Below are positions 1 to 64,000 of a stretch of DNA of 64,000 nt, piece by piece (positions within the stretch are counted from its first letter, which is position 1; each line of letters opens with the position of its first letter). The stretch lies in IMG/VR virus record IMGVR_UViG_3300042868_004707, positions 32,001 to 96,000 of that record. The stretch is one strand, 5' to 3'. Made by a program: the position numbers and the translations under genes. The notes under the pieces were generated by a model. It was not told where the DNA came from and made no database searches. It was given only the letters and a program-made list of their open reading frames with translations. The stretch is from a virus.

Positions 1-3000
1 TATAGGAGATTCATTAAACTTACCACCTGCATTGTAGATATTATGTGGAGTTTCAACTCCCACCTTTCTACCAGATACAACAATACCATAACCAATTCCT
101 TGGTCAAACATCTTAAGATACATTTTCTCAAGACTTTTTCCTTCTACCATATGATAGTAAAGAGGCATTTGAGATGTTTTATCTAATACAAGATCAATCT
201 CTGTTTTGTTAGCTTTGTTTCCTGATACAATAGGTTTTCTTACAGCCAGTTTGTATTTAGGTATGTCTTTCTTTATAAGATCAGCATCTCTTTTATTTAA
301 AGCACTCTTTTCATATGCTTCTTTTAATTCTTTTGTTTTGAATAGATCTTTCTTTAAAAAAGCTTGTCTTGTATAAGCCATTTGCCATTGATGAAAAGCT
401 TCAGCTTCAACACTCCATTGTCCTTCTTTAAGAGCAATTTCTTTATGTGTATTATCCATTAACCAAGACATTGCATCTGTTTCATCAACTTTAGCATATG
501 CAGTATTTATATTAGCAAGACTACCAACTACATCTACATTACTAAACGTTGCTGTGTTTGTATGTGATTTATATTCATGATTACCAGGAACTCCTTTTTC
601 TAAAGCTATTCCATCTACAGAGTTATATGTTCTTTTTAAGAAGTTATTAAACTCTGGATGATTAAATGTTCTTCTTCTTGGAGATAAGAAAGATTTAATA
701 CGTTTAGTTTCATCTAGTTTTCCTTTCTCAGTTTTAAATTGATATGGATCTCCAAATATAAACTTGTGGTATTCAATGTTATTTATCTCATAGTTCAAGT
801 TTAGGAAGTTTATAATATTCATCACTTGATCTTTAGAAAGATCTCCTGTTAATCTATATTTGCTTATAAACTCTGAATCAAGTCCCATAAACATATATTC
901 ATTCTCTCCAACTTGAATTATTTTTCTATTATTCAAAAGAATATTAAATGTATCTTCTGATATAGATTCAAATGTAGATTTTATAGATGCATTAATTGCT
1001 TCTTTGTTTTTAGAAACTTCTTTTTGAATATCTGTAAATGTTTTTGTATTATCTTCAATCATCTTCTCAATCTTCTCAACAATTGTTGAAGGTAGAAGAT
1101 CTTTCATAAATCTCAACTCTTGAGATTTATCTCTTACATATTTATTTTGTTTTCTATCTTCTAAAGCAAGATTGATTTCATCTTCTAGATATCCATTGTA
1201 AATACTGTAAACTTTATCCCAGTGATTTCCTTCAAGAATATCATCCATAGAAATAACATTCCCTAGATTCATCATCCATTCTGTTGAACTATCTCCAGGA
1301 ATAAGAACATAATATTTACCATTGATGTTCTGATTCATTTCTTGTATAAAACGATCTCCTAATTCTAATCTTGCTGTTGTTTTATTCTTTCCTGTAAAAA
1401 GATTTTTACTTCCTTGAATATATTCAACTTTTATTTCAGCAATTCTATTTCCATCTTTATCAAAAAACAATCCACCTTTCTTAAGAATCTGACTTCCTCT
1501 AGAGAATACATCTTTTAACTCAGGTCTTTTCTCAAGAAGTTCATCTAATGTTTTAGACTCATTAAAATCATTCTCAAAATAAGAAGGAGCATCATTTTCT
1601 GCAAAAGAACTAATACGTTGTCCTTCTACACCAAAATATGTAGAGTCTTGATTAGGATTGTTTACTTTTACATACAGTTCAGCTAATGTTCTAAGAGGAC
1701 CATTAATGTCTAATTTCTCAGCATTAAATGTCATCAATTCATTGTTCTTACCTAAATAAGTATGTATTTTATCTACAGCATCTGTAAATTCTTTAAGTTC
1801 AGAAGATTTCTTTCCTTTTATAATTTGTTCTTTATTACTTAAAGCTTCATATGTTCCAATAGGAAATTCCACTCCTATCTTAGCAAGGAAGTTTATTTGT
1901 TCTAATGGTTTCTTAACAGGAATGTCAGCAAGTGCAGCAGTGTTAATTCTATAAACTTTACTTTGTCTAGCATAGCTAATTATTCCTCCAGGACCTTTAC
2001 CAATCACCTTCATATTATCAACCCATCCATCAACTGTTTGATTAATGATTGTAAATATGTTAGCTGGTGCAGAATACACTTTTAAATCATCAGAAGTATA
2101 TTGTATTACAGCTTCAGGTTTTTGTCTAGAGAATGTGTTAAAGAATTGTATAAACAATCTCCAATCTGATTCTTTAAATTCTTGATTACTAAAATCAATT
2201 GTATGTGTTTCAAGATTTCCTCCTAATGCTCTGAACAAAGGAAGATAGTTAGAATCTTCTTTAGCAAGTTGAACTAACTTCTCTATGAATACATCAACAT
2301 CATTTGTATTATGTAATCTATCCATTAATGTTACAAACACTCTATTAAAGTTCAAAAGCTTAAATCCTACATCAGATAACTTTTCTTCAGCAGGTTGTAA
2401 CTTTTTACCAACTTCAATATTAGTTTGATTTAATGCATTTCTTTCTGTAAGTGTAGACAATAAAAACTTAAGAGCACCTGTAGAATATTTCTTCCAATCT
2501 GTAGAGAAAGGATCTTGTGCATATTCTTTTCCTGTTCTTTCTTCATCATTGATAGAAACAACCTCATCTGCATTTATAGTAACACCAATTGTTTTTAAAT
2601 ATTCTGTAGCACGTTTAACTAATTGATTATATCTATTTTCTCCAAGAGCATCTATTTCTCCAAGTTCTTCATATTCATCTCTTAAAATGTTTAGTACATC
2701 AGCACCTGACATCTTTTCTGGATTGAATAAAAGATCTTTTCTTCCTTCTTGGAATATAATCATTTTCATCTGAGCAACCATATCCTGAACATAATCATTT
2801 GTTTGTTGCTCTGTTAATCCTTCAACAGCTCTATACTCAGGAGCATAAGATTTAACTCTCTCAGATATTTTAGCTTCTTTATATTTACCAGAATCAATTG
2901 CTTTGAATAATGATTCTTTTAGTGATGGTTTAGTACCAAATGTTTTAAAGAAGTTCATTATTCTATTGAATAACTCTTTGATTTTTGATAAAAGAGATTT

Positions 3001-6000
3001 AGCTTTAATTTTACCAAGTCTAAAATCAGCAAAGTCATCAGCAATTCTTTCCTTAATCATTCTATTTGTTACAGTAGGATCTGAATAATCATACTTCTTA
3101 CCAGATTGTCTATCTGTAAACTGTCCTTGTTGATTTCTGAATTCATTTAATATAGCTTCTCTTTCACTCTCGCTTAAGAATGAAGCCCATATTCCTTCAA
3201 ATATCTCATGATATTCTGTACCTTTTAATCCACCACGAACAAACTTAGCAACACCTTCTTCAAATACACCCCAAGCTTCTTCATTCTCATTCACTTGAAT
3301 CATTCTATCCAAAATTTGAAATGGAATACCAGAAGCATTTTTAGCATGCCAAGCTTTAAACTCTTCAAGTTCTGCATTAGTCATTCTATCAGAAACATCT
3401 GCTCCAACCATTCTGAATTCACTAGGACCATTTTTACCTCTTTTTCTTTTAGATGGGTCGTATGGAGCTTCAGCAGGTTTGCTTCCTTCTAAAGCAGCTA
3501 ACTCAGCATTATAATTAGCTTCAAGCTCTTCTGATACTTGTATCCAACCTCCTTTATATTCTTTACCTTTATAGAAACCAGTTTCATATACTTCTTTAGA
3601 AGCTGCTCTTATCTCTTCCTCTTTTCTTTTTTCTATATCAGCTTTCTTAGCTTCTATATCAGAAACTTCTTCTACAGTTGTAGTAGGAGCTTTTTCTAAA
3701 GCAGCTAACTCATCTAATAAAGCTTTTGGATTTTCTGAATAGTCAGCCTCAAAAGGAATTTCTTTTTCATCACTAAAGCCACTAGTAGGTCTTTGTTTAT
3801 AATCTACAACTAATGAATCAGTAGTTCCATCAGGATATACTATTTCAAAAACTTCACTACCTCTACCATACTGATCTCTTTGAGATTTTACAAATGTCAC
3901 CTTAGTACCATCTTCAGTAAACTTAACTGTTCCTGGAGTTACTGTACTAGAGAAACCTAAAGATCTTCCTTCTATACTTTTAAGTTTTTCTTTGATTTCA
4001 GTTTTTCTATCTTTCTGAACAGGAGAAGCTTCTGCAACTACAGGAGCTGGTTTAGAACCTTCTGCTTCTAATGTTTTACCTAGTTCACTTTCAATTCTTA
4101 ACTTAACAAACAGTTTAGCTTTTTCTTCGTTTGTAGATTCATCTAAATCTATTGTTACAATGTTTTCTGGAAGAGCACGTAAGTTACCATCAACAGCTGC
4201 AATCAATTGTGGCTCTGTGGAAAGTTTAGTAATTGTTTCATTATTTTTAACATCTACAACAATTCTATTATCAGGTGTGATTGTTCCTGTAAATAATACA
4301 GGACCTGTGTTAAATTCACCAAAAGTGTTCACCTTTTCTGAATTCAATTCATATTTACCAATAACAATTCCTCCTGACACTGTTGGTTGAGCAGGAGCTG
4401 GTTTTGGTTTAGCTGGAATTTTATCATAAGGAAGAACATTCCCATCTGTAATATATGAATACTTCTGTTTATAAGAAGCTTGTGTTTGTGTTGGAGCAGC
4501 TGTATGTGTTATTAATGGAGTTTCTTCTGTTGATCTTTTAGAACCATCAGGATTTTTTCCAGATAATAAATATGATTGATAGTTAGGCCATTGAACTTTT
4601 GTTATGTTTCCATCTTTATCAGCTCTATATTCTGTAAATGTTTTAGACGTACCTAATTTAAGAGTGGTGTTATTCGCTGTAATAAATGCATTTTGTAATA
4701 CATCCATTATCTCTTGTTTACTTTCAGAAACTTTAGACAATGGAAATGCTTTACCACCAACATTAAATGTCATGTTAATAGTATCTATTCCTATTTGACT
4801 AGGTGTCTTAGTATCTCCTTTAGATTTCCAGTAAAGAACATTCTGTAAGAAGTTAGAATACGCATAGTTAATCTTAACAGGTTTACCTGTATTAGATTGC
4901 ACAATCATCTCTTTAGATATAGCTTCAACTAAACTGAATATAGTGTTTGCTTGAGAGTTTGTTAAATTTTTATTATTCAAATAATCTAAAAGATCTCCAT
5001 ATTGAATTAATGTTGTTCCTGCAGGAAAAGATAATAACTCTCCTTTATGTTGAATCTTTCCTGTTGTAACAATTTGAATAAGTCCTTCTGTGTTAGCAAT
5101 AATGTCTTCAGCATTATCACCAAGAATAACTCCTACATTATTATTTTCTCTTACACCATTAATTTTATTCTGTCTAGGAATTCCTCTAGAGATGTCAAAT
5201 GAATATGGGGTGTATCCTTTTTGTTTGAATACATCAGCTCTGAATATTTTATATGCTTCAAGAGCTCTTTCAGCTTCTTCTTCTTGACCAGCTCTCACTT
5301 TTACATACCCACCTTCTGTAATAGGTTTAGCAGAAGTCATTGTTTCAAAGATCACCTCATCAAGTATTGTAGGATTTTCATCTCCAACCTTTGATAACTT
5401 TTCTCCTTTTTCATTAACAAAGAAATCTCCTTCAGGTGTTTGTAATATAAACACCTGTGCCATAAATCCTAATTCAACATTAGTTTGATCTGCTGTTAAA
5501 GGCTCTGTAATATTCTTTTCATAAGAAAGCTGTACAATTCCTTCTAAGCCAAGATCTTTAGCATTGTTAGGAGTGACAATAATCACTTTATACTTGTCTC
5601 TGTTGTTAAAGAATTTTAGATTGTTTAAAAACTTTCTTGCTCTAACAATATGTGGAAGTTTATTTTTAACCTCTCCAGCTGTATCTTCAGAAGGAGTAGA
5701 AGTTGATAAGTATAAAATACTAGCATCTTTTCTTTGCTCTTCAGATCCTACAATATCTCCTTCTTTAGGATTGATTGTAACCACTGTAGCAGAACCTTGT
5801 TCCAACTTCTCTTGTTGTTTATCAAGAGTTTCTTTATCCTTTGCTAATTTCTCTTCTTCTGTTTGTAACTTCTCATATCCTTTAAGTGCAGAAACATTAA
5901 TGTTTTGAATGTTACCAGCTAAGTCTTCCACCTTCACTGTACCATCTTCATTTAATCTAATAACCTTCACTGTAGTTAATTCTGAGAAATCTACATTAAG

Positions 6001-8769
6001 ATCATCAGCAGCTTGTTTAGCTTCTTCTCTACTATCATAGTATTTAACTTCTCCATTAGGAGATGTCACTTTAAATTGATCACCAGTTTTTCTAACCTTA
6101 GCAGGAGAAAAACCAGGAACTTGATATTCTCTACCAACTTCTGCTGTTTCTTTCTTACCAAGTTTATTTAAGAATCCAAACTTCTCATCTTGTGGAAACA
6201 ATGATGCTTGTCCTTCTTCTTCTTTTTGTTTTTGTTTTTCTTCTTCTTGTTTGAAATATTTATCAAATCCTTCTTCTGTAGAAAGATCTTCAAACTTTGT
6301 AGCTGCTGCTTCTTTTCTAGCTTCTAATTTATTTAAGTCTTCAGCATATTCTCTAAGTCCTGATGTTTCATCAATTCTTAAATTACCAAATGATATTCCT
6401 GGAGAAAATTCTTGACCGTTAAGTTCAAAATTGATCAACTCATTGAATAGTTTAGGATCAATGTTTTTAGAATTTAAAGCAATGCTTATTTTCTCAGATA
6501 AAGTTCTAAGTTTCTTAATCTCTTCACGTTTAGCTTTTCTTTCTGTAGGAGATAGATTAGCAAGAGATTCACTTAATTGATTTGCTTTTTGCTCATAAGA
6601 GTTACTTAATTCTTTTAATCCTTTATCACTTGTTGTTAATGTTAAAAGATCATTTGTAAGAAGAGGATTTACTTGTGATATAGATGTTTGTATATCTGCA
6701 ATTCTTTGATTAGTATCTTGTTGAAGATATGATAAATGTGAAAGATCTGTTTTCCAGTTCTCAAACATACCATACTTTAATGCTTCATTTTTCTCATCAT
6801 CTGTCTTAGGATCTATTATTCTTTTGTAAGGATTATTGAACGTAAAATTAATAGATGTTGATATATCATTAATGTTATTAGCTTTTTGTATTAATGCATC
6901 AACATATCCAGTAACAGTAGATTGGTTTGAACTATTAAAGTCCATACCAAATGTTTTCTCAAATTCTTCTTTAGGAAGATCTTTTAACATTTCTAATTGT
7001 TCAATTGTAACATCATGCATTCCAATTGGAATTCTTGAGTTTACAAATCCAAAGAACATGTCAGCTTTTAAATTTTTATACTTAAAAATGTTTCCAGCAT
7101 TAACAGCTTCATTCATCTGTTTTGCAATCTCTACACTTCTAGATGTATCTTCATACTTATTAGAAAGTACACCTGTCATTCCATATTGGTTCAATATGTT
7201 AAGTGTACTATTAAGTCTTTGATTATCTGATTTTGATTTACCTGTAACTCTATCTACAATAGGTCCAGTGATAGCAGCTGTAATACCACCAATCACCATA
7301 CTTTCTATTCCTTCAGAAGAACCAAATTGTTCAACCATTCCTTTAGTAGTAGAAGTCATTGCTTCTTTTACAAAGTCCCAGCTTTCTTTTCCTTGTGCTT
7401 TATATTTTCTTGTGTAATAATCTTCTACACCAACTTGTGCAGCAAATTGTCCACCTTCTTCATACACCCCTTCTGTAAATACATTGATTGCTTTTGGTTT
7501 TACAAACTCCCAAGCTTTACCAGAAAATGTTTGTGGAAGTTTTTTCTCAAATGTATCAAGAGTTCCTTCTTTAAGACCTACTTTTCCTGCAGAACCAAAA
7601 TCACTTAATGAAGAAGATGTAACTCCTTTTTGTGCTCCTGTAAATGATTTAAAAATATTATCAAACTGTACAGCATTAGATACAGTTAAAAGAGCCATGT
7701 TAATACCAAATCTAGTATTCATAGCATCTGTAGCATAATCTTCTATTTGTTGAATTGCTTCTGGTGTAGGTTCTTCACCAAAATTATCTAATTTATATTG
7801 TTCTGTAAGCTCTTCTTTTATTGTTCTATATGATTCTCTTGACTCAATAGCTGCTTCAGTTCTTGCAGATCCATATACAGACATTCCATATCTAAATCCA
7901 CTATTGATTTTTGTAGCAGCAGCAAGTTGACCAAGTCTTTCAATATTTAATAAAGTTTGTTCAGATTTACCAGCAGCTCTTGCAAGATCTAACACTCTAT
8001 CAACTTTGTTAGTACCTGCAAATAATTTATTTAAATATAAAGAAGCTTTACCTAATTGTATACCAACTAATGGAATAGCACCAACTCCTTCTGTAGCAGC
8101 ACCAATAATAGCATCTTGAGCAACAGCACCAGCAATTGCTCCCACCATAAATCCTGAGTTCTTTAATACTTTATCTCCCCAGAAGTTTGCTGATCCATAT
8201 GTAAAAGGAATAGCTGTAGCAAGTCCTCTTGATTTTTCATAATTTGTTACATAATTTGGAAAGTAGTCTTCTACATTTCTCATCCATGTATCAATAGAAG
8301 ATTCATATCCATCAGGATTTGAAAGATCTGATAAACTTCCATTTTTAAGTGCACTTGCTGTATTAGGAATTGTAGCAAATGATTGTCCAAATGTTCCTAA
8401 TGCAAATGCTCCCATTTTAACAAGACCGTTTCCTAATTGTGAAAGTCCTGATTGTTGTAAACCATATACGTTCTCAAGATTAATCCCTCTTTCATATAAT
8501 GGGTAACGCTGGTTTGCTAAAAGTTCACTTCTAGAAACCATAGAAAATGGAGAATTAGGAGTCATTGGTCCATTTATACTCTTGAAACTTCTTGCTTCTT
8601 CTGCAGTTATTCCTCCATAACTATCGTTGAATTGACCAGGTATTCCTAAATTTTGATGAATATTAATTTGGTCAAATGCAGTTAATGAAGATCCTAAAGG
8701 TTTATCTACAGAAGATTCATAATTTCTATCAGAAGTATTGCTTAAAAGTTCGTTATCGAAAATTGGCAT
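1..8769 (-). CDS. Giant virion-associated RNA polymerase-like polyprotein (3' end runs off the window; at least 2923 aa)
   Basis: Missing from the ORF track because no stop falls in the window. ATG at 8769 (MPIFDNELLS). Frame spot-checked open at 1-60, 463-486 (DETDAMSW), 3031-3054 and 3196-3210. Size and position after cargo genes match crAss-like virion RNAP; the catalytic DxDxD was not seen and may lie beyond the window. Confidence 0.75.
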   Translation of the reverse strand, partial: MPIFDNELLSNTSDRNYESSVDKPLGSSLTAFDQINIHQNLGIPGQFNDSYGGITAEEARSFKSINGPMTPNSPFSMVSRSELLANQRYPLYERGINLENVYGLQQSGLSQLGNGLVKMGAFALGTFGQSFATIPNTASALKNGSLSDLSNPDGYESSIDTWMRNVEDYFPNYVTNYEKSRGLATAIPFTYGSANFWGDKVLKNSGFMVGAIAGAVAQDAIIGAATEGVGAIPLVGIQLGKASLYLNKLFAGTNKVDRVLDLARAAGKSEQTLLNIERLGQLAAATKINSGFRYGMSVYGSARTEAAIESRESYRTIKEELTEQYKLDNFGEEPTPEAIQQIEDYATDAMNTRFGINMALLTVSNAVQFDNIFKSFTGAQKGVTSSSLSDFGSAGKVGLKEGTLDTFEKKLPQTFSGKAWEFVKPKAINVFTEGVYEEGGQFAAQVGVEDYYTRKYKAQGKESWDFVKEAMTSTTKGMVEQFGSSEGIESMVIGGITAAITGPIVDRVTGKSKSDNQRLNSTLNILNQYGMTGVLSNKYEDTSRSVEIAKQMNEAVNAGNIFKYKNLKADMFFGFVNSRIPIGMHDVTIEQLEMLKDLPKEEFEKTFGMDFNSSNQSTVTGYVDALIQKANNINDISTSINFTFNNPYKRIIDPKTDDEKNEALKYGMFENWKTDLSHLSYLQQDTNQRIADIQTSISQVNPLLTNDLLTLTTSDKGLKELSNSYEQKANQLSESLANLSPTERKAKREEIKKLRTLSEKISIALNSKNIDPKLFNELINFELNGQEFSPGISFGNLRIDETSGLREYAEDLNKLEARKEAAATKFEDLSTEEGFDKYFKQEEEKQKQKEEEGQASLFPQDEKFGFLNKLGKKETAEVGREYQVPGFSPAKVRKTGDQFKVTSPNGEVKYYDSREEAKQAADDLNVDFSELTTVKVIRLNEDGTVKVEDLAGNIQNINVSALKGYEKLQTEEEKLAKDKETLDKQQEKLEQGSATVVTINPKEGDIVGSEEQRKDASILYLSTSTPSEDTAGEVKNKLPHIVRARKFLNNLKFFNNRDKYKVIIVTPNNAKDLGLEGIVQLSYEKNITEPLTADQTNVELGFMAQVFILQTPEGDFFVNEKGEKLSKVGDENPTILDEVIFETMTSAKPITEGGYVKVRAGQEEEAERALEAYKIFRADVFKQKGYTPYSFDISRGIPRQNKINGVRENNNVGVILGDNAEDIIANTEGLIQIVTTGKIQHKGELLSFPAGTTLIQYGDLLDYLNNKNLTNSQANTIFSLVEAISKEMIVQSNTGKPVKINYAYSNFLQNVLYWKSKGDTKTPSQIGIDTINMTFNVGGKAFPLSKVSESKQEIMDVLQNAFITANNTTLKLGTSKTFTEYRADKDGNITKVQWPNYQSYLLSGKNPDGSKRSTEETPLITHTAAPTQTQASYKQKYSYITDGNVLPYDKIPAKPKPAPAQPTVSGGIVIGKYELNSEKVNTFGEFNTGPVLFTGTITPDNRIVVDVKNNETITKLSTEPQLIAAVDGNLRALPENIVTIDLDESTNEEKAKLFVKLRIESELGKTLEAEGSKPAPVVAEASPVQKDRKTEIKEKLKSIEGRSLGFSSTVTPGTVKFTEDGTKVTFVKSQRDQYGRGSEVFEIVYPDGTTDSLVVDYKQRPTSGFSDEKEIPFEADYSENPKALLDELAALEKAPTTTVEEVSDIEAKKADIEKRKEEEIRAASKEVYETGFYKGKEYKGGWIQVSEELEANYNAELAALEGSKPAEAPYDPSKRKRGKNGPSEFRMVGADVSDRMTNAELEEFKAWHAKNASGIPFQILDRMIQVNENEEAWGVFEEGVAKFVRGGLKGTEYHEIFEGIWASFLSESEREAILNEFRNQQGQFTDRQSGKKYDYSDPTVTNRMIKERIADDFADFRLGKIKAKSLLSKIKELFNRIMNFFKTFGTKPSLKESLFKAIDSGKYKEAKISERVKSYAPEYRAVEGLTEQQTNDYVQDMVAQMKMIIFQEGRKDLLFNPEKMSGADVLNILRDEYEELGEIDALGENRYNQLVKRATEYLKTIGVTINADEVVSINDEERTGKEYAQDPFSTDWKKYSTGALKFLLSTLTERNALNQTNIEVGKKLQPAEEKLSDVGFKLLNFNRVFVTLMDRLHNTNDVDVFIEKLVQLAKEDSNYLPLFRALGGNLETHTIDFSNQEFKESDWRLFIQFFNTFSRQKPEAVIQYTSDDLKVYSAPANIFTIINQTVDGWVDNMKVIGKGPGGIISYARQSKVYRINTAALADIPVKKPLEQINFLAKIGVEFPIGTYEALSNKEQIIKGKKSSELKEFTDAVDKIHTYLGKNNELMTFNAEKLDINGPLRTLAELYVKVNNPNQDSTYFGVEGQRISSFAENDAPSYFENDFNESKTLDELLEKRPELKDVFSRGSQILKKGGLFFDKDGNRIAEIKVEYIQGSKNLFTGKNKTTARLELGDRFIQEMNQNINGKYYVLIPGDSSTEWMMNLGNVISMDDILEGNHWDKVYSIYNGYLEDEINLALEDRKQNKYVRDKSQELRFMKDLLPSTIVEKIEKMIEDNTKTFTDIQKEVSKNKEAINASIKSTFESISEDTFNILLNNRKIIQVGENEYMFMGLDSEFISKYRLTGDLSKDQVMNIINFLNLNYEINNIEYHKFIFGDPYQFKTEKGKLDETKRIKSFLSPRRRTFNHPEFNNFLKRTYNSVDGIALEKGVPGNHEYKSHTNTATFSNVDVVGSLANINTAYAKVDETDAMSWLMDNTHKEIALKEGQWSVEAEAFHQWQMAYTRQAFLKKDLFKTKELKEAYEKSALNKRDADLIKKDIPKYKLAVRKPIVSGNKANKTEIDLVLDKTSQMPLYYHMVEGKSLEKMYLKMFDQGIGYGIVVSGRKVGVETPHNIYNAGGKFNESPI

Positions 8770-8775
8770 ATTATA

Positions 8776-11418
8776 TTATTTAAATAATGTATCTATTGTT
8801 TTTGGTCCTATATTATATAATAATTCTTGTAATCCCATTTCATTTAAATATCCTCCTTGATTTAGAATTTCATCTTTCCATTCTTTACCATCATTATAAT
8901 ATAGTCTAATTTGAAATTTATCATTTTCATCTCCTATATTATTAGGACTTCCTTCAACATCCACTCTAACGTTAGGAGCAATTCTTGTATTATTTATTCC
9001 AGGAAGCAATGGACTATATCCAGATATACCAGCTGTAGATGCATTTATTATATCTTCTTGATTTGTTGTTTTCTTTGCAGAACTATTAACAGAATATTTA
9101 ATATCTGTAATTGGATTTATGTAAGAATATTCAGGTAACCAGTTTTGCATTTCTACAGGAGTTAATGGAATTTTTTGAGAAACTCCATCTGCACCTGTAA
9201 TAAAAAGAGTTCCTGATCCATCTTTTCTTTTTTGAAGATTATAATTTGCTTTACCATCTTTTCTAATTCCAGCAACTGTAGTAGGATTAAAATCATTAGG
9301 ATTATCAGAATCTAAACTTCCATACTCGTTATAATCTTTTAGTTTCATAGCTATAATCTGATCTATTGTTGACATATCAGCTTTGTTCTGTTTACTAAAC
9401 TGAATTCCCATAGCTTGTAATTGAGGATCGAGATCAGCAATCACTTTTGATTGAGCATTATATTTATCTATTGTTGCTTTTTTAACTTCACCTGAAACAG
9501 TATTTGCTAAGTTTGAAAGTTTAGTAAATATTGCTTTTTGAGAATCGCTAGATGGTCCATTATTATAAGTGTTATATAATGTCAATGCTAATGGATATTG
9601 TTTTGTACCTTTATATTGATCTAAAATAGATTTATTAATTTTAGTTACTTTCTTACCACTAGTTCCTTCTCTACCCATTGCAAATGAATCAGATTGTTCA
9701 TAAGAATGTTTATTCATTGCAGAAATGTAAAAATCATAAAGTTCATTTGATGTATAATTATCATTTCCAATCTTTAAACCTTTTTCACGATTGATTACAT
9801 TACCTATTTCTTTCTCAAAAGGTTGTCCTGCTTGAATAGCAGCACTTGCCACTTTACTTTTTTGATTAAGTGTATATTCTAAATTATCTATGTTTTCAAT
9901 TAATTCTCTTTGTTTGTTATCTGTTATAGAATAAGGATTATTTCTATATTTTATATATACATCATTAGCAGCTTTTAATTTTGCTGCTTTGGCTTGTTCA
10001 GGACTCATACCTTTTGTATTAACTATTGCTCCTCCTAATTCCAACTTTGAATAAGTTAAATCATTATCAATAGAAGTAATTTCAGCATTTAAATCTTCTA
10101 AAGAAGGTTTATTAACTCCTGTAGATATTTTTTCTGCTTTTACAATTGGTTGTAATTTTTTATCAGCTTCTCTTTCTTTTTTTGCTTTTTCTTCTTCTCT
10201 AGCATCTTGTTTTATATCAAGAACATGTTTAGCATTCCATTCTATTTGTCTTCTAAGTTCTTTTTGGATATCAAATTCAAATTCTTTTTTCTGCATCATT
10301 GCTTGAAAACCTGGATTGGTTTTATACTCTGTAGAATAACTTTCATTAGAAAGATCTTTAGCAAGATTAGTTAAATATTTTTGTGTATAGATTTTATATT
10401 TATAAGAAGATGCTTCAGCTTCTGTATCAACACCAGCCATATCTTCGTTCATTTGCTTATCAAGTCCTCCTTCATAAACTAATTCTTTAGCTTTATTTAT
10501 TTGATTTTGAAAAGCAATTTTTTGTTCTGGAGTGTAACTTCCTGTTGCTAATTTTACAGAAGCATCAACAATAGCATCAGAATAAAGTTTTTTCTTTTCA
10601 TTATATGATTTAATAATATCATTTTGAAATGTAATAGGAGTGGCATCTTTGTAATGATATTGAGCTGTAATATTTAATTGTCTTTTATCTCCTTCATCAA
10701 GACTATCATAAAAGTTATTTAATATTCTTTCAGCCCCTATGCCTTTAACTTTTGTAGTTAACATTGTCATATCATACTGAGGTTTACCTCCTTTAGATGC
10801 ATCTAAAGATTGTGTACCATCAGAATTAAAGTATATTGTTTTTCCAGAATTATCTCTTATATAAGGATTATCTATTGAAGAATCAACTTCTTTTAATTTA
10901 GAAGCAAGATCTCTAAGTTTCTTATCTACATCTTTGTATTCAATATATTGACCACTAAAAGATTCTCCAGGTTTTGTAGAACTTAAATAACCATTAACTT
11001 GATTATTAAACCACCACTCGTTTTCTGGAGAAGACTTACCATCTTGTATAGCTTTTTCTTTTCTCTGTTGTTCTTTTTTTAATTTAGCAGTAGAATTTAC
11101 TGCTGTTTGAATATTAGGATCATAAGCAATTTGTTTAGTCATTCCTGCTACAGAGTTTACAAGTTGATAGTTTGAAAAATCTCCAGCTGCTACAGTGGTT
11201 AAATTATTACCTAACTGATTAAGCTTTGATTGTAAATAAGCTCTATCTACATCACTTGCAACTTCTAATCCAGCTATAGCATCTATGTTAGCTTGTATTT
11301 TTTGGTAACCCTCGTCATAGCGTTTTTGTTTTTCCATGCCAACAGCAACCATAGCTTCTACAGGAAGTTGTTGTACGTAAGGATTAAACTGAGGGATATT
11401 ATCGGTAAATGAAGCCAT
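8776..11418 (-). CDS. Putative internal virion/ejection (cargo) protein, 880 aa
   Basis: Long helical ORF between a cargo gene and the giant RNAP-like gene; N-terminus PQFNPYVQQLPVEAM resembles crAss-like cargo proteins. Confidence 0.6.
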   Translation of the reverse strand: MASFTDNIPQFNPYVQQLPVEAMVAVGMEKQKRYDEGYQKIQANIDAIAGLEVASDVDRAYLQSKLNQLGNNLTTVAAGDFSNYQLVNSVAGMTKQIAYDPNIQTAVNSTAKLKKEQQRKEKAIQDGKSSPENEWWFNNQVNGYLSSTKPGESFSGQYIEYKDVDKKLRDLASKLKEVDSSIDNPYIRDNSGKTIYFNSDGTQSLDASKGGKPQYDMTMLTTKVKGIGAERILNNFYDSLDEGDKRQLNITAQYHYKDATPITFQNDIIKSYNEKKKLYSDAIVDASVKLATGSYTPEQKIAFQNQINKAKELVYEGGLDKQMNEDMAGVDTEAEASSYKYKIYTQKYLTNLAKDLSNESYSTEYKTNPGFQAMMQKKEFEFDIQKELRRQIEWNAKHVLDIKQDAREEEKAKKEREADKKLQPIVKAEKISTGVNKPSLEDLNAEITSIDNDLTYSKLELGGAIVNTKGMSPEQAKAAKLKAANDVYIKYRNNPYSITDNKQRELIENIDNLEYTLNQKSKVASAAIQAGQPFEKEIGNVINREKGLKIGNDNYTSNELYDFYISAMNKHSYEQSDSFAMGREGTSGKKVTKINKSILDQYKGTKQYPLALTLYNTYNNGPSSDSQKAIFTKLSNLANTVSGEVKKATIDKYNAQSKVIADLDPQLQAMGIQFSKQNKADMSTIDQIIAMKLKDYNEYGSLDSDNPNDFNPTTVAGIRKDGKANYNLQKRKDGSGTLFITGADGVSQKIPLTPVEMQNWLPEYSYINPITDIKYSVNSSAKKTTNQEDIINASTAGISGYSPLLPGINNTRIAPNVRVDVEGSPNNIGDENDKFQIRLYYNDGKEWKDEILNQGGYLNEMGLQELLYNIGPKTIDTLFK

Positions 11419-11458
11419 GTCTTATTTTTATTTTAACGTAACGTATTACGTATGTTAG

Positions 11459-11489
11459 CAAATTTATTGTTAATTAATTTATTACACAA
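11459..11489 (-). promoter_or_regulatory. Bacteroidota-type sigma70 promoter
   Basis: TTG-N20-TAAATTTG on the minus strand about 40 nt upstream of the 880-aa ORF. Confidence 0.65.
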
Positions 11490-11531
11490 CAGTTGAATAA
11501 CATTTTTAAGTAATTTTTATAATCAAATTAA

Positions 11532-14500
11532 TTACTTAAATGCTTTAACTATTGAGCTTTGTGAATAATTTTTCTTTGTTTTCCCTCCATACTTATTCTT
11601 AGGAGCAACTTCATTCATCACTTCTGTGTTATTTGCAGGAATCATCTCATATTCATTATCTTCGTATGACATATTACTATTTGGATTAATTCCAGGTGTA
11701 GACATAGAAGGTGCTTTTGTTGCAACTTCTTCTTTACCACTCACTTTCTTATATGAATATGTACCATCAGCATTTTGAACAAGTCTATAATTTGGATCAT
11801 TGTATTGTGGATATTTTTGATCAACATTAAATTGAGCCAAAGGATTCATGTTTACAGCTCTTCCAGATTTATCATATCTATAGTTGTATAAGTTTTCATA
11901 TACACCTAATGTTCTATTCTCTAATTTGTTTTTAGCATATTTATCAGCAATAGAATTAAGAGCAGCCTGTGCTGTAGCTTTAGTGTTACTCTTAGCTTGT
12001 TCTTGTCTTGTATATTGTTGATCATAGATTGCCAAGTTTTTTAACTCTGCATCATTCAATGTGTTGATGTTTCCAGAATACACCTGATCTTTCATAGCTT
12101 GGTTAGCTCTAAACTGATCAGCTAACACTTTTGATTTAGCACCATATGTTTGTGCAGCAAGATTAGCCTGAGCAGCAGGATTATATCCCATCATTCTTTG
12201 AGCACTTCTTTGATCAGCAGTTATTTCATTCAATTGATCTTGTAATGATATATCATAAGGAACTCTTAATTGTGGAGTGTATGGTGTTGCTTGTACAGGT
12301 TCTAATTGATTACTTGACATAGCATACATCTCTCCCATCAATTGTTGTGGGTCTAATTCTTCTTGATCTGTTGGTCTAATATATGGAAGCACTTCATTAA
12401 ATGCTGTAATCCAAGGATTTTTCTTATGTTTAATTATTTCAAATTTATCTTCTTCTTTTGGTGAAGCTTTTGGTTCTTCTTTTAAAGGAGAAGTCATTTG
12501 AGGAGAAGTATATTTAATAGCAGCATCTACAACATTATGTATAGGTCCAACTTCTTTATTTGTAGCTTGCTGTTGTAAAAACATTATTTTACCTTCTTTA
12601 GTTGGAATTTTATTTAATGCTTTTTTAATATTAGTAGAACCTTCTCCTCCATAAGATTCAATGTACGTCAACATTTTTTCAGCTCTATCTTTGTCTGATA
12701 AAGCTGTGTTTACAGAAGGAGCCCATTCATTTTCATAACGTTGCATATCATCCCACATAGGATTACCAGTTTGACCAGCTTTTGTAAAGCTCCATTTATC
12801 ACCTCTTCCTTTTGTTTTATATCCATCTTGAGCTTTTGGAATAGAGGTTCCAAACTTAGCTTGTTCTTTCATAGCTTTTTTATCTACTGTTGCTTTACCT
12901 CTTGCAAGATCATCTGCAACAAGTCCATATTCTTCTGCTGTATCATTAATAGCATTCTGTAAATCAGCAGCTTTTATTTTCTTATCTGCTATAGATTTAA
13001 GTTTCATGTTACCTCCTTGAATGTTTGCTTCTAATGCAGAAAGTTTTAATCTATCAAAAGAATTTTTTACATCAAGACTATTCAACTCATTGGTTGATTT
13101 CTCAATAAGTTTATTTTGCTTAGCTTCTGTTTTAGAAAGATCAGCTATATAGTTTTTAAATTTCTTACCTTTAGCTTTAGGATCTCCTAATAAATCTATG
13201 TATTGATTAGGTATTTTTAAATTACCATATACAACAAGACTTTCTTCTCCTGAAGATCCATCTTTTAGTTTTACAGCAGGTTCTCCTCTTTCCACTTCTA
13301 CAGGATTATCACCATATGTAATACCAATACCAGTGTTACCTTTTCCATCAGACTCATCGTGAGATTTTCCTCTGAACATTACAGTTTCTCCACTACCAGG
13401 TAGGTATGGATTTTCAGACATAGGTTCAGCATATCCACCCCAATGCGTTTGAAGTTCACCACCCATAGCATAAGTTTGCATAGCTCTTTCACTAGGTTCT
13501 CTATAAGCTTTTAAATGTCCACCAGCTCTGAATTCATCTTTATGTGCAAAATCAGCAAAGTCTTGATCATTAACATCTCCAAACATTGTAATCACTTGTG
13601 GATTATATTCAGGATTCATGTATCCACCATTTCTCATATAAGATCCATATTGTGAATGAACAGAATCTTTGAACTGAGAAGCCATGATTCTATTCATATT
13701 ATTTTTAGTTCTTGCTTCAGCTTTTCTTTGATCTCTATCATTTGTATCAAGTAATCCACCAGCAAATGTACCTACAGTTTGACCAATTGCTCCACCTAAT
13801 GGACCACCAATAGCTGTTCCAGCAAGACCACCAATAGTACCACCAATTTGTCCACCACCATCATTTCCTGTCATATTACCAGCAAGACTAGAACCCATTC
13901 CTCCAATTGCTCCCCATGGAGTTCCTCCTCCACTAGCTCCACCCATTGAAGACATCATACTAGATGGATCAAACATTTCTGCTCCACCTTGTGCTTTAGG
14001 AAGGTATCCTCCCATTCTATATGATTTAACTTGGTTTACATTATATAATGGTTCATATTCAAGATCTGAATAAATATCATTTCCTCCTTCATATGTATTT
14101 TGTATCTCTGTTGGGTTACCACCAACCATTCCTCCTTCTTGTAACCTAGCACCATTTCTAGCAAGAACATTTGTTCCTACACCATATACAGGAAAGAATT
14201 CTTCACCTGTCATTTCAGGCATCATTGCATTTGCTTTCTTTCTTGCATTCTCAGTGTATTGTCTTAAGTCATCAACATCTGTAGATTCAGCTGCTCTTGC
14301 TTGAACATCTGTAACATTTGCCCATTTCTGTGCTTCTTTTTTAGCTCTTCTACCTGCTCTTAAGTTTTGATAACCAGAAATAAGTTCTCCAGCTGGTCCA
14401 GCGAACTTACTAACTTGATTTCCAATGTTATTCATTTTTCCAACATTAGTGTTAGGTCCTCCAGGAGAAGCGTATCCAGACTTATCATCTGCTAATGTAG

Positions 14501-14795
14501 AAGCATTAATTGTAGATACACTATTGTCAACTTGTGGACCATTAAACATTCCAGCATTTACACCAACAGATTGTGTTTGTCCTTGCATCATGTTCTGCAT
14601 GTTAGGAAGATTATTCATTCCTTGCATTCCTTGCAAATAAGAACTCATACCTGACATCACTGCTCCTTGTTGTGCTTTCTTTATCATCTTCTTAGCTTCT
14701 GGATGAGCTTTGAAAAAACTTTTTTCATCTGGGTATTTAGCGTAAAACTGTTTATCTGTTTTAACACCTGCTAGTTTTAAGAATTCTGCTTTCAT
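11532..14795 (-). CDS. Putative cargo/ejection protein with glycine-zipper membrane segment, 1087 aa
   Basis: Gly-zipper GGQIGGTIGGLAGTAIGGPLGGAIG; GKSHDE...VEVERGE domain; many [AFYM]xxGG motifs. Confidence 0.6.
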   Translation of the reverse strand: MKAEFLKLAGVKTDKQFYAKYPDEKSFFKAHPEAKKMIKKAQQGAVMSGMSSYLQGMQGMNNLPNMQNMMQGQTQSVGVNAGMFNGPQVDNSVSTINASTLADDKSGYASPGGPNTNVGKMNNIGNQVSKFAGPAGELISGYQNLRAGRRAKKEAQKWANVTDVQARAAESTDVDDLRQYTENARKKANAMMPEMTGEEFFPVYGVGTNVLARNGARLQEGGMVGGNPTEIQNTYEGGNDIYSDLEYEPLYNVNQVKSYRMGGYLPKAQGGAEMFDPSSMMSSMGGASGGGTPWGAIGGMGSSLAGNMTGNDGGGQIGGTIGGLAGTAIGGPLGGAIGQTVGTFAGGLLDTNDRDQRKAEARTKNNMNRIMASQFKDSVHSQYGSYMRNGGYMNPEYNPQVITMFGDVNDQDFADFAHKDEFRAGGHLKAYREPSERAMQTYAMGGELQTHWGGYAEPMSENPYLPGSGETVMFRGKSHDESDGKGNTGIGITYGDNPVEVERGEPAVKLKDGSSGEESLVVYGNLKIPNQYIDLLGDPKAKGKKFKNYIADLSKTEAKQNKLIEKSTNELNSLDVKNSFDRLKLSALEANIQGGNMKLKSIADKKIKAADLQNAINDTAEEYGLVADDLARGKATVDKKAMKEQAKFGTSIPKAQDGYKTKGRGDKWSFTKAGQTGNPMWDDMQRYENEWAPSVNTALSDKDRAEKMLTYIESYGGEGSTNIKKALNKIPTKEGKIMFLQQQATNKEVGPIHNVVDAAIKYTSPQMTSPLKEEPKASPKEEDKFEIIKHKKNPWITAFNEVLPYIRPTDQEELDPQQLMGEMYAMSSNQLEPVQATPYTPQLRVPYDISLQDQLNEITADQRSAQRMMGYNPAAQANLAAQTYGAKSKVLADQFRANQAMKDQVYSGNINTLNDAELKNLAIYDQQYTRQEQAKSNTKATAQAALNSIADKYAKNKLENRTLGVYENLYNYRYDKSGRAVNMNPLAQFNVDQKYPQYNDPNYRLVQNADGTYSYKKVSGKEEVATKAPSMSTPGINPNSNMSYEDNEYEMIPANNTEVMNEVAPKNKYGGKTKKNYSQSSIVKAFK

Positions 14796-14799
14796 AATA

Positions 14800-16305
14800 T
14801 TATTGGTATTTGTCCATCCAGCCTCCTGGTTGTTTTGTATTATAGTTTGTAAAATTAGTTAATTGGTTTAGTTTTACCAACTCTTTTCCATCTTTTGCTA
14901 ATGGATATTTTTTATCTTCAAAGTTTTCAATTGAATCTTGATTTTCAGAAATAGTATTTAGTAAATGAATCATTTGAGTTTCATCATATATCGAATTTAA
15001 ATCTAAAGCTTCTTGTGGTAAAATATCTTTGTTGTTAAACAATTCTTTAAATTTATTTTTATCTATTTTTTCAGTAAAAGGGTCATATATTTTATTTTCT
15101 TTTGCAAATTTTCTAATAACATTAAGTCTAGCTCTTGTTTCAGTTGGAGTAGTAAAATATTTAATTTTTTCATCACTCATTAAATTTAAATTTTTTACAT
15201 TAGCTTTACTTTTTGAGTCTAATCTTTTATACATTGCTGTATCTTTATATGAAGCAGGTGTATATTTTTTAATAAGCTCAATATCATCTGATGGAATTAA
15301 TCTATCTGACGAATTATAAAAAAATCCAGGAATTGAAGCATCTGTAGCATGTGAGATTTCATGTGGTATGGTTCCAGAATACTCATAAGGCATTGTAGAT
15401 TTATAAAAATTTAAAACTCCAGTATTAGGATTTGCATGAGCACTTTCTCCTTTAGTACCATATTCTTCATTAGGTCTTCTTATTAATGTTTTTTTATTTT
15501 TAATTAGTGTTTGTAACTGTTTGTTTCTATCTTCTTCATATCCATAATCAAACCAATCACTTTTTGTAGAATTTTTCAACATTTGTTTGTACATAGGAGA
15601 AGCTTGCCAATTTTTAAAATATTCTAAACTTTTATCAACTTCATTATTAAAATTAGCATTATCTACTTTATTTCCATCTTGAGCAATAGGAAACTCTGTC
15701 ACCTTCTTTCCTTTGAATTTATATTCTTCTTCTGGATACATCATCTGTGTATCACCTGTATCTGATATACCAAGAACAGGATAAGGTACACCTTGCATTG
15801 TTATGTATGGAGAATCTATTTCTGTTATCTCTCCTGGATGAGCCCATTGTCCTCTGTCATCTTTAATAACTTTTCCACTCTTAGCACTAGCCATTGTTTT
15901 CTTTGCATAAGGACCATTGCTTGGAGCAGGATTGTTTGTACGTGCATATGAGAAACCTACAGCTCCTGGAATAGAACCACCCATTTGTGCTTGAGGAACA
16001 TAGTTAACTGGATATACAGATCCACCCATTTGAAACTGCCCTCCCCATGCAGGAGAATAATCTCTACCTTTGGTATCATATCCTTCACCTACATATCCTT
16101 CTGGTAAAGAAACAGAATTATCATTATAGTTCTCTTGGTGTTCTTGCATAGATCCACCATCAGCATAGCTATCTAACCAACCACCATTTTTCATGTTGTT
16201 AGAATTATCTCTACCACACTCATGACATACATACATGTCTTTCTTACTAGAATCAGATTTGTTCCAGCTCCATCCGCATGTACATTTTACTTTACTACTA
16301 CTCAT
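14800..16305 (-). CDS. Putative virion protein with zincin-like HExxH domain and N-terminal Zn finger, 501 aa
   Basis: HEISH at 15349-15363 with downstream PTETRARLN; CTCG...CHECG at the N-terminus; AQxGG-type motifs. Confidence 0.55.
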   Translation of the reverse strand: MSSSKVKCTCGWSWNKSDSSKKDMYVCHECGRDNSNNMKNGGWLDSYADGGSMQEHQENYNDNSVSLPEGYVGEGYDTKGRDYSPAWGGQFQMGGSVYPVNYVPQAQMGGSIPGAVGFSYARTNNPAPSNGPYAKKTMASAKSGKVIKDDRGQWAHPGEITEIDSPYITMQGVPYPVLGISDTGDTQMMYPEEEYKFKGKKVTEFPIAQDGNKVDNANFNNEVDKSLEYFKNWQASPMYKQMLKNSTKSDWFDYGYEEDRNKQLQTLIKNKKTLIRRPNEEYGTKGESAHANPNTGVLNFYKSTMPYEYSGTIPHEISHATDASIPGFFYNSSDRLIPSDDIELIKKYTPASYKDTAMYKRLDSKSKANVKNLNLMSDEKIKYFTTPTETRARLNVIRKFAKENKIYDPFTEKIDKNKFKELFNNKDILPQEALDLNSIYDETQMIHLLNTISENQDSIENFEDKKYPLAKDGKELVKLNQLTNFTNYNTKQPGGWMDKYQ

Positions 16306-16964
16306 TCTTTTTTATTTTTATAAGTGAATGATTTTTCTACACTCCAATTATTTAATCTTGCTAATAATCTTTTATAAGGAATGTTTAATTCATCTGACCA
16401 TTCACTTACAGTTTTAGTAATACCATCATATTCAATATATCTACTTCTCCTGGTATTATTCATATTTTGTTTTCTAGTAATCCATCTACAATTATCTGGT
16501 TCATAATTACCATTAACATTAATTCTATCTAATTCTAAACCTTCTTTATATGTTGAATACATATCTGATAAAAAATTATTAATATCTTTCCATCTATCAC
16601 AAACAGTAATCCCTCTTCCACCATAATTATAATAACCAAAATCATTAGGGTCATTACATCTTCTAATCATTGCTGCCCAAGTTTTATACAAACGATGTTT
16701 TCTATATCCATGAATTTTATTTTTAAATCCTTGTTGTTGTATTTTATTATCTCTCAAACATCCACAAGATTTAGTATTACCATTTTTAACTGCTAATATT
16801 ATACAGTCAAATTTTTTTCCACAATTACATTGAAAGGTAGCACATCTTTTAGTTGTTTTACTTTTATTAGTTTTTGTTACTTCAAATACTATTGGACTTG
16901 TTTCTTTTATAAATATACAAGTCCCTATTATATCTCCTTTTTTATATTCTACTTTCTGTCTCAT
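16302..16964 (-). CDS. HNH-type homing endonuclease
   Basis: CNCG...KSCGC, YYNYGGRGITVCDRW, LELDRINVNGNYEPDNCRW; own TATCTTTA element at 16988-16995. Confidence 0.85.
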   Translation of the reverse strand: MRQKVEYKKGDIIGTCIFIKETSPIVFEVTKTNKSKTTKRCATFQCNCGKKFDCIILAVKNGNTKSCGCLRDNKIQQQGFKNKIHGYRKHRLYKTWAAMIRRCNDPNDFGYYNYGGRGITVCDRWKDINNFLSDMYSTYKEGLELDRINVNGNYEPDNCRWITRKQNMNNTRRSRYIEYDGITKTVSEWSDELNIPYKRLLARLNNWSVEKSFTYKNKKE

Positions 16965-17020
16965 CTTATTATTTATTAATTAAGATATAAAGATAAGACT
17001 ATCATTTGATAATTCCTAAT

Positions 17021-17887
17021 TTATTTGTAACTAATTTGACTAGGAGTTATCAAAAATTGTGAAACAAGATGAGTAGTACTTGATGAGTCTAAGATGTGAC
17101 GAATCTTCAATTCTTTTGCTCTTAATGTTGCTTTCTTAAAGCTTCTCAATCCGTAGTCCATGTTCTCTTGATTCACTTCTTTATCTATTGACATAGACTC
17201 ACATGATGATCTAAATAATGGAACCTGAGAACTCTTCTCTAAAGCCCAGAATGTATTATACTGATAGAAGTTATCACTCTTTGTATAAGTGATTGTTTTA
17301 CTGTCTGTATTGTATATTGGATATTGTCCATATGCTTGTAAGTTATGAAGTGGTTTTGCAACAAGATTTAATATTCCAGAACTCTGTTGTCCATTATATA
17401 GAATAGCTTTATTAAACCATTTGTCGTTTGTTTCAATTTTTAAATTACTATCATATGCTTCATATGGATTTCTTATGTATTCATACGCTTTTGTATAGTC
17501 TTTTACGTTCTGTAATATCTCATCTTGGAATTGATAAGCAAATGGATATTCTATTACGTATGGTTTTATACTTCCATAAAAATAATTATAGATTTGCGTG
17601 TTGGTTAAATGTTTCCACAAACAAGCAGTTTTAGTTTGCTTATATCCACTCTTAGAATATTCTAAATAAGGAATTTCTCTTAATTGAAAGGTTTTTTCAA
17701 ACCCACATTCTCCATTTGATACTAGTCTTACATTTGTCACTTTATTATCTACTAGATATGTCCTACCTTTAATTAACTGTTTTCTACTTACATTTTCATC
17801 TAGTAGATTATTATAATTATCGTAAACACTGAAAGGTCCTGTATTAGGACCTGTCTGTGTTATCTTTATTGTAATTTCTCTTTTCAT
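17021..17887 (-). CDS. Tail-associated protein: small beta-domain fused to an apparent C-terminal part of the tail stabilisation protein (start likely 17887)
   Basis: TAATG overlap with the upstream stop; N-terminus paralogous to 27294-27575; LWKH...FYG...YPF segment. Confidence 0.6.
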   Translation of the reverse strand: MKREITIKITQTGPNTGPFSVYDNYNNLLDENVSRKQLIKGRTYLVDNKVTNVRLVSNGECGFEKTFQLREIPYLEYSKSGYKQTKTACLWKHLTNTQIYNYFYGSIKPYVIEYPFAYQFQDEILQNVKDYTKAYEYIRNPYEAYDSNLKIETNDKWFNKAILYNGQQSSGILNLVAKPLHNLQAYGQYPIYNTDSKTITYTKSDNFYQYNTFWALEKSSQVPLFRSSCESMSIDKEVNQENMDYGLRSFKKATLRAKELKIRHILDSSSTTHLVSQFLITPSQISYK

Positions 17888-20800
17888 TATATAGTAGTGG
17901 TTGTTGTTGTGGTTGGACAATCTATAACTTCTGTACAAGGATCCCCACAAGCTTGAATAAATATATATCCATCAGAATCTGTTTCAAATGATATAGATTC
18001 GTATTGTGCACATAACGTTACAAATGTATCTGAATATTCATCATAATGAGTGACATTTGATCCATCTGTCCAGATTAAAACTACGCTACCATAAATAGTT
18101 ACATTGTAACAATATGTATCAGGAACAAATGTTGTAGTGGTAGTTGTTGTACCACAATTATAAATTCCTACAATCACTCCTGATTCCACTTGATAAACAG
18201 TGGTATCAAACGCACTTTCTTCTGTAAAATAAAAACCATCAGGAACTAATGTACAATCTGTAGAATATGCATCAAGATAAACAATTTGTCCTATTTCTAA
18301 TTCATTATATGCTACAGATATTGTTTCTATATTTATGTAAGACCAATCTTCATTTGTATTCAAATACTCTATTCCTAAACAAGCATCTTCAAAACTTCCT
18401 GTTGTATCTAATATATTTGTATCACAACTTTCAGAATATCCTGTTATAAATAAATTATCACTGGAAAGATTACCTCTTTGACATATTGTAGTGGTAGTTG
18501 TAGGAGGAACAGTTATTATAGCATCTCCTTCAAGATTACAATATGTTTCAATAATTGTTCCTTCTAATTCACAATCTAATGCTAATGTACTAGTTGTTGT
18601 TGTAGTAGGTAAAGGTATAGGTGCAGCACTTGTAGTGGAGGTTGTTGTTGGTTTAGTTCTATTTATCTCTCCTACTAAAGCAGTAAATGTAGCTTCTCCA
18701 TTTACAGAATCACAACATCCATTAAGTCCTGTATAAAAGAAATTATTTTCTGCTATGTAAAAATTAGGAACATAGCTATGGAAAGAAACCCAAGATTTTG
18801 TATTAAAATTAAATGATATTGTAAATGATCTGTTACAAAAAAATTCAGCATCATCTAAATAAACTACATCTCTAAAAACAACATCATTAATTATGTTTTC
18901 AACATAAAATTCTTTATTAACTTCGTCATATTTAATATCTTCATCTAAAGGCACATAATCTAATTTTGTAATTATCACTCTATCAAATTTAGCATCAAAC
19001 ACTCCATGTAAACCTATTCCATTAAAATTGTTATCAGTGTCTACATTTGGAAAATATTTTAATATTTTAAATGGTAAATTGTCTGTCATAAATCTATTTA
19101 CACCAGAACCAAATGCTGTCATATCTACAGCTTCTGTTCCTTGTATAAGAAATATTTGCCCACGTTTAGCATCAATGGTTATTTGTCCTTGTGGAATCTT
19201 TAATAAAAACTTATTCTGTGTCCCTACATATCCAAGATCTGTTTCAGCAAAATCAATAGGAGGTGCACTAAACATGTTAGGGTTACCTACATATGCTGCT
19301 TGTGGATTACTTGTATCAATAGTTAATAAGTTATTATACATTAATGATTTGTTTTCAAACCTAGCAAGGATTGCTCTGTTTTGAATACCATCTAATGATA
19401 TAAGATTTCCATAGTTTTGTGGAAAATCATAAAAAGAAAGAGCTCTGTATATTAACCAGTTATTCACTTTATTATCTGCATCTGTAAATTGCTTTTCAGA
19501 ATAAATAGTTCTAAAAGGATAATACGTAGAACAGATTGCATTCCAATCAATAGGAAGATTCGTAAATGAATTTTCTTTATTTTGTTTTGAGAAAGTTACA
19601 TTATAATAATATGTATTATCTTGCTCAATAGGAACAAATGATTGTTGCACCCATGCATCAGGAATACTTGTAGATACATGTGGCCAGAAATCACCTTCTC
19701 TATTATTGAATGCTTGTCTAAGATCTAAATTATAAGAACTCTCACAATAGAAATTAGGAACACCATATGCAAACATATAAAAATATCCATCATAATAAGT
19801 TAACTCACTAGGTGAATTAATACTAGTGTATTGTGTTGTATCATTAGGACAATCAAAATTATGAGCTTTATATGAAATAAAGTTTACTAATTGTTGGTTT
19901 GCAGCTGTTGCATTACGTAATACACTTCTTGCAGAATGCCAGTATTTTGGATATGCAATGTTTCCAATTGCATCATAAAACACATCTGAATCATCAGGAG
20001 CATTCACTCTATTTTGTAAAAAGAAAGGAAGTTTTGTTTTAAATGCAAATTTACCAATGAATGTATCTCCTCCAAATATAGTGGATTCTGTAGGAGTAAA
20101 TTGTGAAAATATCACTTGAAACCCTGTATCCACTTTTTCATATGAATATATTTGACCCCATTGTCCAGGAACAATATTTTTAATTGATCCATAATATGAA
20201 ACAACATTAATATCTTGTTCTCTTTGTGGAGTGGCACAAGCATTAGTTCCTCCAATTGTAAATCTAGAATTATCTTCAATTAAAGAATTCCCTAAGTAAA
20301 CTAATGAATCTGTTTTACTAGGAAAAGGAAGACTATCATCTGTTTTTAAATAGACAGAAGTTTCTCTATTGTAATTATTAATATTATTATCATCACCAAC
20401 GTTTTGTAATCCAGGAATTAAATATCTTTTTATATCAAGATTTCTTTGTTTGATTCCTAAATTATTGTATACAGGAGAATGATAACTGTAACTAGCTATA
20501 GAATTAAATGAGTATGCATAGTTTTTTCTAGTTATACCATTAATGTATATTTCTAAATAAGCTTGATAAGCTGCAAACAATGCAACAATATCTCCTCCAG
20601 CAATGTTTGAAGAACTTTGTAATGCAACTTGTTGAGCTTCTTTACTTAATAATCTATACTTAGCATTGTCTCTCACTTCAACAAAGTGAGCTCTACCACC
20701 ACCATACATTACATTCTCAAGCTTTAGTACATCACCTAAGAAAGGTTGTCCAAAAGATGTTTCTGGAGAATTAAATATTTGTCTGTTTGTAAGAGATTCT

Positions 20801-23211
20801 GATAATGGAGCTAGAGGTTCTTCTTCTTTACAACCTGGATCTCTTACTTCAGAATCTTTTGAAAAGTTTTTTCTTTTTCCTCTACCTAATGTAGGAAAAG
20901 TTCCAACTCTTACATATATTTTAAGATTATGACCAGAACCTATCCAAGGACTTTCTATAGGTCCTTCTACAGCATCATCAAAATATACAGTTATACCAGC
21001 TCTACCATTTTCAGCTCCAACAGTCCAAATATCATAATTTGCATATCTAGAATAAGCTACACATTTTTTATTATCTGGAACATATCCTGGAATTCCTGGT
21101 GTAATTTGATAAGAAGCATATCCATAAGCTACAGGACCAGAATTCCATCTTACTTGTTCCACTTTATTAAATACACCTTCTCCTAAGAATGTAGGTTTTA
21201 TAATTGAACAAATTTTTAAAGGATTGTTTTCAAGATGAAGTTCATATATTTTTCTTATTATTTCTTTGTTTGTATTACAATCAGTATATCTAACTGCTGT
21301 ATATGGACCTAATTCATCTTCATTATTAAAACTACGAACAATGATATCAAAAGATTCACATGACTCAAAATATGCATTATTATTAGCATTTAAAAATGCA
21401 TCTTCACTAAGATCATTATATGGATAGTTTGGATAGTAATATGTTTCTTCTTCTTTAACATAGCTTCCTACATTACGAAGAATACCTTTAGCAACAATAG
21501 ATCTATTTGTACTTCTATCACCACGAACAATTTTATATCCTACAATATCATCTTTCTCTTCATTTGTTAAATTAGACTCTCTGATTAATTGTATAACCTG
21601 TTCGTTGTTAATTTTTATACCAATAGGATAAATTGCACTAGATTGTTGCATTTCCACTTGATATCTATCTGAAACAATTACAGGAACAGAAGATTCAAAT
21701 GAAGGACTAATTAATATATCAGGAAACTTATGATGTCTAATTTGTTGATTAGCTAAGTCTCCCCAAACTTCTACATTACAAGGATAAGTTTCTGTAGATT
21801 CCCAATAAGCAAATTGACCAAATTGATATGGTCCTTTATAACTAGGCTCATCAGAGAATTGTGGAGATATTCCTATTACAGAAGCTGTATTATATATTTT
21901 CCAATAAGGAGCAGAAGTTCCTTCTCCTATAAAATCAGGATTGGTGTTTGGAACATCTGGTTGACTTACTATCTCATTGTTTGTTTGTTTTCTACCTGGA
22001 ATATGAAAACCATCTGTTTGTTTTCCATTTCTTAATAAGAATACAATCTCAAGTGCATACACTTCATCACGCAAGTACCCACGTAAGTTTGTTGCATTCA
22101 CTTCATCTGCATAACTTTCTGTAGAAGGTATTCTCCAACTTTCCCATTGAAGAGTTATTTGATTAGCTATTTTTTGATAATTCACTCTATCTATTGTAGA
22201 TAGTTTATCCCAAACTAAAACATCTTGCACTGCAGTTAAATCTCCTGCTACATCATAGTATGGAAACTTTTCAAATATATCATTTATAGAAAGTCTTATA
22301 TCAGTTTTACTTTGTCCTGTATAAGTTATTTGTTGTGTAAAATTATCTATGAAGTATGTTCCAACAAGTTCAACTGATGATATACCATTAATTGTTTTTA
22401 TTACAGCTAAGTTATAATATTGATACTTTCCTGTTGTATCTAAATTAGTTATATCAATAACTATTGACTTTCCTACAGGATAGTTAAAATTTACTGTAGT
22501 GAAGTCTGGATCTGCAATAGGTGTAGGATTTGTTATAGAATAGAAAGAAGTGTATGGACTACCTTGTGCATCTGTATATTGTATACCAAATTGATAAGTA
22601 CCTGCAATTAAATCTCCTCCTGAAATTACATCTATAATTTCTAATTGAGGAATATTAAAATTAGGTTGTATTTTTAATTTATTACAATCTAATTCATCTA
22701 ATGTAAGTACACTACAAGAATTAGGAATAATCTCTGTTACATAAGGCACATTATCAATGTCCATATATCTTCTAGGATTAAATCCATCTGTCCAATAAAT
22801 CTCTGTAGAGCAGTTTGTTATTCTATGAACAACTTTAGGTATAGGATGGTCAATGTTAAAGTTTAAACAATTAGCATTTACAATTGTTCTGTAAATACAA
22901 TCATTATTAATCATCTGTCCTATTTCACTTTCTCCTGTAGAAGAGTTAGCTAAAAAGAAAATAAACTTGTTTCTTTCTTGTATAAAATGACTTCCAATTA
23001 AGGAATATCCGTTAGGGAAACTAATACATAATTCATTCCCTGGCTCATTCTGGTAGTTTACAGAATTAGCATCAAAGTTTTCAACAGCAGCATTCAATGC
23101 ATATGTAAGTGTGCCTGGTTTAATCTGATTAACAGATTGATCCATGTTCAGTCCTACAGTGGCATTATTATACTCCTGCTTAATGTTTCCTTGTTGTTGT
23201 TCTTCAGCCAT
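17887..23211 (-). CDS. Tail stabilisation/muzzle-type protein with Cys/Thr-rich C-terminal extension, 1774 aa
   Basis: GLNMD...YALNA N-terminus, IYWTDGFNPRRY, WVSFHSYVP motifs like crAss-like stabilisation proteins; four Thr-rich linkers at the C-terminus. Confidence 0.7.
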   Translation of the reverse strand: MAEEQQQGNIKQEYNNATVGLNMDQSVNQIKPGTLTYALNAAVENFDANSVNYQNEPGNELCISFPNGYSLIGSHFIQERNKFIFFLANSSTGESEIGQMINNDCIYRTIVNANCLNFNIDHPIPKVVHRITNCSTEIYWTDGFNPRRYMDIDNVPYVTEIIPNSCSVLTLDELDCNKLKIQPNFNIPQLEIIDVISGGDLIAGTYQFGIQYTDAQGSPYTSFYSITNPTPIADPDFTTVNFNYPVGKSIVIDITNLDTTGKYQYYNLAVIKTINGISSVELVGTYFIDNFTQQITYTGQSKTDIRLSINDIFEKFPYYDVAGDLTAVQDVLVWDKLSTIDRVNYQKIANQITLQWESWRIPSTESYADEVNATNLRGYLRDEVYALEIVFLLRNGKQTDGFHIPGRKQTNNEIVSQPDVPNTNPDFIGEGTSAPYWKIYNTASVIGISPQFSDEPSYKGPYQFGQFAYWESTETYPCNVEVWGDLANQQIRHHKFPDILISPSFESSVPVIVSDRYQVEMQQSSAIYPIGIKINNEQVIQLIRESNLTNEEKDDIVGYKIVRGDRSTNRSIVAKGILRNVGSYVKEEETYYYPNYPYNDLSEDAFLNANNNAYFESCESFDIIVRSFNNEDELGPYTAVRYTDCNTNKEIIRKIYELHLENNPLKICSIIKPTFLGEGVFNKVEQVRWNSGPVAYGYASYQITPGIPGYVPDNKKCVAYSRYANYDIWTVGAENGRAGITVYFDDAVEGPIESPWIGSGHNLKIYVRVGTFPTLGRGKRKNFSKDSEVRDPGCKEEEPLAPLSESLTNRQIFNSPETSFGQPFLGDVLKLENVMYGGGRAHFVEVRDNAKYRLLSKEAQQVALQSSSNIAGGDIVALFAAYQAYLEIYINGITRKNYAYSFNSIASYSYHSPVYNNLGIKQRNLDIKRYLIPGLQNVGDDNNINNYNRETSVYLKTDDSLPFPSKTDSLVYLGNSLIEDNSRFTIGGTNACATPQREQDINVVSYYGSIKNIVPGQWGQIYSYEKVDTGFQVIFSQFTPTESTIFGGDTFIGKFAFKTKLPFFLQNRVNAPDDSDVFYDAIGNIAYPKYWHSARSVLRNATAANQQLVNFISYKAHNFDCPNDTTQYTSINSPSELTYYDGYFYMFAYGVPNFYCESSYNLDLRQAFNNREGDFWPHVSTSIPDAWVQQSFVPIEQDNTYYYNVTFSKQNKENSFTNLPIDWNAICSTYYPFRTIYSEKQFTDADNKVNNWLIYRALSFYDFPQNYGNLISLDGIQNRAILARFENKSLMYNNLLTIDTSNPQAAYVGNPNMFSAPPIDFAETDLGYVGTQNKFLLKIPQGQITIDAKRGQIFLIQGTEAVDMTAFGSGVNRFMTDNLPFKILKYFPNVDTDNNFNGIGLHGVFDAKFDRVIITKLDYVPLDEDIKYDEVNKEFYVENIINDVVFRDVVYLDDAEFFCNRSFTISFNFNTKSWVSFHSYVPNFYIAENNFFYTGLNGCCDSVNGEATFTALVGEINRTKPTTTSTTSAAPIPLPTTTTTSTLALDCELEGTIIETYCNLEGDAIITVPPTTTTTICQRGNLSSDNLFITGYSESCDTNILDTTGSFEDACLGIEYLNTNEDWSYINIETISVAYNELEIGQIVYLDAYSTDCTLVPDGFYFTEESAFDTTVYQVESGVIVGIYNCGTTTTTTTFVPDTYCYNVTIYGSVVLIWTDGSNVTHYDEYSDTFVTLCAQYESISFETDSDGYIFIQACGDPCTEVIDCPTTTTTTTI

Positions 23212-23216
23212 TGTTA

Positions 23217-24191
23217 TTAATTGTTACGTCTTCTACCATATCTATTAGTACGGTTAGGAAGCTCATACATATTAAATCTATTAAGATCGTTTTTAATTCT
23301 TCTTTGTTTCTCCCAAGGAGTTTGTTTCTTCATTTCAATCTCAGCCATGATGTACGCTTCTTCATAAGCTTGTTTGTGATACATCATTTTTTGTTGCAAC
23401 TGATTAAAAGTTTCATCATTAGTTTGATTCGTAAGAGTTTCAAACATTTTAAATTTAATGAATGCTTCTACATATTCTCTAATACGATAATTGTCTGGAA
23501 TCATTTGATTACCTATTTCATCATATTCTGTAGCATAGAATAATAAATGTACAACACCATTTCTAAAATTAGTTACAAACTTATTATCTCTAATATCAAA
23601 ACTATCGTAACTAGCAGCACCAGGAGTGAATTCATGAATAGGAGGAGCTTCAGCATAGAAGTCCCAATTGTTTGTATATTCCACTCCACAGTTTTGTTTT
23701 GCAGATATATTACCAGGTTTAAGTAAATACTGATGAGTAAATCCTCTAGCAACAGTGTTGTTTGTTTTGTATACAGCTTGTACTAATTCTGGCATACATG
23801 TACCATTACATGCAGGATCTTGACAACCTGGTCTATTACAAGGAGTTCCTCCAATAGTTAATGGAGCCACTTGAATAGTGGTTGCACTAGCAGCTTGTGA
23901 ATAAAATGAATTAGCTGATTGATATGGATATCCAGAAACTTCTGTACACATCCAAGCTTCTCTTACAGCATAAAAGTTATCAGGAAGTCTAGCTTGAAAA
24001 TCTTCTACAAACAAGATTTCTTCACTTATTACAAATGTAGTTCTTCCTAACTTCTTTAGAGCTTTGTCTAAGTAAGTAGGAAATAAAAGATCATCTATTG
24101 CACCAGTATCGAAATAACTTTTAAGTTCTTCTTTAACAGTGGCATAAACAGGTTCTGGTGATACGAAATTATATTTATAGTAGTATGACAT
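23217..24191 (-). CDS. Putative tail ring/tubular protein, 324 aa
   Basis: Position before the stabilisation gene; YATEYDEIGNQMIPDN motif. Confidence 0.5.
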   Translation of the reverse strand: MSYYYKYNFVSPEPVYATVKEELKSYFDTGAIDDLLFPTYLDKALKKLGRTTFVISEEILFVEDFQARLPDNFYAVREAWMCTEVSGYPYQSANSFYSQAASATTIQVAPLTIGGTPCNRPGCQDPACNGTCMPELVQAVYKTNNTVARGFTHQYLLKPGNISAKQNCGVEYTNNWDFYAEAPPIHEFTPGAASYDSFDIRDNKFVTNFRNGVVHLLFYATEYDEIGNQMIPDNYRIREYVEAFIKFKMFETLTNQTNDETFNQLQQKMMYHKQAYEEAYIMAEIEMKKQTPWEKQRRIKNDLNRFNMYELPNRTNRYGRRRNN

Positions 24192-24197
24192 AGTTTA

Positions 24198-24677
24198 TTA
24201 TTTTTTCCATTCACGATAAATGTGTTGATACTTGTCGTTGGTTTTTAAGTAATGTGACAATAGTCTTGATGTAAGTCTAGAAGGTTTGAAATACCATAGA
24301 TCAGAATGTTTAAATCGTGCTGTTGACTTAAACCACATCCAACCAAAGAAATATCCTTCTGTGTGATAATTGAAGTTGTATATAACCTTACCTTTCTCTT
24401 TAGTTTTTTGCCAGTCAATAGGTAAGTTTACAAACTCTTTACCATCTATATTATTTTTTAGTTTTCTTCTTTTCTTTTTATTGATTGAGAACTCTCCAAA
24501 CCCATAAGGTAGTTTTGCTTTATCACCTGTTTCTAAAATGTATTCTTTAAATAACTCATTGAATGTATAGAGAATATTTCTCCACTCATCATATGTAAGT
24601 TTTATAGAAGGGTGTTTTTTGCAAAACTGATTATAGTTTTCTTTACTAGAGCTTCTCCAATCAATCTTCGTTCTCAT
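24198..24677 (-). CDS. IHF/HU-like DNA-binding protein
   Basis: KLPYGFGEFSINKKK, IDWQKTKE, NYHTEGY; typical position in crAss-like tail block. Confidence 0.65.
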   Translation of the reverse strand: MRTKIDWRSSSKENYNQFCKKHPSIKLTYDEWRNILYTFNELFKEYILETGDKAKLPYGFGEFSINKKKRRKLKNNIDGKEFVNLPIDWQKTKEKGKVIYNFNYHTEGYFFGWMWFKSTARFKHSDLWYFKPSRLTSRLLSHYLKTNDKYQHIYREWKK

Positions 24678-25405
24678 TAACTATTTGGTTTTGAGTTAGG
24701 TGCTTGTCCATCTATTCCTTCTGCACTCATGTCTGTTTTAAGATTGAAGTATGTAGATAAAAGTTTTTGAGATGTAAGTTCTAATGTTTGCTGTTCCAAG
24801 TATCCAGGAAGAGGAAACTCTTTATCTAATGGATTCTTACATATCTCATCTAATGTATACTCTGGAGATCCACATCCACATTCTGGATACATGATTTCAT
24901 TATTTACATCTTCTTCAAATAAAGCTACAAATCGAATTGATTTAAGTAAAGGATTGTTTACATATAGATATCCATTAGATATCCAGAAGTATTCTTCTTT
25001 CTTGATTATAGGAAGCTTTAATAGATTGATGTATCTGTTTACAGTGATCTCTTTTAATTTCTTTCCTGTACCACCCATAGCATTAATAGAATAAACTCCT
25101 TGTATTACATATTGGTAATTACCTTCTGATATACGTGGGAGTTTAAGTTTTGTTCTTGCAATAGTACATTCATCTACATAGTTACAACATTCAGAGATGG
25201 GTACTTCTATCATCTCTAAACATGGAATAGTAGTGAACAATGTGTCAGTTGCCCAAAGTTTTCTAAGATTGGTTTCTCTTTTAATAAGTAATAAAGCATT
25301 GTTTCTAATCTCAGAAGCAATTGCACGGTCAGTTATAAGAGAGTCAGTCGATAATATTTTATGAACTGAACGAACGTCACTAACAAGTTTTCTTAATGTT
25401 GCCAT
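24677..25405 (-). CDS. Putative tail ring protein, 242 aa
   Basis: Coupled ORF in tail block; NGYLYV...ALFEE. Confidence 0.5.
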   Translation of the reverse strand: MATLRKLVSDVRSVHKILSTDSLITDRAIASEIRNNALLLIKRETNLRKLWATDTLFTTIPCLEMIEVPISECCNYVDECTIARTKLKLPRISEGNYQYVIQGVYSINAMGGTGKKLKEITVNRYINLLKLPIIKKEEYFWISNGYLYVNNPLLKSIRFVALFEEDVNNEIMYPECGCGSPEYTLDEICKNPLDKEFPLPGYLEQQTLELTSQKLLSTYFNLKTDMSAEGIDGQAPNSKPNS

Positions 25406-25899
25406 TTTTCTAAATAAATTATTGCGTTATTTAATAATTTTTTATCATCTTTAAAGTTTCCAAGAGCTAAATTACAATTATGACATAATATTCCTCTTAT
25501 TTTATTAGAAACATGACAATGGTCAATATATAAATCTCTTTTATATTTTATAAAATGTTCTTTTCTTGATAAAGAACATATACTACATTTATTATCATCT
25601 CTTAATAATAAAGAATCAAATTCTTCTGGAGTTAATTTATATGGTCTTAATCTACTTTTAGTTCTTCTTTCTGGATTATTTTTCCAATCTTCTTTAGATT
25701 TTACACTTAACTTTTCTTTATTTTTTACATAATGTTTTCTTGATAACTCTTTAGCTTTATCTTGATTGTTATCATAATACAACTTAGCTGTTTTAGAAGT
25801 GCATTGTTTACATATAGATTTTAAACCATCTCCATTATGAGAATTTTTATAAAAATCATCAGTACTTTTATTTATTTTACATCGATTGCAAACTTTCAT
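25393..25899 (-). CDS. Endonuclease VII-family homing-type endonuclease (start likely MKVCNRC)
   Basis: CSIC...LYIDHCH...IRGILCHNCNLALG plus N-terminal CxxC pairs. Confidence 0.85.
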   Translation of the reverse strand: MKVCNRCKINKSTDDFYKNSHNGDGLKSICKQCTSKTAKLYYDNNQDKAKELSRKHYVKNKEKLSVKSKEDWKNNPERRTKSRLRPYKLTPEEFDSLLLRDDNKCSICSLSRKEHFIKYKRDLYIDHCHVSNKIRGILCHNCNLALGNFKDDKKLLNNAIIYLEKWQH

Positions 25900-25903
25900 A
25901 ACT

Positions 25904-27118
25904 TTAAATTCTTTCTTCAAATTCGGCAACTTTACCTTTAATAGAATCATACACTAAAACTAATGCACAACGGATACTGTGTACGAAATTATTATCTAAG
26001 TGCCATCTATCTGTTCCAGATAAGCTAGGCATTTGTTGTATTCTTACTCCCTTCACTTCTTTAGCCATATAGTGATGTTTATCACCTGTATGAACTTCTC
26101 TGTAAACAGCATCACCAAATTGATGACTATATTTAGAATGTGTTGCAAATAATAATGGAAGATCTTCTATCTTACAATTACCATGATGCCATCCAATAAA
26201 TGTATTTCCTAATGTGATTCCTTTTATAACAGAATGTTCTCTTATAAACTCTACATCTAATTCATCTCTAAAGAACACATCTAATGCATGTGCTAGATAA
26301 TAAGATTTAGTTCTATCATGGTTTCCTTGTACAAGAACAACAGTTACATTGTTACAATGTTGTCTCAACATATTAATTGTATCTACAAGAATAGCAAAGC
26401 CTAATTCATACTCTTCTGCATAATCCATTATAGTGTCTTGTGGAGTACCGTTTGTAGTTTGGTGTTGATAATTATCAGTGTGAAAATAATCGTTGGATAT
26501 AGGAAGAATGATATTGTTTACATTGTAATTACTAGTCACTTTCTCAATCAAAGACTGAGCCACACTAACATATCTTAAAACTCTTGTAGTTATGTCATTA
26601 TCACCATCCACTGTTCTTTTAGCTAAATGATAATCAGATATAGAGATTTCTACATCTACAAAGTCTTTATCTACAAAACGATCTACTTTGGTGATTGATA
26701 CATTATTTGGTTTGTAGTTTTCTAAAAATCTTGCAAAGTCTTCAGGAGAGTAATCTTTTGCTTCTTTTCTTTTTGAAAAGATTGAGGAAGTGAATTTACC
26801 ATTAGGTAATAATTTAGACCAGTAGTTTGTTATAACATACTTATCTAAGTTTATCTTATGTAACTTAGCTAGTTCAATGTCATCTTTAGGTTCAAAGTCT
26901 GTAACTATTGTACTTTCTATTGTACCTTTTTCAACATTCACTTTGCGTTCTCCTGCAATAGTTTTTATTACATCTTCATTATCTTTTTCTCTAAGTTCTT
27001 TCATGAGCTCATTGACCTCAAATTCACTTATCCCTAGTTTCTCAGCATAGAACTTTTTACTTTTCTTCTGACTTAATAACTCTTCTAATCGGTTCAATAA
27101 ACTTTGATTTTCAGACAT
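25904..27118 (-). CDS. Calcineurin-like metallophosphoesterase with N-terminal HTH
   Basis: SDYH, NDYFHTD, GNHD, HHG, GDKHH metal-binding motifs. Confidence 0.8.
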   Translation of the reverse strand: MSENQSLLNRLEELLSQKKSKKFYAEKLGISEFEVNELMKELREKDNEDVIKTIAGERKVNVEKGTIESTIVTDFEPKDDIELAKLHKINLDKYVITNYWSKLLPNGKFTSSIFSKRKEAKDYSPEDFARFLENYKPNNVSITKVDRFVDKDFVDVEISISDYHLAKRTVDGDNDITTRVLRYVSVAQSLIEKVTSNYNVNNIILPISNDYFHTDNYQHQTTNGTPQDTIMDYAEEYELGFAILVDTINMLRQHCNNVTVVLVQGNHDRTKSYYLAHALDVFFRDELDVEFIREHSVIKGITLGNTFIGWHHGNCKIEDLPLLFATHSKYSHQFGDAVYREVHTGDKHHYMAKEVKGVRIQQMPSLSGTDRWHLDNNFVHSIRCALVLVYDSIKGKVAEFEERI

Positions 27119-27146
27119 ATTTGCTCATGTTAGTTAAAAAAATATT

Positions 27147-27179
27147 GTAAAGATAATTAATAGTTTTTATATATTCCAA
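27147..27179 (-). promoter_or_regulatory. Bacteroidota-type promoter variant
   Basis: TTG-N21-TATCTTTAC upstream of the phosphoesterase. Confidence 0.55.
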
Positions 27180-27293
27180 ATAATTTTAGTTAGAGACTTA
27201 ATTCTTTATAATTAAAATAGTTAGAAACAAAAACTCCCCAAGAAAAACCTTGAGGAGAAATCTTGTAAAACCAACAAAACAAGATTTTTTATT

Positions 27294-27575
27294 TTAAATA
27301 GGTATAGTAGTAGTACTAGTTGTTGTAGGACTAACTGTTGTTGTAGTGGTAGTTGTAGATTCTAATAAAATATCTACATAGTTTGTGCACACCCCATTAG
27401 ATTTAATTCTAACAGTAGTAGTATAATCAGGAACTAATGCAGAAGAATATCCTGCAAGCAATGCTGATTTAGAAACTCCTGATTCAAAAGCTGACACATA
27501 TCCATCTAGATTTGAATATAAATCAAATGGACCTGAATCACTTCCTGCGGTTGTTAATGTTATTAATATTGTCAT
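27294..27575 (-). CDS. Small beta-rich virion domain protein with poly-Thr tail, 93 aa
   Basis: Paralogue of the N-terminus of 17021-17887; ends TTTTTTTVSPTTTSTTTIPI. Confidence 0.7.
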   Translation of the reverse strand: MTILITLTTAGSDSGPFDLYSNLDGYVSAFESGVSKSALLAGYSSALVPDYTTTVRIKSNGVCTNYVDILLESTTTTTTTVSPTTTSTTTIPI

Positions 27576-27594
27576 ATTATATTATTTTAAATTA

Positions 27595-28767
27595 TTAAAT
27601 ACAATAGCTTATTGGATATTCAATACGTCCATCTGTTCTAATTTCTACATATCCTGAAGCATCTCCAAGTATTTGTATATGCCAAAATCTATTATTTCCA
27701 TTAAAAGGACTAGAACCATCAGGATTTATGTACGCATATTTATTAAGACCAACATTTTTGATATATAATGTGGTAGTTAATTCATAAGTACAAGTATCTG
27801 GTGAATTAGTTGCTTTACTTTCAGTAGATATTAACATAGGTGCAATACAACATTCATTAAGTTTTATAGGATCTGGTAAAGGAGTAATCTCTGAATCTAT
27901 TTCTATATATTGTGAAATATATGGATTAGTTCTACTTACACAAATAGTTTCAGTTCCAACTTTATTAAATGAGAATGTGTAATACTCATTAGAAAAACAA
28001 GCTTCATCTACATACACGTAAACTGTATTATTATCACTATCGTCTAATTGTTCTTGAGTTACAGTAACTTCATAAACATAACAATCGCAATATATAGTGG
28101 TTGTGGTGGTCGTAGTTGGTACTACAGTAGTGCTTGTAGTAGTTGTTGTGATACATTCTCCAATTACGTATATATCACCTTCTCCACATGAAAATGTAGG
28201 AGTTGGAGCTGTTGATAGTACACAAAATGTAGGAAGATCTCCTGTACCAACCTCTGCTGTTTGAACATCTCCATAACAATCTGTATATTCAAATATTGCA
28301 TATAGTTTTCCTGGACAGTTTATACTTACATTAACTTCATAATTTAAACAAGATGACACAACAGTTGTTGTGGTTGTAGTTGTACTAGAAGAAGAAGAAG
28401 TAGTAGTGGTTGATGTTGAACTACTGCTACTAGTTGTAGTTGTAGTTACAGGTAATGTAGTGGTGGTTGTAGTTGTTGGAGGTAATGTTGTTGTAGTTGT
28501 AGTAGTTGGACAACATACATTTAATTGACTATATATGTTAGTTATATCTTCTGTAATAACCATTACATCTTCTGTAAGATTTATCACATTTTCCGTAATA
28601 GAATCAACATCAGCTTTAACTTCACATATAACAGCATCAAATTTAGCAAGAATAGTATTTAATCCATCACACGTACTTACATCTGTACAAGGAAGTGGAG
28701 TGCTATCATATTTGACAGCACTCGTTCCTATTATACTTGTGTTATTTATTTGAGAGCAATTAGCCAT
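27595..28767 (-). CDS. Cys-rich, Thr/Ser-linker modular fibre/decoration protein, 390 aa
   Basis: Shared N-terminal anchor motif, coiled coil, mucin-like T/S linkers, Cys-rich modules. Confidence 0.65.
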   Translation of the reverse strand: MANCSQINNTSIIGTSAVKYDSTPLPCTDVSTCDGLNTILAKFDAVICEVKADVDSITENVINLTEDVMVITEDITNIYSQLNVCCPTTTTTTTLPPTTTTTTTLPVTTTTTSSSSSTSTTTTSSSSSTTTTTTTVVSSCLNYEVNVSINCPGKLYAIFEYTDCYGDVQTAEVGTGDLPTFCVLSTAPTPTFSCGEGDIYVIGECITTTTTSTTVVPTTTTTTTIYCDCYVYEVTVTQEQLDDSDNNTVYVYVDEACFSNEYYTFSFNKVGTETICVSRTNPYISQYIEIDSEITPLPDPIKLNECCIAPMLISTESKATNSPDTCTYELTTTLYIKNVGLNKYAYINPDGSSPFNGNNRFWHIQILGDASGYVEIRTDGRIEYPISYCI

Positions 28768-28774
28768 TTTATTT

Positions 28775-29158
28775 TTAAATTAAAGTGGTAGTTGTAGTGG
28801 TTGTTGCAGAACAACATTCATCTAATCTATTGTATATATCAACTATATCACCATTGATGTCAATCACTTGATTAGTGATGTTTGTAACTTGGTTAGTTAG
28901 ATAATTTATCTGCGTTATCAAATTACAAATAATCTCATCTATCTTTTGTAACACTACATTAAGTGTATCACATGGTTCAGCCACTATACATGGTAATTCA
29001 GGACCATCATAGACAATAGTACTAGATATAGTTAAATGAGTGCTACATGGATTGTTGTTGTTACAACTACTATTGGTAATTGTAGAACTACACCCACAAG
29101 GACTATTTAAGACTACGTCTGTACAACAAGGATTGACTGGTAAAAAAGGATATGCCAT
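28775..29158 (-). CDS. Cys-rich coiled-coil fibre-like protein with poly-Thr tail, 127 aa
   Basis: YDGPELPC...CDTLNVVLQKIDEIIC; ends CCSATTTTTTTLI. Confidence 0.65.
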   Translation of the reverse strand: MAYPFLPVNPCCTDVVLNSPCGCSSTITNSSCNNNNPCSTHLTISSTIVYDGPELPCIVAEPCDTLNVVLQKIDEIICNLITQINYLTNQVTNITNQVIDINGDIVDIYNRLDECCSATTTTTTTLI

Positions 29159-29170
29159 TTTGATAAGTTG

Positions 29171-30310
29171 TTAAGGTATATAAATAATATAACGACAACC
29201 AATTGATGGTTGAATATTTGAGTGAGCTAAACCTCCACCAAATGGTGCAGCACTAGAACTTACACTTACAGTTACACCTGTTTCTTCATTAGATGTTTCA
29301 TAAATTTGACCATTTCCTGTACCAGTTCCACTGATTATTGCACTAGAAGGAGTTGTTACAAAAGGAATAATATCATTTGTAGATCTTAAAGTATTTGTAG
29401 GATTAGTAGAATCATCAGAAAACTTATGTCTATGTCCATCATCTGTAACTGTTACAGCATTTGTAATAGCATGTGTATGTGAAGGAATTTGATTATCGTT
29501 TAATACAATTTGATTTGCTCCTGTGACAGTTCCTATAGAATAATTAGGATTACCTGCAATAGTAGGATCAACTGCTGCTGCCATTGTTCCTCCTAACATT
29601 GTACCATCTGTAACACCAACTAATGTTCTACCTCTTAAATCAGGAGTACCATTATTACCATTACATAAATAAATATTAATCCAATCTCCTGTACCAGCTC
29701 CAGATCCATTAAAATATGTTATTGGACCATAATAAGGAACAGCAGCATAAGGAACCATTCTGTTTTTGATTAATGAACCTTCACCAGAACCATCTAGATA
29801 AGCTTGAATCAAAGCATCTAATTCATCTATTTGCACATATGTGTTAGGTAAGTTAAGTAGAAGTCCATTAAAATCTGTTTTTAATGTACACAATGTATTA
29901 ATTGTAACTTGTAATATAGAATGTGTACCAGAAGATGATGTAACTCCTGCTAAACAATTTGTTGTGTAAGGAGCTTCTATAACATTAATAGCTTCATCTA
30001 ATAAATCTAATTCTTCCTGTAATTTACATGTAGCTTTAATTAAAGCAATAGAAAGATCTAATACATTAATGTCTCTACACGTTGGAAGATATTGTTTCAC
30101 TACATCACAAATAATTGATGAGTTAATATCTAATATAATTCCTGTACCATCTAATGTAGATGTAAGAAACGTAATTAATGCTTGTTCTACAAAAGATAGA
30201 GAATCACCAGTTTGAATTCCTAAGACAGGAACATCAATTCCTGTATATCTAACACATCTGTCAGAGACAATCTCTGTACATCCGTTATAACAATTTGAGC
30301 AATTGGACAT
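29171..30310 (-). CDS. Tail fibre protein with tail-collar domain, 379 aa
   Basis: LCNGNNGTPDLRGR collar motif; IPSHTH, GHRH and AHSNIQP motifs. Confidence 0.8.
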   Translation of the reverse strand: MSNCSNCYNGCTEIVSDRCVRYTGIDVPVLGIQTGDSLSFVEQALITFLTSTLDGTGIILDINSSIICDVVKQYLPTCRDINVLDLSIALIKATCKLQEELDLLDEAINVIEAPYTTNCLAGVTSSSGTHSILQVTINTLCTLKTDFNGLLLNLPNTYVQIDELDALIQAYLDGSGEGSLIKNRMVPYAAVPYYGPITYFNGSGAGTGDWINIYLCNGNNGTPDLRGRTLVGVTDGTMLGGTMAAAVDPTIAGNPNYSIGTVTGANQIVLNDNQIPSHTHAITNAVTVTDDGHRHKFSDDSTNPTNTLRSTNDIIPFVTTPSSAIISGTGTGNGQIYETSNEETGVTVSVSSSAAPFGGGLAHSNIQPSIGCRYIIYIP

Positions 30311-30330
30311 ATTATTTTATTTTAAAAAGT

Positions 30331-30693
30331 TTAAACTGTTGTTGTGGTGGTAGTAGTTGGATTTTGTACAATTGTAATATCACAAGGTTCTTCTAAACAA
30401 CGTTCTGGTTCATTACATTTATTAACACATCCTGATGTAAGACGAATCACTCTACTAGCAATCATTTGTACAGAGTAGGTATGTACATAATTAGGATTGT
30501 AATATTTGTACATAAGAATTCTTCTATATCCAATTAGTTGAAGTATGTCATTAGAAGGCACAGATTTATTCAACATATATGAAATATTGTTGTATAAGTT
30601 GTTGCCAAGTTCTGCCAACTTGCAATCTATTTTCTTAATTAAAGAAGGAATGTTTGCACATTCTGGACAATTAGTTAGTCTTGGTGATAACAT
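30331..30693 (-). CDS. Putative structural protein with poly-Thr tail, 120 aa
   Basis: Cys-containing ORF in virion block; ends PTTTTTTTV. Confidence 0.6.
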   Translation of the reverse strand: MLSPRLTNCPECANIPSLIKKIDCKLAELGNNLYNNISYMLNKSVPSNDILQLIGYRRILMYKYYNPNYVHTYSVQMIASRVIRLTSGCVNKCNEPERCLEEPCDITIVQNPTTTTTTTV

Positions 30694-30704
30694 AATCAGG
30701 TTTT

Positions 30705-30800
30705 TTATTTTTCAACTTTAGATGCACATTGTCCACATAACCCATTGGTTAATTGACATCCACATCCCACTCTAGCTCCGCATGAAGTACATTGTGCCAT
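30705..30800 (-). CDS. 31-aa six-cysteine miniprotein MAQCTSCGARVGCGCQLTNGLCGQCASKVEK
   Basis: Hand-translated; exactly fills the gap between flanking genes. Confidence 0.7.
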   Translation of the reverse strand: MAQCTSCGARVGCGCQLTNGLCGQCASKVEK

Positions 30801-30802
30801 AA

Positions 30803-31366
30803 TTAATAAAAGTTTATTAGGTAGTTGTTACCAGAACAACCACAGTTGGATTTTAAAAAGTTGTTTAACATATTATCTGCTTGAGCATATAATGTGTTTG
30901 ATTCATATTCTGCACAGTTATTAGCTGCTGAAATAGCTCCTTGAATAAAGAAGTTAATTGTATTTAATTGTACACTAGATTGTGTTTTAAGTGCTCTGTC
31001 ACATTCCATCATATTTAATTGAAGAAATGCGTTATCAAACTTTTCTTGAAGTTTATCAACACGTAATATTGTCTTCTCTACATAATTTGCATATGCAGGA
31101 GCAACGGAATATTTAATTCTATATATTCCATCAGGAAGAGCTTGATTGCAACCAGGATCTGTTATTCCTAAATTAGATGATGTAAATACATTGATTTCAT
31201 TAGGAACAAAAGGTAATATTTTGGTTCCAAATCCAGGAATGTCAATCTCAATAGATGGTGCAGAAACCACTGAAGGATTGGTAGGATATACAGAAGCATC
31301 TGCAACACCAAGTGTAAGTACACTATAAGTAGGAACTACTAATATATCTAATTGTAAGTTTGCCAT
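30803..31366 (-). CDS. Putative tail/neck structural protein, 187 aa
   Basis: LPDGIYRIKYS motif; position after the auxiliary capsid-like gene. Confidence 0.55.
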   Translation of the reverse strand: MANLQLDILVVPTYSVLTLGVADASVYPTNPSVVSAPSIEIDIPGFGTKILPFVPNEINVFTSSNLGITDPGCNQALPDGIYRIKYSVAPAYANYVEKTILRVDKLQEKFDNAFLQLNMMECDRALKTQSSVQLNTINFFIQGAISAANNCAEYESNTLYAQADNMLNNFLKSNCGCSGNNYLINFY

Positions 31367-31382
31367 GTTGTTTTTAAATAAA

Positions 31383-31420
31383 TATGCCAGAGGATGTGAG
31401 TTATCCTCTATCCCCTGGCA
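31383..31420 (-). terminator. Hairpin after the auxiliary capsid-like gene
   Basis: TATGCCAG-AGGAT...ATCC-CCTGGCATA inverted repeat. Confidence 0.45.
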
Positions 31421-31454
31421 TAGGTTATTATTAATTTACTCTCTTCTTTTATTC

Positions 31455-32645
31455 TTAAGGAATAAGAGTAGAAGTAGTAGTTGTTGTAGATGCAGGAGCA
31501 CTAGAAGTAGTTGTTGTAGTTGTGATACAAGCATTGTTATCAACAACAGCACCTAAAGCACCTTCTAAGATAGCTTGGAACTCATCTGTAAGATCATTAC
31601 CACCTTGAGGTACAGCAAGAATCACTGTAGAATCTTCCATGATGTAATCACCCCATTGGTACTCAGATCTGTTATACTCGTTAAATCTAATATAGAAAGT
31701 GTTATAAATAGCACCATCAGATACCCAAGACTCAAAGTTCTCGTTGTAACCATTCATTCTATATAAATGTTTCAAGTAACCAGCTTGGTAACTGTAGAAG
31801 TTTTTCTCTAATTGAGCAATTTCTGCAGATGTACCAGTAGCATAAGAAGCACGTTGTCTAATAATAGGATCAGCAACTAAATTACAAGCATCTGCTACAA
31901 TAAAGTCAGCAGTTGTAGCTGGACCAGAATAAACAAAAGTTCTAAAAGACATTCTATCATATTCAAAAGGGAACGCTGCGATATCACAAGGTTGACCATA
32001 TTTAGTTAATGGTTTTCCTGTAATACGTAATGTAGTTCCACCTATATTTTCAAATGTATAGAATGTAGAGAAAGAAATGTTATCAGGGTTGTTTCCTGGA
32101 GCTTTCAAGTTTAATTGATAGATCAAGTCATTGATGATAGTGTTAGCACTTACATCATCACATGGATTGTCATCACAATTACAACATGGAGCCTGAACAG
32201 TTACTGAACGAGTAAAACCATTGAAATACAATGTATCAATATAAGAAGAGTGAGCACGTAAAGTTAACGTGATAACTTCTCCACATTGTACAGTGAAATT
32301 AGTTACATCAGTAATTTGGTTTGCCGCAGTTGGACATCCTGTTACTTTGTACCATTCTGTTACATTAGAATTTTTTGTTGAAATTGTTTGAGCATTACCT
32401 GTTAATGCAGTTGTTTGAACACCAATCTTATCAGATCTTTTAGATCCTTGTAAATAAGTGTTTGTTCTACCTTGTGCAATGTAAAAGTACGGAAAGTTTT
32501 TAATAGTCGTACCAGTTACAGTAGCATACAAATTGTTAAAGATTCCCACAGTACCTGCAGTAAGGTCTTGTGTTGAGCCAGAGCTAGGGACAGCAGTTTG
32601 CCCTACTGGAACCACGAATAACGTGGTTAATGAAAAATCAGCCAT
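31455..32645 (-). CDS. Putative auxiliary capsid/decoration protein, 396 aa
   Basis: Strong codon bias, beta-rich, position downstream of MCP; Thr-rich C-terminal tail. Confidence 0.6.
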   Translation of the reverse strand: MADFSLTTLFVVPVGQTAVPSSGSTQDLTAGTVGIFNNLYATVTGTTIKNFPYFYIAQGRTNTYLQGSKRSDKIGVQTTALTGNAQTISTKNSNVTEWYKVTGCPTAANQITDVTNFTVQCGEVITLTLRAHSSYIDTLYFNGFTRSVTVQAPCCNCDDNPCDDVSANTIINDLIYQLNLKAPGNNPDNISFSTFYTFENIGGTTLRITGKPLTKYGQPCDIAAFPFEYDRMSFRTFVYSGPATTADFIVADACNLVADPIIRQRASYATGTSAEIAQLEKNFYSYQAGYLKHLYRMNGYNENFESWVSDGAIYNTFYIRFNEYNRSEYQWGDYIMEDSTVILAVPQGGNDLTDEFQAILEGALGAVVDNNACITTTTTTSSAPASTTTTTSTLIP

Positions 32646-32673
32646 TTTTATTTATTTTAAATGTTAATAAAGT

Positions 32674-33405
32674 TTATTCGTTTGTTTGTATTCTGAATTG
32701 AGCACTCTGAGCTGCAGAAGCATTTTCAGTATACATTGCTAGATTTTGTACTGTAAGATCTAACAATTCATCTTCTAAATATAATTCAAGTTCACAATCT
32801 TGATCAAATGATGGTGTTCCATCTAACATTATATATCCTGTCTTATTTATATATTGAGGATATCTCATGTACATTATGTAAACTTTTGTTGGTGTGAATG
32901 TACCATCTGTAAAATAACTTATCTCATCTGATGATAAAGAGTTGAATGTTTCTTGGTATTCAAAACTTGGTTTGTAATGATCATTATTCATAATGAACTG
33001 AAGATCACCATGTTTTGCAAGATCTCGATTAATCCAAATCTTTCTATTCTTACATCTTCCTTTGTCTGCTAAAACATATGAATCTATATAGAACATATAT
33101 TGTGGCTCAAGATTATGTACATACGTACACCATTGATTTATTTCAGGATTCTTTAATATAAGATCTAGAGGTTGGTGATTATAATTCATTATAAGACTTT
33201 GTAAGTCTTCATAACGTTTCTTAAACGAATCCATCCCTAATCCACTAGTAACACTAAGACCATCAACTTTTTGTTTTATCAACTTGATCTGAGCCTCATT
33301 CAAAGCTAAGATTTTGTCTTCTAATTGAATCTGTTGGTGCTCATTAGTTGATAGCTTATTTAGTTTCTGATCGATCTTATATAATAAACTATCTACTGGT
33401 ATCAT
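32674..33405 (-). CDS. Putative head-tail connector (ring) protein, 243 aa
   Basis: ALNEAQ N-terminal motif, YMRYP and CEL...DELLDLTV. Confidence 0.55.
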   Translation of the reverse strand: MIPVDSLLYKIDQKLNKLSTNEHQQIQLEDKILALNEAQIKLIKQKVDGLSVTSGLGMDSFKKRYEDLQSLIMNYNHQPLDLILKNPEINQWCTYVHNLEPQYMFYIDSYVLADKGRCKNRKIWINRDLAKHGDLQFIMNNDHYKPSFEYQETFNSLSSDEISYFTDGTFTPTKVYIMYMRYPQYINKTGYIMLDGTPSFDQDCELELYLEDELLDLTVQNLAMYTENASAAQSAQFRIQTNE

Positions 33406-33433
33406 ATTCTTTTATATTTATAAAACTAGCCTC

Positions 33434-34402
33434 TTAAATAGAAGCTAGTTTTTTAGTTTTTAATTTGCCTTCTAATACTAATAACTCATCTTGGTTATCA
33501 TCATCAGCAAGGAATTTAATTAAATCTTCTTCATCTTTAGCTATTTCAAACTCTCCTTCATAAACCTTACCATTAGGTTTGATTCTGTAGATAGAATGTG
33601 CAACAGCTTGTTTTACTAAATCTTTAATATGGAGTAAACTCTCTTTCATGTCAGCAAATCTATTGAACACTTCAACTGGATTTAATCCTGAATATTTACC
33701 ATTCTTGAATTCAGTTTGTTTCAATACATTATCTACTAAGTTGTATACAACCTCTTCTTTTGAATCTTCTGATACTGGAAGACCTAATAGTCTTGCAACT
33801 TTACGTTTCTTCTCAGGAGTCATAGAATCAAACTTAACAATTGCTTTGTTGATCAATTGTTTTTTCTTGAAGATCACTGCATTCTCAATCTCATCATCAA
33901 CAACATAAAACTGTGTTTCTGCTGGATATTCTCCTCTTTCCCATGCTTGGTGAGAAGATGCAATAGTTGGATGTACTCTCAACCATGAAAAGGCTATTTC
34001 TTGGAAAGCATTTGATAAATCAAAATAGTTATCACCATCCATTAATTTAACTGCTTGCACGTGAGTTTGATCATCTGGAGATAATGACAATCCATAGTTC
34101 CAAAATTTAGAACGTGGCCCTAAGTCAATATCACCTATTTCACTCTCAAGTTTTTTTCTAAGAGCAGTTACTCTTTCAACTTCAAGTTCTCTTTCAGTAT
34201 CATCTTTGATACGTCTAATGTAAGCAGCATCTGGATCAAGTCCCGTTCTATACTTACCATCTAATTCCTTATAAGGATATTTGAATACACCTGTACCAGG
34301 GATTCTTGTCATTCCTTTTTGTGCTAACCCACTATCCATTGTTTGTAACTGAGAACTATTATATTCTCTCTTAATAGTAGAAATTTTGCCTGTTTTACCC
34401 AT
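33434..34402 (-). CDS. Conserved capsid-block protein, 322 aa
   Basis: Clean ORF directly downstream of MCP and tRNA. Confidence 0.6.
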   Translation of the reverse strand: MGKTGKISTIKREYNSSQLQTMDSGLAQKGMTRIPGTGVFKYPYKELDGKYRTGLDPDAAYIRRIKDDTERELEVERVTALRKKLESEIGDIDLGPRSKFWNYGLSLSPDDQTHVQAVKLMDGDNYFDLSNAFQEIAFSWLRVHPTIASSHQAWERGEYPAETQFYVVDDEIENAVIFKKKQLINKAIVKFDSMTPEKKRKVARLLGLPVSEDSKEEVVYNLVDNVLKQTEFKNGKYSGLNPVEVFNRFADMKESLLHIKDLVKQAVAHSIYRIKPNGKVYEGEFEIAKDEEDLIKFLADDDNQDELLVLEGKLKTKKLASI

Positions 34403-34437
34403 AATGTAGTTATTTAATAATATTTGGTTTATTTTAG

Positions 34438-34511
34438 TTGCGTGGGAAGGACTCGAACCTTCGACCTCTGGATTATGAGTCCAGCAAGCTAACCAACTGC
34501 TCTACCACACG
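34438..34511 (-). tRNA. tRNA-Met(CAU), initiator type
   Basis: Full cloverleaf CGTGTGG...CTGGA-CTCATAA-TCCAG...GAAGG-TTCGAGT-CCTTC-CCACGCA-A; C1:A72 mismatch and A11:U24; CCA not encoded (ACTA). Confidence 0.92.
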
Positions 34512-34515
34512 ATTT

Positions 34516-34714
34516 GTAGAGTGTTCCCATTGAAGGGAATGCGACCAGGGACACCCCAATCCATCACTCTTACTTAGTTACGTTGTTTACACAAGAGGCT
34601 TGACTAAGTCTGTTTACTCTTTTAAAGTGCAGGTGCTAAGGCAAATGCTTAGTTGGGCACTGTGTTGAGAATCATCCCCTCGTAGGAGGGAGAGGAGTTG
34701 AGGGGATTCTTCTC
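34516..34714 (-). ncRNA. Structured non-coding region between MCP stop and tRNA-Met
   Basis: Four consecutive GC-rich stem-loop/junction elements in an AT-rich genome. Confidence 0.45.
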
Positions 34715-34726
34715 GGATTTTTATTA

Positions 34727-36289
34727 TTAGAATTGTGGCATTTCCTCAATCAACACAGTTCTAGATAAGTCTTCAATAAATACATCACATCTGTCTTTCA
34801 TCCAGATTTCGTATCCTGGGAATTTATTAGCAGAACTCATACCTTGAGATTTAGCAAAACCTAAGTGGTGACGAGTACCATCAATATAACCCCATGTCAT
34901 AGAAGGAGCACCTTTCATTCTCACTTCTCTAATATTGTTTACCATTGAACCATCAGACATTGGAGAAACATCAAACACCATAAATACTGGAGTAGATTTT
35001 TTGTTTTGTCCAAACTCTAAGTTAGTTTGAGGTAAATCTAATTCTTTTAAGTGGATCAATTCAACTCTACCAGTCTCACGAGTTACCATTGCATCAAATG
35101 CAAAGTTGTAAGTGATATGTTGTCCTTCACCTTGCATATATCTGTTTCCAGAATCTGCCATGAAAGTTAATCCAGAGTTTAATGCATCATTTTTCAAAGC
35201 TTGTTGGAACACGTCAAAACCAGCCTCGTTAGTGTACATTTTAACACTTCTATCTTTTACATCCACACGTCTGTAGAATAAATCTCCAAATACTGAACGG
35301 ATTAAGTTAGCAGAGAACTCACCTCTGTTGTATTGTACTAAGTTACCATTGTTTCTCATTCTGTGGTAAACACCAGCAGATGTACGTTTCAATTCTTGTT
35401 TAGAACCGTTAGTTTTAACTGTACCAGGCTTAGCCCAAATCATACGTTTAACTTTCAATTCTAACATTGATTTACGCATCCAGAATTCGATGAACGGTTC
35501 CCATTTAACATCATTACGAGTTAAAGGTAATTGGTTACGTCTTTGTGGAGCATATACTAAAATGTCTAATGGTTTACCAGAAGCATCTCTCATCATTTTG
35601 TCATCAGCCCACTCAGTGATTTTGTGCTCATATCCATATGCAGAACCTAAAGATTCGAACATAGTGATTTGCTCACCTAATCTTGGTAATCCTAATAAGT
35701 CTTGATCAAACTCACCAATAGCAGCGTCAACTAATTCTAGCTCAACACCATATTGTAAAAAGATAGGATTTACATAATCAACAACTGGGTTGTCAGTTAC
35801 TAATGTGAATGTGTATAAGTAACCCATGTTCCAAGGCACAGGATCTTTGATTACGTAGAATCTAGGACCATATTGACGTGTACCTACAGAAACGATAGCA
35901 TTTTTAGAGAATTCATTAGTATCTAATACTAAAGTGAATTCTTGACCATCGATACCTGTTTTACCAGACGTAATTAAATCTTGTGTGGTAGAAGGAATGT
36001 CAATAATTTTTGGGAACTTGTAAGGAACAGCTACTTGCCATTTCCAAGCATCACTATTATTATCAATGTAATAAGGTGTGCTTTTGTTGATCATGTCTAA
36101 GAAGTCATTACTGTACAACGAGCTCTGAGTATATAAAGAGATAATCTTTTTATCATAATCTGCAGGCTCAGTCGAGTGAAAACTCTCTAAGTGATTTGAG
36201 TCTGTAAGTTTCCCTACTGCACGTTTGTCCATAGACGCAACACGAGCATAAGTAAAACCTGTTAACCCAGGGATAGTTTGAATTGCCAT
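34727..36289 (-). CDS. Major capsid protein, 520 aa
   Basis: Position after portal and scaffold-like gene, strong codon bias, size typical of crAss-like MCP. Confidence 0.85.
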   Translation of the reverse strand: MAIQTIPGLTGFTYARVASMDKRAVGKLTDSNHLESFHSTEPADYDKKIISLYTQSSLYSNDFLDMINKSTPYYIDNNSDAWKWQVAVPYKFPKIIDIPSTTQDLITSGKTGIDGQEFTLVLDTNEFSKNAIVSVGTRQYGPRFYVIKDPVPWNMGYLYTFTLVTDNPVVDYVNPIFLQYGVELELVDAAIGEFDQDLLGLPRLGEQITMFESLGSAYGYEHKITEWADDKMMRDASGKPLDILVYAPQRRNQLPLTRNDVKWEPFIEFWMRKSMLELKVKRMIWAKPGTVKTNGSKQELKRTSAGVYHRMRNNGNLVQYNRGEFSANLIRSVFGDLFYRRVDVKDRSVKMYTNEAGFDVFQQALKNDALNSGLTFMADSGNRYMQGEGQHITYNFAFDAMVTRETGRVELIHLKELDLPQTNLEFGQNKKSTPVFMVFDVSPMSDGSMVNNIREVRMKGAPSMTWGYIDGTRHHLGFAKSQGMSSANKFPGYEIWMKDRCDVFIEDLSRTVLIEEMPQF

Positions 36290-36327
36290 TGTTTATTCGT
36301 TTTTTTGTTAATTATTAATTTGTTTTG

Positions 36328-37590
36328 TTATAAGAACCATGAATTAGGATTAGATTTTGAACCAGTAGCTCCAGTTGATTTAACTTTAGTTACTTGTCTT
36401 GCAACTTCTCCAAATAACTCGTTAGACTTTTTAGTCACACCTGTTTTTTGTATAGTTGATAATGTAGGATCTTTTTCTAACATCTTCATGATGAGCCCTA
36501 ACTTAACTTTCATTGCATGATTCTCTGGTCTTTTCATATCCAGAATAGCACGATCAAAGTCTGTAAGAGTTTCTCCTGAAGGAGTTTTCCACTTATCAAC
36601 TAATAAGAAGTCTTGTAGTTCGCCTGCTAATTTTGGATTGATAGGAATACCATCAAACTCTTTTGATTTTATTTTATCATTAAGAATGTCTTGAACGTTC
36701 TTAATATATTGATTTCTAATTTGTGCTTTTTGTTGTAATTCTTGTTCAGCCTTAACTTCCATTTGTTGCAACTTAACTGCTTCTTTTTTAACTAACACCT
36801 TGTGATGTTTAGTAGCTACGCTTTCAAGATCACCATAATTTTTAAATCTTTCAATCTCTGTATCAATATCTTCATTATCAAATCCTTGATCTAATAATGC
36901 TTGTCTCACTACTCTTGCTTGATTATCTTCATCACTAAGATCCATTTCAGCAAAACTAACTACTTGATTGTAAGTTCCAAAATACTCTTTAGGATTAACT
37001 CCTTTTACAAATATGGCTTCAAATGCTTGTTGATAATCTTCTCCAAATTGTCCTATGAAATTATTAACTGTTTCAATTGCACCTTTCTTCTTTTCTTCAT
37101 TGAATCGTTCTAAGAACTCTTCTGCAGTGGAGATTGGTTCTTGATCTTCATCTTCATCAGAAGTGAACACTCCTAATTTATAAAGATCGTTTGCAAGAGC
37201 AGTGAATTGTGTACCTTGTGGTTCATCCTCATCTCCATCAGCAGCAGCTTCTGTAGCTTTTGCAGGTTTTGCTGGAGCAGGTGTATCATCTTCATTATCA
37301 TCTTCATTATCACTCAAGAAATCAGAAATCATTGATTGTCCTTCTTGTTTTTCTTCATCTGTTTTACCATCAACGCTTTTAGGAGGAACAATGTCCTTAC
37401 CTTTTGGTACTGCTGGTGCATCTGGTGCAGCAGGAGCATCTGCGTTTTTAATAATAGGTTGAACATCATCTGGATTAGAAGATGCTGTCTCAGGTTCGAA
37501 TAATCCTTGAAGCAATTCTTGGTTACCCATACCCATTTCCATAGTATCTTGAATACTAAAGTTACCCATAGTTTCTAAATTATCAGCCAT
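36328..37590 (-). CDS. Acidic scaffold-like capsid assembly protein, 420 aa
   Basis: Very acidic disordered N-terminus plus helical C-terminus, between portal and MCP. Confidence 0.65.
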   Translation of the reverse strand: MADNLETMGNFSIQDTMEMGMGNQELLQGLFEPETASSNPDDVQPIIKNADAPAAPDAPAVPKGKDIVPPKSVDGKTDEEKQEGQSMISDFLSDNEDDNEDDTPAPAKPAKATEAAADGDEDEPQGTQFTALANDLYKLGVFTSDEDEDQEPISTAEEFLERFNEEKKKGAIETVNNFIGQFGEDYQQAFEAIFVKGVNPKEYFGTYNQVVSFAEMDLSDEDNQARVVRQALLDQGFDNEDIDTEIERFKNYGDLESVATKHHKVLVKKEAVKLQQMEVKAEQELQQKAQIRNQYIKNVQDILNDKIKSKEFDGIPINPKLAGELQDFLLVDKWKTPSGETLTDFDRAILDMKRPENHAMKVKLGLIMKMLEKDPTLSTIQKTGVTKKSNELFGEVARQVTKVKSTGATGSKSNPNSWFL

Positions 37591-37620
37591 ATGTAGTTGT
37601 ATTTATGTTTGGTTTATTAT

Positions 37621-37651
37621 GTAAAAGTATAATAAGAGTTTTTAATATCAA
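37621..37651 (-). promoter_or_regulatory. Bacteroidota-type promoter variant
   Basis: TTG-N19-TACTTTTAC upstream of the scaffold/MCP genes. Confidence 0.55.
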
Positions 37652-37706
37652 AGGAATATGCATCAATGTGATCCAATTTTCCAGATAATATAGCATTAAT
37701 ATTATT

Positions 37707-37726
37707 TACCCCTCCGAAGAGGGGCA
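37707..37726 (-). terminator. Hairpin after portal gene
   Basis: CCCCTC-TTCG-GAGGGG on the minus strand. Confidence 0.6.
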
Positions 37727-37732
37727 ACTTTT

Positions 37733-40318
37733 TTAACCTTTTTTGTTATTTCTACCCTTTGCATTCTCCTTAGCAACAGCAAGATCGTTTGCCATATTCT
37801 CTCTAGCTACAGCAATTTTCTCCATTTCTATTTGCTTCTTGTCGCTAGATTCTTTTGATTTAACTTGTATCTCTTGCATTTTCAATTGATATGCTTGAGC
37901 AGCTTTAGATTGATCATTTGATAATTTACTAACTTCTAAAGCATCAGCCACTCCTGAATTATCAACATCTGCTGCTGCATTTTCATTTCTACCTAATGCG
38001 TTAATGAGAGCAACTTCTTTCTTATTGATTCTATCAAGTTCGTTTTGGTAATCCTCATGAGCTTGATCAGCTTGTTTCATTTGAATAGCTTGTTGCATTT
38101 GAGCTTGTGCTTGTTGAGCTTGTTGTTCAACTTTTTGTTGTTCAAGTTGTTGAGCTTGTTGTTGTTGAGCAAGTTGTTGATCTCTAAGGTCTTTGAATGT
38201 TTTCTTCATTTCTCTCATAGACTTAGTGCTGTAAAGCTCAATAACATCGTATAATGAACCACCATTCTGCATCAAAGGTTGTGCCAATTGACGAAGCTCA
38301 TTAAACATTTGTGTATCTTCAGGTCTATTAGTTAAGAACACTTTCAAGTCACGGAATTTAAGGTCTGACCCATTCACTTGTACAAAAGCAGCTTCTCCTT
38401 CATTTGTAATATATGAAAGTGTAGATTGTGGCTTAGATGATTCTACATAAAGAGCAGCATCTATAATAGCTTGGTACAATTGTCCCATTACATATTCATG
38501 TGCTACAAATAGAGGCTCTGTCTGAGAATAACTTTGTTGCATAGCAGTGTTAGTACCTGTAGCACTTTCTGATGCAGCTATTGATCCCATACGTTGTCTA
38601 GACATACCTACAAGTTCCCAACACTCAGCTTTAAGTTGTTGTGCTAATGTATATCTAGATTGTATCTCCTGCGTACGTGTAAGATCAAGAGCTGTAAACT
38701 GATTGAATGAACTAGGACTCTTCATGTTTTCTGGAGAGTCATCAATAAATACCACTCCTCTGTTACGTGCTTCCATTTCCCATATGTCAAGAGCATCTTG
38801 TGCATCTCCATCTTTAGGAATAGGAATATGTCTTAATGACATAAGTTGAACCTTACCCACTTCTTTCTCAAGAAGTTTGTACAATTGATTCATACATACG
38901 TTATATAGCACTTGGAAAGGTTTCATAAGATCAACTAAGCTTTTAGCTTCTGTGTTCTTCACTTCATATGTTGTTCCTATAATAGGACAATAGTTTAAAA
39001 GCTTGAATGGTTTAATGTGATAGATGTCTGGTCCAATCTTAGTTCCTTGATACCATTCATTAATCCATCCCCATTCTAATGATTGTTGTGTAGGCATTGT
39101 GCCTGATTTATAAGTTTCATCAACAAGCATAGATTGTTCATTACCCATTTCATCTATATAGATAAGCTTACCTATCTTTCTTTTAGAAATCCAATAAGAA
39201 CGCACAACAACATATTTATAACCAAATGAACTTACGTTATTAGTTAAACCTAAGAAGTCTTTTAATCCATCATTGTTCTCTTTCATTTCTGATTCTATAA
39301 TCATACGTGTCTGAAGAACAAGAGGGTCAAATGTATCATACATTACAGAATCTTGTCCAGGAATAGCATCTGGGTTACCAAGGTTAGATTCTCTAACATT
39401 GATTAATCCATAGTCTTGTAACGATGAACGTAAGTGATCGATTTCCTCTTTTGTAAGATCTGGTATGCTTTCAATGATCTCTGAAAGCTCCATAACTTGT
39501 ACTGTACCAGCAGCATAGGCTCCCTGAGCTCTACCTGTGGGATCAGATATCCATTTTCTATCAGGAGTAGTAAGAAACCAGGTGTTCTTTGGGTTAGCCA
39601 CTTCGATGTTGAAACCAAGTTTCGAGTTGTCTTCATATATGTGATAAAATTGTCTAGCAGAAATAAGCATGTCTCTGAATGCATCTTCTGATTTTTCTTT
39701 TAAATTGAATTCAGCTTTTTGACAAGTAAGAATGTGGTTTGCCCATTTTTCAGCAACAGACGTGTAGCTATCTAACTGATCTTGAACTTGTTGCATTGTC
39801 ATTTGTTCAAGTTCTTCTTCAGGAATTTCATTTCCTTCCATAGCAGCTTTTGCCATGATTTGTTGTCTAGCTTGACTCATTACATATTGTTGTAATGTAT
39901 CTGTTTTAAACTGTAACTCTTCTGATTGACTATCATCATCAAAAGCTTTCACTCTAAATGTATCAGGTCTTTTACTGATTTCTCCTACTAATTCATTTAC
40001 AGGAGTGGTGATAATAGAATACATCTTTACATAAGCAGGAAGTTCTAAATCAGATGTTAACACATCTGTAAAGCTTCTCACCTCTGGTTCTTGATAGAAA
40101 TCTTCCATACGAAGAATGCCTTTCATAAGATCGTAATTCTTAACAAATGTATCTCTATTCTTTACATATTCAGCATATGCTTTATTAGAGAAATAATCCA
40201 TTGTGTTTTTGATCCAACTCTCGTCTTGCTTTTCTTTCTCTGTCTTAAACTGATCAGGAAAGATGTTTAAGTATGCATACCTGATTGTTGCATCTTTTGT
40301 ATATCTAATTATTGCCAT
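37733..40318 (-). CDS. Portal protein, 861 aa
   Basis: Follows TerL; VNELVGEISKRP, SLVDLMKPFQVLYN, Gln-rich C-terminal coiled coil. Confidence 0.88.
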   Translation of the reverse strand: MAIIRYTKDATIRYAYLNIFPDQFKTEKEKQDESWIKNTMDYFSNKAYAEYVKNRDTFVKNYDLMKGILRMEDFYQEPEVRSFTDVLTSDLELPAYVKMYSIITTPVNELVGEISKRPDTFRVKAFDDDSQSEELQFKTDTLQQYVMSQARQQIMAKAAMEGNEIPEEELEQMTMQQVQDQLDSYTSVAEKWANHILTCQKAEFNLKEKSEDAFRDMLISARQFYHIYEDNSKLGFNIEVANPKNTWFLTTPDRKWISDPTGRAQGAYAAGTVQVMELSEIIESIPDLTKEEIDHLRSSLQDYGLINVRESNLGNPDAIPGQDSVMYDTFDPLVLQTRMIIESEMKENNDGLKDFLGLTNNVSSFGYKYVVVRSYWISKRKIGKLIYIDEMGNEQSMLVDETYKSGTMPTQQSLEWGWINEWYQGTKIGPDIYHIKPFKLLNYCPIIGTTYEVKNTEAKSLVDLMKPFQVLYNVCMNQLYKLLEKEVGKVQLMSLRHIPIPKDGDAQDALDIWEMEARNRGVVFIDDSPENMKSPSSFNQFTALDLTRTQEIQSRYTLAQQLKAECWELVGMSRQRMGSIAASESATGTNTAMQQSYSQTEPLFVAHEYVMGQLYQAIIDAALYVESSKPQSTLSYITNEGEAAFVQVNGSDLKFRDLKVFLTNRPEDTQMFNELRQLAQPLMQNGGSLYDVIELYSTKSMREMKKTFKDLRDQQLAQQQQAQQLEQQKVEQQAQQAQAQMQQAIQMKQADQAHEDYQNELDRINKKEVALINALGRNENAAADVDNSGVADALEVSKLSNDQSKAAQAYQLKMQEIQVKSKESSDKKQIEMEKIAVARENMANDLAVAKENAKGRNNKKG

Positions 40319-40319
40319 G

Positions 40320-42344
40320 TTATCTAAACATTTTATTTTTTGGTGAGTTAAACATTGATCTGCTCTCTGTGAACAGCATATTCTTTTTGTTCTTAGTGAA
40401 CATTGATTTTATTCTTACATCTTCCTCTCCACCTATTTTTCCCATAATTGGATCTAGTTTCATTGCTAAAGCTATTGCAAGCTCTGCAGCAATTATACGG
40501 TCAAAGTTACCTTGTTCATTATATTGGATCATCTCTTCTAATAAGACAGGATCAAATATCTTTGACATACCTTTTATCTCTGATATAATGTTTCCATCTT
40601 CATCTTTCTCTACATGGATAGCTTCTTCTGTATACTTCTTCAATGCTCCATGTAAGAAGTCTCGTATTTTCTCAGAAGATCTATGTATTCCAAAATCTCT
40701 TCTTACAGTGGTGTTTGGAACTATTTCTTTTAACCAATCTGGTTGTCTTTCTAAATAATGTGAGTCTCCTTTAGCTATCATATAGTCTATGAAAGATATT
40801 TCATCATTCTCACATAAAGCTCTAGCATTGTAATACTTAATTAGATATCTAGCTTGTTCTTCCCATGTTTCTTTCTTGTCTGGTCTAGCACAATAGCTGG
40901 CCACAAACATATCTTGATACTTCTCTCCAGAAATAGCATGCATACGTTTGTATATATAGACAGATCCTAATGAACTTGAATATGCAGACTTACCTTGTCT
41001 ATAAGGGTCAATTCCTGCTACATATAATCCATATGGAGGACTATCAACAGGAAACTCATATATCACTACAGGAGCATCTTTCATGTCACTATTCTTAAGA
41101 GGGAAATTTGATATAGGAAGTTTATCTGTAAACTCATGTTTTACTCCTTGACCATCATCATATAGAACAACAGGTGTTCCTGTTCTCTCTTGAGCTAACA
41201 GTCTGGATTTCTGACGTTTAGCTGCTTCAATATCAAATATGTTTGTATCCTCATTTAAGAATATATCATCCACTTCTTGTGGGTAGTACATCTTTTCTTT
41301 TAAATAAGCTAGTCTATCACCAGCTTTCTTTAATCTCTCAAGATTGTCGTTTGTAATTTTGTCTGCTGTTTCTTCATTAGAAACTAACATACTTACATTA
41401 TGTAAATCTGAATTTGCTGGTTGTTCTAAAAAAGCACCTAAAGAAGAAGGCTCTTTAGCTTCCATTCTATATTTATGTGAAATAAATAGTCCATGGATTC
41501 TTTGTTCATCCTTAGCACTATTGTATTCTAAGAAGTTAAAATTGGCCACATCAAACATTAAGCTTTTTGCGTCCATGAAATTCTGCATATCTCCACCTGT
41601 ACCTGTAAGAATAGGGCTACATCCCCAACCAAATGGTGTTGTAAAACCAGGAACAGCTGCTTGAAAACCTCTCAAGAAGTTACCTTTACCTATCTCATCA
41701 ATAATAAGCCTTCTTGGCTTAGTACCTGCAATAGCCTCTTCATTGTTACCACCATCTAAGTTACGAATAAGAATCTGAGAGAACGGTATTCTCTCTCCAG
41801 CTTTTGTCTTGATTCCTAATGTAACTTGGTTTTTCCAATTGTCTTCCACTCTCTGCCATCTCCAGGCTTCTGGTAAGAAGTTAAGTCCTTTGTCAATCTT
41901 ATCTGTGATAAGCTTTATATCGGGAGCATTCAATCCTGCAATAATGTTCTGGGAGTTTTCATCAAATGTAGCTCCAAGACCTATGTAAGAACTCTCAATT
42001 ACTGACTTAGCTAAACGTCTGATTCCTAGAATTACTAGGCCTTTCTTTTCGTTATGTGCTCTATCTATTTCATTTGTTATAATCCACTCATTATCACGTA
42101 GATAAGGATTGGCATATTTTTGTGATATTCTACCACGATCATCTATAACATCCACCTCTGTATTCCAGAAGTTCAAATGCCAATATAAAAAAGGATTGAT
42201 GTACACGCCTCCCATCATACAACCATCCATACATAATTGTTTATGGAAAGCATAAAATGCTTTATATTCATCTGAGTCTTTTTGTGGAACTCTTTTCTGA
42301 TTTATAAACCAGTCTTTGTAATCAATACTTTGTAATCCATTCAT
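40320..42344 (-). CDS. terL: Terminase large subunit
   Basis: Walker A-like GIRRLAKS, Walker B LIIDEIG, coupling motif TGTGG, RNase H-fold AGIDPY...CEN...NFDR. Confidence 0.92.
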   Translation of the reverse strand: MNGLQSIDYKDWFINQKRVPQKDSDEYKAFYAFHKQLCMDGCMMGGVYINPFLYWHLNFWNTEVDVIDDRGRISQKYANPYLRDNEWIITNEIDRAHNEKKGLVILGIRRLAKSVIESSYIGLGATFDENSQNIIAGLNAPDIKLITDKIDKGLNFLPEAWRWQRVEDNWKNQVTLGIKTKAGERIPFSQILIRNLDGGNNEEAIAGTKPRRLIIDEIGKGNFLRGFQAAVPGFTTPFGWGCSPILTGTGGDMQNFMDAKSLMFDVANFNFLEYNSAKDEQRIHGLFISHKYRMEAKEPSSLGAFLEQPANSDLHNVSMLVSNEETADKITNDNLERLKKAGDRLAYLKEKMYYPQEVDDIFLNEDTNIFDIEAAKRQKSRLLAQERTGTPVVLYDDGQGVKHEFTDKLPISNFPLKNSDMKDAPVVIYEFPVDSPPYGLYVAGIDPYRQGKSAYSSSLGSVYIYKRMHAISGEKYQDMFVASYCARPDKKETWEEQARYLIKYYNARALCENDEISFIDYMIAKGDSHYLERQPDWLKEIVPNTTVRRDFGIHRSSEKIRDFLHGALKKYTEEAIHVEKDEDGNIISEIKGMSKIFDPVLLEEMIQYNEQGNFDRIIAAELAIALAMKLDPIMGKIGGEEDVRIKSMFTKNKKNMLFTESRSMFNSPKNKMFR

Positions 42345-42676
42345 TATTTTCTACCTTTTAAGAAATCCTCTGCCATACTTCCTAGTTCAACACCACCTCT
42401 TACAGGCACCACCTTTGCTTCTTCTTTCTCACGTAGTTTCTCAACTTGCTCAAGAAGAGCTAAATAGTTCTTCATTGTCTCTTGTACAAACTTACCCTGT
42501 GCTTCAATAGATGCAATCACCATAGGCATTGCTCCACCAGCTTTGGTTTCTTTCCATTTGATTCTATCCTCTAATGTATGTAAAGGATTTGCATCAACGT
42601 ATTGTTTCCAGCTTGATAACTGTTCCTCAGCCCAATCAAGTTCTGTATTTATGTATGTAGTTTTTTTTATTGCCAT
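42344..42676 (-). CDS. Conserved hypothetical protein upstream of TerL (possible terminase small subunit)
   Basis: Likely start MAIKK; coupled to terL; coiled coil ending VRGG. Confidence 0.5.
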   Translation of the reverse strand: MAIKKTTYINTELDWAEEQLSSWKQYVDANPLHTLEDRIKWKETKAGGAMPMVIASIEAQGKFVQETMKNYLALLEQVEKLREKEEAKVVPVRGGVELGSMAEDFLKGRK

Positions 42677-42689
42677 TATGTAGTTTTTA

Positions 42690-42965
42690 TTAGTCCTCGT
42701 CTTCCTCAAGAAACATTTTTTCTAAATTCATGCCACCTTTTATTATCTTCTTTAAATCATCTTCATCTTCATGTGGATAATCTATGTTAAGCTCTATTTC
42801 ATATTTCTCTAAAGCAAGAAGAAGCTCTTCATCACTTACACCCCAAAGGTCATTATATTCATATAATGCTGTTGAGAGATGTCTTCCCATATTGTATGTT
42901 GGATAGGCCTTTTGTAAACGATTGAGCGTTTTTGTAATTTGGCTATAGTAGTTTGGTTTTGCCAT
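42690..42965 (-). CDS. Hypothetical protein, 91 aa
   Basis: Coupled ORF in operon. Confidence 0.65.
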   Translation of the reverse strand: MAKPNYYSQITKTLNRLQKAYPTYNMGRHLSTALYEYNDLWGVSDEELLLALEKYEIELNIDYPHEDEDDLKKIIKGGMNLEKMFLEEDED

Positions 42966-43240
42966 TATATTAAATCATTTATATCCTCGTCAGAAAGACC
43001 TGATGGTTGGTCATCATCATCATCTTCTTCTGTCCACTCCATAGTTAGTTCTTGTTCTAAAGTTAGACCATCATCTATATCAGATATGTATTCAGGCTTC
43101 ACTGTAATCTTAATTGTATCTCTTGGAACACCATCAACATCTGTGTCTCCTGATATATCAACATAATCAGCTCCACCATCGTAGAGCTCTTGAAGAATTT
43201 GAATAAGCATTTCCAAAGGAATTTTACGTAGTGGATCCAT
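42965..43240 (-). CDS. Acidic hypothetical protein, 91 aa
   Basis: Coupled ORF in operon. Confidence 0.65.
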   Translation of the reverse strand: MDPLRKIPLEMLIQILQELYDGGADYVDISGDTDVDGVPRDTIKITVKPEYISDIDDGLTLEQELTMEWTEEDDDDDQPSGLSDEDINDLI

Positions 43241-43505
43241 TGTCTTCTGGCATTGGTTGTGGAAGCCATTTCTTTAATGGACATTCACAAGTTAAACATT
43301 TAGTCTTTGCAGCTAACGTACATCCACAATTTGTGCAATGTGCATCTAGCCTTAAACTCTTATACTCTTTCTTATTAGAAGAATGTTCTTCACATTCGTT
43401 ACATGTAGCTAATCTTGTAGAACTAACGTGTTCTATGAAAGCTTTTTTTCTTTCTTCAGGAAGAAGATGATTCTTCCATCCCTCGATCATTTGATTCAGA
43501 CTCAT
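43224..43505 (-). CDS. Zn-binding hypothetical protein, 93 aa
   Basis: CNEC...CTNCGC...C...CP.KKW. Confidence 0.7.
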   Translation of the reverse strand: MSLNQMIEGWKNHLLPEERKKAFIEHVSSTRLATCNECEEHSSNKKEYKSLRLDAHCTNCGCTLAAKTKCLTCECPLKKWLPQPMPEDNGSTT

Positions 43506-43845
43506 TGATTTTTGGTTTTAGTGTCTTTATACTAGATTCTAATATTTGTAATTTAAATTCTACAGCATTCTTTTTTGTAGCTGTAATGTTCTCATCTGAA
43601 AGCATTCTTTCATATGCCTTCTTGATAGCTAATAACTTATTATATTGTGCAAGAGCTTTCTTATCATTGAAATAGAATTTTCCAAATCCAGAAATCTCTA
43701 CACTCTTATGTATATTCAAAGCATCATTAGCTGAATCAAATTGATGTACAACAATAGCGTCAATCACCTTCTCTGATATCACCATATTAATGGACATCTT
43801 CTTGATGATCCACTCCTTCATTGACATTGATTGTGGTTTCTCCAT
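43456..43845 (-). CDS. HU/IHF-like DNA-binding protein
   Basis: ALNIHKSVEISGFGKF signature. Confidence 0.65.
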   Translation of the reverse strand: MEKPQSMSMKEWIIKKMSINMVISEKVIDAIVVHQFDSANDALNIHKSVEISGFGKFYFNDKKALAQYNKLLAIKKAYERMLSDENITATKKNAVEFKLQILESSIKTLKPKINESESNDRGMEESSSS

Positions 43846-44191
43846 GTACTAGTTTTATATCTAACATTAAATCTTTCTTAAAATCAATAACAATGACAGG
43901 ATTCACCTTCACCTTTCCATTCTCCTTCACAAATATACCTATCTTCTTCAACTTAGAAATAATGTTATTAATTGTAGGAGATGTTGTATTGTATGTCTTA
44001 CAGAATTCTTCTCTTACATTAGCATATGTAATGTTACCTTTTATAGCTGTAAAAGATATGAGTTGTATTTCTCTTTCTGTTAGATTGAGAGAATTTATAA
44101 CAGATAGAATAGAATAATACTTCATGGCTAATTCCATGTCTGTATTAACATCTTTCTTCAATCTTTGTACTACAATTTTAGCTGTATTCAT
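43787..44191 (-). CDS. Winged-HTH DNA-binding protein
   Basis: LTEREIQL...TSPTINNIISKLKKIGIF. Confidence 0.65.
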   Translation of the reverse strand: MNTAKIVVQRLKKDVNTDMELAMKYYSILSVINSLNLTEREIQLISFTAIKGNITYANVREEFCKTYNTTSPTINNIISKLKKIGIFVKENGKVKVNPVIVIDFKKDLMLDIKLVHGETTINVNEGVDHQEDVH

Positions 44192-44215
44192 AATTTAGTT
44201 TTGTCATTCTATGGA

Positions 44216-44245
44216 CAAAGATAGAAAATAAAAACTTACATTCAA
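44216..44245 (-). promoter_or_regulatory. Canonical Bacteroidota promoter heading the leftward operon
   Basis: TTG-N19-TATCTTTG. Confidence 0.7.
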
Positions 44246-44334
44246 CATATACAGAAGAAATATTTATTCTCCTATGCTATATTATGGAAGAAACATGCTA
44301 TATAGACATACCCACCCACCCAGCCAAAATTAAT

Positions 44335-44946
44335 TTATATTTCAAACATATGCAAGTATTTTTCTTTAATATATTTCATAGAATTTATAACATATTCATT
44401 ATCAGAAGGTTTGTCGTAATATAAATTATTCTTTTTAACATTCAATGAATGTTCCAGTAACTGAAGATTGCTTAATGAACAACTAATTGATATAGGCGTA
44501 TCTTCTTTAAACCATGATAATGGTATACAATGGTCTATATCATATCCTGTAGGAATGATCGGAAACTTATTTTTAAACTCTTCTTTATTATATCCTAGCA
44601 TAATATACACACTAGATACTTTTGATTGATTCAATCTTTTTAAACAGTCTTTAAAAAACATTCTAGATCTTCTAGTAACAGTCATTTTTCTTGGTCTGTT
44701 CTTTTTAACTGCCTGAGAACATTTCTTACATCTACTAGATAAACCACTTTTTCTGGATTTATTTTTTTCAAAATCGTCATAGTGCTTAACTGTATTACAT
44801 TTACAACATTTATATAATTTTGACTCTTCACAAGTTTTACATTTTTGTTGATATAAGTTAAATTCTGATTTAGATTTAACCACATTACACACTACACACG
44901 GTCTTTGTATAGAATATTCTTTTTTTCTTTCTTTTGATATATACAT
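44335..44946 (-). CDS. HNH endonuclease with CxxC repeats
   Basis: DIDHCIPLS...NLQLL...NVKKNN; four CxxC pairs. Confidence 0.8.
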   Translation of the reverse strand: MYISKERKKEYSIQRPCVVCNVVKSKSEFNLYQQKCKTCEESKLYKCCKCNTVKHYDDFEKNKSRKSGLSSRCKKCSQAVKKNRPRKMTVTRRSRMFFKDCLKRLNQSKVSSVYIMLGYNKEEFKNKFPIIPTGYDIDHCIPLSWFKEDTPISISCSLSNLQLLEHSLNVKKNNLYYDKPSDNEYVINSMKYIKEKYLHMFEI

Positions 44947-44969
44947 GATTTTAAGTTTTGTGTACCCGC

Positions 44970-45001
44970 CAAAGGTAGAACATAATTCTTATACTCTCCA
45001 A
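44970..45001 (-). promoter_or_regulatory. Canonical Bacteroidota promoter
   Basis: TTG-N21-TACCTTTG. Confidence 0.65.
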
Positions 45002-45031
45002 ATTTTTTTTCAAAAATTTTTTTCAAAATTT
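44999..45031. repeat. Tandem CAAA(A)TTTT(T)n A/T-tract repeats at the strand switch
   Basis: caaattttttttcaaaaatttttttcaaaattt. Confidence 0.6.
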
Positions 45032-45256
45032 GGAAACCTATTGTGTATGTGGCTGTGGAGACCATTCCAAACTAAAACCCCCCATACAATTTGAGAGGTT
45101 GGGGTATTCCCCCACTAACAAAAGCCTCTCTTATGTTTTAACCTAATGGTTGTGTCTTAATGCTTTGACACGTAATACCACAACAGCCTTAGCAGGCACA
45201 ACACCTGAACAAGTGATTAAACTGTTCTATTTTATTAATCTTTAAATCTTAATCTT

Positions 45257-45487
45257 ATGAAGATAGTTGAGATTGTTAGTCGTGACCCAAATCACGCAAA
45301 CAGATTGTTTGATATTAATGGTGTTGAGTATTCACACCCATTAGGATTAGAAATCTTTGAGTTACCATTCAAAGGTGTTGTTAACACCAAAAGAAATATG
45401 GTAACAGGAATAGTATTGTTCAATGGTTTAGTCGTTGCACAAATGATTAACAATACTATCAACTTTGAGGAATTGGTAATGCTGTAA
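45257..45487 (+). CDS. Hypothetical early protein, 76 aa
   Basis: First rightward ORF, AT-rich leader. Confidence 0.6.
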   Translation: MKIVEIVSRDPNHANRLFDINGVEYSHPLGLEIFELPFKGVVNTKRNMVTGIVLFNGLVVAQMINNTINFEELVML

Positions 45488-45579
45488 CGTGTTACCAATT
45501 CCATCAAAACCTTTTTTATATTCCAACTCAAAACCCTTTATACAAATTAACAATTATTAACAATTAAATTCAAAACAAA

Positions 45580-46065
45580 ATGGAAACATTAGTATTAAAC
45601 AAAGCCTCTGAAAAACCCGTAAGAGGCTCATTACAATCATTTGGTAAAATTGCTCAAATCTTTGGCGAAAATGCTGAACTTGAACCAATCAATTCGAGAA
45701 AAGCATTGGAAGAACAAGCTTGTGCTTTACAATTAATGATTACAGCAGAGAATGGAGATTGGTTGAAAGCAACTTGTTCATCAAACGTAATGAAAGACCT
45801 TTGGTCACAAAAATTAGCTTACACTGATTTAATAACGCTTGATTTGCTTGAAACGTTTGGCGATAAAACTGTTCTTAATCCTGAAACCAATCTTTACGAG
45901 AAAGTAATGGACGATAATGGAGAACCTGTTAAAGAGAAAATCTTTACAATAGGTTATGGCGGAACAGACATTTCAGCATTGAAAATCAAAATTACAGCCG
46001 AAGACCTTGCTAAAGCAGAATCAGCAAAACGTTCTGTTGATTGGAGTAGCTTGATTGCATTGTAA
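45580..46065 (+). CDS. Hypothetical early protein, 161 aa
   Basis: A-rich leader; followed by hairpin at 46073-46094. Confidence 0.75.
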   Translation: METLVLNKASEKPVRGSLQSFGKIAQIFGENAELEPINSRKALEEQACALQLMITAENGDWLKATCSSNVMKDLWSQKLAYTDLITLDLLETFGDKTVLNPETNLYEKVMDDNGEPVKEKIFTIGYGGTDISALKIKITAEDLAKAESAKRSVDWSSLIAL

Positions 46066-46432
46066 TAAACTTTGGGTCTCTTAATTGAGGCCCATTGTTA
46101 TTATCAAACACAACACATATATATAAGGGTGGGAAGAACTCGTTCAGGTGTGGGTTAATAAAAAGAATGTATACTAAATTAACACATATATATACATAAT
46201 GTGTAAAAACAAAACTTTCTACGAGGGAGAAAAAAACTTTTTATGCTGTTTTCATATGTTATTGTAAGTGTATTCTTATAATAATGTATGAAATAGTGTA
46301 AAATGAATATACATGTAGAATATTTTGTAGTGTTTATAGGTGTTAATGTGTTGACGCGGAGACATAAACACATAAACAAAGCACAATCATCAATGACCAA
46401 AATCAATCAACTAACGAAATATATATAGCATT

Positions 46433-46852
46433 ATGAAACAATTAAGTATAAAACACATAGCTCCTTATCTACCTTATTCATTAAATGGTATAGCAGAGGG
46501 TAAAGATTCTCCTGATACACTATTAGGTATATATGGTAGTGATGGACATACATTGATTCTTTGTCATAGAGTTAATGATCACAACACTGTTGATTATAAT
46601 TGTTGGCTTGACGAGTTTAAGCCTATTCTTAGACCATTAAAAGAAATACAAGACATTCCTGAGATACAAGAAGAGTTTTCTGAATATCATTGGGAATCAT
46701 TTGTTAATAGCTTTTTCTTATTAGGTAGATCATTGAATTGCTTTGATCATGTTAGTTACACTATTGTAGAACTATGTTTCAAATATCATTTAGATATATT
46801 TGGACTAATTGATAAAGGATTAGCTATTGATGCAAATACTATACAGCAATAA
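46433..46852 (+). CDS. Hypothetical phage protein, 139 aa
   Basis: LPY...KPILRPL...HLDIFGLIDKGLAID, a motif set I recall from Bacteroidota phage proteins. Confidence 0.75.
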   Translation: MKQLSIKHIAPYLPYSLNGIAEGKDSPDTLLGIYGSDGHTLILCHRVNDHNTVDYNCWLDEFKPILRPLKEIQDIPEIQEEFSEYHWESFVNSFFLLGRSLNCFDHVSYTIVELCFKYHLDIFGLIDKGLAIDANTIQQ

Positions 46853-46854
46853 CA

Positions 46855-46986
46855 ATGAAAGAATACATAGAATCAAAGCTCATTGCCATAGAACAACAAA
46901 TAGTATTAGAGAGATGTTATAACAAACTTCAGTCTCTTATTGAAGATAGATCTGTTATTGTTTATCTCTTATCTTTTTATATATAG
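46855..46986 (+). CDS. 43-aa protein, paralogue A
   Basis: MKEYIESKLIAIEQQIVLERCYNKLQSLIEDRSVIVYLLSFYI (hand-translated). Confidence 0.7.
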   Translation: MKEYIESKLIAIEQQIVLERCYNKLQSLIEDRSVIVYLLSFYI

Positions 46987-47024
46987 AATATTAATTGGCT
47001 CTTCAACCGCAAATCCTTAATAAC

Positions 47025-47240
47025 ATGAAAATATACACAGCACATTGGAAGCATTATACAGATGATTATTATGCTCCATATAATAGAAAAATGTTCACAA
47101 CACGAGAATTAGCTAATACATTTTTAGATGATATTATCAACTACGATGGTATAGAGAGATATTATATTCTTGAAGAAACTGTTCTTGAAGAATATTCTCC
47201 TATAGAATATGAATTAGAATGTCTTAGTGATATATTATAA
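47025..47240 (+). CDS. Hypothetical protein
   Basis: ATG directly after TCCTTAATAA motif. Confidence 0.65.
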   Translation: MKIYTAHWKHYTDDYYAPYNRKMFTTRELANTFLDDIINYDGIERYYILEETVLEEYSPIEYELECLSDIL

Positions 47241-47274
47241 TGAGCTCTTTCACAGCTAATTTCAAATACACACA

Positions 47275-47406
47275 ATGAAAGAACATATAGAACAACAACT
47301 AAAGAACGTAGAAGAACAAATAATCAAAGAATCTTCTTATAATAGAATACAATGTCTATTAGATGATAGGAATGTTATTCTCTATCTCTTATCTTTCTTT
47401 ATATAA
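47275..47406 (+). CDS. 43-aa protein, paralogue B
   Basis: MKEHIEQQLKNVEEQIIKESSYNRIQCLLDDRNVILYLLSFFI (hand-translated). Confidence 0.7.
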   Translation: MKEHIEQQLKNVEEQIIKESSYNRIQCLLDDRNVILYLLSFFI

Positions 47407-47414
47407 CAAATATT

Positions 47415-47621
47415 AAATCACTTGCTTGAAGATAAACAATGATATATTCCCAGAAACAGGATGTAGATGAAACCAGCATCATATATTATAAACTGTACTA
47501 GCAGTTGTGTTTATTGTAGAGATGTTTATATCCCAATGGCACATAGTGTATTGATGCGATGAGTTAGCTTACTTATTAGCAGATAGTATAAATATTCCAC
47601 TAGAATTTGGACAAGTGATTT
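47415..47621 (+). ncRNA. Candidate structured RNA, about 207 nt
   Basis: Closing stem AAATCACTTG/CAAGTGATTT followed by a T run; internal hairpins; no ORF in the track. Confidence 0.4.
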
Positions 47622-47664
47622 TTTTTATATTAACAGGCTCTTCAGCCACAATTCCTTAATAACA

Positions 47665-48030
47665 ATGAAACAAGAACATCCAATATTTAAAGCTATTGTA
47701 ATGGTTGAAGATCAATCAGATTGTGATAGAGCTAGAGAAATATGTGAGAAATATGAACTTCCTGTGTGGAAAGATGTATCTCTTGCATTTGATTATGTAG
47801 ATTATGAAGATGATCCAACATATTTACAATATCAATCAAAAGAAGATGCTACTGATGAAGATCACATTGGTTTCTTTGTAGATAATTTTAATGGGAAAGA
47901 TATTGATGATTATAACATTGTCACAATGGAAGAGTTTGAAGCATTGTGTGATGATTACAATCCACAATACAAGAATATGGAAGACATACTGTCTAAAATG
48001 AAAGAATTAAATAATCTCCTTAATAGTTAA
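47665..48030 (+). CDS. Acidic hypothetical protein, 121 aa
   Basis: ORF after TCCTTAATAA motif. Confidence 0.7.
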   Translation: MKQEHPIFKAIVMVEDQSDCDRAREICEKYELPVWKDVSLAFDYVDYEDDPTYLQYQSKEDATDEDHIGFFVDNFNGKDIDDYNIVTMEEFEALCDDYNPQYKNMEDILSKMKELNNLLNS

Positions 48031-48129
48031 ACAACATAGAATACACATACAATGTTCTTTTCATTGTCTATTAAACAACAACACAACAATGTTTTTGTAT
48101 GTGTATTTCTATTAAAACAATCAAACATT

Positions 48130-48336
48130 ATGAAAAAAATTGTATTTGTACTACTAATATCAATAATATGTTATGGTATTGGATTTTATGCAGGAATATC
48201 TTTTCCTTTACAAGATGAAGAGTATCAATTTGTAGTGACAGATGATTCTGTATCAGTGACAGATTATGATAGACATGTAGGAACCATCAAACTTGATGGT
48301 GAGTTAGAAAAACTAATCAATAACGATAATAAATAA
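48130..48336 (+). CDS. Membrane-anchored hypothetical protein
   Basis: MKKIVFVLLISIICYGIG N-terminal hydrophobic helix. Confidence 0.65.
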   Translation: MKKIVFVLLISIICYGIGFYAGISFPLQDEEYQFVVTDDSVSVTDYDRHVGTIKLDGELEKLINNDNK

Positions 48337-48340
48337 AATT

Positions 48341-48529
48341 ATGAAAAATTTGAAATTCTATTTCTCTATTATGTTTATATTAATAGCAATGGTTTGTTCC
48401 ATTAGCCTTAATATGACATATATGGAGGAACCAGCGCAAAACATGTATAAATTCATTCTTGCTGTTTCTACATTGTTGTCTACAATATTATGGATCAATT
48501 ATATGATAGAAAAACATGAGCAAGTATAG
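48341..48529 (+). CDS. Two-TM small membrane protein
   Basis: Two hydrophobic segments. Confidence 0.65.
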   Translation: MKNLKFYFSIMFILIAMVCSISLNMTYMEEPAQNMYKFILAVSTLLSTILWINYMIEKHEQV

Positions 48530-50669
48530 ATTTAAAACTGAAGAAGAGTTTAAGAGAGATGGTCTTTGGAATAAAAACAGTCCTAAGAAATGGGTGTCAG
48601 TAATGAATAAATATCTTGGACAAGATATTCCTGATAGTCTTAATAAATATTGTGATAGACAGGAAAAATTTAGATATGACAAACGGCACATTGAACCTCA
48701 TGATTATGTCTTAAAAGAAATCCAATCTGAATACACTGTAGGTAAGTGGTATGGTTGTAAAAACTGGAATTCTCCAGTTGATTTTATTAAATTAGAAAGT
48801 GTTTATGATAGCCAGGCTTATTTTACAGAATGTCTTAATTCTGGAAACTACAAAAAAGAAGGAAAAAATTGGTGGTCATTTACAACAGCTGATCCATTAT
48901 TTGAAGCTGACATGTCTATTGTTAGTCATCTTCTTCCTGATGGACATCCTGATAAAATAGTTGCTGAAGAATCTTCTTTTGTTCTTCCTTCTAAATGGTG
49001 TATTAAACTTACTGAAGAAAATGTTGTAACATTAGGTAATTGGAGAAGTTCGGGACCTTTAAAATATAAACGCTATGTAGAAGAAGGTTGGTATTTACAC
49101 ACACCTAAACATGGTGCTAAAGGTTATAATGAATACATGAGAGACCCAGATTATACAGAAATTACTTTTGAACAATTCAAACAACATGTATTAAAAGAAT
49201 CTCCTGTTGTAGAAACAATTGTAGAAACTCTTAATCAAGAAGAAGATTATACAGGTAGAACTATTAAAGCTTTAGTTAAAAATCCTCAAAATACTGGTGT
49301 ACAATTAGGAGAAGAAATTAAAATTCTAATTAAAGAAAATAAAGATACTTATATATTAGATATAACTGCTAGAGGTGCAAGTAATATGCGTATTAATAGA
49401 CCATTAGATCTTTCTGATTGGGAATTACTTCCTGAATCTTCTAAAGAAATAGACATGAAAGACATTCAAGAAGAAGTTAAAAAAAGATTTCCTATTGGTT
49501 GTAAGTTTATTCCTGTATATGGTGATAACACTTACACATTAATAGAAGATGATTGCACTTATAAAATTCATGGTGAATATATTTGGGCACATGATAGTCA
49601 TGGACATCTTTATGGAGATGGTAAATGGGCAACATTAGTTTCTCTTCCTGAATCTAAAGAAGAATCTATTCCAGAATATGTAGAATGTATTAAATCTACT
49701 ACAAACTGTTTTACTGTTGGTAAGATTTATAATTGGCCTTATCCTATAAATGATCAAGGAGATAGAAGAGCTATTCCTATTCAAGGAACACTTTTTAGTT
49801 TCAAACCTTCTACAAAAGAAGCTTATGATGCTCAAAAAACATCTAAGCAATTAGCAAAGAAAGACCTTGTTAAAGGAGAGATTTATATCTATGATGGTAC
49901 ACAAATTTCTACTTATCCAGAAGGTCCTAGCATTAGTATTAATGAACAGCATTACATCCCTAATCCAAAATGGATGTGGTCTTTATCTATTACACATGCA
50001 ACAGAAGAGCAAAAAGCTTTGTTAAGACGTGAAATAGAAAGAAATAGTAAACCTGATGTAATGTGGTCTTCTGATCCTATTGTAGAACAAAGAATAAGCA
50101 CTCTTAATATGAAAAAACAAAAATTTAAAATAGGAGATAAAGTTAAAATTATCCAAAGAAAAACTAGTAATCGTACAGGAAATTGTCCAGGTTGGGACAT
50201 AGCTAATGGTAATGTTGGTGAAATTGGTGTGATAACTTATTATTCAGAACCAGTAAGACCTTATTATGTAAGCCAAATTGGTTCAGATGGATATATAGGT
50301 TCATTTGATGAAGAGGATTTAGAACTATATCAAAAAGAAGAAACCACTTTTTATTCTAATACTGAACTTGATTTTGGAAGATTAGATCTAGAAGATTGGT
50401 TAAGAGAAACTAAAAAATTAAATCTTTCTTTAAAAAAGCTAACTTTGCATATTGAATGTGGCAATACTTGTAATTATTCAAAAGTTTATAATAAACTTGA
50501 ATGTGAAGAAGATAGTCCACATAGTAGAGCCAAGTATTTGTATGAATTATGGAATTCAAAACTTAAAAAAGACTTTATTGAAAAAGAAGTTATAAAAGAA
50601 ACATTTATAGATAATGTGCAGTCTGTAGATGTAATATTACGCACAAAAAGAAAATCAATTAAATTTTAA
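48516..50669 (+). CDS. Mosaic multi-module early protein, 717 aa
   Basis: String of short modules (KYRFKTEEEF, LPSKWCI, EITFEQFK, IPEYVECIK, KFKIGDKVKI). Confidence 0.75.
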   Translation: MSKYRFKTEEEFKRDGLWNKNSPKKWVSVMNKYLGQDIPDSLNKYCDRQEKFRYDKRHIEPHDYVLKEIQSEYTVGKWYGCKNWNSPVDFIKLESVYDSQAYFTECLNSGNYKKEGKNWWSFTTADPLFEADMSIVSHLLPDGHPDKIVAEESSFVLPSKWCIKLTEENVVTLGNWRSSGPLKYKRYVEEGWYLHTPKHGAKGYNEYMRDPDYTEITFEQFKQHVLKESPVVETIVETLNQEEDYTGRTIKALVKNPQNTGVQLGEEIKILIKENKDTYILDITARGASNMRINRPLDLSDWELLPESSKEIDMKDIQEEVKKRFPIGCKFIPVYGDNTYTLIEDDCTYKIHGEYIWAHDSHGHLYGDGKWATLVSLPESKEESIPEYVECIKSTTNCFTVGKIYNWPYPINDQGDRRAIPIQGTLFSFKPSTKEAYDAQKTSKQLAKKDLVKGEIYIYDGTQISTYPEGPSISINEQHYIPNPKWMWSLSITHATEEQKALLRREIERNSKPDVMWSSDPIVEQRISTLNMKKQKFKIGDKVKIIQRKTSNRTGNCPGWDIANGNVGEIGVITYYSEPVRPYYVSQIGSDGYIGSFDEEDLELYQKEETTFYSNTELDFGRLDLEDWLRETKKLNLSLKKLTLHIECGNTCNYSKVYNKLECEEDSPHSRAKYLYELWNSKLKKDFIEKEVIKETFIDNVQSVDVILRTKRKSIKF

Positions 50670-50680
50670 TCCTTAAAAAC

Positions 50681-51025
50681 ATGAACAAAATGAAAAGTTT
50701 CGTAAAAGAAGTAGTAGCAATCCTTTCAGGAGATGGAGCTGAAGCAACAGGTCAAAAAATCTTAAGACAAGCAGACAGTGCTTTAAAAACACAAATTGCT
50801 TCATTAAACGGAGATACAATCTCTTTAGAAGACAGAGTTGAAGATGCACAAGAAGCATTAAGACTTGCAAGAGTGAACAATGGTAAGTTAATCACTGATA
50901 GAAATCAGTATGTTAGAAACTTACTTGATGCTAAAAATGCATTAGTTGATGCTCAAGATGCTCTTGAAGTACATTTAGAGAAGATTGCTTTCTTACAAGA
51001 ACAATATGATTCTTTAGATAAATAA
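50681..51025 (+). CDS. Coiled-coil hypothetical protein, 114 aa
   Basis: Strong codon bias, heptad pattern. Confidence 0.75.
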   Translation: MNKMKSFVKEVVAILSGDGAEATGQKILRQADSALKTQIASLNGDTISLEDRVEDAQEALRLARVNNGKLITDRNQYVRNLLDAKNALVDAQDALEVHLEKIAFLQEQYDSLDK

Positions 51026-51114
51026 TCAAACAAATTAAAAGCATGTGATAAGAATAGATTAATATAACTAGGTTAATTAACTTATTTGGGGAAAGCGTCA
51101 CATGCTTTTTTTAT

Positions 51115-51217
51115 TCCAGAGTGGCGAAATTGGTAGACGCAAGAAGTAAGCAATAAATGGGTTAGTTATACCTGCGAAGCTTCAATAACTGTACAGGTTC
51201 AAGTCCTGTCTTTGGAA
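51115..51217 (+). ncRNA. tRNA-Leu-like RNA with non-canonical anticodon domain
   Basis: Acceptor TCCAGAG/CTTTGGA, D arm GCG-AAATTGGTAGA-CGC, T arm ACAGG-TTCAAGT-CCTGT, A73; about 50-nt central insert with no standard anticodon arm. Confidence 0.75.
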
Positions 51218-51243
51218 CTAATCCTTAATAAACATTAAATAAC

Positions 51244-51633
51244 ATGAAAGAAACATTTATTAGTACAATGAAGTATGAAGATGATTTTAAAACATCTTGT
51301 AAAACTGGTTGGGGATGTGGATATGTTCACATTCCAAAAGATCATCCAATATTGGTTGAGCTTGAAGAAGGTTGGGGAAACTATTTACAACCTAAAGATT
51401 GTCCTGAAGAGATAACATACACTCGATGGGACAAAGAGAAAGAATATCTTGTAATAGGCTTTGATACAGCTCATATTTATAACAATGATTCACATGATGA
51501 AGCATATGTTACAGAACAAGCAAATGCAATTAAAGCATTAGTTGATGCATACACAGATGAAGATGCAGATGCTTATGCTAGAGAACAAGTACGATTAATA
51601 ACAGAGAAATATTCTAAATACATATTATTTTGA
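51244..51633 (+). CDS. Conserved phage hypothetical protein, 129 aa
   Basis: WGCGYV.IP..HP...EITY...IGFDTAH. Confidence 0.75.
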   Translation: MKETFISTMKYEDDFKTSCKTGWGCGYVHIPKDHPILVELEEGWGNYLQPKDCPEEITYTRWDKEKEYLVIGFDTAHIYNNDSHDEAYVTEQANAIKALVDAYTDEDADAYAREQVRLITEKYSKYILF

Positions 51634-51821
51634 GAACAGAAGAAATCCAACAGAGATTACAAGATGTCAACATGGAGATACATTCATTAGACAGTCTTAA
51701 AGATGCACACGATGATGTGAACATACATATCATTGAGAAGAGAATAGAAGAGTTACAAGAAGAGAAGTTTAACCTACAACAATTATTAGATAATTGTTTT
51801 GATGAAATGATAGGATTATGA
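51630..51821 (+). CDS. Small coiled-coil protein
   Basis: Overlapping TTG start, coupled. Confidence 0.6.
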   Translation: MRTEEIQQRLQDVNMEIHSLDSLKDAHDDVNIHIIEKRIEELQEEKFNLQQLLDNCFDEMIGL

Positions 51822-52141
51822 CAGCAGTAGAATTTTTAGAAGAACAAATAGAAAAATTTCATAATTGGAAATTAAATCAAGTATTTGATGAAAATTGTTT
51901 TGATGAAATAGAATTAAATAAAGCTATTCAACAAGCCAAAGAAATGGAAAAGGAACAAAAAGGTTATAGTGAGGAAGAAGTTGAAAAACTAATTAGAATA
52001 ACTTACCAAGAAACGATGAAAGCGATGGTTGATTGGTTTAAAAACAATAAAGACAAAACACCACAAGATGCTGAATCAGCAATAATTAATTATGTTTATC
52101 CAAGATTATCAAAAAAAGGTATTAAATTTAAAAACAAATAA
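51818..52141 (+). CDS. Hypothetical protein (TAVE/AKEMEKEQ/YSEEEV modular family)
   Basis: ATGA overlap; motifs shared with other ORFs in the window. Confidence 0.7.
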   Translation: MTAVEFLEEQIEKFHNWKLNQVFDENCFDEIELNKAIQQAKEMEKEQKGYSEEEVEKLIRITYQETMKAMVDWFKNNKDKTPQDAESAIINYVYPRLSKKGIKFKNK

Positions 52142-52144
52142 GTT

Positions 52145-52315
52145 ATGAAAAATTTTATGTATTTGTTAATAACATTAATATTAACAGGGTTCGGTATAGG
52201 AGTTGCCTATTTACAAGTAAATTATGGAGAAGCTTGGTTTTTAGCTTTTATTCCTTTAATGATTATGTATTTTGCTTGGGGAATTGTAATAGCAGATGAA
52301 TATTCTTCTAAATAA
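52145..52315 (+). CDS. 56-aa two-TM membrane protein
   Basis: Hand-translated MKNFMYLLITLILTGFGIGVAYL...; fills gap. Confidence 0.6.
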   Translation: MKNFMYLLITLILTGFGIGVAYLQVNYGEAWFLAFIPLMIMYFAWGIVIADEYSSK

Positions 52316-52334
52316 CAATATTTAAAAATAAGAT

Positions 52335-52673
52335 ATGAAACAAACAGCAGAAGAAACTAAACAAAAGGCAAGAGATTATGGCAATAGTTTAATCAAACAA
52401 GATAGAACTTGCACTCATAATTGTTCCGCTGTATGCGGAGAATGTCAAATATTAGAACCTAAACCATTGCTATCAGTAGATTGGTTATTGAGGTACATTG
52501 AGGGTTTAGCTAAGAAAGGTTATAATTTTATGCCAAGTTCTAATAAGGAAATAGTTGAACATGTTAAACAAATGGAAAAAGACAATATGATTAATTTTCT
52601 AAAATCAGTTTTTCAACAAGATGGTTTTGATTATGAAAAAGCTTATAATAATTTTTTAAAACAACAAATCTAA
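52335..52673 (+). CDS. Hypothetical protein, 112 aa
   Basis: MKQTA start, Cys cluster, KQMEK motif. Confidence 0.65.
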   Translation: MKQTAEETKQKARDYGNSLIKQDRTCTHNCSAVCGECQILEPKPLLSVDWLLRYIEGLAKKGYNFMPSSNKEIVEHVKQMEKDNMINFLKSVFQQDGFDYEKAYNNFLKQQI

Positions 52674-52677
52674 AAAA

Positions 52678-53004
52678 ATGAAAGTATTAACAGCACAATT
52701 AGTAGCATCGAATAAAAGAGAAAGAATCTCTGGTGGTGTTTACGTTGAATTTGAAACAACTGAAAATGTGAAAAAAGATGACTACTTTAAAGTAAAAGTA
52801 GAAGGCTTTAGTTATGATTTTAAAGCAAATGGAGTAAAAGTAGAAGGGGATAAATTGAAAGTAACAGCAAGAGAAGTTGGATATTGGGTACAAAAACTTG
52901 ACAGAAAGGGCGTTGATTTGAGATTGGTTATCGGAAGCGATGTAATTACTGTTACTGATGAATTAGAAAAGGCTAAAATATACGAAAGGTCTTGCTGGTG
53001 TTAA
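52678..53004 (+). CDS. Hypothetical protein, 108 aa, within a 15-bp direct repeat
   Basis: ATTATGAAAAAGCTT at 52630-52644 and 53016-53030. Confidence 0.7.
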   Translation: MKVLTAQLVASNKRERISGGVYVEFETTENVKKDDYFKVKVEGFSYDFKANGVKVEGDKLKVTAREVGYWVQKLDRKGVDLRLVIGSDVITVTDELEKAKIYERSCWC

Positions 53005-53058
53005 CAAATGTATTTATTATGAAAAAGCTTTTGAACAATTTAAAAACAAATAAATATT

Positions 53059-53274
53059 ATGAAAACAGGAAAACTAATTGACCACCTTAGTCAAGATGAA
53101 AAAGATTGGTTACAATCAAGAATTGATAACCCAGACGTTTATACAATGCCTACAATGGATGAAGTAATTAATTATTTATCAAATACAGAAGATGATGAAC
53201 CATCAGAAGAAGTAATGTATGATCTTATTATCCAGTATTTAGAAGATGAAGGTTTAATGTTTGATTTTTGTTAA
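53059..53274 (+). CDS. Acidic hypothetical protein
   Basis: Clean ORF with A-rich leader. Confidence 0.65.
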   Translation: MKTGKLIDHLSQDEKDWLQSRIDNPDVYTMPTMDEVINYLSNTEDDEPSEEVMYDLIIQYLEDEGLMFDFC

Positions 53275-53299
53275 ACTTTAAAAAAAAAAATAAGATATA

Positions 53300-53473
53300 A
53301 TGATATTATATGTAATGATAACATACCTAGTTATGCTAGGTATGTTAATTGAGTCTTTTAGAAAGACTCATAATGTACCAACAGAAGCTTGGATTATATG
53401 GGCATTAAGTCCAATATCATTTCCAGTGATAATTGGAATGGAAATAGCAGATAAACAACAAAAACCTAATTAA
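53300..53473 (+). CDS. 57-aa membrane protein
   Basis: Hand-translated MILYVMITYLVMLGMLI...; fills gap. Confidence 0.55.
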   Translation: MILYVMITYLVMLGMLIESFRKTHNVPTEAWIIWALSPISFPVIIGMEIADKQQKPN

Positions 53474-53474
53474 C

Positions 53475-53714
53475 ATGACAGACAAAGCATTATTGGAAAA
53501 ACTTGAAATGCTAGAAGAATTAGCAATCAACCAAGACAAAGCGTTAAAAACAGCAGATCAACTTCTTAATTTGAAAACAAAATTAGTTGAGCTATGTGAA
53601 GAAGAAGTGGAAATCTACAAGAAGGAAAACAAAAGATTAAGTAGAATATTGTTTATTTGTGGTGTTGTATTGTTTATTAATGCTGTATTTGCTTTAATAC
53701 GTTTACTTTCTTAA
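53475..53714 (+). CDS. Coiled-coil protein with C-terminal TM anchor
   Basis: Ends ILFICGVVLFINAVFALI. Confidence 0.65.
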   Translation: MTDKALLEKLEMLEELAINQDKALKTADQLLNLKTKLVELCEEEVEIYKKENKRLSRILFICGVVLFINAVFALIRLLS

Positions 53715-53718
53715 CACA

Positions 53719-53874
53719 ATGAGGCCTAGAGTGAATAAAGGTACATTAGTGTGTTCAACTAATCCTTTTAGACATATTAAATCCAGACGATTAATCGTAG
53801 AAGTCTTATACAATTTCAGAAAAGGAATTGTAAAAGAGCGTATAATAGATGTTCGAGAAAGACTTGAACAATAA
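53719..53874 (+). CDS. 51-aa basic protein
   Basis: Hand-translated MRPRVNKGTLVCSTNPFRHIKSRR...; fills gap. Confidence 0.5.
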   Translation: MRPRVNKGTLVCSTNPFRHIKSRRLIVEVLYNFRKGIVKERIIDVRERLEQ

Positions 53875-53899
53875 TTTTAATTCCTTAATAACAAACAAA

Positions 53900-54391
53900 A
53901 TGAGTGAAACAACAACAAGTATTTTTAGTTTTGACCATGGTCAAAAGAAACTTCACAAAGCAATCGGTGTAGAAGATTCTTATTTAGATGATTTACAAGA
54001 ACAAATTGGTGATGTGTTAAAAGATTATCTATTTGATGAAGATAGAAACATCAAAGATGATTTGTCACCAAGTGGACTAGTAGAAAAATGTCTTCATGAA
54101 TTTAGTTATAACCAATTGGTTATAATGGCATCATTCTTCTTACAGAACAAGTTAGATGATTTTGCACAAAAGATGCATCAAAAACTTGAAGGAGCAGTTA
54201 AAAAGATTGCATTAGATGCAGATGATGTTCCTGAACATATTAGAGAGTTTCTTATGAATCTTGCTAAAGATGGACAAGGAGACAAAAAAGCAACTGCTGT
54301 TAGAGGTGAAGATCTTCCACAGGAGATTAAAGATTTTCTTGATGATCTTGCTCGTAAATCAGAAGATGCAGAAGATGATGATGAAGACTAA
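53900..54391 (+). CDS. Acidic hypothetical protein (start MSETT)
   Basis: ATG after TCCTTAATAA motif; internal repeat DDVPEHIREFL / EDLPQEIKDFL. Confidence 0.7.
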   Translation: MSETTTSIFSFDHGQKKLHKAIGVEDSYLDDLQEQIGDVLKDYLFDEDRNIKDDLSPSGLVEKCLHEFSYNQLVIMASFFLQNKLDDFAQKMHQKLEGAVKKIALDADDVPEHIREFLMNLAKDGQGDKKATAVRGEDLPQEIKDFLDDLARKSEDAEDDDED

Positions 54392-54437
54392 TCCAACACG
54401 TAGAAATCTATCTGGTATATACATATTTGATGAATAA
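54381..54437 (+). pseudogene. Truncated 5' remnant of the gene at 55126 (MKTNPTRRNLSGIYIFDE*)
   Basis: Matches RRNLSGIFIFD of the downstream gene across the endonuclease. Confidence 0.7.
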
Positions 54438-54470
54438 TTTTTACTATCTTTACACCTAAAAGTAAAAGAT

Positions 54471-55121
54471 ATGAAAAGTGGTGTATATGTTATTAGAAAC
54501 TCATTCAATAGTAAGATTTATGTTGGAAGTTCTGTTTATATTAGAAATAGATGGTCTTCACATAAAGGAGAATTGATTAAGAAAACTCATCATAATACTC
54601 ATCTACAAAGATTTGTAAATAAAAATGGTTTTGAATGTTTGATATTCGAAGTGTTGGAGTTTTGTCCTATAGAAGATTTGTTAATAAGAGAACAATTTTA
54701 TATGGATAAACTAAATCCTTCTTTTAATTTAAGAAAAGTTGCAGAATCTAATTATGGATTAAAAAAATCAGAAGATTGTAAAAGAAAAATTGGTTTAGCT
54801 CATAAAGGAAGAAAGCAAACAGAAGAACATAGAAGAAAAGGAAGTATTTCTAAAACAGGAATAAAACAATCAAAAGAAACTATTGAGAAGAGAGTTAGTA
54901 AATTACGTAACATACCTAGAACACAAGAAGTAAAAGATAAAATTTCTTTAAGTAAATTTAAATCAGTATGTCAATATACTCTAGAAGGAGATTTAATAGA
55001 ATGTTTTGATTCAATTCAACATGCTAGAGAAAAATATCCTATAGGAGGAATGCACATTACTTCTTGTTGCTCAGGTAAAAGAAAATCTGCATGTGGATTC
55101 ACATGGAAATATAATATATGA
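54471..55121 (+). CDS. GIY-YIG homing endonuclease with NUMOD-type repeats
   Basis: GVY.I.N....KIYVGSS...R...H; basic S/TEE.KRKI-type repeats; VCQYTLEG...ITSCC...SACGFTWKY. Confidence 0.9.
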   Translation: MKSGVYVIRNSFNSKIYVGSSVYIRNRWSSHKGELIKKTHHNTHLQRFVNKNGFECLIFEVLEFCPIEDLLIREQFYMDKLNPSFNLRKVAESNYGLKKSEDCKRKIGLAHKGRKQTEEHRRKGSISKTGIKQSKETIEKRVSKLRNIPRTQEVKDKISLSKFKSVCQYTLEGDLIECFDSIQHAREKYPIGGMHITSCCSGKRKSACGFTWKYNI

Positions 55122-55125
55122 AATA

Positions 55126-55362
55126 ATGAGTAAAGAAATCAAAAGAAGGAATTTGTCAGGTATTTTTATTTTTGACATTTTACCAGGCGATGAGAAAAGA
55201 CAACCTACATGTTTTGAAGATTGTACAGAAGAAAAACAAGATGAATGGTTAGAAAGTTTATCTCCTGAAGCAGTTAAGAGTCTTTCTAAGCAATTAGCAA
55301 AGACATTAAGAACTATTGGTGATCAGTTTGACATCATTGCAGGATATGAAGAAGAAGAATAG
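55126..55362 (+). CDS. Hypothetical protein (start MSKEIKRRNLSG)
   Basis: ORF followed by terminator. Confidence 0.7.
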   Translation: MSKEIKRRNLSGIFIFDILPGDEKRQPTCFEDCTEEKQDEWLESLSPEAVKSLSKQLAKTLRTIGDQFDIIAGYEEEE

Positions 55363-55367
55363 TTAAT

Positions 55368-55393
55368 AAGAGAGCTGTAATGGCTCTCTTTTT
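55368..55393 (+). terminator. Rho-independent terminator
   Basis: AAGAGAGC-tgtaatg-GCTCTCTT then T run. Confidence 0.7.
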
Positions 55394-55404
55394 ATATCAA
55401 ATTT

Positions 55405-56730
55405 ATGAAGAAATATAGATTTAAAACAAAAGAAGAGTTTCAAGATGAAGATCGTTGGCAATCTGATTCATGGGCAGGTCCACTTCGTGGTTATCCAAGT
55501 GGTTGGGCTGATAGTGGTGAAATGAATAAATATCTAGGTCAAGAAGTTCCAGATCAATATCATAAATATATTGAACAACAAGTAAGTTTCAGAATGGACA
55601 GTTTGCATTTTGAACCAGATGATGCTATAGAAGAACCAGAAGTAAACATCGAAGAAACATTAGAACAAGTAAAACAATTAAACTCCTTAACAACAAAGAA
55701 AACAATGACAAAAACAGCAAAAACAACAGCAAAAAAGAATCCAGTAGCAGAGAAATTCGTATTCATGGACAAAACAGTTAATATTCTGAACGTAGGGTTT
55801 CAAACTCGTAAGAATGTTATTTTATATGGAGCTGGGGGCCACGGAAAATCAGAGATAACTCTTGACTTCTTAAAAGCAAAAGGTATTGAGCCTTTCATCC
55901 AAACTATGGGTACAGGTATGACTACAGACAGATTGTTTGGTGGTCTTGACATTCCTACATTCGAAACAACAGGTAAGATTGAATATCTTGTACACAATTC
56001 ATTCATGAACCATGAATATGTTATCTTCGAAGAGTTGTTTGATGCTCCTGATTTCATCTTAGAGCAATTAAAAGACATTCTATCTAGTGGTGTATTCAGA
56101 AATGGTACACAGATATTTCCTATTAACACTAAATTCATCATCTGTTGTACTAACAGAACTCGTGATGAATTCTCTAAGAACATGTCATTAAAAGCATTGA
56201 TGGAGCGTTTTCCTCTTGAGCTTAATGTTATATGGGACAACTACACAGAAATCAGCTACAACAAGTTGCTTGAAAGTAAGTTTGGTGAAGGAGAAGTGGA
56301 TCCAGTGATTCCTTATTTATTACAAGAGTATGCTAAGAATGGTATTACTATTAGTCCTCGTGTTGCTGTAACAGCTTATCAAGTGTATGATGAATGTGGA
56401 CCAGATTCTTTATCATTCATTGCAGAGTTTGCTAAAAAGCCTTCTTTAATTGCTGAAGCAATCAAGAAGTTTGAATCAACAATCAAGTTTAGAGACTTGT
56501 CTGCAGCTATTACATATAGCATCGAAACTCTAACTAGCCTACCATTGGTAAGTAGAGATGATGAAAAAATGCATAAAGATGCTATTGGTTCACTTAAGAA
56601 ACAATTAGCTGATATCAAAGGCCTAACTGTAGGTGATGATGTTGCACACGTACATGCACAGCTTGTTAAAGCAGCTACATCTGCTGTTGAGAAATTTGAG
56701 AAAAACTTAACTATTGCTTCATTTGTATAA
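55405..56730 (+). CDS. MoxR-like AAA+ ATPase (possible internal start at 55705)
   Basis: Walker A GAGGHGKS, Walker B-like VIFEEL, sensor CCTNR, ALMERF. Confidence 0.85.
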   Translation: MKKYRFKTKEEFQDEDRWQSDSWAGPLRGYPSGWADSGEMNKYLGQEVPDQYHKYIEQQVSFRMDSLHFEPDDAIEEPEVNIEETLEQVKQLNSLTTKKTMTKTAKTTAKKNPVAEKFVFMDKTVNILNVGFQTRKNVILYGAGGHGKSEITLDFLKAKGIEPFIQTMGTGMTTDRLFGGLDIPTFETTGKIEYLVHNSFMNHEYVIFEELFDAPDFILEQLKDILSSGVFRNGTQIFPINTKFIICCTNRTRDEFSKNMSLKALMERFPLELNVIWDNYTEISYNKLLESKFGEGEVDPVIPYLLQEYAKNGITISPRVAVTAYQVYDECGPDSLSFIAEFAKKPSLIAEAIKKFESTIKFRDLSAAITYSIETLTSLPLVSRDDEKMHKDAIGSLKKQLADIKGLTVGDDVAHVHAQLVKAATSAVEKFEKNLTIASFV

Positions 56731-56732
56731 TT

Positions 56733-58133
56733 ATGGCAAAAAAATTATGGGATGATGATGACGACTATTATGGTAGTTATTATGCTCCAACTTACACTCC
56801 TAAAAAGAGTAAAGGTGGTTGGAAGAGTAAGTATGGAGGTGGTGGTTGGTCTAAATCAGGCTGGTCATCATTCTCGTATACATGGGACTATGGTGGTGAT
56901 AACAACGATGATCTATTTGTTAAAGATCCAATCAACTATCTAACACCAACAGCTGCAGAGATCAGAAAGAAAGTGCATGCACCAAAGCAAACATCTATTG
57001 ATACAATCAAAGAACTAGCACGTATATGCTATTTCAAGATGATTGATGATAGAGAATACATTGCTGAGAAGTATGCTGACTATGATTCTTTATCTGAATC
57101 TGAACAAGGTGAATACCAACAGAAGAAAGCTTTGTACGATAGTATATTTGAGCAATTCATTCCTGGATTCTCACCATTAGAACAAGCTATATCTATTTAT
57201 TTGAAACTGAAAGGTCAATCAACTAGAGAAGAAAGAGATGAAGATGATCAGGAAGACAAAGAGATAGACATGACCAAAAGACTTGACTTTGATAGAGAAT
57301 TGTATTTTGATCCAACAATCAATGAACAGCTAGAACTAAATGAGCTTAGTAAAGAGAGAAAGATGGAGATTATGAATCACCTATCTCTTGTAGGTCAGTT
57401 TGGTAGTGAGTTCAAGGTTGAGAAAGAAATATCTGAGAAGATTGTAGCCAATTCTGATCAGTATTCTACTATGATTATGAGAGACTACTCTCAGATTCAT
57501 ATGATGAACCTAATGCAGAAGGTGTATCCAAACTTTAGAAGTAAGTTCTTAACTAAAGACTTAACTGTTAGTGTGCCTGTAGATAGAAAAGAGCAGATTC
57601 AGAAGATCATTATTCTTCTAGATTACTCAGGAAGTATGCATGAAGATGAGAAACAGATATGGGTAAATGCTATATTAATCGACAGATTCAGATATGTAAT
57701 GAAAGGAGAAGCAGAAGTGTTCTTCAGTTATTTTGTTGATGATTGTGATGATCTTCAGTTCCAACATATCAAGGATAGAGATGATGTTATACGCTTTTGG
57801 CAAACATTCTCTAATCATCCTAATGGTGGTGGTACAGATATTGGTGGCATAGTAGAATATGTTGCTGATCAAGTGATGAACAAACATAAGTTACATAACT
57901 TACATGTAGATCTATCAGAAGAGAAACCAGAAATCTTAATCATCAATGATGGTCAAGACTCTGTTGGTTCAGATGCATTTCCATACAAAGTGAATGCTGT
58001 ATCATTAATGGAATTTAGTGAAGAGCTAAAAGACTTGTGTCTTGCTACAGAAGGTAAACAGATTCAGGTTACGTATGATCTTGAAACATTTGCTTATTCT
58101 AAAGAAGGAGGAAAGCAACAGTTAAGAGAATAA
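56733..58133 (+). CDS. vWA (MIDAS) domain protein, partner of the AAA
   Basis: LLDYSGSM, GGGTD, LIINDGQD. Confidence 0.85.
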   Translation: MAKKLWDDDDDYYGSYYAPTYTPKKSKGGWKSKYGGGGWSKSGWSSFSYTWDYGGDNNDDLFVKDPINYLTPTAAEIRKKVHAPKQTSIDTIKELARICYFKMIDDREYIAEKYADYDSLSESEQGEYQQKKALYDSIFEQFIPGFSPLEQAISIYLKLKGQSTREERDEDDQEDKEIDMTKRLDFDRELYFDPTINEQLELNELSKERKMEIMNHLSLVGQFGSEFKVEKEISEKIVANSDQYSTMIMRDYSQIHMMNLMQKVYPNFRSKFLTKDLTVSVPVDRKEQIQKIIILLDYSGSMHEDEKQIWVNAILIDRFRYVMKGEAEVFFSYFVDDCDDLQFQHIKDRDDVIRFWQTFSNHPNGGGTDIGGIVEYVADQVMNKHKLHNLHVDLSEEKPEILIINDGQDSVGSDAFPYKVNAVSLMEFSEELKDLCLATEGKQIQVTYDLETFAYSKEGGKQQLRE

Positions 58134-58134
58134 T

Positions 58135-58165
58135 TTGTTTTATTAATCCCTGTGATGTATATTTG
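58135..58165 (+). promoter_or_regulatory. Canonical Bacteroidota promoter for the ncRNA/tmRNA cluster
   Basis: TTG-N20-TATATTTG, overlapping hairpin ATCCCTG...CAGGGAT (58146-58172). Confidence 0.7.
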
Positions 58166-58222
58166 CAGGGATAAATAGCTAAGCTGTGTAAAGCGTCAGA
58201 ACTGATAATCTGTTAGAAGCTA

Positions 58223-58329
58223 AGTCAGGTGGCGGAATTGGTATCGCACTCCACTTAACTGGAAAGTATTGTTTCGACACAATTAATCAGGTGAAAGGCA
58301 CCATACAGGTTCAAATCCTGTCCTGACTA
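58223..58329 (+). ncRNA. Second tRNA-Leu-like RNA with non-canonical central domain
   Basis: Acceptor AGTCAGG/CCTGACT, D arm GCG-GAATTGGTAT-CGC, T arm ACAGG-TTCAAAT-CCTGT, A73; about 56-nt central insert. Confidence 0.75.
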
Positions 58330-58333
58330 CGAG

Positions 58334-58477
58334 AGTTAGACATGATTCTTTGGTAGTTCTTAGATAATGTACTATACGTGAGGTGGTTTTGTAACTTTCC
58401 ACCAGTCCTGTCCAAAAATAAAAGTGCTGCAGGTTTAATAAAGGAGTGAAGGAAAGTCTAACTAACGAGTACTTCAC
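58334..58477 (+). ncRNA. Candidate multi-stem/pseudoknot RNA
   Basis: AGTTAGAC/GTCTAACT, GGTGG/CCACC, CCTG/CAGG, GTGAAG/CTTCAC pairings. Confidence 0.4.
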
Positions 58478-59063
58478 AACCTACTGTAAAAATAATGGGG
58501 CTAACAGGTTTTGACAGGTTACCAGTAATTAATACAATCAGCCAGAGAGATAACTGTAAACTAAGATGAATATAATTAAATGGCAAAAACACAAACAGTG
58601 TAGTATCTCAAGGAGACAACGCACAAATCGTAGCTAACATGACTGTAGTACATAACATCTTAAATGGTGGTATTAAAGTTAAATCAAATGACATTATTGA
58701 ATTTGAATTAGCAGCCTAAATTAAAGATTTCTCTGTTAGATTAAACAGAGTGGTGGTTTCTCGATTGTTTATCAGTCGATCCTAGTTGTATGATACTCCA
58801 ACTTTAAAACCGTATCAAAAAAGCTGTATAAATTGTATTTTTGAAAATAATTTTGGACGAGGGTTTGGAAATTGGACCCATTACATAGGAATATGTAATT
58901 AAAAATTGCTTGAATTGCTGGAACGCTAAGTTACACCTGCGAGGGTAATATGCCAATCAGCAGCCAAGCTCACTGGAAGAAGTGAGAAGGTTCAGAGACT
59001 AGGGACACTACGGTGAGCCCACAGTAAGCAACATCTAGAACAGATGATGATATAGTCCGATCC

Positions 59064-59483
59064 CTACAGAAATGTAGGAAGAAAGAATAGTCTCTCGTAG
59101 GCTAACTTTCTTGTAACTTGTTTGTCTGTGTATTTACCATTACGAATGGTAACTGCATCATGGTATTTTAAGACTGTATTTATACGATGTAACTTTTTAG
59201 GATGATGAGAATCCAGAAGTCTACAAAGTTTCAAACATTCTTGATTACTATTACAAGATAAAGAATAACCAATATTATGGTTTTTTTTTCTAGAAGGTTT
59301 TTTTGACATATAAGTTTTAATACTATGTTCATCTAACAAATATTTTTGAATCTCTTCAAGAATTGTTATATAACAGTTAGTAAAATCTATTTTGATGCAT
59401 TTATAAGTATCATTTTTAGAACTTTTACTCATAGTAATTGAACCATCAGCATCAAAAAAGCCTGAAATGTATTGTAGTGTCAT
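59064..59483 (-). CDS. Single-motif LAGLIDADG homing endonuclease, antisense inside the intron
   Basis: YISGFFDADGSI, IDFTN...ILEEIQ; 139 aa. Confidence 0.88.
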   Translation of the reverse strand: MTLQYISGFFDADGSITMSKSSKNDTYKCIKIDFTNCYITILEEIQKYLLDEHSIKTYMSKKPSRKKNHNIGYSLSCNSNQECLKLCRLLDSHHPKKLHRINTVLKYHDAVTIRNGKYTDKQVTRKLAYERLFFLPTFL

Positions 59484-59506
59484 AGTGATTATGTTTTAGA
59501 TATGGT

Positions 59507-59538
59507 GTAAATCTACAACATGTCCTAGACATATGCAA
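59507..59538 (-). promoter_or_regulatory. Intron-internal antisense promoter for the LAGLIDADG gene
   Basis: TTG-N20-TAGATTTAC, 24 nt upstream of the ATG. Confidence 0.6.
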
Positions 59539-59618
59539 GTAAAGTGACAACAAGTTATTAACAAAATGCAACTCCCTCTAGCTCCACTAGTCTCGCATTG
59601 TAAGACTATTTACCATTT

Positions 59619-59653
59619 TCCCTACACATGTCTCAAGTGTGTAGGGATTTTTT
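59619..59653 (+). terminator. Rho-independent terminator after tmRNA
   Basis: TCCCTACACAT-loop-GTGTGTAGGGA-TTTTTT. Confidence 0.8.
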
Positions 59654-59683
59654 AATTTGTATTAATCCTTAATAATAAATAAA

Positions 59684-59833
59684 ATGAACAAAACGATCGA
59701 ACTACAACCAGTGGATTTTTACCACTTTAGACAATTAGCATTTGCAGTTAAACTTGCATTTGTATGTACAATAGCACAAGGTGTGTATATTGTAGAGGCC
59801 AGTATAGACCAACTTGAACAGTTGGGTTATTAA
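59684..59833 (+). CDS. 49-aa hypothetical protein
   Basis: Hand-translated MNKTIELQPVDFYHFRQLAF...LEQLGY; after TCCTTAATAA. Confidence 0.65.
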   Translation: MNKTIELQPVDFYHFRQLAFAVKLAFVCTIAQGVYIVEASIDQLEQLGY

Positions 59834-59896
59834 GGAGGGGAATAATTGGGCTCTGTAGTGGAGCCCTTATTCTTTAAATCAATAAAATTAGAAATT

Positions 59897-60142
59897 ATGA
59901 GAGAAATATTTTTAACAGCAATGTGCATACTCTTTCTAGTGTGTTATTTTAAAGTGGGAATTGAAGTAGGTAAAATTAAACCTCTATACATACTATATGT
60001 AGCAGCAATGGTTTTTATGTTTGGTGTATTAGTGGTTACTAACTTGACATTAATAGACCAAAATAATGCTCTTGAAAAAAGAGCTAAAGGTAAGTGTCCT
60101 GAGTATGAGCAAATCAATAACGTTTATATAATAAAGAAATAA
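59897..60142 (+). CDS. Two-TM membrane protein
   Basis: Start MREIF; two hydrophobic helices. Confidence 0.65.
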   Translation: MREIFLTAMCILFLVCYFKVGIEVGKIKPLYILYVAAMVFMFGVLVVTNLTLIDQNNALEKRAKGKCPEYEQINNVYIIKK

Positions 60143-60267
60143 TGAATAAATTTGAATGTAGTGAGTGTGGTACAAAATACAGCTCACCAGAAACAACACC
60201 ACCTCCAGGAATCAAATGGAGTGATGGTCATGTATGTACACCTAAACCTGTAAACAATGGAAAATAA
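60142..60267 (+). CDS. 41-aa Zn-finger-like protein
   Basis: MNKFECSECG...GHVC, TAATG coupling. Confidence 0.6.
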   Translation: MNKFECSECGTKYSSPETTPPPGIKWSDGHVCTPKPVNNGK

Positions 60268-60490
60268 TATACCAACAGCAAGACAATTTTATGATAATCA
60301 TATTTCAGATGATTGTGTAGTTATGATGATTGAATTTGCAAAAATGCATGTACAAGAAGCTTTAAAAGAAGCAAGTGAAAAAGCTAAAATTAAATATGAA
60401 TACTCTGGTAATACAGGTTCTGAATATTGTGACGAATATGTTGACCACAATTCAATCTTAAATGCTTATCCATTAACTAATATAAAGTAA
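60257..60490 (+). CDS. Hypothetical protein, 77 aa
   Basis: MIEFAKMHVQEAL...SILNAYPLTNIK. Confidence 0.7.
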   Translation: MENNIPTARQFYDNHISDDCVVMMIEFAKMHVQEALKEASEKAKIKYEYSGNTGSEYCDEYVDHNSILNAYPLTNIK

Positions 60491-60492
60491 TT

Positions 60493-61188
60493 ATGAAAAA
60501 CATACACATATTACCAACACCAAAAGATTTTGAAGTTTGGAAAGATATTATTGGATATGAAGGATTATATCAAGTAAATGAGTATGGCAATGTAAAAAGC
60601 CTGTCAAGAACAATTACAAAAGGTAATATTACTTATGTAACTAAAGATAGGATTTTGAAGCAATCTGTAGATTCTGTAGGTTATCCTTATGTAAATTTAT
60701 CAGACTATAAAAAACAAAAGACATTTAGAGTACATCAATTAGTTGCTGTAGCTTTTCTAAATCATACTCCTGATAAACATAAGGGATTAGTTATAGACCA
60801 CATTGATGGGAATAAACTAAACAATATGACTACTAATCTTCAGTTGATTACTAACAAGAAAAACACAAGTAAAGATAGAAAAAACAAAACTTCTAAATAC
60901 ACAGGTGTATCTTTGCATAAACAAAGTAATAAATGGTTAGCTCAATTTAAAGAGAATGGTAGAGTTAAATACTTAGGTATTTTTAAAACTGAAGAAGAAG
61001 CAAGAGATGCTTATAATACTTCACAAGAACAAGACAAGAATAAGTATAGTGAGGAAGAAGTTTATGATATTGTACAAAAAGCAATAGAAGAAAATAGCAG
61101 TAAACAACTTCACTTCTTTGATGGAGGATATTCGAATCCTGTTTATAGTAATTTAAAAATATGGTTTGAAAAATTTAAAAAGAAATAA
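60493..61188 (+). CDS. NUMOD4-HNH-AP2 endonuclease, chimeric termini
   Basis: EVWKDIIGYEGLYQV, VHQLVA, IDHIDGNKLNN...NL, SKYTGVS...YLG.F.TEEEA. Confidence 0.88.
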   Translation: MKNIHILPTPKDFEVWKDIIGYEGLYQVNEYGNVKSLSRTITKGNITYVTKDRILKQSVDSVGYPYVNLSDYKKQKTFRVHQLVAVAFLNHTPDKHKGLVIDHIDGNKLNNMTTNLQLITNKKNTSKDRKNKTSKYTGVSLHKQSNKWLAQFKENGRVKYLGIFKTEEEARDAYNTSQEQDKNKYSEEEVYDIVQKAIEENSSKQLHFFDGGYSNPVYSNLKIWFEKFKKK

Positions 61189-61191
61189 AAC

Positions 61192-61569
61192 ATGAAAAAA
61201 TTATTATTATTAGCAATGTTGTTGTTTGGAACAATGACATTTGCACAAGAGACATTTGTTAGAAAATATACATCTATGATGGTTACAAGAAATGATGTAG
61301 AAGAAGCAGTGAAAGCTGCTGATTTAACTGTTGTGTTCAATCCCAATGGAAATAGAGGTATTAAATTATACTATGGATCAGGAGAAACTTCTGAATACTT
61401 ACAAGTGTCTGATTTAACTGAAGGAACCACAACAGGTGGATATAAATATCAGTTAATTGAACTTCTTGATAAAAAAGATGGATATGAAATTTCATTACAG
61501 CTTTTTGATGATGATGGTGTATTAAGACTATTATTCTCTAAAGGAAACACAATTGAATTTTATCAGTAA
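61192..61569 (+). CDS. Secreted protein with Sec signal peptide, 125 aa
   Basis: MKKLLLLAMLLFGTMTFA/Q. Confidence 0.75.
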   Translation: MKKLLLLAMLLFGTMTFAQETFVRKYTSMMVTRNDVEEAVKAADLTVVFNPNGNRGIKLYYGSGETSEYLQVSDLTEGTTTGGYKYQLIELLDKKDGYEISLQLFDDDGVLRLLFSKGNTIEFYQ

Positions 61570-61577
61570 TAACACAC

Positions 61578-61742
61578 ATGAAAAGATATTTAATATACTA
61601 CTGGACAGAAAGAAACGATGAATCAACAGATCTTGAAATCATTGTGAAAGCTAACAACATGGAAGAAGCAATTAAAGAGTTCAAAAAAGAAGTGAGAGTT
61701 TATAAATCAATAACCACCATAACAGAACTTTGTTATGCGTGA
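61578..61742 (+). CDS. 54-aa hypothetical protein
   Basis: Hand-translated MKRYLIYYW...VKANNMEEAI. Confidence 0.6.
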   Translation: MKRYLIYYWTERNDESTDLEIIVKANNMEEAIKEFKKEVRVYKSITTITELCYA

Positions 61743-61763
61743 TGTTACTAAAATCATAAAACA

Positions 61764-61997
61764 ATGAAAATAATTAACGGTAAATGGGTTGATGAAGATA
61801 ATGGCCCTATAAACAATTTTAATGTCTCAAAGCTTGTAGAAATAGGTGAGAAAGTGAAAGCAGTGTATGGAGAAGCTATCACTTATGACAGAATCAATCT
61901 TATTTCTTCTTTAAACAATCTTACATGTAAAGAAGAAAATGGTCTTGCTAACATTTTAGAACAAACTGGTACACTATCTAAACTTGCAGGTTATTAA
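61764..61997 (+). CDS. Hypothetical protein, 77 aa
   Basis: ORF in operon. Confidence 0.65.
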   Translation: MKIINGKWVDEDNGPINNFNVSKLVEIGEKVKAVYGEAITYDRINLISSLNNLTCKEENGLANILEQTGTLSKLAGY

Positions 61998-61999
61998 CT

Positions 62000-62299
62000 A
62001 TGAAAGATGAAGAACTAATAGATAAAGAATTTGAATTCTTTAAATATGAAACTGTCAAGCATCTTACTTGGGAAGATAGTTTTGAAAAGTATATAGGAAT
62101 TAGATGTAAAGTATTAATTGTAAATCCTTCATTTAAACATCTTGTTAGATGTCAAGTTTATCCATGGATAGGTAAAATGTTTATAAAACACTTTCCAAAA
62201 GAATTAGTTATAGAGCAAATTGAGAAAAAAGAAAGAGAGAATATGTCTATTGATGATATTCTCTCTGAAATGAAACAATTAACATCAAGAATAATATGA
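62000..62299 (+). CDS. Hypothetical protein, 99 aa
   Basis: ORF in operon; ends SIDDILSEMKQL. Confidence 0.65.
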   Translation: MKDEELIDKEFEFFKYETVKHLTWEDSFEKYIGIRCKVLIVNPSFKHLVRCQVYPWIGKMFIKHFPKELVIEQIEKKERENMSIDDILSEMKQLTSRII

Positions 62300-62361
62300 G
62301 TATAGAAAAAGAATTTATACCTTACGAACAAGCGTTAGCTTTAAAAGAATTAGATAAATAA
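62296..62361 (+). pseudogene. Truncated 5' remnant of the gene at 62958 (MSIEKEFIPYEQALALKELDK*)
   Basis: Similar to FVPYQIALDMKSI at the start of the downstream gene. Confidence 0.65.
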
Positions 62362-62362
62362 T

Positions 62363-62394
62363 TTGTAAAACTTTTAAAAATTACTTATCTTTAC
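62363..62394 (+). promoter_or_regulatory. Promoter carried with the HNH gene
   Basis: TTG-N20-TATCTTTAC. Confidence 0.6.
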
Positions 62395-62413
62395 AGAAAT
62401 AAAAACATTTATT

Positions 62414-62965
62414 ATGGAAAATTGGAAAGAAATTAAAGGTTATGAAGGAAGATATGAAGTTTCTAACAAAGGAAAAATAAGAAGTTTAAATTACAGAAAC
62501 CAAAAGGGTCTTATTAAAGAAATGACACCTTCTTTATCTAATGTAGGGTATTTGATGTTTCCCTTACCTTTTAATAAAAAACAGAAATCTGTATGTGTAC
62601 ACAGAATTGTTGCAGAAACTTTTTTAGAGTTGCCTATTGATTTTGATGTTGTTAGATATACTGTAAATCATATTGATGGAGATAAGTTAAACAATAATGT
62701 TTGTAACTTAGAATGGATGACTTATTCTGAAAATAACAAACACTCTTATCAAACTCTTGGAAAAACAAGTGGAATGAAAGGAAACAAATTTGAAAAATCA
62801 AAATTATCTAAAAAAGTTACAGCGTATAGTGATGATATGTCTTTTGTTAAAACCTATAATTCTACAACAGAAGCGTTTTCAAAAGATGGATATACTTCTT
62901 CAGGAATATCTCAAGCAGTAAAAAATAAAAATAAATATAAAAAACTAAATTGGAAATATGAATAG
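62414..62965 (+). CDS. NUMOD4-HNH homing endonuclease
   Basis: WKEIKGYEGRYEVSNKG, VHRIVA, VNHIDGDKLNN...NLEW...EN..H. Confidence 0.9.
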   Translation: MENWKEIKGYEGRYEVSNKGKIRSLNYRNQKGLIKEMTPSLSNVGYLMFPLPFNKKQKSVCVHRIVAETFLELPIDFDVVRYTVNHIDGDKLNNNVCNLEWMTYSENNKHSYQTLGKTSGMKGNKFEKSKLSKKVTAYSDDMSFVKTYNSTTEAFSKDGYTSSGISQAVKNKNKYKKLNWKYE

Positions 62966-63296
62966 TATGAAAAGTAATTTTGTACCATATCAAATAGCTC
63001 TTGATATGAAGTCGATTGAATTTGATGAACCTTGTTTTGGTTATTATACTGGAGATAAAATGCATTTAGTAATTAGACCTGCAATGAGCAGAACAAATAT
63101 TCCTGATAGTTATGTAGTTACTGCACCACTTTACCAACAAGCATTTAGATGGTTTAGAGAGAAGCATAAATCAAAATTTATATTATCTGAAGACTATTAT
63201 TGGATAATAGGAATTGGTCAAATAAAAGTAAATTCTTACGAAGAAGCAGAACTTGAATGTTTGAAAAAACTAATAGAAATAGTAAAAGAGAAATAA
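62958..63296 (+). CDS. Hypothetical phage protein, 112 aa
   Basis: FDEPCFGYY, APLYQQAFRWFREKH, YEEAELECLKKLIEIV. Confidence 0.75.
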   Translation: MNSMKSNFVPYQIALDMKSIEFDEPCFGYYTGDKMHLVIRPAMSRTNIPDSYVVTAPLYQQAFRWFREKHKSKFILSEDYYWIIGIGQIKVNSYEEAELECLKKLIEIVKEK

Positions 63297-63715
63297 TGTG
63301 GTATCCAGCTGAAATATCATTATCAAGCTACCTACCTCCTGAATTGGAGATAGGTATGCTTTTTATCAACAGAATATCTGTTGGTGTTATAGAGCCTTAT
63401 ATTGAGTTATTTGAGCTAGAAGAACTGCCAGAAGATGCTGATGCATTTATGGCCAAACATGGTGCTCCTGTAGAAATAGCAATCATTGATGAAGATGATG
63501 ACATACTTGCTTCACATGATGAAATAGGTTGGTGGGATGATGGAGATGATGTAGATGAATACAGAGAAATTACGTTAGATGATATCAATTATATATTAAG
63601 AGAACTTGATGGGTATGTTGATATAGAATATGATGAAGTAGAAGATGATTTTGTAGTAATTGATGACAAAGTGGTATTATCAATTGTACCAGAAGAAGAA
63701 TTTGAAGAAGAATAA
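63296..63715 (+). CDS. Acidic hypothetical protein (start MWYP)
   Basis: TAATG coupling; very acidic. Confidence 0.7.
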   Translation: MWYPAEISLSSYLPPELEIGMLFINRISVGVIEPYIELFELEELPEDADAFMAKHGAPVEIAIIDEDDDILASHDEIGWWDDGDDVDEYREITLDDINYILRELDGYVDIEYDEVEDDFVVIDDKVVLSIVPEEEFEEE

Positions 63716-63738
63716 ATAAATAACTAAATTTTAAAATT

Positions 63739-64000
63739 ATGAAACATTACACACCCAAAGAAGTTAATCGAATTAAACAAGAGATTAGAACAGGTAAACC
63801 GTTACCTATTATTGCTGATGAATTATCAGAGGAGTTTGACAGACCACTATCTGGTATGTACACTAAGATAATCTTACTTGCTAAACAAACAAGAAAGATT
63901 AATAACACATGGACAGGTACTAATAACAAAAAAAGAGGTAGAAAACCTAAAGCTGTTCAAACTGTTAATCAAGAAATAATTGAATTTGAACCATTACCAG
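63739..64000 (+). CDS. Partial ORF, possible HTH protein
   Basis: MKHYTPKEVNRIKQEI...; runs off the window. Confidence 0.55.
   Translation, partial: MKHYTPKEVNRIKQEIRTGKPLPIIADELSEEFDRPLSGMYTKIILLAKQTRKINNTWTGTNNKKRGRKPKAVQTVNQEIIEFEPLP

Follow-up and report, generated by a model that had tools for sequence, protein, structure and literature searches.

The RNA gene that is the subject of this work lies in a 64-kb stretch of phage DNA (the window), which corresponds to bases 32001-96000 of a complete contig of 115,249 bp with terminal repeats. The contig has a GC content of approximately 30% and is a distant relative of Flavobacterium phages. The features described next, as far as the terminator-like hairpin at 59619-59657, are on the plus strand unless stated otherwise. 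The region opens with a promoter-like motif of the Bacteroidota type at 58134-58165, consisting of TTTG, 20 nt and then TATATTTG, and this motif overlaps the hairpin that ends the upstream gene. A match to TANNTTTG is found at 58158, and both promoter-like boxes are invariant in four aligned relatives. Taken alone, the motif occurs in the window at chance frequency and we can therefore only infer that it functions as a promoter. It is followed by a conserved leader (58166-58222), by the tRNA-like element that we call copy 2 (58223-58329, 107 nt), by a spacer of 166 nt that is found only in this phage (58330-58495) and by a phage tmRNA gene (58496-59586) that has a G3-U70 acceptor and a T loop split by a group I intron. 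The intron core is at 58855-59079 (Intron_gpI, 95.3 bits), and a LAGLIDADG gene identified by Pfam hits occupies 59064-59483 on the minus strand; intron-less relatives match the Rfam tmRNA model. The first terminator-like hairpin and T run past the promoter-like motif is at 59619-59657. Genes of the homing-endonuclease type flank the stable-RNA region, namely a gene at 60493-61188 with HNH, NUMOD4 and AP2 assignments and the LAGLIDADG gene within the intron.

The leader is near-identical in the window and in three relatives (loci L065, L066 and L068), with or without a tRNA-like element after it. It contains the sequence AAAGCGTCA, which occurs just twice in the 64-kb window (0.08 expected), at 51092-51100 and at 58190-58198, in both cases on the plus strand. 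These sites are 14 nt upstream of a similar element that we call copy 1 and 24 nt upstream of copy 2, respectively, and the sequence is also present in L066 and L068; it may be a common promoter, leader or processing signal. A comparison of the relatives showed that in L065 the leader abuts the tmRNA directly, with a short segment of 32 nt and no frame element. The 166-nt spacer is missing at the same site in L065, L066 and L068 and matches no Rfam family; it may be a further small RNA. Given the shared strand, the invariant promoter-like motif, the lack of a terminator-like site before 59619 and the position of the leader at the tmRNA in L065, it is plausible, and we infer, that copy 2 is co-transcribed with the intron-split tmRNA. 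Its position within the leader of the tmRNA transcript, together with the location of other elements of this kind at gene junctions or between tRNAs, is what would be expected of a cis-acting processing element similar to the t-elements of plant mitochondria, one that recruits RNase P and RNase Z to cleave the transcript and thereby mature or stabilise the neighbouring tmRNA or mRNAs. We regard this as improbable: the close relative L065 lacks the element although its leader and tmRNA correspond to those of the window, the tmRNA possesses an RNase P site of its own, a homologue of copy 2 (at L136) stands alone with its own terminator, and the nucleotide-level conservation of the centre of the element, described below, would be left without an explanation. 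The independent terminator at L136 also indicates that linkage to tmRNA is not a trait of the family.

The structure of copy 2 is supported by the Rfam tRNA model, by minimum-free-energy (MFE) folding and by covariation. Its acceptor stem pairs 58223-58229 with 58322-58328 (AGTCAGG/CCTGACT, seven of seven pairs being Watson-Crick) and is followed by a discriminator A at 58329 (A73); the D arm is at 58232-58247 and the T arm at 58305-58321. CCA is not encoded, and the same is true of genuine phage tRNA genes in the neighbourhood. The D region is 1 nt shorter than that of the family majority and the variable region is bulky. Copy 2 scores 46.3 bits against Rfam RF00005 (E value 1.1e-6 for the 64-kb window; gathering threshold 29) and matches no other Rfam family, the tmRNA and intron models included. 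Just three matches to the tRNA model are present in the whole genome, a normal tRNA-Met and the over-long copies 1 and 2, and with default settings ARAGORN calls the tRNA-Met and neither of the copies. Copy 1 (51115-51217, plus strand; Rfam tRNA model, 35.3 bits) has the same D and T arms around a centre of 51 nt and an acceptor, TCCAGAG/CTTTGGA, that is fully paired with one G-U. An earlier note made from the DNA sequence had described the two elements as sharing their arms, and both do read GTGGCG[A/G]AATTGGTA and TACAGGTTCAA[A/G]TCCTGTC; it was also correct in stating that the acceptor of copy 2 differs from that of copy 1 yet is perfectly paired, and that the two centres are unrelated. The centre of copy 1 is found again, with 87.5% identity, in another frame that adjoins a tmRNA (L071 and L072).

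When folded without constraints, copy 2 adopts the tRNA frame together with three internal hairpins, UCCA-CUUAAC-UGGA, AUUGU-UUCGAC-ACAAU and GGUG-AAAGG-CACC. Hairpin 1 (58249-58264) is in the position of the anticodon arm and has a 5-pair stem, in which the top pair is a C-A mismatch in the window, and a 6-nt loop, CUUAAC. The payload core (58268-58302) is in the position of the variable arm and consists of hairpin 2, the linker UAAUCA and hairpin 3. Folding energy is a weak indicator alone: relative to shuffled sequences, the complete element has a z of -1.66 and its centre a z of -0.57. Two true homologues of copy 2 were found, one from IMG/VR and one from a metagenome collection: L080:6148-6257, when every payload was compared by local BLAST with every retrieved locus, and L136:4625-4731 (minus strand), by a metagenome scan. 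Homology among the three runs from base 1 to just past the discriminator, and the flanks are unrelated. Another candidate homologue, L137, was rejected as a chance 20-mer without the frame. In the three-way alignment (A4) the frame and the three hairpins are 97.8% paired and six pairs are doubly changed, a result reached by none of 500 shuffles; the covariation is that of three sequences only (window, L080 and L136). The double changes are distributed over the acceptor (one), the D stem (one), the T stem (one), hairpin 2 (one) and hairpin 1 (two), with an additional wobble change in hairpin 2. Judged by this alignment, the frame and its three internal hairpins are maintained by compensatory changes. 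Two alternative folds of the centre had been noted previously, and although both can be drawn, they did not fare equally: the TCCA-CTTAAC-TGGA arm is backed by covariation, while in the helix that only the long-stem fold contains, pairing drops to 75% across the homologues and covariation is absent, so the long stem was rejected.

Hairpins 2 and 3 and the linkers that surround them are near-invariant across the three homologues and their unrelated flanks. The loop of hairpin 1 varies whereas hairpins 2 and 3 are retained, and within the centre it is this double hairpin, placed where a variable arm would be, that is under selection. On this comparison the centre of copy 2 is a discrete module, kept down to its loops and linkers in phages with unrelated flanking sequences. 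In L136 the hairpin 1 loop, CCUUU, is perfectly complementary to the hairpin 3 loop, AAAGG, and only three pairs can form in the window and in L080; a loop-loop contact between hairpins 1 and 3 is possible but is not consistently supported. Copy 2 is a real RNA gene that is under selection.

Hairpin 1 occupies the place where a tRNA would carry its anticodon. Its loop is CUUAAC (6 nt) in the window, CUUAAAUA (8 nt) in L080 and CCUUUA (6 nt) in L136, so that the homologues agree neither in loop length nor in loop sequence and no anticodon is conserved. In copy 2 the variable region is 39 nt long and contains two hairpins, not a single long arm. The true tRNA-Leu genes on contigs that carry elements of this kind have different acceptor stems and anticodon loops of the usual 7 nt. 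Copy 2 is thus not a standard tRNA-Leu(UAA), an identity that the earlier note had named as one of two findings that would overturn its interpretation. A more permissive possibility is that it is an aberrant working tRNA, such as a frameshift-promoting or suppressor tRNA-Leu, with an anticodon loop of 6 or 8 nt. The 5-bp stem at the anticodon position fits this idea, as does UAA in the loops of the window and of L080, the latter loop resembling that of tRNA-Leu(UAA) with one additional base. We nevertheless consider it very improbable, given the disagreement among the three loops, the lack of UAA in L136, the mismatched top pair of the stem in the window, the many family members without any anticodon-like loop and the lack of an ARAGORN call. 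An intron-containing tRNA was also considered and rejected. When introns are allowed, ARAGORN assigns copy 2 to Asp, copy 1 to Arg and 44 members to scattered isotypes, and this inconsistency means that the intron reading fails; in addition, a group I intron would not fit into so short a centre, and the intron models are unmatched.

The two copies belong to a much larger group. When IMG/VR was scanned for D-arm and T-arm motifs separated by an over-long gap, 56 loci were obtained, and a second scan, which looked for the AGTCAGG frame and a short gap, gave 46. All of these loci were then searched under relaxed criteria, which yielded 128 elements (99 of them unique) of 71-161 nt on about 100 viral contigs, with centres that fall into 78 unrelated clusters. 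The family with conserved arms and a variable centre that had been predicted from just two copies, and whose absence would have been the other refuting finding, is therefore borne out by these searches. Because the members were collected by frame patterns, there is some circularity in the observation that their D and T arms are conserved. U48, which is present in 95% of members, and A73, which is present in 88%, were not imposed by the search patterns. The acceptor AGTCAGG/CCTGACT is found in 66 of the 99 unique members, and the remainder have at least 12 different acceptor sequences, every one of them paired. Copy 2 carries the full frame set: AGUCAGG/CCUGACU, the D arm GGCGGAAUUGGUA, the T arm ACAGGUUCAAAUCCUGU, U48, A73 and a non-tRNA centre. 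The centres of the family have a mean folding z of -0.65; in some members the centre is a plain hairpin of 6-7 bp, giving a total length of 71-72 nt. The elements share a strand with phage tRNA clusters or adjoin tmRNA, some of them being located at gene junctions or between tRNAs, and up to four elements with different payloads are found at one locus in one phage (L019). At six or more otherwise unrelated loci (L049, L087, L056, L117, L112 and L032) a hairpin, TTGACAGC-NN-GGAAAGAC-NN-GC-AACAT, is present directly before the frame, within 30 nt upstream.

The family is specific to phages. The 21-nt 5' frame was detected in only six contigs among 185,579 bacterial and archaeal species genomes, all of them contigs of metagenome-assembled genomes (MAGs) and mostly in Bacteroidota bins, and a blastn search with copy 2 found the frame in none of 50,697 records of cultured phages. 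Flavobacterium phage FpV4 has a tmRNA and lacks the frame element. Unannotated D-arm matches in phages of Erythrobacter, Moraxella and Pseudomonas proved to be ordinary tRNA-Leu genes. In a cultured jumbo phage, the Ralstonia phage phiRSL1 (L138; AB366653.2, at about 189500), we observed an unannotated stretch in which an acceptor and a D arm of the tRNA-Leu type accompany an anticodon-like hairpin. ARAGORN makes no call there, and the stretch may represent a further tRNA-like RNA. In full-text literature searches we met with no account of a family that combines one constant frame with swappable centres. Copy 2 is best placed in the little-known class of phage tRNA-like stable RNAs and belongs to a large phage family that, as far as these searches show, is undescribed.

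The centres are exchanged between frames and between phages. At the site of copy 2, the protein encoded by the neighbouring gene is 76-87% identical among the relatives and the leader is near-identical; after this leader the window has copy 2 and its unique spacer, and L068 combines that frame with a centre unrelated to the one in copy 2. In L066 (5440-5715) an unrelated insert of about 240 nt is found exactly where the window and L068 have their tRNA-like elements, so that the tmRNA leader has the appearance of a hotspot for cassette insertion. At the site of copy 1 the acceptor TCCAGAG is constant, and the window, L065, L066 and L068 each have a different centre. L020, L022/L050 and L052 have a common upstream leader and three different centres, and a single centre can be found in different acceptor frames, as in L018/L066 and L024/L030. 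Many pairs of elements are 96-100% identical while their flanks align at the aligner's baseline for unrelated sequences (74.5 +/- 3%). The proposal, first made from the two copies in the window, that the payload is swappable is upheld by all three patterns: different centres at the same locus, the same centre with different acceptors, and identical elements in flanks that cannot be aligned. Swaps at fixed loci and identical elements in unrelated surroundings indicate that the payloads are discrete, conserved modules that move and are not drifting filler. This mobility, the presence or absence of the element at one site among close relatives and the homing endonuclease genes nearby might also describe a decaying tRNA-Leu pseudogene, or a recombination cassette that acts at the DNA level without an RNA function. 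Such a reading has very little chance of being correct, because the six compensatory pair changes preserve RNA helices, members with 100% identity persist in unrelated flanks, the orientation is always that of the neighbouring tRNA or tmRNA genes, and all 12 acceptor variants remain paired.

The constant part of the element is also of interest for what it may recruit. The determinants recognised by bacterial leucyl-tRNA synthetase (LeuRS) are A73, the A15-U48 Levitt pair, G18G19, U8-A14, G18-U55 and G19-C56 (PMC9976931 section 12; PMC2377443). [quoted passage not shown] Copy 2 has every listed determinant (A73, U8-A14, A15-U48, G18G19 and U55/C56). As these are all outside the anticodon and variable arms, the copy 2 RNA is probably bound, and perhaps charged, by the LeuRS of the host, as far as its sequence allows this to be predicted; leucylation could fail, given the slightly shortened D region, the bulky variable region and the orientation requirement found in A. 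aeolicus. The phage genome encodes neither a CCA-adding enzyme nor a class Ia (LeuRS-type) synthetase, and no conserved protein family is found beside the elements, the top neighbours being terminase, ThyX and an RNase H-like protein. In the absence of such phage enzymes and of a recurring neighbour protein, the RNA must rely on the machinery of the host.

These observations suggest a pathway in which the copy 2 RNA would be the first product of a stable-RNA transcript that runs into the intron-split tmRNA. The faithfulness of the tRNA frame and the lack of corresponding phage enzymes point to host RNase P as the nuclease that would cut the 5' end and to a host 3' nuclease and the host CCA-adding enzyme as the activities that would finish the 3' end. 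The frame may have been kept because it enters tRNA processing and is recognised by LeuRS whatever fills its lower half, and it would give the RNA both stability and access to tRNA pathways. The effector would then be the payload, which in copy 2 is the invariant double hairpin and its linkers; it would bind a partner, with the partner differing according to the type of payload. The explanation that we favour, and to which we attach moderate confidence, is that copy 2 specifies a non-decoding RNA built on the frame of a leucine tRNA, processed as a tRNA would be, probably bound by host LeuRS and carrying an exchangeable payload as its effector, and that it belongs to a large family specific to phages.

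We searched for targets of the payload at several levels. The longest complementarity between the centre of copy 2 and the phage genome is 12 nt, which is at the level of chance. It had been proposed that the inserts be searched for complementarity to host RNAs; across 151 Flavobacteriaceae genomes this search produced a chance-level scatter with no recurrent site. Four frame-carrying MAGs contained no antisense or mimic target for the payload, and its predicted duplexes with the leader, spacer, tmRNA, intron and tRNA-Met had z values of -0.41 to +0.79. Among the payload types no k-mer common to them rose clearly above multiple-testing noise; CTTAA is present in 13 of 77 types (5.2 expected) and GAAAG is mildly enriched. 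The negative searches of the phage genome, the Flavobacteriaceae and the neighbouring RNAs would be accommodated if the frame itself were active, mimicking or titrating the factors that handle tRNA-Leu (LeuRS, EF-Tu, RNase P, the CCA enzyme or a tRNA-sensing defence), and if the centre were merely something other than an anticodon arm that can be cleaved or decoded, and diversified for that reason. A frame that, AGUCAGG included, is far more conserved than pairing by itself needs (66 of 99 unique members) and the members whose centre is a mere hairpin of 6-7 bp are consistent with this alternative. We think it unlikely, because the conservation of payloads in unrelated contexts extends to individual nucleotides, in loops and linkers as well, and because the several payloads in one phage (as many as four) would be needless if the frame alone acted.

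The closest known relative of copy 2 is RNA1 of phage T5 (AY543070.1, 30501-30644), whose annotation reads 'tRNA-like stable RNA with unknown functions'; T5 RNA2 is more loosely related. RNA1 resembles copy 2 in its D arm, which is of the tRNA-Leu type (GCCGGAATTGGTAGACGG in RNA1), in possessing a T arm and a paired acceptor, and in its centre, which is enlarged to about 85 nt and is not an anticodon arm. It is on the strand of the T5 cluster of tRNAs and stable RNAs, just as copy 2 adjoins a tmRNA and its relatives are located in tRNA clusters. The two differ in their acceptor and T-stem sequences, and RNA1 scores 24 bits with the Rfam tRNA model, below the threshold. Their centres have no sequence similarity (blastn of copy 2 against the 50,697 phage records gave no T5-like match). 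Furthermore, the centre of RNA1 is inherited vertically, whereas those of the copy 2 family are swapped between phages, and the host phylum is different. RNA1 is present at full length, with 75-100% identity, in 487 T5-like records from phages of Escherichia, Salmonella and Klebsiella, and nearly all of these are without annotation.

Two classes of cellular RNA provide further points of reference. With canonical class II tRNA-Leu, copy 2 has in common the acceptor stem, the D and T arms, A73, U8-A14, A15-U48 and G18G19; it departs from that class in its 6-nt loop, its 39-nt variable region with two hairpins, its first pair (A1-U72) and its failure to be called by ARAGORN. Like tmRNA (RF00023), it has a tRNA-like frame in which the lower half has been replaced by other RNA, and the two are encoded side by side in this phage. 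Unlike tmRNA, copy 2 has a full D arm, has U3-A70 in place of G3-U70 and so lacks alanine identity, has neither a tag reading frame nor pseudoknots, and is an RNA of 107 nt with a centre of 56 nt. There is also a parallel in biotechnology. Ponchon and Dardel reportedly engineered a 'tRNA scaffold' for recombinant RNA, in which the anticodon arm gives way to a foreign RNA and the cell processes and stabilises the product. That scaffold is man-made, whereas the copy 2 family is natural, phage-borne and diversified.

The existence of this family has a practical consequence, in that it causes mis-annotation of tRNAs in phage genomes: the Rfam model reports its members as tRNAs and ARAGORN gives them random isotypes. 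T5 RNA1, which is conserved in 487 cultured phages, offers a tractable model. The most testable leads are the coincidence with leucine identity and the modular exchange of centres, and because the constant part of the element coincides with the leucine identity set, it is a testable idea that LeuRS charges these RNAs, or at the least binds them, and that they never decode. In a wider and distinctly more tentative proposal, phages of Bacteroidota, and probably others, might possess natural tRNA scaffolds that can be charged with leucine, lack an anticodon and feed into host tRNA processing, LeuRS and EF-Tu, with centres that serve as decoys, aptamers or guides directed against factors of the host or of rival phages and that are traded by recombination in the constant arms. 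If the RNAs are made and processed in the manner outlined here, then the tRNA shape serves phages as a general vehicle in which small functional RNAs are carried. The family would, if this is true, be the natural counterpart of the engineered tRNA scaffold and would represent a large and unexplored pool of phage non-coding effectors.

Follow-up and report, generated by a model that had tools for sequence, protein, structure and literature searches.

The window analysed here, a 64,000-nt stretch comprising bases 32001-96000 of a virus record of 115,249 bp (a complete genome with direct terminal repeats), codes for terminase, portal, major head and virion proteins. On its plus strand we found a tmRNA gene in two pieces. 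Exon 1 (58497-58865, 369 nt), as delimited when ARAGORN was given the spliced sequence, comprises the 5ʹ strand of the acceptor (GGGGCTA), a pseudoknot region, the frame for the tag and the T arm's 5ʹ half (GAGGG TT). Exon 2 (59569-59587, 19 nt, placed by reading of the sequence and by ARAGORN) supplies the remainder of the T-loop (CAACT), the 3ʹ strands of T stem and acceptor (CCCTC and TAGCTCC, respectively) and the discriminator A plus a single C; it encodes the tmRNA's CCA end incompletely. When the sequence is read with 58865 joined to 59569, a T arm GAGGG-TTCAACT-CCCTC and an acceptor GGGGCTA/TAGCTCC with the G3:U70 pair are obtained, as the original prediction had claimed. ARAGORN agreed with this claim, calling a 388-nt tmRNA with its start at 58497 solely for this exact join; four joins shifted by one base gave no tmRNA, nor did the unspliced DNA, and the raw window gave tRNA-Met alone. 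Since the exact join is required, the intron corresponds to 58866-59568 (703 nt). A terminator-like hairpin followed by a T run lies 3ʹ of the gene (59619-59657, plus strand).

The tag reading frame was located at 58615-58719 (plus strand) by ARAGORN and by homology to the tags of relatives. According to homology, the tag reads (D)NAQIVANMTVVHNILNGGIKVKSNDIIEFELAA, ends in ...EFELAA and is followed by TAA, whereas ARAGORN places its start later, at 58666 (GGIKVKSNDIIEFELAA). The tags of relatives (A/DNAQIEANM...AA) align in frame with it and end in VAA, LAA or VAVAA, and the indels between alleles are multiples of three. Across the tmRNA family (loci L012-L127) the tags are conserved and unusually long, 24-35 aa (e.g. 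ANAQIEANMNKVFSLLGEEVAVAA), and the start given by ARAGORN is often too late. Judging from sequence similarity, the tmRNA gene belongs to a family widespread in phages of Flavobacteriia: at least 119 viral contigs contain the 5ʹ block conserved in this family, and in nearly all of them the gene is uninterrupted. One member, the tmRNA of Cellulophaga phage Calle_1, has been annotated before (PMC8776804). The tmRNAs of Calle_1, phi14:2 and Flavobacterium phage FpV4 share with the gene in the window the 5ʹ block CAGAGAGATAACTG...AAACTAAG and the AGCTGTATAAA block, as well as long tags ending in AA and the G3:U70 pair; the genes of these three phages are, however, uninterrupted, whereas the one in the window is split. 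All three (RF00023 scores of 46-87 bits) can be aligned over their full length with the spliced RNA. The Rfam tmRNA model RF00023 did not match the interrupted gene even at E 1, and it gave 72.2 bits for the intronless allele of contig L022, the exon 1 of which is 95% identical. ARAGORN finds no tmRNA in two of six spliced relatives. No SmpB gene was found in the phage; thus, the function of its tmRNA would rely on the SmpB of the host.

The intron (58866-59568, plus strand), which is delimited by Rfam, the ARAGORN join and an empty site in L022, lies between nucleotides 2 and 3 of the T-loop (TT|CAACT), that is, at subsite 3. The base at position -1 is U58865, which pairs with G58875 in P1 (GGGUU/GACCC), and the last base of the intron is G59568. 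P10 could be formed by the guide UUG (58872-58874) and CAA of exon 2. The Rfam model Intron_gpI (RF00028) matched 58855-59079 on the plus strand with 95.3 bits and E 2.7e-23 over P1-P9 (model positions 1-253; gathering score 50). A covariance-model check of the original prediction was thus positive for the group I intron. We placed the ribozyme core at 58861-59079 (plus strand) from the Rfam match and from covariation among 22 sequences, with P1 at 58861-65/58875-79, P3 at 58906-11/59026-31, P7 at 58997-59001/59053-57 and P9 at 59063-68/59073-78; P2, P4-P6 and P8 are also present. An extra hairpin, P7.1 (59002-59020), is located between the 5ʹ strand of P7 and the 3ʹ strand of P3. In this respect all predicted parts of the 703-nt intron, i.e. 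the U:G pair of P1, the P10 guide, P2, P3, P7.1 and the terminal G, were recovered.

When the hand-drawn core, including the P3/P7 pseudoknot, was laid over 22 related introns, 95.1% of cells were paired and 37 of 55 core pairs showed compensatory change. None of 500 shuffles scored as high, and slid controls were 32-42% paired. The pairs of P7 never vary among the related introns, hence P7 is uninformative on covariation. Beyond the core, RNAalifold on six sequences proposed a long-range helix with its 5ʹ strand (GUAACUUGU) at 59113-59121 and its 3ʹ strand (ACAAGUUAU) at 59550-59558 (plus strand), the latter ending 10 nt short of the G that terminates the intron. This helix would close off the insertion of the nuclease gene described below. 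The six close copies vary on one side of it only; in diverged relatives a helix is possible at the same position with another sequence, with weak energy z-scores. The 85-nt 3ʹ tail of the intron is almost invariant in the six close copies.

Five viral contigs (L005-L009) carry the same nuclease at 79-100% identity; in each, the core of the intron is on the other strand and tmRNA exons flank it. Comparison of these relatives showed paired changes on the two sides of the intron: the T stem changes from GAGGG/CCCTC to GTGGG/CCCAC and to GGGAG/CTCCC, the acceptor from GGGGCTA/TAGCTCC to GGGGGTG/CACCTCC, and the P1 guide tracks the exon (GACCC to GACTC). Compensatory changes 700 nt apart in the DNA are expected if the exons are joined in the RNA. 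An alternative is that the interrupted gene is a dead one, with inefficient splicing and a non-functional phage tmRNA. Nothing speaks for this directly; RNA-library contigs of relatives (four runs) are unspliced across both junctions and none has 58865 joined to 59569, but such contigs cannot show splicing and may be DNA. On the other hand, the T stem, the acceptor stem and P1 have all been kept paired by compensatory changes across the intron, 21 of 22 related introns have the U:G pair at the splice site, and the tag keeps its ...LAA/VAA stop ending with indels in multiples of three. We therefore regard a dead tmRNA gene as highly improbable. An assembly artefact, considered separately, was ruled out, as the layout is common to six or more independent contigs.

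The intron contains a gene for a LAGLIDADG homing endonuclease on the opposite strand (59064-59483, minus strand, 139 aa), located after P9. The assignment is based on Pfam LAGLIDADG_1 (PF00961; E 7.5e-7, 30.4 bits against a cut-off of 23.1). The TAG stop codon of the gene (59064-59066) falls inside the 5ʹ strand of P9 (59063-59068), an arrangement that had been noticed in the original prediction and that we can now confirm. The protein has a single motif, ISGFFDADG, in which D11 and D13 do not vary among 22 homologues. The frame of 139 codons is intact and without indels in all six copies, dN/dS is 0.12-0.36 and the changes are mostly at third codon positions, a pattern which indicates that purifying selection acts on the gene. 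The nuclease family comprises at least 228 homologues, nearly all of 134-141 aa.

An AlphaFold model of the 139-aa protein (pLDDT 90.5) had I-Vdi141I and I-CreI as top matches, and I-TnaI was also among the matches. The protein is like I-CreI, I-Vdi141I, I-TnaI and I-CvuI, homing endonucleases of group I introns, in its fold (alpha-beta-beta-alpha-beta-beta-alpha), in having one motif and in a length within about 140-165 aa; Foldseek against I-CreI-type enzymes gave a probability of 1.00 and TM of 0.55-0.65 at a sequence identity of 14-20%. As for the homodimers of the I-CreI type, a dimer formed via the motif helix was predicted: the two-copy model scored 0.60 against 0.00 for the best control, three runs shared 100% of contacts, and the interface consisted of residues 1-14, the LAGLIDADG helix, with a partner pLDDT of at least 86. 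Among proteins of solved structure, the mark of 0.60 is attained by 20 of 30 that are pairs and by 1 of 23 that are single chains; the pass may stem from resemblance to the solved I-CreI-type dimers. A homodimer would suit a pseudo-palindromic target such as T-arm DNA. In contrast to I-CreI-type genes, the gene in the window is opposite to its intron, and its putative target is the T-arm DNA of tmRNA. We also weighed a function of the protein as a maturase; the evidence speaks neither for nor against it.

Within a 19-kb block (about 45 kb to 64 kb of the window) all genes but that of the nuclease are on the plus strand, and hence the nuclease gene cannot use neighbouring transcripts. A promoter-like site begins 55 nt upstream of its ATG, within the intron, and consists of TTG (59538-59536), a 20-nt spacer and TAGATTTA (59515-59508, minus strand). 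This site was part of the original prediction, and it turned out to be conserved in relatives. In Bacteroidetes the consensus promoter consists of a -33 element, TTTG, and a -7 element, TAnnTTTG, separated by some 19-21 nt; the -7 box in the window has A as its final base, in place of the G of the consensus. When sites up to 110 nt upstream of the ATG were counted, 11 of 21 independent lineages had TTG-N19-21-TAnnTTT(G/A), whereas 0.31 was expected from shuffles, and none of 3000 shuffles reached 11. Conservation of the -33/-7 site thus supports it as a candidate promoter. TAnnTTTG is not enriched upstream of the other genes of the phage, meaning that the phage's own genes lend no support to a promoter of the Bacteroidetes type. 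A scan for sigma-70 promoters, the wrong type for Bacteroidota, returned four sites against 7.6 expected and is therefore uninformative.

To the proposal that the intron is mobile, related phages provided a direct comparison. L022, from a 114-kb contig, shares synteny with the window (88-97% identity); its alignment stops after 58865 and continues from 59569, leaving out exactly 58866-59568, a precise empty site. Between copies, the intron core is 93-100% identical and the adjoining exon segment 55-62%; for the window against L007-L009 these values are 93-99% and 55-59%, and exon 2 is 62-76% identical. A core far more alike than its exons is expected after recent spread between diverged alleles. 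In the survey of presence and absence, about 7 of the at least 119 contigs (about 6%) have the intron at subsite 3. This low share could be taken to mean that the intron is a fixed, immobile passenger which still splices, with the nuclease gene an unexpressed or non-cutting relic, and the departure of the -7 box from the consensus would fit with a relic too. However, the nuclease has been kept at exactly 139 aa in six diverged copies under the dN/dS given above, and its catalytic-motif residues do not vary among the homologues; moreover, a near relative has a precise empty site, and the contrast between core and exons points to recent horizontal spread. We consider an immobile passenger quite unlikely. 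The sequence comparisons (empty site, conservation of core versus exons and purifying selection) support the mobile intron of the original prediction.

In a wider survey we collected 24 viral and 2 bacterial loci with a homologous protein. In 20 loci the nuclease is antisense to the core, with its stop codon abutting or overlapping P9. In two loci (L145, 1554-2196, and L147, 1538-2193) the nuclease is in sense orientation directly after the core and has its own TTG-N-TAnnTTT site about 35 nt upstream. In two others (L149, 408-1213, and L151, 945-1740) the nuclease gene is free-standing and convergent, 10 nt after an intact tmRNA gene. The T-loop in L149 and L151 reads AGTCGGAG, and this may be a variant resistant to cutting by the nuclease.

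The latter loci raise the question of the origin of the antisense layout. It could be a by-product of capture, in which a T-loop intron enclosed a convergent, free-standing nuclease gene downstream of the tmRNA gene, and would then have no regulatory meaning. The homologues found free and convergent in L149 and L151 would fit such a starting state, exon 2 is merely 19 nt, hence the 3ʹ end of the gene adjoins the T-loop, and the sense copies of L145 and L147 tell that the orientation can flip. In the protein tree (midpoint root), however, the free-standing forms are nested within the intron-borne clade and are not basal, and in 20 of 20 antisense copies the stop codon keeps its place at P9 and a closing helix has been retained; both are suggestive of an integrated design. 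We find capture possible but rather doubtful as the source of the layout; it is also compatible with a mobile intron carrying an antisense nuclease, and not exclusive of it.

The homologous introns occupy more than one T-loop subsite. Twelve cases are at subsite 3 (the window and eleven distinct viral loci), L148 and the two bacterial loci are at subsite 7, and L138, L141 and L152 are at subsite 8. The P1 guide is adapted to each subsite, and in the nuclease protein tree (midpoint root) subsites 3, 7 and 8 are interleaved. The two bacterial loci, L128 and L129, are ssrA genes of Flavobacteriaceae; they are the only tmRNA genes of their genomes and code for the usual GESNYALAA tag. Their introns resemble the one in the window (core 78% identical, nuclease 62-64% aa identity, likewise antisense) but are placed at subsite 7 instead of subsite 3. 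Among the Flavobacteriaceae genomes sampled, the core was found in 1 of 401, which was the reference genome itself.

A group I intron in the T-psi-C loop of tmRNA was reportedly described by Williams in 2002, with Clostridium botulinum as the founding case. The intron in the window is like those of bacterial intron-form tmRNAs in its T-loop position, P7.1, the U:G pair at -1 and the terminal G. The original prediction spoke of a few bacterial tmRNAs with such introns, which was too low: PMC11915505 reports 883 unique intron-form tmRNA sequences from 21 phyla, at T-loop subsites 2, 3, 7 and 8, with subsite 3 in Bacteroidia only (9 genomes). According to the same source, LAGLIDADG genes are present in 36, and among the first 23 found, 4 are after P9, as in the window, and 19 in P7.1. 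In contrast to the bacterial cases, the host gene here is that of a phage, and the intron has 703 nt, whereas PMC11915505 gives no intron above 700 bp. The text and table of PMC11915505 that could be consulted are silent both on intron-form tmRNAs of phages and on which strand the nuclease genes occupy, and our literature search found no description of an intron-form phage tmRNA or of the nuclease-gene strand in tmRNA introns.

The closest parallel to the antisense layout comes from the nuclear rDNA group I introns Dsq.L2066 and Dir.S956-2, which contain antisense homing-endonuclease genes (PMC9548176). As in the window, the nuclease gene occupies an extension of P9 and runs opposite to the ribozyme; theirs is expressed from an internal promoter. 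Those introns are eukaryotic and of group IE, with His-Cys box nucleases, pol II, polyadenylation and spliceosomal introns, whereas the one in the window is a phage intron with P7.1, a LAGLIDADG gene and a putative promoter of bacterial type. In the literature searched, a backwards nuclease gene with an internal promoter is described solely for eukaryotic rDNA introns.

Taken together, the sequence evidence indicates that the locus is very probably a phage tmRNA gene interrupted by a mobile group I intron, which carries an antisense homing nuclease with its own promoter and has spread by homing. From this evidence we infer splicing, the activity and target of the nuclease, use of the promoter and tmRNA function. 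In the proposed course of events, the tmRNA gene would be transcribed from the plus strand and the intron would fold into P1-P9 and P7.1, with the helix 59113-21/59550-58 returning the 3ʹ splice site to the core across the 420-nt gene. Self-excision at U58865 and G59568 would restore the T arm of the 388-nt tmRNA, which could then work with the SmpB of the host. The 139-aa LAGLIDADG protein would be made from the opposite strand, from the Bacteroidetes-type -33/-7 promoter in the 3ʹ tail of the intron. Its homodimer would cut the intron-less, pseudo-palindromic T-arm DNA of tmRNA genes in co-infecting phages, and repair from the intron-bearing copy would let the intron spread (homing). The suggestions, made in the original prediction, that the nuclease cuts the ssrA of the host and that the antisense mRNA modulates splicing are speculation.

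The element in the window is thus a phage member of a kind already catalogued in bacterial tmRNA genes, and the catalogue of intron-form tmRNA genes is now extended to phages. Three aspects appear to be undescribed so far: the occurrence in a phage, the antisense layout, which is conserved and has a putative promoter of its own, and the presence of one nuclease family at subsites 3, 7 and 8. Of the four T-loop subsites known, this one family occupies three, which is relevant to the published inference that invasions took place several times independently. A wider reading, which we put forward tentatively and with considerable doubt, is that phage tmRNA genes are the main reservoir of a T-arm lineage that moves among subsites 3, 7 and 8, re-tunes its guide and occasionally jumps to host ssrA; the backwards nuclease gene with its own promoter would be uncoupled from transcription of the tmRNA, and its mRNA may pair with the pre-tmRNA. 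If phages were indeed such a reservoir, some of the catalogued 'Bacteroidia' intron-form tmRNAs may be phage-derived or located on phage contigs. A nuclease aimed at the T arm could act in competition between phages or in a conflict of phage and host over ribosome rescue. The basic understanding of group I introns and of tmRNA is unchanged by these observations.

Several further features were noted in the related contigs and around the locus. L118 (9371-10116) has an intron at the same subsite, with a core 74% identical; the antisense ORF in it is unrelated, is at least 173 aa long, had no Pfam match and has a stop codon that overlaps P9. The same contig contains a Hatchet ribozyme (3304-3454, 75.1 bits). 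In L150 (600-1014) a GOLLD RNA (328 bits) adjoins an intron-split phage tmRNA, the exon 2 of which was not located. The tRNA-Met (CAT) gene of the window (34437-34511, minus strand) lies within the block of structural genes. A 107-nt tRNA-like gene at 58223-58329 (plus strand) matched the Rfam tRNA model with 46.3 bits and has the anticodon loop CUUAAC(U) and a variable region of about 36 nt with two hairpins; it was not called by ARAGORN, is deleted in L005 and is present in L006. Finally, about 900 bp 3ʹ of the tmRNA gene, at 60493-61188 (plus strand), there is a free-standing endonuclease gene with NUMOD4, HNH_3 and AP2 domains, a second selfish nuclease nearby, in a region that differs in the intron-less L022.

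Follow-up and report, generated by a model that had tools for sequence, protein, structure and literature searches.

The locus considered in this study belongs to a virus whose record, 115 kb long, is complete and has terminal repeats, and the question it raises is whether a frame of 45 codons serves as the template of a tmRNA tag and, if it does, what the extra residues might be for. I will refer to the stretch of that record that was analysed, 64,000 nt in length, as the window. An initial annotation of the window had pointed out the frame, the TAAAT in front of it, and its Clp-type ending (LAA), and had suggested that so long a tag may alter adaptor or protease targeting, or else that the RNA may have two resume sites. 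Comparison with related sequences makes it very probable that the locus is the tag template of an intron-split phage tmRNA, with translation beginning at the GGC codon at 58582.

Neither ARAGORN nor the Rfam tmRNA model (RF00023) finds a tmRNA in the raw window, because an intron of 703 nt interrupts the gene. When 58865 is joined to 59569, the resulting RNA of 387 nt is recognized by ARAGORN as a tmRNA. As read from the sequence, half of a T arm ends at 58865 and is resumed and completed at 59569, and the 5' end of the RNA (GGGGCTA, beginning at 58497) pairs by eye with TAGCTCC (59580-59586), including a G3:U70 pair. The CCA end is not encoded in exon 2. The junction is fixed by a viral contig (L024) that carries the same gene without an intron, contiguous across the junction and 95% identical over the 387 nt, so it is clear that excision of the intron restores the T-loop. 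The two exons listed in Table 1 are a tmRNA gene whose T-loop is split by a group I intron.

Table 1 Features of the split tmRNA gene in the window. Positions count from the first nucleotide of the window.
Feature	Positions	Strand	Basis or remarks
tmRNA exon 1	58497-58865	+	ARAGORN on spliced sequence; intron-less twin L024
Exon 1 contents, 5' half			Acceptor strand (58497-58503), D-like region, helix 2, conserved block of the pseudoknot 1 region
Exon 1 contents, remainder			Tag frame, helix 5, 3' strand of helix 2, 5' half of T arm
Family-specific block (CAGAGAGATAACTG, 3 nt, ACTAAGATGAA)	58543-58570	+	Place of pseudoknot 1
Tag frame, 45 sense codons and TAA	58582-58719	+	Translation; comparison with relatives
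Resume codon GGC (Gly), first templated residue	58582-58584	+	Alignment with hosts; Rfam resume region in L024
Core, codons 15-27, Q-I-V-A-N-M-T-V-V-H-N-I-L	58624-58662	+	42 aligned tags
Internal TAAAT-GGT, alternative site, 17-residue tag	58661-58668	+	Choice of ARAGORN; judged not to be conserved
Post-stop hairpin, equivalent of helix 5	58731-58750	+	5 of 7 pairs change on both sides; 75% of cells paired
Group I intron, 703 nt	58866-59568	+	In T-loop, after second loop base
LAGLIDADG homing endonuclease gene	59064-59483	-	After P9; PF00961 E = 7e-7, PF14528 E = 6e-6
tmRNA exon 2	59569-59586	+	3' half of T arm, acceptor strand TAGCTCC, discriminator A
Terminator-like hairpin, 11 pairs, then T run	59619-59657	+	33 nt past the 3' end of the tmRNA

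Relatives of the gene were sought in phage and in cellular genomes. By blastn against phage records, the sequence surrounding the first codons of the frame matches Flavobacterium phages of the FpV4 group and Cellulophaga phages of the phi38:1/Calle group, and the tmRNAs of the FpV4 and Calle groups both score as such with Rfam. Set against the curated cut-off of 47 bits, RF00023 gives 72.2 bits for L024, 58.2 for FpV4 and 86.6 for Calle_1; the range for the family is 58 to 87 bits, as compared to 110 to 181 bits in hosts of the order. A scan of IMG/VR with the 14-base block of the pseudoknot 1 region returned 119 loci, 57 of which carry a tmRNA of this type, and among these the tag frame takes 44 distinct forms. 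The 44 distinct relatives referred to below are flavobacterial phages and viral contigs. Among 185,579 species genomes the exact family pattern has one match. It falls on a 4.9-kb contig from a Flavobacteriales MAG, and for more than 2 kb this contig is collinear with viral ones. A BLAST search of 401 Flavobacteriales genomes with exon 1 produced nothing beyond this contig. Judged by its sequence, the contig is a mis-binned phage contig, and the family of long-tag tmRNAs is, over the genomes searched, a phage-borne one, found in phages of Flavobacteriia.

The structure of the RNA was assessed in an alignment of 33 full-length intron-less relatives. Over the acceptor, the T arm, two segments of helix 2 and the post-stop hairpin, 92.5% of the positions are paired, and pairing drops to 40-54% in a control in which the partners are slid. 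Changes on both sides of a pair are found in 21 of the 32 pairs. The acceptor (7 bp) is 93.5% paired, with the G:U at its third pair kept in 31 of the 33 relatives, and the T stem is 100% paired, with covariation in all 5 of its pairs and a loop of 7 nt. At the place of pseudoknot 1 there is a block, CAGAGAGATAACTG and ACTAAGATGAA separated by 3 nt, that is invariant in the alignment and is followed by a linker of 11 nt ending in TTAAAT. By eye, this region offers an invariant CAG/CTG stem (3-4 bp) only, the fourth pair of which covaries in some relatives (A-T, G-C or C-G); the second stem of a canonical two-stem pseudoknot 1 was not found.

Translation of 58573-58719 gives a stop, L, N and then 45 codons, from GGC at 58582 to GCC at 58716, closed by TAA at 58717-58719, exactly as originally read. 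The GGC is base 86 of the RNA, with TTAAAT directly before it and a TAA in the same frame two codons earlier. The tag closes with the residues ELAA, so that the Clp-type end is also as described, conforming to the hydrophobic-Ala-Ala pattern that ClpX would be expected to recognize. The description of the tag as about four times the typical length agrees with the 29 Flavobacteriales host tmRNAs considered here, whose tags are 8-10 residues long, and with the range of 8-35 residues over all species given in a 2021 review (PMC8012679). One of the Flavobacteriales genomes (G085) yields two full-length tmRNA matches that exceed the cut-off, C35:6204-6597 (151 bits) and C31:11439-11841 (139 bits), the former with the shortest tag seen, 8 residues.

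An open frame in a single sequence proves little, since about 2% of shuffles of the tag's 135 bases remain open through composition alone. The frame is made significant by the relatives, because they keep it open. In each of the 44 distinct relatives the reading runs uninterrupted from the upstream site as far as the stop (24-49 codons), the differences in length among them always keep the frame, and the upstream stops or frameshifts that would have spoken against the frame are found in none of them. Frames +1 and +2 contain stops in every one of the 44, the means being 4.5 and 3.0, respectively. The entropy of alignment columns is 0.86, 0.80 and 1.19 at the first, second and third codon positions. 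Parsimony changes, counted on a tree made from the flanks alone, number 219, 180 and 301, an excess at third positions that is moderate overall, and 31% of the codon changes are silent, from which it follows that leader and tail, the parts of the tag on either side of the core described below, evolve fast. At seven near-invariant residues the changes number 2, 4 and 48. These residues were picked for the invariance of their amino acids, so the informative point is that their third positions are free, which speaks against a constraint on the RNA sequence itself. Nor is there significant unusual folding within the 156-nt mRNA-like (tag) region (z = -1.2). An alignment of related phage tmRNAs had been proposed at the outset as a check, and it thus shows variation at the invariant residues that is almost entirely in third positions. 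On this comparison, the reading of a 45-residue tag appears well supported, and the frame would be translated by trans-translation.

The tags of the family range from 24 to 49 residues (mode 35), with 30 codons in phi38:1, which makes them three to five times as long as those of the hosts. They are built of modules: a leader of 2-15 residues, a core of 13, a tail of 8-24, and a terminal hydrophobic-Ala-Ala. The leader mostly begins G-K/N-N, as do host tags, and the terminal Ala-Ala is retained in 43 of the 44 relatives. The core, of invariant length, has the consensus Q-[IV]-x-A-N-M-x-x-V-[FHY]-[SN]-[LI]-[LI], in which Q, M and V are invariant over 42 aligned tags and A and N nearly so. The window and its twin L024 have the only tags that pair a 14-residue leader with a core of the VVHNIL type and an 18-residue tail. 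Elsewhere, a leader of 14 residues goes with tails of 8-10, and a tail of 18 residues with leaders of 3-7. The window's tag is therefore near the top of the range because a long leader is combined with a long tail.

AlphaFold2, given the alignment of tags, predicts one helix, at residues 14-29 (pLDDT about 79, with a mean of 66 over the whole), and with medium confidence the core may be considered helical. The possibility that this helix is amphipathic was tried and set aside: its hydrophobic moment is 0.80, as compared to 0.75 in shuffles, and 42% of the shuffles are as high. A profile of the tag finds no match among PDB sequences up to E = 10 and nothing in Pfam below E = 0.05. Against 1.84 billion protein representatives it finds 73 matches, all but one of them mini-ORFs, 28-94 residues long and terminating with the stop of the tag, which gene callers opened within such tmRNAs. 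The ten matches that were looked up all come from metagenomes. Since 72 of the 73 matches are of this kind, the peptide occurs only in the frames of such tmRNAs.

If the gene functions as its parts suggest, the intron would splice itself out to leave an RNA of roughly 387 nt, which would be charged with alanine and would rely on the SmpB of the host, since the phage encodes none (PF01668 is absent from the complete 115-kb genome). The charged RNA would enter stalled ribosomes, translation would resume at the GGC and proceed through 45 codons to TAA, and the unfinished protein would gain alanine and 45 residues. The tag of the family may be regarded as a host-type tag (about 9 residues) expanded to 24-49, still with the C-terminal hydrophobic-Ala-Ala of the kind that is read by ClpXP in other bacteria. 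The core might dock a host factor (an adaptor or a non-default protease) regardless of its position in the tag, and the phage would thereby both free ribosomes and steer the fate of tagged proteins. The suggestion that the long tag alters adaptor or protease targeting is thus a plausible one, which the conserved core fits, and phages with long tags probably do change what happens to unfinished proteins. More specifically, I propose, tentatively and at somewhat less than even odds, that the core is a portable signal that re-routes the products of ribosome rescue to a non-default host adaptor or protease, or that blocks it. If that is true, then trans-translation is a tool under phage control and not plain housekeeping. 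Tags are treated as short degrons in reviews, and a family of 24-49 residues, confined to phages and with a constant core, implies a second signal. The core is moreover a defined peptide, directly usable to fish for its partner.

The partner is more likely to be encoded by the host than by the phage, as far as may be judged from the phage sequences. No neighbouring gene is conserved over the 57 loci, the best cluster, without a Pfam match, being present in 20 of them, and no protein is common to the window phage, FpV4 and Calle_1 at a blastp threshold of 1e-4, which could miss a small, fast-evolving phage partner. The tag itself, compared to the proteins of those three phages, gives short matches at the level of chance only.

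It is also conceivable, though unlikely, that the additional residues work in cis on the ribosome, or are a passive spacer, and do not form a docking motif; they might, for example, fill the exit tunnel so that all of the truncated protein has emerged before its release, or slow termination. About 45 residues span the exit tunnel of the ribosome, and the tag is of about that length; leader and tail are poorly conserved; and no partner of the core came to light among neighbours, shared proteins, PDB or Pfam. A spacer, however, has no need of an invariant Q..ANM..V core kept through synonymous change, and some tags of the family have only 24-30 residues. A signal acting within the ribosome at termination would be expected to hold a fixed register with the peptidyl transferase center, but the core lies anywhere from 2 to 15 residues from the start of the tag and from 8 to 24 residues from its C-terminus. 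This variability fits a portable recognition motif better than a fixed-register signal.

A second alternative, quite improbable, concerns where translation resumes. The second in-frame TAAAT-GGT, which had been predicted to give a tag of 17 residues, does exist (Table 1), and resumption might take place there (58666), either exclusively or in addition, so that the upstream part would be a conserved spacer in the RNA or a second start. The resume-consensus scan of ARAGORN, applied to the spliced RNA, selects this internal site, the six bases before its codon are identical to those before the upstream codon, and the same heptamer is retained in 7 relatives. Position argues otherwise. The internal site is at base 170, as compared to resume codons at bases 86-90 in the family and 96-100 in hosts, and the distance from the block to the upstream codon is 9-12 nt in all 57 loci. 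When the phage RNA is aligned with host Flavobacteriales tmRNAs, the host TTTAAAT-GGC-GAA-AAC lines up with the phage TTAAAT-GGC-AAA-AAC, and in L024 the resume region of the Rfam model falls on the upstream codon with high posterior probability. The part of the frame upstream of the internal site never has a stop, and it shows the pattern expected of codons, with 157, 120 and 212 parsimony changes at the three positions (chi-square p = 2e-6).

The internal motif is itself poorly kept. Of the 16 relatives with the same residues around the site, 7 have TAAAT-GG, and the 28 others all lack it. It is missing in 37 of the 44, and relatives without it encode the same Leu-Asn by other codons, such as CTT AAT or TTG AAC. 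TTA and AAT would be the expected codons for Leu-Asn in an AT-rich genome, and the motif is best explained as a mere consequence of the residues L-N-G. The idea of two resume sites therefore finds no support in the relatives, and the upstream GGC, rather than the 17-residue alternative, is supported by their sequences as the resume site.

That the locus is a decaying or inhibitory copy of a tmRNA with its frame unused, like the gene of mycobacteriophage DS6A that consists of the tRNA-like domain only, is hardly credible: the gene is interrupted by an endonuclease-bearing intron, its pseudoknots 2-4 are reduced, and phages are known to carry tmRNA derivatives that do no more than titrate SmpB (PMC4131195), but the defining tRNA-like features are all intact and covarying, the intron keeps its full catalytic core at 95 bits, and every relative keeps the frame while varying synonymously.

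The reading of a working tmRNA with a long tag may be placed beside systems already described. The host tmRNAs of Flavobacteriales, with tags of the GENNYALAA type, resemble the phage form in the Ala-type acceptor with G3:U70, the T arm, helix 2, the TTAAAT-GGC context, the first residues (G-x-N), the hydrophobic-Ala-Ala end and the post-stop hairpin. They differ in that their tags have 8-10 residues, as against 45 here, and lack the 13-residue core, while in the phage form the region of pseudoknots 2-4 is shorter and the Rfam score much lower. The long tag of mycoplasmas provides a functional analogy, since it too is of unusual length and its extra residues carry determinants of recognition. 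Gur and Sauer are said to have found in 2008 that this 27-residue tag is directed to Lon, and the mycoplasmas that have it have lost ClpXP. It stands as a precedent for a tag whose length goes with a change of protease. By eye, it bears no resemblance in sequence to the phage tag. The mycoplasma tmRNA is a cellular one, whereas that of the window would be a second, phage-supplied tmRNA, with a tag that is longer and that keeps the Ala-Ala end. The mycoplasma tag has been termed unusually long and is described as read by Lon (PMC8403727).

Phage tmRNAs are not new (PMC4131195, PMC9004378). Those of the mycobacteriophage Bxz1 group, Bacillus phage G and the Melnitz-like phages are similarly carried by phages without an SmpB of their own, often beside tRNA genes, but no expanded, core-bearing tag is reported for them in these two papers, and the Melnitz type is permuted and in two pieces, unlike the tmRNA of the window. 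A search of the literature found no paper on long core-bearing tags in flavobacterial phages. The paper on Calle counts one tmRNA and says nothing further on it (PMC8776804), and the tmRNA goes unmentioned in the transcriptome paper on phi38:1 (PMC5335546). Several relatives have a long-tag tmRNA adjoining large arrays of tRNA genes (more than 20 in the viral contig L017, about 9 in L083), and Calle_1 has in addition an RtcB ligase and GroEL/Cpn10, which suggests a gene set for the maintenance of translation.

The intron of the window matches RF00028 at 58855-59079 with 95.3 bits (cut-off 50) and has a full catalytic core. As read from the sequence, U precedes the 5' splice site and is paired, at position -1, with a G in P1, and G is the last base of the intron. 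Its LAGLIDADG gene runs antisense to the intron and reaches with its 3' end into the P9 hairpin. The usual orientation of a homing endonuclease gene within a group I intron is sense. Group I introns in the T-loop of tmRNA genes are known (PMC11915505), and those described share with the present one the U before the 5' splice site and the terminal G. Insertion after the second base of the loop corresponds to position 3 of that paper, where it is reported from the class Bacteroidia only, and placement of a LAGLIDADG gene after P9 is one of two reported. The described forms come from bacterial and archaeal genomes, with no discussion of long tags, whereas the gene of the window is carried by a phage and its endonuclease gene is antisense. 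A second intron-bearing member of the family is found on contig L087, where a group I intron (3998-4221, minus strand, 94.8 bits) lies at the 3' end of a tmRNA (about 4230-4523) with a tag of 37 residues. The intron has therefore spread, or been kept, inside the family. Among sequencing runs, metagenomes of lakes and of freshwater contain the stretch considered here or its relatives. Members of the family also occur in three assemblies of RNA libraries, in one of them with the intron in place, and none contains the spliced joint; contigs from such libraries are not distinguishable from DNA carry-over.

Current annotation tends to hide genes of this kind. ARAGORN shortens long tags, to 17 residues in the window and 22 in Calle_1, and where an intron is present it misses the tmRNA gene entirely. 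In GenBank, neither the records of the FpV4 group nor those of the Cellulophaga phages phi38:1 and phi40:1 have a tmRNA feature at the homologous place, and those of phi38:1 and phi40:1 list two hypothetical proteins there. In FpV4 itself (KT876724.1, about 82.2 kb), ARAGORN fails and Rfam gives 58 bits.

Several other features surround the gene in the window. A tRNA-shaped RNA (58223-58329, plus strand; Rfam tRNA 46.3 bits) precedes the tmRNA by 170 nt. It has about 36 nt inserted behind its anticodon arm and is not called by ARAGORN. Within 3.5 kb downstream are two free-standing HNH/NUMOD4 homing-endonuclease-like genes on the plus strand, one at 60493-61188, with Pfam matches to NUMOD4, HNH_3 and AP2, and the other at 62414-62965, with an N-terminus similar to it by eye. 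Further upstream, a gene for a MoxR-type AAA+ ATPase (55405-56730, plus strand; PF20030, PF07728) is followed by one (56733-58133, plus strand) for a protein of 466 residues without a Pfam match. This protein contains D-x-S-G-S, a motif characteristic of von Willebrand A domains, and its homologues are found near the tmRNA in 12 of the 57 loci.
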